Counted from the first letter of the stretch, positions 1 to 32,000 are shown. The stretch: DNA of 32,000 nt from Phycisphaera mikurensis NBRC 102666 (GCF_000284115.1 NC_017080.1:600001-632000), one strand, 5' to 3'. Notes: generated by a model not told the origin, from the sequence alone. Numbers and translations: made by a program.

Positions 1-45
1 AAGGAGTTCATCAGCGGGCTGACCTCCGGCGCCGTGAAGGGCTGA
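1..45 (+). CDS. 3' end of an upstream CDS (partial, product unknown)
   Basis: Frame 1 reads KEFISGLTSGAVKG, then TGA at 43-45. It is on the same strand as the next gene and 53 nt upstream of it. Too short to identify. Confidence 0.3.
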   Translation, partial: KEFISGLTSGAVKG

Positions 46-98
46 GGCCGCGAGACGCCGGCCCGAAGAGGCGGTGGGCGACCGCGTAACCTCCGCCG

Positions 99-2603
99 AT
101 GCACGCGGCCCTCGATTGGCTTCTGGGCCTCGGCGGCGGGCTGTCGACCCGCGAGGGCGGCCTGGAGCTCCAGGCGGCGCTGCCGGCTTGGGCCTGGGTG
201 GCGGTGGTCGCGGCGGCGGCGGGGCTGGGCGTGCTGGCCTACCGCCGGGTGCCCGGCGCGGCCGCGCCGCGGGCCTTGGCCGCGGCCCTGCGGGCCCTCG
301 CGCTGCTCGCGGTGGTCGTGCTGCTCTGCGGCCCGAGCTGGATCCAGCGGCGCGAGAAGGTGGAGCCGGACCGGGTCGTGCTGCTGATCGACCGCTCGGC
401 GTCGCTGCTGACCGAGGACGCGGAGGCGCCGGCGTCGCTGGGTCTCGGCGACCGGGCCGATCCCGCGAGCGAGGCCCGCCGCTCGCGCGACGCGGCGCTG
501 CGGGAGCGGCTTGCCGCGGACGGCCCGGCGATCGCGGCGTTGGAGGGCCCGCGGCGGCGGGTGCGGTGGCTGGGCTTCGGCGGCGGCGTCTTCCCGCTGC
601 AGGGCGGAAGCGGGGGCGGGGGCGTGCCGGATCCGGGGCCGGCGGAGCGGGAGGCGACCGGCGTGCTCGCGGCGGTGCTCGAGGCGGCGGCGGACCCTTC
701 GGGCGCGCCGGTGGCGGCGGTGATCCTGATGTCCGACGGGCGCAGCCGCGAGGCCATCGGGCCGGCCGCGGAGGCGCGGCTGGCGGAGGCGGGCGTGCCG
801 GTCTTCGCCGTGCCGCTGGGCCCGGGCGGGGCCGCGCCCGACGCGTCGGTCGGACCCGTGGCCGCGCCGCCGCGGGCCTTCCGCGGCGACCGCGTGCCCG
901 TGAGCGTGGAGGTGCAGGGGCTGGCGAGCGTCCCGCCGGGCGCGGGGGTGGTGGTGCGGTTGCTCGAGCCGGCGCCCGGCGGCGCGGACGCGGCGCCGGC
1001 GGTGCTCGACGAGCGGCGGGTCGACGCGGCTTCGCTCGCCGCGGCCGGCGGACGCGTCCGGCTGCGGGGCCGGGCCGCCGAGCCGGGCCGGCGGGCGTGG
1101 GAGGTGCGGGTCGAGCCTCTCGACGGCGAGCGGAACACCGCGAACAACCACCGGCCCGTCGCCGTGGAGGTGCTCGACCGGCCGCTCCGGGTGCTCTACG
1201 CCGAGGGCCCGCCGCGGTGGGAGTACCGGTACCTCAAGAACCTGCTGCTGCGGGAGGCCTCCGTCGAGGTGAGCGTGCTGCTGTTCTCGGCGGACGCCGG
1301 CTTCGCGCCCGAGGGCGATGCACGCATCGGCCGCTTCCCGGTCGACGCCGCCGAGCTCGCGGCCTACGACGTGGTGGTGGTCGGCGACGTCGAGCCGGGC
1401 TACCTCTCCGAGGCGCAGGAGCGGCTGATCGTCGACCGCGTGAGCGACGGCGGGGCGGGCGTGCTGTTCATCGGCGGGCCGCGGCGGATGCCGGCGGCCT
1501 GGGCGGGCCGCCCGCTCGCGGCGCTGCTGCCGCTGGCCGATCCGGGTGCGGTGACGCGGGCGCCCGGCGAGGCCTTCGGCGTCCGCACCGGCCCGCTCGC
1601 GGAGTCGCTCGCCGTGCTGGACCTCGTGGGGGACGATGCCGCGGACCGCGAGGGGCTTCCGGCCCGCGAGGCCGCGGTCCGCGGCGTGCTGCCGCTGCCG
1701 GAGCTGCGGTACGCGCAGCGGCTCGGGCCGCTCAAGCCGCTGGCGGAGACGCTCGCCAGCTGGCAGCGGGTGGGGGACGGGTCCGGCTCCGGCGACGCAC
1801 CGGCCTCCGGCCCGCTGGTCGTGCGGATGCGGGCCGGGGCGGGGCAGGTGCTGTACACCGGCACCGACGACGCCTGGGCGTGGCGGCGCGGCGTGGGCGA
1901 ACGCTACCCGGAGCGGTACTTCCTGCAGATGATCCGGCTGCTCGGCCGCGGCGTCGCCGGCACCGGCGACGGGCCCGCGGAGCTCGCCGTCGCCGACCGG
2001 CGGCTGGTGCGTGGCGGGACCACGGCCGTGGAGCTGACGCTGCGGGCCGGCGGCGGCGGCGACCGGCTCGCGGGGGACGAGGTCGCGGTCGCGGTGCGGC
2101 GGCTGGATCCGGGAGACCCGGCCGGGGCCGAGGGCGTGCCGGTCGGCGAGCTGACGCTGCGGGCGGACCGGGGCAACGGGGGCGCTGGCCCGGGGCCGGG
2201 CTTTTCTGAGGAGGCGGGCGGGCCGGCCGGCGGGCTCCGCCGGCTGCGGGCGCTTTGGAGCCCGGAGCGGGCGGGGCGGTACCGGCTGGTCCCGACCGAT
2301 CCGACGCTCGCGGCTCTGGGCGTCGCGGCCGCGGCGGAGGTGGTCGCCGACGCCGACGAGCGGCGCGACACCGCCACCGACCACCCGAAGCTCGCGGCGA
2401 TCGCGGCGGCCACCGGCGGCCGCGTCGTCCCGCTCACGGGCCTGGGCTCTTTCGTCTCCGACGCGGGGAGCCTCCCCGGCGTCGCCCGCGTGACGCCCGA
2501 CGACCAGGCCGCCTCGCTCCGTCACGCCCCGCTCGCGCTGCTCGCGGTGCTGCTGCCGCTGTTCGGCGAGTGGCTCATCCGGCGGCGGTTGCGGCTGGCT
2601 TGA
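99..2603 (+). CDS. BatA-like membrane protein: N-terminal double-TM domain + vWA-like + GATase1-like (DUF1355-type) region
   Basis: 834-aa ORF from ATG 99. Two N-terminal TM helices (LPAWAWVAVVAAAAGLGVLAY; ALALLAVVVLLCGPSW) match the BatA / N-terminal double-transmembrane family. A vWA-like MIDAS-type strand follows (VVLLIDRSASL), then a second strand (AAVILMSDGRS). A GATase1-like block is present (RVLYAEGPPRWEYRYLKNLLL ... YDVVVVGDV ... GAGVLFIGG). There is a C-terminal TM helix (APLALLAVLLPLFGEWLI). Confidence 0.75.
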   Translation: MHAALDWLLGLGGGLSTREGGLELQAALPAWAWVAVVAAAAGLGVLAYRRVPGAAAPRALAAALRALALLAVVVLLCGPSWIQRREKVEPDRVVLLIDRSASLLTEDAEAPASLGLGDRADPASEARRSRDAALRERLAADGPAIAALEGPRRRVRWLGFGGGVFPLQGGSGGGGVPDPGPAEREATGVLAAVLEAAADPSGAPVAAVILMSDGRSREAIGPAAEARLAEAGVPVFAVPLGPGGAAPDASVGPVAAPPRAFRGDRVPVSVEVQGLASVPPGAGVVVRLLEPAPGGADAAPAVLDERRVDAASLAAAGGRVRLRGRAAEPGRRAWEVRVEPLDGERNTANNHRPVAVEVLDRPLRVLYAEGPPRWEYRYLKNLLLREASVEVSVLLFSADAGFAPEGDARIGRFPVDAAELAAYDVVVVGDVEPGYLSEAQERLIVDRVSDGGAGVLFIGGPRRMPAAWAGRPLAALLPLADPGAVTRAPGEAFGVRTGPLAESLAVLDLVGDDAADREGLPAREAAVRGVLPLPELRYAQRLGPLKPLAETLASWQRVGDGSGSGDAPASGPLVVRMRAGAGQVLYTGTDDAWAWRRGVGERYPERYFLQMIRLLGRGVAGTGDGPAELAVADRRLVRGGTTAVELTLRAGGGGDRLAGDEVAVAVRRLDPGDPAGAEGVPVGELTLRADRGNGGAGPGPGFSEEAGGPAGGLRRLRALWSPERAGRYRLVPTDPTLAALGVAAAAEVVADADERRDTATDHPKLAAIAAATGGRVVPLTGLGSFVSDAGSLPGVARVTPDDQAASLRHAPLALLAVLLPLFGEWLIRRRLRLA

Positions 2604-2718
2604 GCGGGCGGCGGCGCCGGTTGGACCACCCCGGCCCGGGTGGCCCCGCACGCACCGCCGTGGCTCCCCGCTCCCTACGCTCGCGCGGTCGGCCTTCTTC
2701 CCGCGGAACCTGCACCAC

Positions 2719-5700
2719 GTGAGCCCGCAGATACAGCTCGAAGCGGTGCGGCGGCGGGCCCGTCGGCTGCTGGTCACGCGCCGGCTGGGGCAGGCGGTGG
2801 CGGCGGCGGTGGGGGTCGCGCTCGCGCTGGGCGTGCTCGACTACCTGCTGCGGCTGCCGGGCTGGCTGCGGCTGGGGATCGCGGTGGCCGTCGCGGCGGG
2901 CGCGGCGTGGTGGGTGGCGACGCGGCTGGGCCGGGCGTGGCGCTTCGCCCCGACGCTGCCGGAGCTGGCGCTGCGGGCCGAGGCCCGCTTCCCCGCGATG
3001 CGAGGCGTGCTCGCCGGCGGGCTGGAGCTCGCCACGACGGGGGGGGCGCTGGCCGCGGCGTCGGCCGCGCGGGCGCGGGAGGCCGCCGCGGGCACGCCCT
3101 TCCACGAGCTGGTGGAGCCGCGGCCGGCGCGGCGGGCGGCCGGGCTGGGCCTTGCCGCCGCGCTGGCGGGGGCCGGCCTGGTGGCGCTGGCGCCGGCGGC
3201 CGCCGCGACCGCGGCCGCGCGGTGGCTGCACCCGCTCGGCGACGCCGCCTGGCCGCTGCGGCACGCGGTTTCGCTCGCGCCGCTGCCGGCGGTGCTGCCG
3301 GCGTCGCAGGAGCTCGCCCTCCGCGCCGCGGTGGAGGGGCCTTCGGCGGCGGGGCTCCGCGTCTGGGCGGAGGCCCGCTTCGAGGAGGCGGGCTCCGGCC
3401 GCGCGATCGCCCGCACGCGGACGCTGATGCCGGCGGTCGAGGCCGGTGCCGGGGTCGAGGCCGCGTCGGCCGGCGGCCCGGTGCCCTTCGCGGCGCGTGT
3501 GCCGCTCCCGCCGGAGGTTGCCGCGGCGCTGGCTTCGGGGAGCGCCGCGGGTGTCGTCGCCTCCGTGCGGGTCGTCGCGGGCGACGGGGCGTCCGAGCCG
3601 CAGGAGCGGCCCGTCCGCGAGCGGCCCCGGCCGGCGTCCGCCGCGGCGACCGTCTCGCCGCCGGCTTGGGCCGCGGGCCTGGTGCCGGAGGCCGCGGTCG
3701 CTCTCGACGCGGAGGCGGAGCGGCTGGGCCGGGTGGCGGCGCTGGCGGGCTCGGGCGTCGAGCTGGCGATCGGCTTCAGCCGCCCGCTGCCGGCGGGGAC
3801 GCTCCGCGGCGCGGCGCCGGCGCTGGCCGGGCTGCCCGCGGGCGGCGTCGTGGAGCCGCGCCCGGCGTCCGCCGATCCCGCCGACGGGCTGCTGGCCCGC
3901 TTCCCGCTCGCGGCGGACGCCCGCGTCACGCTCCGCCTCCGTGACGGCGATGCCGACGCGCCGGCGACCCTTCAGGACGCCGTGCCGCGGACGCTGGACC
4001 TGGTCGCCCGGCCCGACGACCCGCCGCGAGCCCGGGTCTCCGGGCCCGCGGCCGACGGCTCCGTGCTCGCCACGGCCGTGCTCCCGGTCGCGGCGGCGGG
4101 CTCGGACGACCTCGCGCTGCTGGGCCTGTCGCTCGAGGCCGCGGCGGAGCGTGGCGGCGCGGCCGATACGCCGAGGGTGCTCGCCGAGTCCGCCTCGGTC
4201 GGCCGCGAGCTGGAGGCGGCGGGCGAGATCGACCTGGCGGCCTTCGGGGTCGGGCCCGGCGACGCGGTGGTGCTGCACGCCGTGGCCCGGGCCCCCGGCC
4301 CCGGCGGCGTGGTGGAGACCCGCTCCGCCCCGCGGACGCTGCGGATCGTCGACGCCTCCACGCTGCTCGCCGAGGTGCGCCGGGAGGTGGCCGCGGTGCG
4401 GCGGGAGGCCCGCGGGCTCGCCGCCGAGCAGGCCCGTCTGCGGGAGGCGGAGGACGCCGAACCGGCCTCGGCCGCTTCGCGGCAGGCCCGCCTCGCGCGG
4501 GCCGTCGAGGCCGCCCGGGCCCGACTCGACGCCGTGGCCGACCGGCTGCGGGCCAACCGGGCGGACGAGCCGGGGCTGGTCGCGACGCTGGAGGCGGCGG
4601 GCGAGCGGCTGGCCCAAGCGGCCGAAGCGGCGGGCGCCGCGGGCGAGGCGATGGCCGACCCCGCCGCCGCGGCGCCGGAGCAGCGGGAGGCCGAGGCCGA
4701 ACTCCAAGCCGCGGCCGACCTGCTCGACGCCGGCGGCGACGCGGCGGCGCTGCGGCTGGACGCCCGCGCCCTCGCCGACGCCCAGCGGGCGCTCCGCGCC
4801 GAGGCGGCCCGCCTGCTCCCCGAGACCGCCGGCCGCTCACCGGAGCAGCTGACGCCGGAACAGCGTGAAGCGGTCGAGGCGCTCGCCCGCGAGCAGGAGG
4901 CGCTGGCCGAGCGGGCGCAGGAGCTGCTCGACAAGCTGCGCGAGGCTTCGGCCGACCCCGGCTCCACCGACGCGGAGCGGGCCGCCTCCGCCGCCATGGC
5001 CGAGGCCGCGCAGGCGGCGGCGCAGGCCGGGCTGACCGCCGCGATGGACGGCGCCGCCGAAGCGGCCGCCGAGAACCAGCTCGCCGGCGCGGGCGAGGCG
5101 CAGGACGCGGCGCTGGAGGCGCTCGGCCGCGTGCTCGAGGCCTTCGAGGGGCAGGAGCGACGCCGGCGGGAGCTGCTGCAGGCCCGCCTGGCCGGGCTGG
5201 TCGAGCGGGTCGAGCGGCTGCGGGCGGACGCCGCCGCGGAGGAGGCCAAGCTCGACGCGGGGCCCACGGCCGCCGCGCTGGTCGCGCTCGCGGAGCCGCT
5301 GTCATCGGTGTGGGAACGCTCGCTGGCGCTCTCCGGCGACGCCGGCGCCGAGCGCGAGACCGAGCCCGCGGTGGCTCCCTTGGACAGGGCGGCGGCCGCC
5401 CAGGCCCGCGGCATCGCCGGGCTCCGCGCCGCCACCGCGGTGCCCGCGCGGGCGGCTCAACGCGAGGGCATCGCCGGGCTCGACGAGGCCCTCGCCACGC
5501 TCAAGCGGCTCGCGGAAGCGCAGCGGGCCGAAGACGAGGCGGAGCGGGAAGCGAGGCTGCGCGGGCTGTACGCGGCGCTGGCCGATCGGCAGGACGCACT
5601 CGCCGACGCGGTGGACCCGCTCGCCGGCGAGCCCGCCCCCGACCGCCGGGCCCGCGCCACGCTGCGCGGCTTCGCGGCGCCGCAGGAGGCGATGGCGGGG

Positions 5701-6201
5701 GAGGCCGACGCGCTGGAGCAACGCGCCGGCGAGGGCGCCATCTTCGCCGCGGTGCACGCCGACGTGGAGGACGCGATGACCCGCGCCGCCGCCCGCCTCC
5801 GCGCCGGCGACGCGCTCGGCTCGGTCTCGGCCGACCAGCGGTCCGCCGCGGCGGGGCTGCGCGCGATGGCGGACGCGCTGGTGCCGCCGCCGCCGAAGAA
5901 CGACTTCGCCGAGGGCGGGGGCGGGGCGGGCGGCGGCGGCGGCGGCGCTCCGCCGCCGGACGTGCCCTCCGCCGCGCAGGTGAAGCTGCTGCGCGGGATG
6001 CAGGCCCGCCTCCTCGCCGACGCCTCCGCGCTGCGGGCACCCGGGGCCGCGCCGGCGGACGCCGCCACGGGCCGCGACCTCGCCGCCCGTCAGCGCCGCC
6101 TGCTCGACCTGGGCCGCGCCCTCGCCGAGCAGGTCCGGCAGCAGAACCCCGGTCCTGCCGGTTCCGCCGATCCCCCCGCCGCCGACGGAGACACCCCCTG
6201 A
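2719..6201 (+). CDS. Large membrane-anchored Ala/Glu/Arg-rich coiled-coil protein (DUF4175-like architecture; hypothetical)
   Basis: 1160-aa ORF from GTG 2719, the most upstream start in frame. Two N-terminal TM helices (AVAAAVGVALALGVLDYLL; LGIAVAVAAGAAWWVA) precede several hundred residues of Ala/Glu/Arg-rich helical low-complexity sequence. A Gly run follows (GGGGAGGGGGGAPPPD), then an ordered tail (AQVKLLRGMQARLLADA). Stop TGA 6199-6201 overlaps the next ATG by 1 nt. Confidence 0.65.
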   Translation: MSPQIQLEAVRRRARRLLVTRRLGQAVAAAVGVALALGVLDYLLRLPGWLRLGIAVAVAAGAAWWVATRLGRAWRFAPTLPELALRAEARFPAMRGVLAGGLELATTGGALAAASAARAREAAAGTPFHELVEPRPARRAAGLGLAAALAGAGLVALAPAAAATAAARWLHPLGDAAWPLRHAVSLAPLPAVLPASQELALRAAVEGPSAAGLRVWAEARFEEAGSGRAIARTRTLMPAVEAGAGVEAASAGGPVPFAARVPLPPEVAAALASGSAAGVVASVRVVAGDGASEPQERPVRERPRPASAAATVSPPAWAAGLVPEAAVALDAEAERLGRVAALAGSGVELAIGFSRPLPAGTLRGAAPALAGLPAGGVVEPRPASADPADGLLARFPLAADARVTLRLRDGDADAPATLQDAVPRTLDLVARPDDPPRARVSGPAADGSVLATAVLPVAAAGSDDLALLGLSLEAAAERGGAADTPRVLAESASVGRELEAAGEIDLAAFGVGPGDAVVLHAVARAPGPGGVVETRSAPRTLRIVDASTLLAEVRREVAAVRREARGLAAEQARLREAEDAEPASAASRQARLARAVEAARARLDAVADRLRANRADEPGLVATLEAAGERLAQAAEAAGAAGEAMADPAAAAPEQREAEAELQAAADLLDAGGDAAALRLDARALADAQRALRAEAARLLPETAGRSPEQLTPEQREAVEALAREQEALAERAQELLDKLREASADPGSTDAERAASAAMAEAAQAAAQAGLTAAMDGAAEAAAENQLAGAGEAQDAALEALGRVLEAFEGQERRRRELLQARLAGLVERVERLRADAAAEEAKLDAGPTAAALVALAEPLSSVWERSLALSGDAGAERETEPAVAPLDRAAAAQARGIAGLRAATAVPARAAQREGIAGLDEALATLKRLAEAQRAEDEAEREARLRGLYAALADRQDALADAVDPLAGEPAPDRRARATLRGFAAPQEAMAGEADALEQRAGEGAIFAAVHADVEDAMTRAAARLRAGDALGSVSADQRSAAAGLRAMADALVPPPPKNDFAEGGGGAGGGGGGAPPPDVPSAAQVKLLRGMQARLLADASALRAPGAAPADAATGRDLAARQRRLLDLGRALAEQVRQQNPGPAGSADPPAADGDTP

Positions 6202-6908
6202 TGCGATCGTCCCTCGCCCTGTCGCTTGCGCTGCTCGCCCCGCTCGCGTGCCCGTCGCTGGCCCAGCCCTCGCTCGACGACCTGCTCGACCTCGCCCCCG
6301 CGCCCGAGGAGCCCCCGGACCCGACGCCGCAACCCGGGGCGGCGGACCTCTCGGACCTCGCCGGCCGGCTCGACCCGCCCGGCGACGCCGGCGACGCCTT
6401 CGCCCGCGCGCTGGACCGGATGGACGCCGCGGCGGGCCTGCTCGCGGAGGCGCCCGGCGGCCTCCCCGCCGCCCGCACCCAGCAGGAGGTGCTGGACCTG
6501 CTCGACGCCGTGCTCGCCGCCGCGACCTCCCCACCGCCGGGCGGGGGCGGCGGAGGCGGCGAGCCCGGCGATCCGCCGCCGCCCACCGACGGCGACGCTC
6601 CGCCGGGCGGGTCCCAGCCCGCCGGCCCGGCGCCCGGGCCGGCCGGCCCGCCCGCGCCGGGTCCGGCCTCGGCCGCGGCGGGCGAGAACGCCGGGGCGCC
6701 CTCGGCCGGCGCACCCGTCGCCGCGGAGCCGCGGGGCGGCCCGCTGGACGCGACCGCCGCGGGGTGGGGCGGGCTGCCCCCGCGACTGCGGGACGAGCTG
6801 ACCGATGGCCTCGACGAGCCCTTCAGCCCCGTCTACCGCGCCGCCACCGAGGACTACTACCGGCGGCTGTCGCGGCGGGCCGCCGCCACGCCGGAGGGCC
6901 AGCCGTGA
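6201..6908 (+). CDS. Secreted Pro/Gly-rich protein of the BatA cluster (hypothetical)
   Basis: 235 aa. ATG 6201 overlaps the upstream stop (TGATG). Clear signal peptide MRSSLALSLALLAPLACPSLA-QP. Central Pro/Gly low-complexity region. Ordered C-terminus WGGLPPRLRDELTDGLDEPFSPVYRAATEDYYRRLSRR. Its stop overlaps the next start (GTGA at 6905-6908). Confidence 0.6.
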   Translation: MRSSLALSLALLAPLACPSLAQPSLDDLLDLAPAPEEPPDPTPQPGAADLSDLAGRLDPPGDAGDAFARALDRMDAAAGLLAEAPGGLPAARTQQEVLDLLDAVLAAATSPPPGGGGGGGEPGDPPPPTDGDAPPGGSQPAGPAPGPAGPPAPGPASAAAGENAGAPSAGAPVAAEPRGGPLDATAAGWGGLPPRLRDELTDGLDEPFSPVYRAATEDYYRRLSRRAAATPEGQP

Positions 6909-7978
6909 ATCCGCGGACCGTCGCCCATTTCATCGTCGTCCTCGCGTGGTCCGCGGCGCCCGCGCTCGCGCAGCCGGCGGCGGACGCTCCCGCCGCCATC
7001 GAGGCCGACGCCCGCACGGCGCCCGCCGTGGCCCGCGGCCTCGCCTTCCTCGCGGGCGTTCAGCAGCCCGGCGGCGGCTTCCCCGACGGCGGGCAGGGCG
7101 AGAGCACCGGCATCACCGGCATCGCCGGGCTGGCCTTCCTCGCCGACGGCCACCTGCCCGGCCGCACCGGCTACGGCTTCGTCGTCGAGAACGCCGCCGC
7201 CTTCATCCTCGACAACGCCGGCCCCTCGGGCTTGATCGCCGCCGACACCTCGCACGGCCCGATGTACGGCCACGGCTACGCCACGCTGTTCCTCGCCGAG
7301 CTCATCGGCCAGCTCGGCGAGCCCGCCGGCCGCGTGGACGAGGCCCGGCTGCGGGCGGTGCTCGCCCGCGCCGTCCGGCTCATCGTCGACACGCAGAACC
7401 CCGAGGGCGGCTGGCGGTACCAGCCTCGCCCGCTGGATGCGGACATCTCCGTGACCATCACGCAGATCATGGCCCTGCGGGCGGCCCGCAACGCGGGGCT
7501 GGCGGTGCCGGTGCAGACGATCGAGCGGGCGATCGCGTACGTCAAGGCCTGCCAGGAGGACGGCCCGCTGAACCAGGGCGGCGGCGGTTTCCGCTACATG
7601 ACCTCGCCGGGCAGCGCCGCGTGGCCCCGCTCCGCCGCGGGCGTCGCCTCGCTGCAGTACGCCGGCGTGTACGGCGGCGACGAAGTCGAACGCGGGCTGG
7701 CCTACCTGGCCGCCTTCACGCCGCGGGGCGGCGGCAACGGCGGCTTCGGCGGCGGCCAGCCGCACTGGTTCTACGGGCACTACTACCACGCCCAGGCCGT
7801 CTTCCTCGCGGGTGGGAGCCACTGGACCAACTACTTCCCCGACGCGCGCGAGCAGATGCTCGCCGACCAGCAGGGCGACGGCTCGTGGCGCTCCAGCCAC
7901 GGCGAGGCGTACGCCACCGGCATGGCGCTGCTCGTGCTGCAGATGCCCAACCGGCTGCTCCCCATCTTCCAGCGGTGA
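6905..7978 (+). CDS. Secreted prenyltransferase/squalene-oxidase-repeat (alpha/alpha-toroid, terpene-cyclase-like) protein
   Basis: 357 aa from GTG 6905 (4-nt GTGA overlap with the upstream gene). Signal peptide (...FIVVLAWSAAPALA-QP). Repeated QW-like motifs are typical of the prenyltransferase/squalene oxidase repeat fold (QQPGGGFPDG; TQNPEGGWRYQ; NQGGGGFRYM; DQQGDGSWRS), with aromatic-rich helices in between. Confidence 0.85.
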   Translation: MNPRTVAHFIVVLAWSAAPALAQPAADAPAAIEADARTAPAVARGLAFLAGVQQPGGGFPDGGQGESTGITGIAGLAFLADGHLPGRTGYGFVVENAAAFILDNAGPSGLIAADTSHGPMYGHGYATLFLAELIGQLGEPAGRVDEARLRAVLARAVRLIVDTQNPEGGWRYQPRPLDADISVTITQIMALRAARNAGLAVPVQTIERAIAYVKACQEDGPLNQGGGGFRYMTSPGSAAWPRSAAGVASLQYAGVYGGDEVERGLAYLAAFTPRGGGNGGFGGGQPHWFYGHYYHAQAVFLAGGSHWTNYFPDAREQMLADQQGDGSWRSSHGEAYATGMALLVLQMPNRLLPIFQR

Positions 7979-8010
7979 AGCCGCCGCCTCCCCGCCGCGT
8001 AGGGTCGCCG

Positions 8011-9198
8011 ATGCCCCGCTCCGCGTGCGTGATCCCGCTGCTCGTGTTCCTGCTCGCGGGCCCAGCGCGTGCGGCGCCGCTCGCGGCCGAGCTGCTCACG
8101 CCGGACCTGGAGCGTCGGGCGGTCGGGGTGCTCTCGGTCGCCGGCGGCCGGCTCCGCGCGGTCGACGGCGACCGCAACGCGACGGACAGCTCGCTGCGCG
8201 GCGTGGTGCGGCTGTCCTTCGGCGGGGTGGAAGGGGACCCCGACGCCCCGCCCGCGGGACCCCTCCCGGACGCGGGGCGCCGACCGCTCGCGGGGCATCT
8301 GATTCTCACCGACGGGCAGGTCCTCGCCGGCCGGCCCGCCGCGGAGGCGGGCGGGGGGGAGTCGCTCGCGTGGGCCCACCCGCGGCTGGGCCGGGTGGTC
8401 GTCCCGCTGGGGCGGGTGGCCTCGGTGAGCCTCGGGCCGGAGGCGGAGGGCGCGGCGCCGGGCCGCCCGCGGCCGCCGTCCGCCGACCGGCTGCGCCTGG
8501 CCAACGGCGACGCGCTCGTGGGCTTCGCCGTCTCCACCGACGCCGCGGGCGTCGCCTTTGAGCCCGAGGGCGGGGCGGCCGCAACCGTGCCCTGGGCCGC
8601 CGTCGCGGGCCTCCGGCTCGCCAACCCCGCCGCCGGCCCGCCCGCGGGCGATCTCGTGGAGCTTGCCGACGGCAGCCGCTTCGCCGCGTCCGCTCGCTTC
8701 GACGGAGCGGTCTGGACGCTGGCGGACCCGCTCCCGGGCCTGAGCCCGCCGGTCGCTGCGCTCCAGGACGTGGAGCCCGCGGCCGTGGTCGCGCTCGAAC
8801 CGGGCGCCTCGGGCCTCCGCCGGCTCGGCCTCGGCGGCGTGACGGTCGACGAGCCCGAGCCGGCCGTCGCGTTCGGCGTGCCCTTCCCCGCCCGCAGCGA
8901 CGGCGGCGTGCTGCGCCTGCACGCGCCCACGCGGGTCGTGCTCTCGGCGCCCGGCGTCGGGGTCCGCCGCGCCCGGGTGCGCCTCGCGTTGGACCCGGTC
9001 GCCGCCGCTTCACCGCTGGCCGCTCTCGAGGCCGACCTCGGCGGCCCGCCCGTCCGCCTCGACGCCGCCCGCCCCTCCGCGACGCTCGCCGCCGAGGGGG
9101 CCGGCCCGCTCGTCCTGACCCTCGCCGCGTCCGAGCACGGGCCGGTGCTCGACCGCGTCGTCGTGGAGTCGGTGGAGCTGCTGGTCGCGGCGGATTGA
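8011..9198 (+). CDS. Secreted hypothetical protein (last gene of the cluster)
   Basis: 395 aa from ATG 8011 with signal peptide MPRSACVIPLLVFLLAGPARA-AP. An in-frame GTG at 7975 would give another GTGA overlap with the upstream stop and is a credible alternative start. An internal thrice-repeated motif of type h-x-L-x-(D/N)G-x-x-h-x-G is present (HLILTDGQVLAG, LRLANGDALVGF, LVELADGSRFAA). No family recognised. Confidence 0.6.
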   Translation: MPRSACVIPLLVFLLAGPARAAPLAAELLTPDLERRAVGVLSVAGGRLRAVDGDRNATDSSLRGVVRLSFGGVEGDPDAPPAGPLPDAGRRPLAGHLILTDGQVLAGRPAAEAGGGESLAWAHPRLGRVVVPLGRVASVSLGPEAEGAAPGRPRPPSADRLRLANGDALVGFAVSTDAAGVAFEPEGGAAATVPWAAVAGLRLANPAAGPPAGDLVELADGSRFAASARFDGAVWTLADPLPGLSPPVAALQDVEPAAVVALEPGASGLRRLGLGGVTVDEPEPAVAFGVPFPARSDGGVLRLHAPTRVVLSAPGVGVRRARVRLALDPVAAASPLAALEADLGGPPVRLDAARPSATLAAEGAGPLVLTLAASEHGPVLDRVVVESVELLVAAD

Positions 9199-9220
9199 GG
9201 CGTTCCACCGCCGGCACCGC

Positions 9221-10282
9221 TCACCCGCCGGGGCAACCGACCAGCACCCGCGGCAGCCGCTCGTGGTCCGGCAGCACCGCCGCGTCGGCCCAGCCCGCCG
9301 CCACCGCCAGTTCCAGCGCCGCGTCGGCGTGCGACGCCGCCAGCTCGAACGCCGCCCGGCCGCCGGGCGCGAGAACGCCCGCCGCGCCCGCGATCAGCGG
9401 CCGCAGCAGGTCCAGGCCGTCCGGCCCGCCGCGGAGCGCCAGCGTCGGCTCGTGGTCTTTCACCCCCGGCTCCACCGCGTCCCACTCGGCGTCGGGGATG
9501 TACGGCGGGTTGCTGACGAGCCAGTCGAAACGCTCGCCCGCCAGCGGCTCCAGCAGCGACCCTTCGCGGAAGTCGACCCGTCCGGCCAGCCCCAGCCGCT
9601 GGGCGTTGCGGGCCGCGACGCCCAGCGCGTCGGCGGAGACGTCGGTTGCCACGGCGCTCGCCTCCGGCAGGCTCTTGAGCAGCGCCAGCGCGATCGCGCC
9701 GCTCCCGGTCCCCACGTCCGCGACGCGGACCGGCCCGGCGCCGCGGACCGCGGCCGTTTCGGCGTCCGCGGGCCCGCGGTCCGCGGGCGCGTCTCCGCCC
9801 GGCCGCGGCTTCGCCTCCGCCGGGGCTTCGGCTTCTTCCTCACGCTCCGCCCGCGCCCGGACCGCCTGCAGCACGTGCTCCACGAGCGCCTCGGTCGAGG
9901 GCCGCGGCACCAGCACCGCCGGCGAAACCTCCAGGGTCAGCGTGAAGAAGGGCGTGGTGCCGACGAGGTGGTCCACCGGTTCGTGCCGGAGCGCCCGCTT
10001 GACGAGCCCGCGGAAGTCGGCGAGCTCATCGGGCGACGCCGGCCGCTCCGCCTCCATGTACAGCCGCAGCCGCTCGGTCCGCAGCACGTGCGCCAGCAGC
10101 ATCTCCGCCCGCACGCGCGGGGACTCCAGCCCGCGTTCCTCGAAGCGCCTGGTCGTCCACCTCAGCAGCTTCCGGGTCGTCCAGGGCTCGTCGGTCTCCG
10201 CGATGGTCGACGCTAGCGCACCGCGCGCAATTTTCCGATCGCCTCTGCGGGCGAGTCGTGCCCCTCGCTTCGTCGGCTGCAT
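9221..10282 (-). CDS. prmC: Peptide chain release factor N5-glutamine methyltransferase
   Basis: N-terminal PrmC/HemK helical domain (WTTRKLLRWTTRRFEERGLESPRVRAEMLLAHVL). PRPSTE motif. SAM motif I VADVGTGSGAIALAL. Catalytic NPPYIP motif (LVSNPPYIPDAEW). Start set at the only in-frame ATG/GTG/TTG upstream of the conserved N-terminus (ATG 10282-10280); the ORF itself extends to 10465. It carries a ~45-aa low-complexity insertion before motif I. Confidence 0.88.
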   Translation of the reverse strand: MQPTKRGARLARRGDRKIARGALASTIAETDEPWTTRKLLRWTTRRFEERGLESPRVRAEMLLAHVLRTERLRLYMEAERPASPDELADFRGLVKRALRHEPVDHLVGTTPFFTLTLEVSPAVLVPRPSTEALVEHVLQAVRARAEREEEAEAPAEAKPRPGGDAPADRGPADAETAAVRGAGPVRVADVGTGSGAIALALLKSLPEASAVATDVSADALGVAARNAQRLGLAGRVDFREGSLLEPLAGERFDWLVSNPPYIPDAEWDAVEPGVKDHEPTLALRGGPDGLDLLRPLIAGAAGVLAPGGRAAFELAASHADAALELAVAAGWADAAVLPDHERLPRVLVGCPGG

Positions 10283-10366
10283 CGCCCTGCAGGGGCAGGG
10301 CTGCTTCGCCTCCTCACGAGGAACACGACACGCGGACGCAGGCCGATCGGAAAATTGCGCACGATG
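10219..10366. repeat. ~148-bp imperfect palindromic element (MITE/REP-like) overlapping the prmC start
   Basis: The arms are inverted repeats: CACCGCGCGCAATTTTCCGATCG (10219-10241) and CGATCGGAAAATTGCGCACGATG (10344-10366). The core is 17 bp perfect, 21/23 overall. The interior is partly self-complementary (10241-10260 vs 10324-10343, 14/20), with the centre near CCCTGCAGGGG (~10285-10295). Confidence 0.7.
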
Positions 10367-10368
10367 CT

Positions 10369-11807
10369 CTAGCAGGCCGCTGCAGAAACCCACTGCCGGA
10401 TCGTTGGCTTGAGGCACGGGGGTTGTCTGCGAATTCGTCGGCCAGCGGCGGGTGATCCGCCGCATCGTCGGGGGATTTTCAGCCGCTCGAACGGCGGCAG
10501 CACGGTGGGATCACCCACCGATCCAGCCATCGGCCTCTACGCCGCCATCAGGTTCCTCAGCCTCACCAGCGTCAGCCCCGCCGCGGCGATGTGCCACTGC
10601 TGTTGGATCCGCTTTCGACCCACCAGACGCGCCTTGCTCAAGAGTGCGTGGCTCTTCAACCAGCCAAACGGCTCCTCCACTTTCTTGCGTTTCCGCTGGC
10701 TGATCGCGTAGCCGCGGTCCCGCAGCTTCCGCCGGAAGTTGCGGAGCCTGGCCGCCAGTTTCGGCCGGTCCGCCTTCTTCGGCCCCCTCCGCCCGCCGGG
10801 CCGACGCTCGCGGCTGGGGGCAACGTGCGGGGTCGCCCCCCGGTCTTCGAGCTCGCGAAGAAACGCGCCGGCGTCGTAGCCGGCGTCGGCTCCGACCGTG
10901 CGGGCGCTGATCCCGTGGGTCGTCTTGAGCGTGTCGACCAGTTCCAGGGCCGTCTCCCGCTCAGCGAAGCCGTTGGCCTCGGAGAGCTTCATCCCCACGA
11001 TGATGCCGCTGCGGTTGTCCACCAGCAGGTGGCCCATGTGCGAGAGCTTGGCGGGCTGGCCGTCGCCCTTGCGGTAGAGCTTGGCCTCCGGATCGGTCAC
11101 GCTGCGGTGCGTGGCGTTGCTGCGCTTCTGGCCGTGGAAGTCTTGCTCGGGGTTGCGGCTCTTGAAGCCACCGGTGCCGCCGGGACCCTTGTCGTGGTCC
11201 TGATCGTCGCCGCCGCAGTGCTGCTTGCGGGCTTGAGCGGCATCGGCGGTGGCGTTGGGCACGAAGCTCTTGATGGAGCCGTGGCTCTCGATGAGCGTGC
11301 CGTCGACGCTGAAGTGCTCGGTGGAGACCTTGCCCGTGTCGATGGCCAGCTTGGTGACGGCGGTGAAGAACTTCTCGGCGAGCTTGTGCTTGATCAGCCG
11401 GTCGCGGTTGTGGGTGAAGGCGGTGGCGGCGGGGACCGGCTCGGCGGGGTCCATGCCGCAGAACCACCGGAACACCAGGTCGGTGTCGAGGCGGTCGAAG
11501 AGCTTGGCTTCGCTGGAGACGCCGTAGAGCGCCTGCAAGAGCATGAGCTTGAGCAGCCGCTCAGGCGGGACACCTGGGCGGCCCACGTCGGCGTAGGCCG
11601 CGTCGAAGTCGGCGGTCATGTCGCCGAGGATGCGGTCGACGATCCGGCGAATCGGCCGCAGCGGGTGGTCGGGGCGGATGCGTTCTTCGAGGTCGATCGC
11701 GAAGAACATCGGGGACGAGGAAGCGACGCGGCCACGCATGAGAAGGCTCCTGAGGAAGAAGCCTCAGAAGTTAGCGCCATGGACAGGGTTTTGCAGCGGC
11801 CTGCTAG
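10369..11807 (-). mobile_element. Intact IS5/IS1182-superfamily insertion sequence (~1.44 kb)
   Basis: Terminal inverted repeats CTAGCAGGCCGCTGCAGAAACCC (10369-10391) and GGGTTTTGCAGCGGCCTGCTAG (11786-11807); 16 bp are perfect and there is one 1-nt indel overall. CTAG at both ends fits a YTAR/CTAG target duplication as in IS5. A single transposase ORF fills the element. It looks less GC-rich than its flanks. Confidence 0.85.
10537..11739 (-). CDS. DDE transposase, IS5/IS1182 type (InsH-like N-terminal domain)
   Basis: 400 aa. The N-terminal InsH/DUF772-like region reads FFAIDLEERIRPDHPLRPIRRIVD ... LLKLMLLQALYGVSSEAKLFDRLDTDLVFRWFCG. DDE candidates are FSVDGTLIES, VGADAGYDAGAF and KKVEEPFGWLKS. 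The typical C-terminal tail reads LSKARLVGRKRIQQQWHIAAAGLTLVRL. An AGGAG Shine-Dalgarno lies 8 nt upstream of ATG 11739 and is partly buried in a CTGAGG-N6-CCTCAG hairpin (11753-11770). Confidence 0.9.
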   Translation of the reverse strand: MRGRVASSSPMFFAIDLEERIRPDHPLRPIRRIVDRILGDMTADFDAAYADVGRPGVPPERLLKLMLLQALYGVSSEAKLFDRLDTDLVFRWFCGMDPAEPVPAATAFTHNRDRLIKHKLAEKFFTAVTKLAIDTGKVSTEHFSVDGTLIESHGSIKSFVPNATADAAQARKQHCGGDDQDHDKGPGGTGGFKSRNPEQDFHGQKRSNATHRSVTDPEAKLYRKGDGQPAKLSHMGHLLVDNRSGIIVGMKLSEANGFAERETALELVDTLKTTHGISARTVGADAGYDAGAFLRELEDRGATPHVAPSRERRPGGRRGPKKADRPKLAARLRNFRRKLRDRGYAISQRKRKKVEEPFGWLKSHALLSKARLVGRKRIQQQWHIAAAGLTLVRLRNLMAA

Positions 11808-11854
11808 GCCGGGCACCGCGGGGCTGCGGAAGCCGGGTCCGGCCCCCCGCGGCG

Positions 11855-12736
11855 TCACGCCAGCATCGCCGAGAGCCCCGGGCGGAAGACGACCTTGCCG
11901 TCGACCACCACCAGCTTCGCGTCCAGGTGCATCCGCACCGCCTCGGCGAGGATGCGTCCCTCGAGCTTCTGGCCCTTGGCCCGCACGTCCTCGGCCCCGT
12001 CGCGGCCGACGTCGATCGGGAAGACGTCCTGGAGGATGATCGGGCCCTCGTCGAGCTGCTCGGTCACGTAGTGCGCGGTGCAGCCGGCGACGCGGGCGCC
12101 GGCCTCCCAGGCGCGGCGGTACGGGTTCGCGCCCGGGAAGTGCGGGAGCAGCGAGGGGTGGATGTTGATGATCCGCGAGGGGTACGCCGCCACCAGGTCC
12201 GGCGGCACGATCTGCATGTAGCGGGCGAGCACGACCGTGGCGGCGCCGTGCTCCTGGAGCTGCTCCCCGAGCCAGGCGAAGTGCGCCGCCTTGTCGGTGC
12301 TCGCCTTCCACGCGAACGGCAGGCCGGCCTCGGCGGCGACCTCCTGCAGGTCGGGGTGGTTGCCCAGCACGCAGGCGATCCGGCCGCGGAAGCCGTCCTT
12401 CTCCCAGCGGTCGATCAGCACGTCCAGGCAGTGTTGCTCCTTGCTGACGAGCACGGCGACGGCCTGGTCCTTCGGAGACGACGCGAGCGCGACGCGCACG
12501 TCCATGCCGATCTGCCCGCCCTCGGCGACGAGCTCGGGGATCAGCCGCTCCAGGCCGGTCTCGGGGTCGAGCTCGGCGAGGTCCACGAGCATGTCCATGA
12601 GGAAGCGACCGCCGGCGACCTGCTGCTCGAGGTCCAGGATGTTGACGCCGTGGCCGGCGAGGTAGGTGGCGAACCGCGCCACGACGCCCTTTTGGTCTTG
12701 ACCGGAGACGGAGATGACGGCGCGGATCTGGTTCAT
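11855..12736 (-). CDS. purU: Formyltetrahydrofolate deformylase
   Basis: 293 aa from ATG 12736. N-terminal ACT domain (VISVSGQDQKGVVARFATYLAGHGVNILDLEQ). Formyltransferase core (VLVSKEQHCLDVLIDRW ... VVLARYMQIVPPDLVAAYPSRIINIHPSLLPHFPGANPYRRAWEAGARVAGCTAHYVTEQLDEGPII). Confidence 0.92.
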   Translation of the reverse strand: MNQIRAVISVSGQDQKGVVARFATYLAGHGVNILDLEQQVAGGRFLMDMLVDLAELDPETGLERLIPELVAEGGQIGMDVRVALASSPKDQAVAVLVSKEQHCLDVLIDRWEKDGFRGRIACVLGNHPDLQEVAAEAGLPFAWKASTDKAAHFAWLGEQLQEHGAATVVLARYMQIVPPDLVAAYPSRIINIHPSLLPHFPGANPYRRAWEAGARVAGCTAHYVTEQLDEGPIILQDVFPIDVGRDGAEDVRAKGQKLEGRILAEAVRMHLDAKLVVVDGKVVFRPGLSAMLA

Positions 12737-13064
12737 GGCGGGGGCTCGCAGCGGGCCGCGAGCGTAGGAGGTGCCCGGGAAGGACAGGGAACCGGGCGAC
12801 GCCCCGCGCCTCCCGGCTGCGGGGCCGCGGCGGTCGGGCCCCACCGGCTGCAACCGGCCGCGGCTTGAGGCGGCGGGTTATCAGCCCTTGCGGGGGCGGC
12901 CTCGCGGCGGCACCCCGGCTGGCGCGGCGGGAGGCGGCTTGAGGAGCTGCCTATGGGACCCGCGCCGCCTCCCGACAGGTGCCGAACGCCGGCTCCGGGT
13001 GGGGAGGCGGAGCCGAAGAAGGGCGTCGCCGCTCGCCTGCCCCGCAGCCTCCCCCCGCACCGCC

Positions 13065-14336
13065 ATGCGACACCGCACCCCCGTCCGCCGCTCCGCGCTC
13101 GCCGCCGCCGCCGCGCTGCTCCCGCCCGCCGCCGCCTCGGCGCAGGCCGACCTCTTCGTCGTCACGGCGGAGTCGACCTCCGGCGTGCCCCTCGCCGCCG
13201 ACGCCCGCGGCTCGGACGTGCTGGACCTGCTCGAGGACGCGATCTCCGCCGAGCAGCGCTTCGACGGCTTCGCGGGACGCGACGCCCGCGTCTCGCTGAA
13301 CTACGCCGGCGTGGCCGACGCGGCGACGGTGGACGTCTCCGCCGACGGCCGCTCGGCCACGCTGACGCTCGGGCCCACCGGCTTCACGCGGACCTTCAAC
13401 GCCGACGACCGCGACGGTCTGCAGGACGAGATCGAGGACTTCCTCAAGGAGGACGGCGCGGGCGTCTACGCCGCGTTCCTCGCGGCGCTGCGGGAGCAGA
13501 CGCTCATCAGCGTCGTCGACGGCAACCCCAACGCGGCCACGGCCGTCTTCGGCACGCAGAGCTTCCGCCGCCACGCGGTGCCCGGGCCGGAGGCCTACGG
13601 CGGGCCGCGGGCCCTCAGCTTCGACCTCGACGAGAACCGCGTCGCCTTCGTCCGCTACGAGGGCACGGCCGGCTTGTACGCGTCCGGCGACTTCGAGGGC
13701 ACGCGGTACACGGGGCAGCTGCACGGCGGCGTGGACCTCACCGAGCGGGTGGGCCTCTCCGGGGCGTACACCCTGGGCTATCAGAAGGTGGAGGACGCGG
13801 ACCTCTTCCAAGCGGGCCTGGAGGTGGGCGTGCCGATCACGCTGCTGGGCCTCGCCCCCGCCCACGGCGGCGAGCGCACCGTCTCGCTGCGGCTGGTGCC
13901 GGTGGTGCAGCTCGGCGGCGCCGGCTCGATCGACACCGCCGACGGCGGCGCTTTCTTCGGCTACGGCGGCAACGCGTCGGGCTCGGTCCGCGTGGGCGAC
14001 TTCACCTTCACCGGCGGGCTGGGCCTGGTCGCCTACGACGGCATCGACACCGAGTTCGACGACGACTTCACCTTCGAGACCGACCTGGGCCAGGGCGTGC
14101 TCTCGGCCGGCGGCGAAGTGCTCTGGCGGATCGGCAACGACTTCAGCATCGACGCCGGGGCCAGCTACCACCGCTTCCTCGACGACGCCGCGGTGGAGGA
14201 CTGGTGGAGCCCCACCGCCGGCGTGGCCTGGACCGCCAGCTGGAGCACGCTGCGGGCCGGCTACGAGGCCGACCTGGCCGACGCCGAGGACTTCGACGGC
14301 CACCGGCTGCAGCTGTCCTGGACGGTCTCGTTCTGA
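13065..14336 (+). CDS. Outer-membrane beta-barrel protein (autotransporter-like barrel; hypothetical)
   Basis: 423 aa from ATG 13065. Signal peptide MRHRTPVRRSALAAAAALLPPAAASA-QA. The C-terminal half shows alternating amphipathic strands rich in G/Y/F/D (GLSGAYTLGYQ, VSLRLVPVVQLGG, FTFTGGLGLVAYDG, FSIDAGASYHRF). It ends in an OMP-type aromatic terminus, LQLSWTVSF. Confidence 0.6.
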   Translation: MRHRTPVRRSALAAAAALLPPAAASAQADLFVVTAESTSGVPLAADARGSDVLDLLEDAISAEQRFDGFAGRDARVSLNYAGVADAATVDVSADGRSATLTLGPTGFTRTFNADDRDGLQDEIEDFLKEDGAGVYAAFLAALREQTLISVVDGNPNAATAVFGTQSFRRHAVPGPEAYGGPRALSFDLDENRVAFVRYEGTAGLYASGDFEGTRYTGQLHGGVDLTERVGLSGAYTLGYQKVEDADLFQAGLEVGVPITLLGLAPAHGGERTVSLRLVPVVQLGGAGSIDTADGGAFFGYGGNASGSVRVGDFTFTGGLGLVAYDGIDTEFDDDFTFETDLGQGVLSAGGEVLWRIGNDFSIDAGASYHRFLDDAAVEDWWSPTAGVAWTASWSTLRAGYEADLADAEDFDGHRLQLSWTVSF

Positions 14337-14340
14337 TTCG

Positions 14341-14413
14341 CGGACGGTCGCGGACCGTCGCGGACCGTTGCGGACCGTCGCGGTTGAGGCCGGTTGGCGG
14401 CGGCGGTCCGCGG
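14341..14413. repeat. 10-bp tandem repeat (CGGACCGTCG x4) plus inverted copy; terminator-like region between convergent genes
   Basis: The repeat starts 5 nt after the OMP stop: CGGACGGTCG CGGACCGTCG CGGACCGTTG CGGACCGTCG CGG... . Copies 1 and 2 form GACGGTC-GCG-GACCGTC. An inverted CGGTCCGCGG at 14404-14413 can pair with any of the direct copies. It lies between the convergent OMP gene (stop 14336) and murE (stop 14439). Confidence 0.7.
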
Positions 14414-14438
14414 GGTACGCGGCCGCCGCGGCCCCGCC

Positions 14439-15974
14439 TCAAGAGCGACGCAGGGCCGCGGCGGCCTCCTCGCGGTCGTCGAAGCGCAGCCGCCGGATCC
14501 CGCCGGCCCCGTCGGAGACCAGCTGGTAGTCCTCGTGGCCCTTGCCGGCGATGAGCACGACGTCGCCGGGGCGTGCGCCGCGGACCGCCGCGGAAATCGC
14601 GGCACGCCGGTCGGGCTCGACGCTCAGCCGCCCGCGGTCCGCGGCCGCCGCGCCGGCGGCGGCGTCGTCGAGGATCCGCCGGGGGTCCTCGGTCCGCGGG
14701 TTGTCGCTGGTGAGCACGGCGGTGTCGGCGCCGGCGAGCGCCGCGGCGGTCATCAGCGGCCGCTTCGTGCGGTCGCGGTCGCCGCCGCAGCCGTACACGA
14801 CGATCAGCCGGCCGGCGGTTGCCGGCCGCAGCGCGGCGAGCACGCGCCCGAGCGCGTCGGGCGTGTGGGCGTAGTCCACGAGCACGCCGGGGAGGGCGGC
14901 CGGGTCGGCGTCCGCCGGCGGGGCGACGGGTTCGAGCCGCCCGGGCACCGGGGCGGCGGCGGCGAGCGCGGCGGCGAGGGCCGCGGGCGTCGCCGCGCCG
15001 GGGCGGCGGCGGGAGGCGACGGACCAGGCGGCGGCCACCGCCTGCAGCGCGTTGCTCACGTTGTGGAGGCCGCCGGTGGTAAGCGTCGCCTCGAAGCGCC
15101 CCCAGGGGCCCGCGAAGGCGGCGGCGGCGGAGGTGGCGCCCAGGGAAGCGACCGCCGCGGTGGCGTCGGCGCCCGCGGCGTCGGCGACCGAGGTGCGCAG
15201 CACGCGGTCCCGCGGCGCGGCGCCGGCGAAGCGGCTTGCGGCCGGATCGTCCGCGTTCACCACCGCCACGCCGTCGGCGGCGAGCTGCCCGAACAGCCGC
15301 GCCTTCGCGTCGGCGTAGGCCTCCATGGTGCCGTGGTAATCCAGGTGGTCACGCGTGAGGTTCGTGAACACGGCGGCGGCGAAGGACAGGCCCGCGGTGC
15401 GGCCCTGGTCGAGCGCGTGGCTGGACGCCTCCAGCGCCGCCGCGGCGAGGCCGTTGCCGCGCATCGCCGCGAAGTGGCGGCGCAGGCCGATCGCCCCCGG
15501 GGTCGTCAGCGTCGCGGGCGCCGGCCCGCCGCCGGTGTCGACGCAGACGGTGCCGAGCAGGCCGCACGGCACCCCGAGCGCCGCGAGCAGGTGCCGGGTG
15601 AGCGTGGCGACGGTGGTCTTGCCGTTGGTGCCGGTCACGCCGACGAGGGCGAGGCCGTCGGCGGGGCGGCCGAAGAGAGCGTCGGCGACGCGGCCGGCGG
15701 CGGCTTGGTCCAGCGGCCGTCCCGCCGGCATGCGGAACAGCGGGAGCCCGGCGCCGGCCCCGCATCCGGCCGGCACGACCGCCGCGGCGGCCCCGCCGGC
15801 CGCCGCCTCCGCCAGCCGATCCGGGCCCCCGGAGCCGCCTCCGCGCAGCAGGAACAGGTCGCCGGGCTCCAGCGTCCGCGTGTCGTCGCTCACGCCGGTG
15901 ACGCGGGCGCCGGCGGCGTCGCCGACGGGATCGGCGCCCGCCGCGGCGGCCAGCAAAGCGGCGTCGTGCTCCAT
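14439..15974 (-). CDS. murE: UDP-N-acetylmuramoyl-L-alanyl-D-glutamate--2,6-diaminopimelate ligase
   Basis: 511 aa from ATG 15974; the ORF runs on to 16892, but homology begins at MEHDAALL. Mur ligase P-loop VGVTGTNGKTT. LTTPGAIGL, EASSHAL, FTNLTRDHLDYHG and DYAHTPDAL are present. The DNPR motif (LTSDNPRTEDP) is typical of meso-DAP-adding enzymes. C-terminal VVLIAGKGHEDYQ. Confidence 0.93.
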   Translation of the reverse strand: MEHDAALLAAAAGADPVGDAAGARVTGVSDDTRTLEPGDLFLLRGGGSGGPDRLAEAAAGGAAAAVVPAGCGAGAGLPLFRMPAGRPLDQAAAGRVADALFGRPADGLALVGVTGTNGKTTVATLTRHLLAALGVPCGLLGTVCVDTGGGPAPATLTTPGAIGLRRHFAAMRGNGLAAAALEASSHALDQGRTAGLSFAAAVFTNLTRDHLDYHGTMEAYADAKARLFGQLAADGVAVVNADDPAASRFAGAAPRDRVLRTSVADAAGADATAAVASLGATSAAAAFAGPWGRFEATLTTGGLHNVSNALQAVAAAWSVASRRRPGAATPAALAAALAAAAPVPGRLEPVAPPADADPAALPGVLVDYAHTPDALGRVLAALRPATAGRLIVVYGCGGDRDRTKRPLMTAAALAGADTAVLTSDNPRTEDPRRILDDAAAGAAAADRGRLSVEPDRRAAISAAVRGARPGDVVLIAGKGHEDYQLVSDGAGGIRRLRFDDREEAAAALRRS

Positions 15975-16146
15975 CGCCGCAGCGTACGGAGCCGCCGGCG
16001 CCCGCCCGCCGGCCCGCCCGCCCGCCGGCCCGCCCGCCCGCCCGGCCGCGCCCAAGCCGCGGCCCGGAGCGGCCGATAACGCCCCGCCCTCCGCCGCCGT
16101 CCCCGCGGCCCGATGAGTCGGAGAGCGGGCCCGCTCGGCCCGGGGG

Positions 16147-17532
16147 GTGGAAGAGCCAAGCCCGATGCCGAACCGCAACCTCCCGAGCCCCGACCGCTCC
16201 AGCCGCTCCGGCCGCCCCGCGTCCCGTGAGCCCGCCCGCGCCGCCCCGCTGGACACGCTGCGGATGAGCCCCGAGGACAAGCAGAAGCTCGTCGCGTACG
16301 TGGAGTCGCGGGGCAAGGAGGTCGCCGACAACCGCCGCCGCCTCCGCGTCGACTTCCACGGCCGCAAGGTCTTCGGCCGGCTGAGCGTGGAGGAGGGCAC
16401 CGGGCCGCTGTGCTCGCTGGTCCCGCGGAACCTCTCGGTCCGCGGCTTCGCGTTCGTCCACGGCGTCTTCGTCAACGTGGGGATGCGTTGCCGGCTCACG
16501 CTGCCGATGCTCGGCGAGCGCTGGGGCGAGGTATCCGGCACCGTCAGCCGCTGCCGGCACCTCCAGGGGATCGTGCACGAGGTTTCGGTGACCTTCGACG
16601 GCGAGATCGACCTCGCCGACTTCGTCCACCTCACGCCCGGCCAGAAGCGGCGGATCGAGGAGGAGGCGCTGGCCGGTGCGGCAACCCGCCAGCCCGAGCC
16701 CCAGACCGCGCCCGAGACCAAGCCCCGGACCGAGCACGCACCCGAGCACGAGCCCGGGCCCGCGGCCGCCACCGCGCCGCCGCCGGCGGCGGGCGCCCGG
16801 GTGATGCTGGTCGATCCCGACGCGACCTCGCGGTCCCGCACGGAGGCGGCGCTGGCGGCCGCCGGGCTGCGGGTGCAGGCTTTCGGCACCAACCACGCGG
16901 CGCGCGCGTCGTGCGAGGCCGCGCCCCCCGGCGACGAGGGGCCGGCCGCGATCCTGCTCTGCGGTCACCCCGGCCCCCAGCGGTCCGGCGTCGCGGAGCT
17001 GCGCTTCGACCCGGTCGCGCTCGCCGGGCACCTGCGCCGCCGGGGCCTCACCAGCCCGATCCTGCTCCTCCTGAGCGAGGGGCAGGAGGCCGCCACCGTG
17101 CAGCGCCGGGCGGCGATGGCGGGGGTGACCGAGCTCGTGCCCGCCGGCAGCGACCCGGTGCGGCTGGCGGAACGGGTCGTCGCCCAGGCCCGCCACTCGG
17201 CGGCGAGCCGCGGCCTCGACCCGCTCCGCAGCACGCGCACCGCGGGCCCCGAGGTCGCCGCCTTCGCCGCCTCCGCCGCGGGCTACCGCGAGCGGCTCCG
17301 GCGGCCGGGCACGGCCGAGCGGCCCGGCCTCCTGCGGGGCGCCTGCGAGGAACTCACCGTCACCGCGGTGCAGGCGGGCTTCGCGGCCGTCGCCACCGCG
17401 GCCCACGCCCTGCAGGCCGCGGCCGACGACGCGGCGGCGGGGCGGCCGGGTGTCCAGGCCGCGATCGACCGCCTCGACGGCCTGCTCCGCCGGGTCGAGG
17501 CCGCGTACCCGCGCGACCGCCGGGCGGCGTAG
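16147..17532 (+). CDS. PilZ domain protein with degenerate receiver-like and Hpt-like C-terminal regions
   Basis: 461 aa from GTG 16147 (alternative ATG 16165). Canonical PilZ c-di-GMP motifs: RxxxR (RRRLR, aa 63-67) and (D/N)xSxxG (NLSVRG, aa 95-100). After a Pro/Glu linker comes a CheY-like pattern (ARVMLVDPD ... AAILLCGHPG ... PILLLLSEG ... ELVPAG) that lacks the phospho-acceptor Asp and the conserved Lys. A C-terminal four-helix-like segment (LLRGACEELTVTAVQAGFAAVATAAHALQ) resembles Hpt but has no His at the canonical position. Confidence 0.72.
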   Translation: MEEPSPMPNRNLPSPDRSSRSGRPASREPARAAPLDTLRMSPEDKQKLVAYVESRGKEVADNRRRLRVDFHGRKVFGRLSVEEGTGPLCSLVPRNLSVRGFAFVHGVFVNVGMRCRLTLPMLGERWGEVSGTVSRCRHLQGIVHEVSVTFDGEIDLADFVHLTPGQKRRIEEEALAGAATRQPEPQTAPETKPRTEHAPEHEPGPAAATAPPPAAGARVMLVDPDATSRSRTEAALAAAGLRVQAFGTNHAARASCEAAPPGDEGPAAILLCGHPGPQRSGVAELRFDPVALAGHLRRRGLTSPILLLLSEGQEAATVQRRAAMAGVTELVPAGSDPVRLAERVVAQARHSAASRGLDPLRSTRTAGPEVAAFAASAAGYRERLRRPGTAERPGLLRGACEELTVTAVQAGFAAVATAAHALQAAADDAAAGRPGVQAAIDRLDGLLRRVEAAYPRDRRAA

Positions 17533-17613
17533 CGCACCACGGGCGAGCGCGGCGGAGCGACGATCCGGTTCCCGGACGCGGCCACGCCCGCACGCCCGCA
17601 CGCCCCGCGGCGG

Positions 17614-18669
<1,056 letters not shown>

Positions 18670-18763
18670 CGGTTCAGCGTAAAGCCGGCGACGCTCGCCG
18701 CCGCTCCGGAACGGGACCGCCGGGGCTTTACCCTTGCACCGTCTCCCCGCCGCCTCGCCGCCC

Positions 18764-19678
18764 ATGCTCCCCCGGACCCAACCCCGCGACGTCGACCTCG
18801 AACGCCGGCGCGAACGCTCGGCCCTGCACCGCAACCGCATCTACGCCGATCCCGACGGCGTCCCGCTGCTGCTGGACCTGTACCGGCCGCCGGCCGACGC
18901 CCCCGTGCCGGTGGTGGTCTGGCTGCACGGCGGGGGTTGGAAGAGCGGCTCGAAGGACCACTGCGTCGTCCGCTGGTTCGTGCGGTACGGCTACGCCGTG
19001 GCGGCGGCGAGCTACCGGCTGCTGCCCCGGCACCGGCACCCCGCCCAGGCGGACGACGCCCGCGCCGCGGTCCGCTTCGTGCGGGCCCACGCGGAGGAAT
19101 GGGGCGTCGACCCGCGGCGGATCACGCTCGGCGGCGTCTCGGCGGGGGCGTACCTCGCCTGCCTCGTGGGCGTCACGCCCGGGCCGCTCGCGGCGGCCGC
19201 CGGCCTCGACGCCGGCCGGCCCGACGGCGTCGTCGAGCCGGTCCTCGCCGCGACCCGCCGCGTCGACGACCGCGTCGAGTCGGTCGTCAACGTGTCGGGC
19301 TTCACCGACTTCCCCGCGCTGCAGGGCCTCCCCAGCCGGCGCGCCGGCAAGGCCAGCCCCGAGTCGGCGCTGCTGGGCGTGGAGCCGCGGACGGTGCCGG
19401 AGCGCCTCGCGGCCGTCTCGCCGCTGACCCACGTCGCCGCCGCCGCCGAGGCCGGCGTGCTGCCCCGCTTCGTGCACGCCCATGGGGAGGCGAACCGCGT
19501 GATCCCGCCCGACCAGGCCCGGCGGCTGCACGCGGCGGTCCGCGCCGCCGGCGGCCGCAGCAAGCTGCTGGAGATGAAGGGGTCCGGCCACGGCGACCCG
19601 CGGCTGCTGTCCGAGGCCGGGGCCCGCGGCCGCATCGTCGACTTCCTGAACCTCGCCGAGGCCTTGCCGGCCGCGTGA
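18764..19678 (+). CDS. Alpha/beta hydrolase (esterase/lipase, HGGG-type)
   Basis: 304 aa from ATG 18764 (the ORF opens at TTG 18734). Oxyanion-hole motif VVVWLHGGGW. Nucleophile elbow GxSxG (LGGVSAGAYLA). C-terminal His region (EMKGSGHGD). Divergent from the kinase gene across a 94-bp spacer. Confidence 0.8.
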   Translation: MLPRTQPRDVDLERRRERSALHRNRIYADPDGVPLLLDLYRPPADAPVPVVVWLHGGGWKSGSKDHCVVRWFVRYGYAVAAASYRLLPRHRHPAQADDARAAVRFVRAHAEEWGVDPRRITLGGVSAGAYLACLVGVTPGPLAAAAGLDAGRPDGVVEPVLAATRRVDDRVESVVNVSGFTDFPALQGLPSRRAGKASPESALLGVEPRTVPERLAAVSPLTHVAAAAEAGVLPRFVHAHGEANRVIPPDQARRLHAAVRAAGGRSKLLEMKGSGHGDPRLLSEAGARGRIVDFLNLAEALPAA

Positions 19679-19731
19679 CCGTCGTTCAGACTGGGCCTAC
19701 CCTCCGGCCCCCGGCCGGCCGGGAGCCGCCC

Positions 19732-20235
19732 ATGAGCACCTTCGCCCGCTTCCCGAGCATCCCCCCGGCCTCCCCGGCCTCCCCGGCCGCCGCCGATCCG
19801 TCGCCCGCGGGGCCTGGGCGCCCCGCGCCCGCACGCCTGCGGCTGGTCGGCCGCCACGACGCCGCGCCCGGGCCCGCCGCGGCGCTCCCGCCCGAGCGGG
19901 TGAGCGAAGCCACCGACCCGCGCTGGGTGCTCGCCACCCGCACCGCCGCGCTGCTCGAGGGGCCGGTGCTCGTCCCCGAGAACCGGCGGCGGCTGCTCGC
20001 GGTGGGCGCGGCCGTGGGGCTGTCGCCCTTCGACACGGCGCTGGTCATCGCGATGGTCCAGGACCAGGCCCGCCGCGGCGTCCCGCTGCCGCACTGCCCC
20101 GCCGCCGCCGAGCCGCAGCTGCGCCACGTGCCCCGGCCGCGGGGCCGGAAGGTGCCGTGGCGCACCGTGGCCATCGGCTCGCTGCTCGCCCTCGCCGCGG
20201 AGGCGGCGCTGGCGGTCTGGTGGTTCACCGGGTGA
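19732..20235 (+). CDS. Hypothetical C-terminally membrane-anchored protein
   Basis: 167 aa from ATG 19732, 53 nt after the hydrolase stop. Pro-rich N-terminus, an ordered middle (DPRWVLATRTAALLEGPVLVPENRRRLLAVGAAVGLSPFDTALVIAMVQDQARRG) and one C-terminal TM helix (VAIGSLLALAAEAALAVWWF). No family recognised. Confidence 0.5.
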   Translation: MSTFARFPSIPPASPASPAAADPSPAGPGRPAPARLRLVGRHDAAPGPAAALPPERVSEATDPRWVLATRTAALLEGPVLVPENRRRLLAVGAAVGLSPFDTALVIAMVQDQARRGVPLPHCPAAAEPQLRHVPRPRGRKVPWRTVAIGSLLALAAEAALAVWWFTG

Positions 20236-20493
20236 CCCGGTGACCGCCGCCCGCCGCCCGCCGCCTTCCGTAGGTGCGTCTCGAGGTCGCGTCTGGAACC
20301 CGCTGGGCGTCGCTTGGCGGGAGGAGCCGCTGCCCGCTGTCGCTTGGGCCTCATCCGCATCCGCTGAACCTCGTGGGCGTTGGCACCCCCCATCGGATCG
20401 GCTTGTTCGCGCGGCTTGCCCGCCCGGATTGATCGGAGGTGGCGGATCCACCGTCTCCCGACGCGGCCGGGCGTGTGGGCTCTATCTTCGGCC

Positions 20494-21090
20494 ATGAGCC
20501 TGTACGGATCGAGCGTGGAGTACGGCCTGCACTGCCTGCTCACCCTGGTGCCGCTCTCGGAGGGCCCCGGCCAGCCGCCGGCGCTGCCCGCCAGCGACCT
20601 CGCCGACTTCCAGGGCGTCTCCCCGTCGCTGGTCCGCAAGGTCTTCACCAAGCTCGAGCGAGCCGGGCTGGTCGCCTCCGCCGAGGGCAAGGGCGGCGGC
20701 TTCCGCCTCGCCCGCTCCGCCTCGGACATCTCCGTGCTCGACGTCGTCGACGCGATCGAGGGGGACAAGCCGCTGTTCGATTGCAAGCAGATCCAGGGCA
20801 ACTGCGCCGTGCTCTCCGGCGACGTCGCCGCCGACGCCGCCCGCAGCATGTGCATGATCCACACGGTGATGCTCGAGGCCGAGCAGGCGATGCGGCGATC
20901 GCTGCGGAGCTACTCGCTCGCGCAGATGTCCAAGGGCATGACCGCCTCGATGCCGCCGCGCTACCTGCACAGCATGGAGAGCTGGTTCAACGACCGGCTC
21001 GCCGGGCGCCCCAACGCCCCGACGCTCGGCAACCGCTTCCTGCCCTCCGAGGAGGTCAAGACCAGCGCGAAGCGCAAGCGCCGGGCCTGA
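20494..21090 (+). CDS. Rrf2 (BadM/IscR/NsrR) family transcriptional regulator with C-terminal extension
   Basis: 198 aa from ATG 20494. Rrf2 N-terminus (SSVEYGLHCLLTL) and winged HTH (ASDLADFQGVSPSLVRKVFTKLERAGLVASAEGKGGGFRLARSASDISVLDVVDAIEG). Three Cys (FDCKQIQGNCAV ... SMCMIH). A ~50-aa tail ends in KTSAKRKRRA. Confidence 0.85.
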   Translation: MSLYGSSVEYGLHCLLTLVPLSEGPGQPPALPASDLADFQGVSPSLVRKVFTKLERAGLVASAEGKGGGFRLARSASDISVLDVVDAIEGDKPLFDCKQIQGNCAVLSGDVAADAARSMCMIHTVMLEAEQAMRRSLRSYSLAQMSKGMTASMPPRYLHSMESWFNDRLAGRPNAPTLGNRFLPSEEVKTSAKRKRRA

Positions 21091-21112
21091 GCGTCCGGCG
21101 GCGTCGGCGGCC

Positions 21113-22591
21113 TCAGCCCGCCGCCGTCGGCTCCAGCACCGCGTCGACGGCTCCGAGCAGAACGGCCAGGAGCCGGTCCGCCGTCGCCGCGTCGGTGTTC
21201 AGCGGCGGGAAGAGGTACATCGTGTCGACGAGCGGGCGGAGCAACGCGCCGCCGCGGACGGCCGCCCGGTAGACCGCGTAGCCCGTGCGGTCCGCGGGAT
21301 CCAGCGGGCCGCCGTCGGCGCGGCGGAGGTCGACGGCCGCCACCATCCCCAGCCGCCGGACGTGGGTGAGCGTCGGCCGGTCGGCCGCCGCCGCGAGCAG
21401 CCCGGCGTGCAGCCGGGCCCCCACGGCGTCGACGTTCTCGCGGACGCCCTCGGTCGCGTACGCGTCGAGCGCCGCGTGGGCCGCCGCGACCCCGAGCGCA
21501 TGGCCGGCGAAGGTGTTCGAGTGCAGGAAGGCCTTGCCCGTCTCGTAGCGGTCGTAGAAGAGCTCGTAGACCGCATCGGTCGTGACGACCATGCTCATCG
21601 GTCCGTACCCGCCGGAGAGCCCCTTGGAGAGCACGGCGAAGTCCGGGGCGGCGAAGCGCCCCGCCGATCGGTCGCGGGCGTCGGGCGGCGGCGCGAGGTG
21701 CGAGGCGAGCATCGGGCCCAGCCGCCCGAAGCCCGCGGCGATCTCGTCGGCGATGAGGTACACGCCGTTGCCGTCGGCCCATCGGCGGAGCCGCGTCAGC
21801 AGGTCCGGCGAGTAGAGCGTCATCCCGCCCGCCGCCTGCAGCACGGGCTCGTAGATGACCGCCGCGAGGTTGTGGCGGACGGCGTCCAGCGCCGCCTCCA
21901 CCGCGGGCCATTGCTCCGAGGCGTCGAGCCACCGCGGGTCGTCCGGCCCGGTGCGGGCTTCCGGCGCCGGCAGCTTCGTCACCGGCACCATCATCGGGCC
22001 GTGGGGGCTGACGTACAGGTCCAGGTCCGACACCGACATCGCGCCCGCCGTCTCGCCGTGGTAGCCGTTGCCCAGCGCCGCGAGCCGGGTCCGCTCCGGA
22101 CGCCCGCCCTGCTGCTGCGCCTGCAACGCCATCTTCAGCGCCACCTCCACGCCCGTGCTGCCGTTGTCGGCGAAGAAGCAGCGACCGAAGGGCCCCGGCG
22201 GCTTGCCCTCGGGCGCGTTGGGACCCCAGCGGTCGGGCCCGAGCCCGTTGCACGCGGCCAGCACCCGCTCGCACAGCGACACGATCGCCGGGCTCGTCGT
22301 GTTCGCCGTGATGACGTGCTCGTACGCCTGCGCCTGCGCCGCGACCGCCGCGGCCACGCCCCGGTGCCGGTGCCCCAGCGACTTGCACCACCAGCTGGAG
22401 ATCCCGTCGATCAGCCCCGAGCCGTCGGCCAGCGTGATCACGCTGCCCGAGGCCGACGCCACCTCCAGCGGCGGGAACGCCTCGTAGTCGTGCATCTGCG
22501 CGCACGGGTGCCAGAAGACCCGGTGGTCCCGGGCCTGAAGCGCCGTCCGCGGCGGCATCCGCGGACCGTCGGGGTTTTCAGCGTTTCTCAT
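21113..22591 (-). CDS. bioA: Adenosylmethionine-8-amino-7-oxononanoate aminotransferase
   Basis: Class-III aminotransferase with BioA signatures: RVFWHPCAQM, IDGISSWWCKSLGH, ADEIAAGFGRLG, and the PLP Lys in VLSKGLSGGYGPMS. ATG 22591 is the longest start. ATG 22558 (MPPRTALQARDHRVFWHP) aligns better with the short N-terminus of E. coli BioA and is equally plausible. Confidence 0.92.
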   Translation of the reverse strand: MRNAENPDGPRMPPRTALQARDHRVFWHPCAQMHDYEAFPPLEVASASGSVITLADGSGLIDGISSWWCKSLGHRHRGVAAAVAAQAQAYEHVITANTTSPAIVSLCERVLAACNGLGPDRWGPNAPEGKPPGPFGRCFFADNGSTGVEVALKMALQAQQQGGRPERTRLAALGNGYHGETAGAMSVSDLDLYVSPHGPMMVPVTKLPAPEARTGPDDPRWLDASEQWPAVEAALDAVRHNLAAVIYEPVLQAAGGMTLYSPDLLTRLRRWADGNGVYLIADEIAAGFGRLGPMLASHLAPPPDARDRSAGRFAAPDFAVLSKGLSGGYGPMSMVVTTDAVYELFYDRYETGKAFLHSNTFAGHALGVAAAHAALDAYATEGVRENVDAVGARLHAGLLAAAADRPTLTHVRRLGMVAAVDLRRADGGPLDPADRTGYAVYRAAVRGGALLRPLVDTMYLFPPLNTDAATADRLLAVLLGAVDAVLEPTAAG

Positions 22592-22606
22592 CGACGGTCC
22601 GCGGAT
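22557..22606. repeat. Perfect 15-bp inverted repeat (ATCCGCGGACCGTCG / CGACGGTCCGCGGAT) with 20-nt spacer at the bioA 5' end
   Basis: The arms are 22557-22571 and 22592-22606. The spacer is GGGTTTTCAGCGTTTCTCAT. The two candidate bioA start codons sit immediately inside the upstream arm (22591) and at the outer edge of the downstream arm (22558). The same 15-mer recurs at 6909-6923. Confidence 0.8.
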
Positions 22607-22717
22607 CCGGGTCGTTCAAGCGGGAAGAGAAGTCGATCCGGCCCGCGACGCCGCGGGCTCGCGCGGACGCGGAGCAGGGGGCGGACGCCCACGCGGTCGG
22701 TGCGCGGCGGCACCCGC

Positions 22718-24304
22718 TCACCCCGCGTCCCCGGCGAAGCCCTCGATCGCGCCCGCCGGGTGCCCGGCGCCCCCGGATCCGAAGACGGCCTCCGGCGCCT
22801 CCACCCCCGTCCAGGCCTCGAACTGCGCCGCGGCTTGGGCGAGGAACATCGCGGTGCCGCCGGCGGTGACGCAGCCGGCGGCGGCGGCGTCTCGGAGCAG
22901 CCTCGTCTCCGGCGGCGTGTAGACGGTGTCGAAGACGACGGTGCCCGGGCCCCAGGAACCCGGCGGGTCGGGCAGCGGCGACGCGTCCGGGGCGGGGTCC
23001 TCGGCGGTCTCCATGCCGATGGACGTCGCGTTGATCCAGACGTCCGCGGCGCCGGCGGCCGCCTCCGCGAGCGGGGCGGCTTCCACGCCGAAGGCGGCGG
23101 CGAGGCTCCGGGCCCTCTCCACCGAGCGGTTGAAGACGGTGACCCGGCAGCCCGCGTCGGCGAAGCCCGCCACCACCGCACGCGAGACGCCGCCCGCCCC
23201 GAGCACCGCGACGGCCGCGCCGCGGAGGCCGACGCCGCCGAGCGCCCGCCGCACCACGCCCAGTGCCGCGTCGCAGTCGGTGTTCCGGACCGCCAGCGCC
23301 CCGTCCTCGCCCACGATCAGCGTGTTCGCCGCGCCAATCCGCGCGGCCAGCGGGTCGATCGTCGCGCCGCGTTCCTCCGCGAACCGCAGGAGGTCCGCCT
23401 TGTGGGGGATCGTCACCGAGGCGCCGCGGAAGCGCAGCGACCCGTGGTCCAGCCACGCCGACAGCGTCGCCTTGAGGTGCTCGTACCCGGCGGGGATCGG
23501 CATCGGCAGGTACACGCCGTCGAAGCCGCTCGCGTCGAAGCCGGCGTTGTGGAGGGCCGGGCTCTTGGAGTGGCCGACCGGGTCGCCGATGACGCCGTAG
23601 ACGCGGGTCGCCGGGCCGATGGCGTCCCAGCGGTAGAGGTCTCTGAGCTCCGCGATCGTCGGCTGCCCGGGCGCCGTCCCGCTCGCGCGATCGGCCGCGG
23701 CGAAGGTGACGAAGCCGCCGAACTTCCTCGCCAGCACCCGGGAGGGGAGCCCCGCGTCGCCCATGCACAGCGCGGCGGTGGGGGCCAGCCGCCGCTCGAT
23801 CAGCTCGAAAGCCTGCAGGTTGTCGCGCAGCGAGCGGGCGGCCCAGGCGGCCTTGAGCACGCGGACGCCGGGCGTGTCCGCCATTGCCAGCACGCGCCGG
23901 TCCAGATCGGCGGGGCGGCCGGCGAAGTCGTGCGTCGAGAGGATCAGCCCGCAGCGCGTGGCGGCGTCCTCCAGGTCGGCCCGCTCCCCCGCCGACAGCG
24001 CCGCCAGGCGGGCGTGCTCGAAGTCGAGATAGGCCGGCGGGCGCGGCTGTTGCGACAGGAACAAGAGCAGCCCGACCCGCAGGCTCTCCAGCCCCGAGAA
24101 GCCGCCGCCCTCGCTCGCGTGCCGGAGCGTCACGATGCACGGCAGCGATGCGTCGGCCACCAGCCGCGCCAGCGCGTCGCGGTCGTCGGTGAAGCGGTCG
24201 CAGCGGAACTCGACGAGGTCGGCTCCCGCCTCGGCCGCGCGGCCGCAGGCCGCGAGCGCGTCGTCGGCGTCATTCACCGTGATCGGGCAGCAGAGCAGCG
24301 TCAT
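22718..24304 (-). CDS. aroDE: Bifunctional 3-dehydroquinate dehydratase (type I) / shikimate 5-dehydrogenase
   Basis: 528 aa. The N-terminal type I DHQase reads GADLVEFRCDRF, PCIVTLRHASEGGGF, YLDFEH, LILSTHDF, VRVLKAAWAA (Schiff-base Lys), ALCMGDAGLPSRVLARKFGGFVTFAA and APGQPT. The C-terminal AroE reads VYGVIGDPVGHSKSPALHNAGF, VTIPHK, ANTLI, NTDCDA and the NAD(P) loop VLGAGGVSRAV. Confidence 0.9.
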   Translation of the reverse strand: MTLLCCPITVNDADDALAACGRAAEAGADLVEFRCDRFTDDRDALARLVADASLPCIVTLRHASEGGGFSGLESLRVGLLLFLSQQPRPPAYLDFEHARLAALSAGERADLEDAATRCGLILSTHDFAGRPADLDRRVLAMADTPGVRVLKAAWAARSLRDNLQAFELIERRLAPTAALCMGDAGLPSRVLARKFGGFVTFAAADRASGTAPGQPTIAELRDLYRWDAIGPATRVYGVIGDPVGHSKSPALHNAGFDASGFDGVYLPMPIPAGYEHLKATLSAWLDHGSLRFRGASVTIPHKADLLRFAEERGATIDPLAARIGAANTLIVGEDGALAVRNTDCDAALGVVRRALGGVGLRGAAVAVLGAGGVSRAVVAGFADAGCRVTVFNRSVERARSLAAAFGVEAAPLAEAAAGAADVWINATSIGMETAEDPAPDASPLPDPPGSWGPGTVVFDTVYTPPETRLLRDAAAAGCVTAGGTAMFLAQAAAQFEAWTGVEAPEAVFGSGGAGHPAGAIEGFAGDAG

Positions 24305-24419
24305 GGTCTCATCCTCGCAGGCCGCCGCGTCCTGCGCGTCCGCGGCGCCCGGCTCGCACGACGACGCGGGGCGCGGGGCGGATCGCGGACGGCGCGGCGC
24401 AGAGGAGCCGTCCGGTGCA

Positions 24420-24929
24420 TCAGCCCGCGGCGGGCAGCCCGCTCACGCGACGCCAAGCCGAGAGCTGCCCGAGGTGGTAGCCCTCGTGGTGGATGAGGAG
24501 GTAGCCGAGCACGTGGCCCACCGTCGGGAATTTTTCTCGCCACCGCTCCACCGGCATCGGCCGCGAGGCCGCGTGCTCGTCCGCGGCGGACAGCAGGTCG
24601 GCGACGCGGGCGTGGCCGGCGTTCCACGCGGCGAGCAGCTCCGCCTTGTCCGGGTACTCCGCCGCTTCCGGCTTCGGCTGGCTGTTCATCCCGTAGCGGT
24701 GGTGCTTCGGGTCCTCGGGGGTCTGCCCATCGAGCAGCCCCGCCGCCACCGGCAGGTAGCAGTTGAGGTGGGCCAGGATCCAGGCGGGGTGGTTGACCGC
24801 GAGGCCGTCGGCGGGCGTGCCCGGCTGAGCGATCATCTGCTCTTCGTGGAGATCCTCCACCAGCTTCGCGCCCTTCTCGGCGTGCACGCGGAGCGGGAAG
24901 AGCAGCGTTTCGACGGGAAGGGAAGCCAT
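24420..24929 (-). CDS. DinB-family (four-helix bundle, putative metal-dependent) protein
   Basis: 169 aa from ATG 24929. DinB_2-like pattern with a His triad (NHPAWILAHL ... GHVLGYLLIHHEGYHLGQLSAWRR). Same strand as aroDE and 115 nt upstream of it. Confidence 0.78.
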   Translation of the reverse strand: MASLPVETLLFPLRVHAEKGAKLVEDLHEEQMIAQPGTPADGLAVNHPAWILAHLNCYLPVAAGLLDGQTPEDPKHHRYGMNSQPKPEAAEYPDKAELLAAWNAGHARVADLLSAADEHAASRPMPVERWREKFPTVGHVLGYLLIHHEGYHLGQLSAWRRVSGLPAAG

Positions 24930-25424
24930 GGCCCGGAGCGTACGCCAACGCGGATGGCCTCCGCGGGGGGCTCGACGCCGCGCGATCGCTCGGCGGGGAG
25001 TCCGATGAGGCCTCACTCGATCCGCGGCGGCGAGCGAGCGGGGCCGCCGCGGCGGGAGCGGGAGCCGGAACCGGGAGAAGCGCAGCGACGAGCCCGCAGA
25101 AAGACAGGCGGGGTGGCTGTGGTTTCTCGGTGGACCACGGCGGGTGCGCCGCCCGCTCCAAGGCGGCGGATCCAGCGACCCCTTCATCGATGACGGGGCC
25201 CGATCGCCCGGCCGCCCGCGCGGCCACCGGAGGATCGGTTCCAATTCAGATCACGCTGCCAAAAAGGGAGCGATTGCGCGTGCGGGCGGCATCGTCCGCC
25301 ACTTGTTTATCGTTGTACATCTGGTACGCTGCCCGGTGTCTGGCGCCCGGCCCCTCTGGCCGCCGCCGCTGTCGCCCCCAGTGGTGGGGCTCTCACCGCC
25401 GTTTCGGCCCACTCGGAGATTCTC

Positions 25425-26084
25425 ATGCTCGTTCGATCCTTCGCCTTCACCGCCGCGGCCGCCCTGCTGGCCGCTCCCGCTTCCGCCGTGGTCGTGGAGT
25501 CCTTCGAGGCCGGCGTGCCCGGCACCGGCCAGTCGAAGGGCTTCCAGTTCGTCGACTCCGGCGCCGGCATCACGGAGGGGACGCAGGCCGTCCGCCGCAC
25601 GATCAGCGGTGGGGCGGGCTTCGAGATCGGCCCGGTCTTCAACATCGACGGTGCGCCTGCGCCCGTCACCGAGATCACCGCGGAGGTGCACACGCTCGAC
25701 GCCCAGCCCAATGGCTTCCTGCAATTCGTGCTCGGCGCCGACTTCGGCGACACCGACTTCGCCTTCAACGCGCAGACCGACTACGTGCAGGTCAACGGGA
25801 GCAAGGAGCCCGGCGGCGTCGGCGGGAACTCCTTCGTGGGTTCGGGCACCGGCCAATTCACCATCACGTACACCGCGGCCCAGAACGCCACCTTCTTCAA
25901 CCGCGTGAACGCGGCGCTGCTCGCCGGCGACGCCTTCGACCTCGCCGTCGTCCTGAACAAGGCCGACGGCGCGACCGGCACCTTCACCGTGGACAACATC
26001 ACGGCGAACATCGTGCCCGAGCCGGCTTCGCTGGCCGTGCTGGGCCTCGGCGGCGTGGCGTTGCTCGGCCGCCGCCGCCGCTGA
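25425..26084 (+). CDS. PEP-CTERM sorting-domain secreted protein
   Basis: 219 aa. GGAGA lies 8-12 nt upstream of ATG 25425. Signal peptide MLVRSFAFTAAAALLAAPASA-VV. C-terminal PEP-CTERM anchor VPEPASLAVLGLGGVALLGRRRR. Confidence 0.85.
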   Translation: MLVRSFAFTAAAALLAAPASAVVVESFEAGVPGTGQSKGFQFVDSGAGITEGTQAVRRTISGGAGFEIGPVFNIDGAPAPVTEITAEVHTLDAQPNGFLQFVLGADFGDTDFAFNAQTDYVQVNGSKEPGGVGGNSFVGSGTGQFTITYTAAQNATFFNRVNAALLAGDAFDLAVVLNKADGATGTFTVDNITANIVPEPASLAVLGLGGVALLGRRRR

Positions 26085-26109
26085 CCCCGGGACACCGGGT
26101 TGCAGGATC

Positions 26110-26127
26110 CGGTCCGCTCGCGGACCG
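26110..26127. terminator. Hairpin CGGTCCGC-TC-GCGGACCG between convergent PEP-CTERM genes
   Basis: 8-bp perfect inverted repeat 26 nt downstream of the 25425-26084 stop, preceded by a second small hairpin CCCGG-GACA-CCGGG (26086-26099). No U-tract, so function as an intrinsic terminator is inferred only from position. Confidence 0.45.
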
Positions 26128-26246
26128 CGTCTTCACACCGGCACGCGGAGCTGGATCGCGCGGCGGTCCAGCGGCCTCGGTGGGGGTGGGGCCGCGGCGT
26201 GGCGGAGCCGGCGGGCGGGTGTGCCGGCGATGCGGTCGCAACCTTC

Positions 26247-26921
26247 TTAGCCGAGCCGCCGCCGCCGCCCGGCCAGCGAAGCGACGCCCGCGAGGACCAG
26301 CGCCGCCGCCGCCGGCTCGGGCAGAACCTGCGCCGTGATCCCGTTGAACAGCACCAGGTTCTCCCGCGGCGTGGATGGATTGGTGAGCACGATCCGCACC
26401 AGCGTCTGGTGGAGGAAGGCCGTCGGCAGCGCGAGGAAGAGCTTGTCGATCCGCGCCGGACCGGGCTCCGCGTAGACCTCCACGCTGTTGGTGCTGCTGG
26501 CCCGCGTCGCCGCGGGGCCGGATCCAGTCCAGTCGCGCACGTTCGTCCCGGTCACCAGGTCGAACGTCGCGTCCGCGCCGCCATCGCCGAGGAAGCGGAC
26601 GCTCCCGCCCGGCCGGTTCGTCCGCCCGAAGCCGACGTTCACCAGCAGGTGGACCCCGTCGACCCCCCTCAGCCCGGGCCGCAGCTCCGCCGCCGGGCTC
26701 CCGCCCACCCAGATGTTGTTCCCCGCCCGTACCGGCAGCGTGAACGGCACGCCTCCGAGCACCACCGCACCCTCGGGCTCGCCGGCCAGGGGGCTGTTTC
26801 CGTTCGCGATCGCGTCGATCGGGATCGGCACGAACAGCGGCACCGCCCCCGCCGCCCCCGCGAGCAGGCACGCGGCGAGGCCGCTGAGGATCAGGCTCAA
26901 AGGGCGGCGCTGCGTCGTCAT
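26247..26921 (-). CDS. PEP-CTERM sorting-domain secreted protein
   Basis: 224 aa. GGAGGAG lies ~10 nt upstream of ATG 26921. Signal peptide MTTQRRPLSLILSGLAACLLAGAAGA-VP. C-terminal anchor LPEPAAAALVLAGVASLAGRRRRLG. Confidence 0.85.
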   Translation of the reverse strand: MTTQRRPLSLILSGLAACLLAGAAGAVPLFVPIPIDAIANGNSPLAGEPEGAVVLGGVPFTLPVRAGNNIWVGGSPAAELRPGLRGVDGVHLLVNVGFGRTNRPGGSVRFLGDGGADATFDLVTGTNVRDWTGSGPAATRASSTNSVEVYAEPGPARIDKLFLALPTAFLHQTLVRIVLTNPSTPRENLVLFNGITAQVLPEPAAAALVLAGVASLAGRRRRLG

Positions 26922-27131
26922 GCTCTCGAAGCTCCTCCGGGTCCACCGCGGCGTGCCTCACGCATCGGCCAGCCGCCGGCCCCAGCGGGAAAACCCCCGA
27001 CGGCGGGCAAACCTACCCGATGCGCCCGATCCCGCCGAACCCCGAGGCCGTCGGAGGCTCGAACCGGTTGGTCGCCGCGTTCGCGGAGACGCGGCCCGCA
27101 GAGGCCCGGCTCAAACCGACGCCGAACCTGC

Positions 27132-27665
27132 CGCGATCCAGCTCCTTCGCGCACAAGCAGACAGAGCGGCGTCGCCGCTCAGCTCTCCCCGCCATGCTGG
27201 CCGCGATAGCTGCGTGGCGACGCCACGCTGTCCGCGTCGCGATGCAGCTCCTTCGCGCACAAGCAGACAGAGCGGCGTCGCCGCTCAGCTCTCGGAGCCA
27301 GCTTGGCCGCGCTAGCTGCGTGGCGACGCCACGCTGTCCGAGCCGCGATCCAGCATCTTCGCGCACAAGCAGACCGAGCGGCGTCGCCGCTCAGCTCTCG
27401 CAGCCAGCCCTTGGCCGCGCTAGCTGCGTGGCGACGCCACGCTGTCCGGGTCGCGATGCAGCTCCTTCGCGCACAAGGCAGACAGAGCGGCGTCGCCGCT
27501 CAGCTTTCGCAGCCAGCTTGGCCGAGTTAGCTGCGTGGCGACGCCACGCTGTCCGAGCCGCGATCCAGCTCCTTCGCGCACAAGCAGACAGAGCGGCGTC
27601 GCCGCTCAACTCTCCCTGCCAGCCTGGCCGCGTGAGCTGCGCGGCGACGCCACGCTTTTCCGATC
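27132..27665. repeat. Tandem array of five ~107-bp units, each containing nested perfect palindromes (BIME-like / structured repeat array)
   Basis: Units start at 27132, 27238, 27344, 27452 and 27559 (106, 106, 108 and 107 nt; the last is degenerate at its 3' end). Every unit carries GAGCGGCG-T-CGCCGCTC and GCGTGGCG-A-CGCCACGC, separated by a variable, also palindromic, segment. The units are joined by the linker CGCGAT(C/G)CAGCTCCTTCGCGCACAAGCA. Confidence 0.92.
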
Positions 27666-27823
27666 CAAAATGTTGTGAGGAATCTTTGCTTTCCCCCTCC
27701 CGCCCCCCAGTCCTCCACCGCCAGCCCGAGGACGAGGTCGATGTGCCCGCGGTTGTGGGAGGCCCCGGCGGGAAAATTCTCCCGGGGCCGCGCCCGCGGC
27801 GTTGGAGCGGCCTTCAGTGCGGC

Positions 27824-28078
27824 ATGAGCACGACCCCCACCGCCTCCCGCGAACGCCCCTCCTTCAGCATCCCCAGCATCGTCGCGATCGTCGCGACGCT
27901 GCTGATCTTCTTCACCGAGGGCTACGACGTGCTGCTGGCGATCGTTGCCATCGTCGCCGGCGTCATCGGCGGCTTGCTGGCCCTTGCGCCGGGCATCCGC
28001 GGCGGGATCACGAGCATCCTCAGCGTGATCCTGGCGCTCCTCGCGATCGTCGTCTCGCTCTTCCAGGTCGTCCTCTGA
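27824..28078 (+). CDS. Small integral membrane protein (hypothetical)
   Basis: 84 aa from ATG 27824. Three hydrophobic segments (IPSIVAIVATLLIFF; VLLAIVAIVAGVIGGLLALA; ITSILSVILALLAIVVSLF). The start is uncertain because the frame is open back to 27020 through the repeat array. Confidence 0.55.
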   Translation: MSTTPTASRERPSFSIPSIVAIVATLLIFFTEGYDVLLAIVAIVAGVIGGLLALAPGIRGGITSILSVILALLAIVVSLFQVVL

Positions 28079-28127
28079 GCGTGCGCGGGGGGGGAGCTCG
28101 CCGGCCCGCGGACCGTCGGCCTTCTTC

Positions 28128-28152
28128 GCCGCGGACCGCCACGGTCCGCGGC
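28128..28152. terminator. Perfect hairpin GCCGCGGACCG-CCA-CGGTCCGCGGC between convergent genes
   Basis: 11-bp stem and 3-nt loop, 50 nt after the stop at 28078 and 57 nt before the convergent stop at 28209. A further direct copy of CCGCGGACCGTCG lies at 28106-28118. No U-tract. Confidence 0.55.
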
Positions 28153-28208
28153 GTCTCCGCGGAGGCTCGCCCGCCCGCCCGCCGGCCGCGCCCGATCCTC
28201 CGCCGGCA

Positions 28209-28865
28209 TCAGCGCGTGGCCGGCAGCTCGCCGGCGACGCCGGCGAGGACGTCGCGCCAGGTGATCGCTTCCACCTGTTTCTCCGCCTCGACGAGCGGGT
28301 CGAAGTCCTTCACCTCGGGGGCGGAGACCAGGTCGGCGGGCTCGTCGTCGGCGGCTTTCTTCAGCCCGACGCTGCCGTCGCCGCTGACGCTGACGACCCA
28401 GCGGCCGTCGGCGAGGCTGCGGTAGGCGACCTTGCCGTGGTCGGCCTGCTCGGCGTCCCAGTCGATCTCGGCGAGGGCGGGGTCGATGACGATGCCCTCC
28501 CGCGGGGCGGTGCGGTCGTCGAAGACGCGGCGGATCCACAGCTTGCCGTCGAGCACGACGTAGTCGAGGAAGATCTCCGAGTCGGCCGAGTAGGGCGTCT
28601 GGATGCGGCGGAGCGGGCCGCTGGGCGAGCGGACCTGCACGGCGACGGCGCCGCCCTCGACCAAGAGCTCGGTGACGGCCGCCCGGGTGACGGCGAGGTT
28701 GTAGTCCGCGGCGAGCTGGTTGTACTCGGCGGTGACGGCGACGAGGCGCTCGCGGTAGATGCCCGAGGCGATGCGGTCGCGCAGCAGCAGGTAGCCCAGG
28801 CCGGCGGCGCCGGCGAGGCAGGCGGCGGAGACGAGCACGAGGAGGGCGGTGAGAGCGCGACGCAT
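28209..28865 (-). CDS. Hypothetical N-terminally anchored periplasmic protein (downstream partner of the OstA-like giant)
   Basis: 218 aa. N-terminal TM/signal-anchor MRRALTALLVLVSAACLAGAAGLGYLLL. Beta-rich body (VAVQVRSPSG, IFLDYVVLDGKLWIRRVF, GRWVVSVSGDGSV). It starts 47 nt after the stop of the upstream gene on the same strand. Confidence 0.6.
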   Translation of the reverse strand: MRRALTALLVLVSAACLAGAAGLGYLLLRDRIASGIYRERLVAVTAEYNQLAADYNLAVTRAAVTELLVEGGAVAVQVRSPSGPLRRIQTPYSADSEIFLDYVVLDGKLWIRRVFDDRTAPREGIVIDPALAEIDWDAEQADHGKVAYRSLADGRWVVSVSGDGSVGLKKAADDEPADLVSAPEVKDFDPLVEAEKQVEAITWRDVLAGVAGELPATR

Positions 28866-28912
28866 GCGGTGCCCTCATCGGCCCAGCCGGCCCCCGTCCG
28901 GCAACCGCCGCG

Positions 28913-31900
28913 TCAGCGGAGCGGGCCGGTGGTGCCGCCGACGCCGCGGACGTCGACGCGGTCGGTCATGAGGTTCCAGGTGGCGCTGCGGGCGGGGAGG
29001 GTGCGGTTGTCGGCGGTGATCGCCATGCCGCGGTCGGCGTCGCTCCAGAGCTGCACCTCGTCCTCGCCGGTGCGGTAGAGCAGGTGGTCGGCCGTGATGA
29101 CCCGCTCGTCCTGCTCGACCACGACGCTCCCGTCGATGCGGACCTGGCGCAGGTCCGCGCCCGCGGCGGGGGCGGTGGCTCCGCCGGCCGGCTCGCCCTC
29201 GCCGGCGAAGGTGGCCAGCAGGCGGTCGCCGTAGAGCTTCACGCGGGGGCGGCCGTCGCGGGGGTCGTGGTTCATGAAGACGTCGCCGGTGAGCTCGGCG
29301 TCGCGGCTCCGGCCGTCCAGCCGCAGGGCGGTGGCCCAGCGGAAGAAGGTGGCGCCGCGGCCGGCGAGGCGCACGGCCGGGGCGGCGTCGCCCGCGGGCG
29401 TGGCGTCGCCGCCGGGCCGCTCGTCGACGAGGATGAGCTTGCCGGGGCCGGGCATCGTCAGCAGCTGGCGGCCGCCCTCCTCGGCGGGCAGCACGTCCAG
29501 GTCCAGCCGCGGGCCTTCGGCGCGCAGCGTGGAGGCGGTGGCGCCGCCGGGCCCGAGCGTCTCCACGACGACGACGACCGGGCGGTTGCCGCCAACGGGG
29601 GCGGAGGCCCGCAGCGTGCGGAGGCTGGCGAAGCCGCCCGGAGCGGGCCCGCCGGCGTCGGGCTCGGCCCCGGCGTGGGCCGTCTCGAAGGTGACGAACA
29701 CGCCGCCGGCCTCGATGCGGCGGCGCTCGGTGGCGGACTGGGAGGTGGTCAGCGTCTCCCCCTGCGCCTCGGCTTCGCCGGTGGCGCCGTCGTAGGCGAG
29801 GCCGGTGGTCCAGGTGAGCCGGGTCTCGTCGGATCCGGCTCCAGGCCCGTCCCCCGGGCCGGGCCCGGCGGGGAGGCTGCGCAGCTCGCCGGGCCCGCGG
29901 ACCTCCAGCCGCTCGCCGGCGAGCCCGGCGATGATCGTGCCGCCGGAGAGGCGGAAGCCGCCGCGGGCGGCGGTGGCGGGCAGGCCGTCGGTGCCGTTGA
30001 GCTCCACCCGGTCGAGCCGGGGGGACGCGGTCAGGCGGTCGGCGGCGAGGTAGAGCGGCTCGGCGGCGGCGTCGGCGGTCTCCGGCGCCGCCTCGCCGAG
30101 GCCGCCGGCGTCGAGCGTCTCGACGGTGACGCCGCCGGAGGCCTCGAGGCCGGCGATCTCGGGCCGCTGCGGGTCGGTCGGCGAGGGCGACAGCGCGACG
30201 CGGAGGTCCTCGCTGCGGAGCGTCCAGAGCGGCTCGGCGTCGGGCTTCGCACCGGCCGGCCGCCGGGTCGCAACGACGCCGCCGTCGGCGAGCAGCGACT
30301 TTGGCGCCGGCTGGCCGCCGCCGGGCGCCGCTCCGAAGCCGAGGGTGACGCGGGAGGCGTCGAGGCGGAGCGGGCCGCCCCCGGAGAACCCGTCGCCGCC
30401 GGACGCTCCGCCGGGGGCCGCCGCGTCGACGCCGACGCGGCCGGTGAAGACGGCCGAGCGGATGGCCAGCGCCTCACGCTCGCCCTCGGCTGGGTCGAAG
30501 GCGAGGTCCATCCCGGCCTGGAAGGCCACGCGGAGCGCGTCGCCGGCGTCGGCCGCGTCGGGGTCTCGGGCGGTGAGCACGCCGGGGCCGGCGGCCCGCG
30601 CGACGCCGGCACCGGGCGTCGCCTCGATCCGCTGCGCGGTGAGCGTGCCGGCGCCGGGGTCCTCGGCGCGCACGGGAGCGCCGCCGACGCCGGTGGCGTC
30701 CAGCCGGCCGTCGGCGGTGGTGTACGCGAGCGAGGCGGCGGCGATGCGGGCGGCGCCGCTGGCGGCCGTGGCGGGAGCCTCGGCCGTGCCCCCCAGCTGG
30801 AGGTGGGCGCCGGTGAAGGCGGCGCTGCGGACGGCCTCGGGCCCCTCGCCCGGGGCCGCGGGGCGGAGGCGCAGCGGGCCGGTCCAGGCGAGCTCGACGG
30901 TGCCGGGGCCGGGCTGGAAGAGGGAGGCGCCGGCTTCGGCCGGGGCGGGCGGCGGGGCCGGATCGCCGCCGCGGATCGCGGGCGTTCCGGCCGCCTGGGC
31001 GCCGCGGTCCGCGGGGCCCGGCGGTGGCGTCGCCTCCGCGTCGCCGCCGCCGAGGCCCTCGCCGGCGGCGAAGAACACCAGCAGGGTGCGGCCGGTGAGG
31101 CGGGTGCCCGAGTCGGCGTCGATGGTGACGCCGCCGGAGGCCTCGACGCGGTAGACCGTGGCGGGCGTGGCTTCGGGCCTGGGCGTGGGCGTCGCCGCGT
31201 CGGTTGCGCCGCCGGTCTCCGCGCTGCGGGCGGCCGACTCCGGATCCGGCGTCGGCGTCGGCGTCGGGGGCACGCCCGCCGCCGCGCCGCCCGCCTCCTC
31301 CCGCCGCAGCCGCAGGAACTCGGTTTCGTCGAGCACGAGCTTCTTGACCTCCTCCTCGGCTCGGCTGAAGTCCAGCTCCAGCCCGGTGCCGGCGAGGTCC
31401 ACCCGCGGCCCGCTCACGCGCACCGGCCCGGCGGTGGAGAGCCGGCCCAGCTCGCGATCGAAGCTGGTCGGCCCGGCGAGAGCGAGCCGCAACACCGCGT
31501 TCGCGTCGGACTCGGGAGCGGCCGGCGAGGCCAGCCGATGGAAGGTGACCACCGTGCCGCCGCGGAAGCTGCCGCGCTGGAAGTCGTTGCCGGGGTGCTC
31601 CACCGTGCCCTCGGCGGCCTCGAGGACGAGCAGGCGGCCGGGCCCGAGCTCGACGCGGGCCCGGGGGGCCTCCACGTCGGAGACGAAATCGGTCCGCGGC
31701 GTCAGCACGTCCCAGGTCAGAGCGGTCTGCTTGCCGTCCTGCTCGGTGAGAAAGGTCGACCGCTCGACCGCCTGCAGCGGGTTCTGCCGCGGGGCGTTGG
31801 CGTCCTCGGTGAAGCGGCCCGGGAAGTCGTCGGGGTCGAGGCTCGCCGCCTCGGCCGGTCCTGCGGAGGGGCCGGGGTCGCCGAGGTACCAGGCGGTGGC

Positions 31901-31963
31901 GAGCAGCAGCGCCGACGCCGCGAGGGCGCCTCCGAGCAGCGTGGGCAGGGCCGGGTTCGCCAT
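28913..31963 (-). CDS. Large membrane-anchored protein with multiple OstA/LptA-like (beta-jellyroll) repeat segments (tentative)
   Basis: 1016 aa from ATG 31963. N-terminal anchor PTLLGGALAASALLLATAWYL. Recurrent segments resemble OstA_N/LptA strands: VYRVEASGGVTIDADSGTRLTGRTLLVFF; LYLAADRLTASPRLDRVELNG; AELTGDVFMNHDPRDGRPRVKLYGDRLLATF; VRIDGSVVVEQDERVITADHLLYRTGEDEVQLW. Pro/Ala/Gly linkers lie between them. The family call rests on motif resemblance only. Confidence 0.6.
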   Translation of the reverse strand: MANPALPTLLGGALAASALLLATAWYLGDPGPSAGPAEAASLDPDDFPGRFTEDANAPRQNPLQAVERSTFLTEQDGKQTALTWDVLTPRTDFVSDVEAPRARVELGPGRLLVLEAAEGTVEHPGNDFQRGSFRGGTVVTFHRLASPAAPESDANAVLRLALAGPTSFDRELGRLSTAGPVRVSGPRVDLAGTGLELDFSRAEEEVKKLVLDETEFLRLRREEAGGAAAGVPPTPTPTPDPESAARSAETGGATDAATPTPRPEATPATVYRVEASGGVTIDADSGTRLTGRTLLVFFAAGEGLGGGDAEATPPPGPADRGAQAAGTPAIRGGDPAPPPAPAEAGASLFQPGPGTVELAWTGPLRLRPAAPGEGPEAVRSAAFTGAHLQLGGTAEAPATAASGAARIAAASLAYTTADGRLDATGVGGAPVRAEDPGAGTLTAQRIEATPGAGVARAAGPGVLTARDPDAADAGDALRVAFQAGMDLAFDPAEGEREALAIRSAVFTGRVGVDAAAPGGASGGDGFSGGGPLRLDASRVTLGFGAAPGGGQPAPKSLLADGGVVATRRPAGAKPDAEPLWTLRSEDLRVALSPSPTDPQRPEIAGLEASGGVTVETLDAGGLGEAAPETADAAAEPLYLAADRLTASPRLDRVELNGTDGLPATAARGGFRLSGGTIIAGLAGERLEVRGPGELRSLPAGPGPGDGPGAGSDETRLTWTTGLAYDGATGEAEAQGETLTTSQSATERRRIEAGGVFVTFETAHAGAEPDAGGPAPGGFASLRTLRASAPVGGNRPVVVVVETLGPGGATASTLRAEGPRLDLDVLPAEEGGRQLLTMPGPGKLILVDERPGGDATPAGDAAPAVRLAGRGATFFRWATALRLDGRSRDAELTGDVFMNHDPRDGRPRVKLYGDRLLATFAGEGEPAGGATAPAAGADLRQVRIDGSVVVEQDERVITADHLLYRTGEDEVQLWSDADRGMAITADNRTLPARSATWNLMTDRVDVRGVGGTTGPLR

Positions 31964-32000
31964 CGCGCGAGGGTACGGGCCGGGCGGGCCCCCGACGCGG

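Follow-up and report, generated by a model that had tools for sequence, protein, structure and literature searches.

A tandem array of inverted palindromic elements with BIME-2-like architecture between divergent genes of Phycisphaera mikurensis

The window analyzed here, a stretch of 32,000 nucleotides of the Phycisphaera mikurensis NBRC 102666 chromosome (NC_017080.1:600001-632000; positions are counted from its first letter), contains five tandem units that together consist of ten homologous short elements in alternating orientation, located between two diverging genes. The analogy with enterobacterial BIMEs drawn in the first-pass annotation of this DNA holds at the level of architecture and is strengthened by the existence of another locus on the same chromosome. 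The explanation that appears best, and to which we give about even chances, is that the array is a BIME-2-like cluster of a P. mikurensis-specific family of REP-like repeats that was expanded by unequal recombination. Membership in a RAYT-associated REP/BIME family is not established.

The array and its units, each of which contains two palindromes denoted X and Y, are located as follows.

27130..27668, no strand: whole tandem array of five units (TRF, alignment and nhmmer, with E of 1e-31 to 1e-33 per unit)
27132..27237, no strand: unit 1, 106 bp (alignment)
27238..27343, no strand: unit 2, 106 bp, 95% identical to unit 4
27344..27451, no strand: unit 3, 108 bp, with a CC insertion at the apex
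27452..27558, no strand: unit 4, 107 bp, with one additional G in the linker
27559..27665, no strand: unit 5, the most diverged one, with T>C in Y and CGCTTTTCC at its end

The tandem units of about 107 bp that had been proposed to start at 27132, 27238, 27344, 27452 and 27559 all align at these positions, with a mean column identity of 91% in a 110-column alignment and pairwise identities of 84-95%, the closest pair being units 2 and 4. TRF delimits the repeat at 27130-27656 (period 106, 4.9 copies, 90% matches, score 850), reports a second period of 215 with 91% matches, and identifies the array as the sole long-period repeat of the window. A few unit-like bases are found at each edge, GCCGCGATCCAGC on the left and GATCCA on the right. 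Amplification as a two-unit block, also proposed previously, is only partly supported: units 2 and 4 are 95% identical, but the alternation rests on three columns, and units 1 and 3 (89%) are no closer to each other than units 1 and 2 (91%).

The array is real and not an assembly artefact. Over 15,754 nt that include the array and its surroundings, the window shows no differences from the draft contig JACHEL010000006.1 (GCA_014207395.1); this second assembly of P. mikurensis carries an identical array. The draft contig stops at about position 11713 of the window, within an IS5-family transposase gene; given that it breaks in this IS5 copy and that the transposase is recorded only for the 3.8-Mb chromosome, the window represents a different assembly, namely the complete chromosome, both assemblies being of the same strain. 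The observation that could point to a collapsed or expanded repeat is that a k-mer-based short-read Logan contig ends 26 nt inside unit 1, which is the expected behaviour at a genuine repeat. Against such an artefact, the probability of which we regard as negligible, stand the same array sequence in two assemblies and the 5-16% divergence among units, which makes unique placement possible.

The array lies within a 902-bp intergenic region (26922-27823) between genes that diverge from 26921 and 27824, in agreement with the previously noted location in a divergent intergenic region of about 900 bp. The flanking genes and the only annotated gene within the array are the following.

26247..26921, - strand: flanking gene for a protein of 224 aa with a PEP-CTERM-like C-terminus (NCBIfam matches weak only)
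27824..28078, + strand: flanking gene for an 84-aa hydrophobic protein (no family match in Pfam)
27303..27530, + strand: ORF PSMK_05570, a GenBank hypothetical protein of 75 aa, wholly within the array (GC3 0.67)

The array is non-coding, as had been deduced from its frame shifts. The units of 106-108 bp shift the reading frame from one to the next, and GC3 of the array is 0.67-0.68 in any ORF frame compared to 0.94-0.97 for the real genes of the window; on these two grounds, a protein-coding array was rejected. PSMK_05570 and the ORF of the second locus, PSMK_21390, are probably spurious gene calls over repeat DNA, and these two GenBank 'hypothetical proteins' can be flagged accordingly. The overall G+C content of the window is 0.77 and reaches 0.84 per kb, resulting in long spurious ORFs on both strands; one such ORF of 352 aa spans the whole array and runs into the 84-aa gene.

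Several other features of the neighbourhood are worth recording. A strong GC-rich hairpin, GGCCCCGGCGGGA-AAATTC-TCCCGGGGCC, is located at 27758-27790, about 35 bp upstream of the start of the 84-aa gene, and an AT-richer patch (27664-27697) adjoins the right side of the array; either could hold a promoter or regulatory signal. The IS5-family transposase gene (DUF772 and DDE_Tnp_1 domains; 10537-11739, - strand) lies in a patch of lower G+C content (0.69 at 10001-12000 versus 0.77 for the window), and the end of the draft contig 27 nt within this gene suggests that the element is multi-copy. Two stretches of about 1.6-1.8 kb (14337-16146 and 6202-7830) contain no convincing gene by the GC3-based ORF filter; the first of these includes two short tandem repeats, at 14338-14383 (TCGCGGACCG, 4.6 copies) and 15999-16053 (a 16-nt CGCC-rich unit, 3.3 copies).

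Each unit consists of a 33-nt linker and a 73-nt quasi-palindrome, the 35-nt arms of which are 77-80% complementary. The two arms are homologous copies of one 35-nt element that are inverted relative to each other; the element comprises (A/G)GACAG, a core of 15 nt, CAGCT and approximately 10 nt more, and each copy carries a perfect 17-bp palindrome, X or Y. The X-type and Y-type elements are arranged head-to-head with 3-5 nt between them, and the whole array is a series of ten such elements in which the orientation alternates, as do the short (3-5 nt) and long (33-34 nt) spacers. The elements and the linker map as follows.

27159..27193, + strand: element L1, 35 nt, with X at 27164-27180 (covariance model R1)
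27265-27299, 27371-27405, 27480-27514, 27586-27620, + strand: the other L elements, with X from 27270, 27376, 27485 and 27591
27199..27233, - strand: element R1, inverted, 35 nt, with Y at 27212-27228 (covariance model R1)
27305-27339, 27413-27447, 27520-27554, 27626-27660, - strand: the other R elements, with Y from 27318, 27426, 27533 and 27639
27132..27158, no strand: linker of unit 1, a small CGCGA-N10-TCGCG hairpin followed by CACAAGCAG, which recurs at each unit start

Palindrome X (GAGCGGCGTCGCCGCTC) is present in five exact copies, and palindrome Y (GCGTGGCGACGCCACGC) in four exact copies and one with the T>C change (unit 5), with fewer than 0.5 copies of either expected by chance; these counts agree with the earlier claim that X is the same in all five units and Y in four. 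Both dyads show perfect 8-1-8 symmetry around a single central base, with spacings of 106 bp from X to X, 48 bp from X to Y and 58 bp from Y to X. Other parts of the first-pass description require modification. The linker recurs in every unit but is not invariant (it reads CAGCATCTT in unit 3 and has an extra G in unit 4); the five pairs of its small hairpin are all invariant and hence uninformative on covariation. A central palindrome, which had been ascribed to every unit, is present in units 3 and 4 and absent from the others. The palindromes that were described as nested do exist, but the design is simpler: after the linker comes one 73-nt quasi-palindrome, with X paired to Y. An additional inverted repeat of 14-16 nt with 86-88% complementarity is confined to the junctions of units 1-2 and 3-4 (27208-27223 / 27234-27249 and 27422-27435 / 27450-27463), where it is created by the variants GATGCAGCT and ..GT. 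It overlaps the left half of Y, creating an alternative pairing in competition with the Y palindrome, and the two linked substitutions at these junctions both strengthen it.

The variation among the units is unevenly distributed. Among the 110 alignment columns, 26 are variable, including 13 in the centre or apex and 7 at the junctions, where most of the substitutions and indels had indeed been reported to fall, 5 in the linker or GACAG, and only one in Y; that is, 1 of the 34 columns of X and Y varies compared to 25 of 76 elsewhere (hypergeometric P = 2.4e-4). Furthermore, X and the reverse complement of Y differ in four positions that make up two symmetric pairs, A-T in X versus C-G in Y and C-G in X versus T-A in Y. 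Both pair differences leave each palindrome perfect and lower the X-to-Y complementarity; by our own estimate, the chance that four random differences fall in this manner is about 0.002. All 8 of 8 pairs form in all distinct copies of X and Y, with slid controls falling to 19-71%, and the X/Y pairing and covariation scores were reached by no shuffle.

The long hairpin shows a different picture. The MFE fold of a single unit strand, for either strand, is one long imperfect hairpin of 73 nt in which X is paired with Y (-55 to -66 kcal/mol per unit, z from -2.4 to -4.6), and the whole array folded as single-stranded DNA yields z = -5.1. The two strands fold about equally, with neither favoured, and folding X and Y as two separate hairpins is less favourable by 6-11 kcal/mol for RNA and 1-7 kcal/mol for DNA. 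The stems of the long hairpin outside X and Y are broken in units 3 and 5, and compensatory changes are found in 0 of its 34 predicted pairs across the five units. Covariation is thus lacking for the long hairpin, whereas the symmetric pair differences between X and Y keep both palindromes intact. Given these compensatory differences and the paucity of substitutions in X and Y, as opposed to the broken stems of the long hairpin, the maintained modules are the two 17-bp palindromes and not the long hairpin as such.

This constraint on X and Y, seen both in the symmetric pair differences and in the 1/34 versus 25/76 variable columns, is one of the arguments for a BIME-2-like cluster, together with the alternation of ten homologous elements with spacers of 3-5 and 33-34 nt and the real, non-coding nature of the array. 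Conservation of X and Y could also come from intrastrand templated repair of hairpin stems and not from selection, which weakens this argument. REP heterodimers with differing stems are common in REP families; large hairpins or cruciforms formed by REP dimers stall replication, and the frequency of their deletion follows the stability of stem pairing (PMC3733652). By analogy, dimers with diverged stems, such as those in the P. mikurensis array, may be better tolerated.

The pattern of variation also bears on a simpler scenario, in which a palindromic intergenic segment was copied once by segmental duplication and then expanded by slippage or unequal crossing-over at each place, yielding a neutral minisatellite with no dedicated machinery and no function. 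The long hairpin without covariation fits such an origin, and mutations might plausibly concentrate at hairpin apices and at junctions, which could yield the uneven substitution pattern. However, the compensatory differences preserve two separate perfect palindromes, substitutions are strongly depleted in X and Y, which are intact at the second locus as well, and the regular inverted-doublet design is hard to obtain by slippage alone. Neutral origin thus appears unlikely, if worth keeping in mind.

The second locus was identified by protein sequence comparison. An exhaustive phmmer search of 1.84 billion representative proteins with the translation of the array in the three + strand frames yielded two matches only, the in-array ORF PSMK_05570 and PSMK_21390 (BAM04298.1), a 70-aa 'hypothetical protein' encoded elsewhere on the same 3.8-Mb chromosome; there were no matches in proteins of other organisms, and a word-indexed protein search with the array translation retrieved nothing. 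PSMK_21390 covers at least two units and, threaded on the unit consensus, reads Y, junction, linker, X, centre, Y, junction, linker, X, centre. Compared to the consensus, it contains at least 8 amino-acid-changing substitutions and one 1-nt insertion, confined to junctions, linkers and the centre, so that X and Y are intact by translation. Judging from these translated sequences, the repeat family is present at no fewer than two loci, and the pattern of conservation is the same at both. The absence of X and Y from the rest of the genome, which the first-pass annotation had considered damaging to its interpretation, is thus not observed. The location of all differences outside X and Y is a further point in favour of a BIME-2-like cluster, although the second locus could have originated by segmental duplication and not by transposition.

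In 37 kb of the same genome (the window and an extra 5 kb), no additional copies of the array were detected by nhmmer with the whole unit. The same holds for single elements searched for with covariance model R1 (filters off), which gives 51-59 bits to each of the ten array elements and no more than 18.7 bits to any other sequence. Scanning of a genome contig collection for the X..Y pattern produced 7 single matches in unrelated taxa that are due to chance according to nhmmer, in a scan that missed even the array of the window itself and so says nothing about the P. mikurensis genome. Pattern scans of metagenomes gave one chance match and those of viruses 0 matches and 6 chance matches, blastn against plasmids and phages detected no array-like sequence, and a literature search returned no description of repeats in P. 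mikurensis.

Relatives were found via the neighbouring 218-aa gene, the two closest ones sharing 84% and 83% amino-acid identity; their syntenic regions contain neither the array nor any tandem repeat within 20 kb. In the closer relative, a 217-aa gene precedes a DUF2780 gene, after which come the genes for DinB_2, shikimate dehydrogenase and an aminotransferase; the order of the latter three matches that of the window. The syntenic site (10654-11345 in the relative) has a single DUF2780 gene between the 217-aa gene and DinB_2 and lacks the segment 25425-28078, which in the window encompasses the array together with the 84-aa gene and two PEP-CTERM genes. Hence the array belongs to a lineage-specific insertion or variable region. 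The two known loci only, the lack of copies in 37 kb, the absence of the family from relatives and that of the whole segment from the closest one all speak for the neutral minisatellite; for the BIME-2-like cluster, the demonstration of just two loci, with no other element in 37 kb, is a point against.

The window ORFs scanned with Pfam and NCBIfam include no partition (parA/parB), replication (rep), cas, or Y1-transposase/RAYT genes. The lack of a Y1 or RAYT gene among them speaks against the BIME-2-like cluster. A CRISPR array was rejected, as it had been in the first-pass annotation, because its elements are in inverted orientation with conserved segments between them and because cas domains are absent among these ORFs. 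A centromere or iteron array was likewise set aside given the lack of parAB or rep genes among the same ORFs, and a tandem array of small-RNA genes because there is no promoter or terminator per unit, no Rfam match and no compensatory pairs in the long hairpin; neither of these alternatives, both offered previously, gained positive evidence. The GGCGWCGCC core is uninformative as a dispersed motif, being common in coding DNA (21 copies outside the array).

Ten 17-bp palindromes could be duplex sites of a dimeric protein, with the resulting nucleoprotein complex regulating or insulating both divergent genes. Perfect 8-1-8 dyads with one central base are typical of dimer sites and are not needed for hairpins; the X-to-X distance of 106 bp is close to ten helical turns, with 48 bp from X to Y and 58 bp from Y to X; the array is located in the 902-bp region between divergent gene starts; and the constraint affects X and Y but not the other stems of the long hairpin. 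Conversely, no regulator gene is adjacent to the array, the nearest one being an Rrf2-family gene about 6 kb away, parA/parB or rep genes were not found among the scanned window ORFs, and there is no sigma-54-type site nearby. Given also that the core GGCGWCGCC is common in coding DNA, with its 21 copies outside the array, and that a second array elsewhere favours a repeat family over a locus-specific operator, a dedicated protein-binding array seems rather improbable. The dyads, the X/Y spacing and the divergent-promoter position would fit duplex sites of a dimeric protein and also cruciform extrusion. Negative supercoiling builds up between divergent promoters, as described by the twin-domain model.

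Another possibility is that the array is transcribed as a long 5' leader of one of the flanking genes or a multi-hairpin ncRNA, similar to the REP325 naRNAs of E. coli, and acts on RNA stability, processing or nucleoid organization. The stable 73-nt hairpin that each unit can form on both strands, with the energies and z-scores given above, the whole-array z of -5.1 as single-stranded DNA, and the end of unit 5, where a hairpin is followed by TTTT on the + strand, are in line with this proposal. So is the sole change in Y, in unit 5, which leaves a G-U pair on the - strand but a C-A mismatch on the + strand, too little to decide the strand. In E. coli, about 80% of the REPs are transcribed (PMC4550694). 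Nevertheless, the array matches no Rfam family at curated thresholds, and a permissive threshold brings up only sub-threshold matches to generic miRNA-precursor hairpins, which are noise; tRNA and tmRNA genes were not found either. No sigma-70-like promoters or intrinsic terminators were detected at 26800-27950, in a scan that planctomycete promoters may not fit, and no sigma-54-like site was detected near the array or upstream of the PEP-CTERM gene. With compensatory change in 0/34 predicted pairs and both strands folding about equally so that no strand is indicated, a structured RNA is quite improbable.

Returning to the BIME-2-like cluster, the following course of events can be outlined. 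The basic module is the 35-nt element; an X-type and a Y-type element placed head-to-head make up a REPIN-like heterodimer, and this doublet with its 33-nt linker is repeated five times. The spread of the family between loci could have been mediated by a hairpin-recognising HUH Y1 enzyme, the candidate being of a class found mainly in Planctomycetes. Local expansion probably involved slippage or unequal recombination among the units, including one or more steps in two-unit register, and recognition of the palindromes, be it as hairpins or in the form of symmetric duplex sites, would account for their persistence. In its present location, the array would most likely be a DNA-level element, a protein-binding and cruciform-prone structural block in a region common to two divergent promoters; such DNA-level action is more likely than a set of RNA genes. 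A bolder version, by analogy with E. coli REP325/naRNA4, would make this the first REP/BIME-type system in Phycisphaerae, comprising low-copy, cluster-forming heterodimers of perfect palindromes serviced by a class 3 HUH Y1 enzyme, with arrays that absorb supercoils or organize the nucleoid between divergent promoters; we consider this version speculative and rather doubtful.

REP/BIME elements are well studied in Proteobacteria and barely described in Planctomycetota. The array is a candidate VNTR marker and a compact test case for the question of whether palindrome arrays between divergent promoters affect expression, with a payoff that is moderate unless a function or the cognate enzyme is demonstrated.

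Among the known systems, mycobacterial MIRU-type minisatellites are tandem intergenic repeats of 40-100 bp that form one family with several loci in a GC-rich genome. The P. mikurensis array shares these features, but MIRUs do not contain inverted palindromic doublets and are located within operons. In centromere arrays of the F-plasmid sopC type, each of the tandem repeats contains a short inverted repeat that is a dimer-binding site. The array similarly consists of tandem repeats each containing short inverted repeats, whereas it is chromosomal and has no partition or replication genes nearby.

Class 3 TnpA-Y1 transposases are found mainly in Planctomycetes and Acidobacteria, and the atypical hairpins that flank their genes have a 5' CnGA foot (PMC6006769). 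These 'REPtron-like' systems and the array come from the same host phylum, and the X stem GCGGCG is preceded by CAGA / CTGA (one per strand), which resembles the CnGA foot; in the array, however, the GA of this tetranucleotide is paired within X, and Y has CnGC. The link to class 3 TnpA-Y1, drawn by analogy, is a lead only.

The resemblance to REPs and BIMEs is closer. REPs least frequently occur between divergent genes, which is a tendency and not a strict rule; some REP families cluster at few loci, as does GTAG-23, which makes up large blocks at a small number of sites in the GC-rich genome of Thermomicrobium roseum (PMC3733652). The array, like the REPINs and REP doublets of Pseudomonas and others, consists of inverted doublets able to form one long hairpin, and as in REP doublets and the GTAG/CGTC REP superfamilies, where heterodimers often have stems that differ and certain families occur largely in clusters, its two stems differ. 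Unlike these superfamilies, it has neither GTAG nor CGTC beside the stems; the conserved flank is (A/G)GACAG (GACAG, with CAGA / CTGA beside the X stem). The absence of these tags and a position between divergent genes, where REPs are rarest (PMC3733652), instead of the preferred location downstream of genes in convergent or unidirectional pairs, count against a BIME-2-like cluster. Architecturally, the similarity to BIMEs, with ten alternating elements and two spacer classes, is closer than was described in the first-pass annotation.

In BIMEs, REPs are regularly spaced with alternating orientation; BIME-2 consist of BIME-1-like units in tandem and bind gyrase, and REP/BIME families are dispersed and of high copy number, with more than 100 copies per genome (PMC2817692). 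Compared with enterobacterial BIME-2, the array shows no sequence relationship and no GTAG tag; its palindromes are perfect 17-mers with a one-base centre, whereas BIME stems are imperfect, with loops or bulges; its long linker (33 nt) carries a small hairpin of its own; and it is known from two loci rather than hundreds, here between divergent genes. The common features are nevertheless extensive. The array is built of short palindromic extragenic elements in the REP size range of 20-40 bp (35 nt, ten copies, non-coding) that represent two diverged versions of one element; L and R copies alternate in orientation; two linker classes alternate as well; the doublet with its linker is repeated in tandem, five times in P. 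mikurensis compared to six repeats of two palindromic units in E. coli REP325; and both are extragenic, cruciform-prone and present at more than one locus. A family unrelated in sequence that has the same doublet-plus-linker tandem design would suggest that this architecture is recurrent or else is imposed by a shared type of hairpin-processing enzyme.
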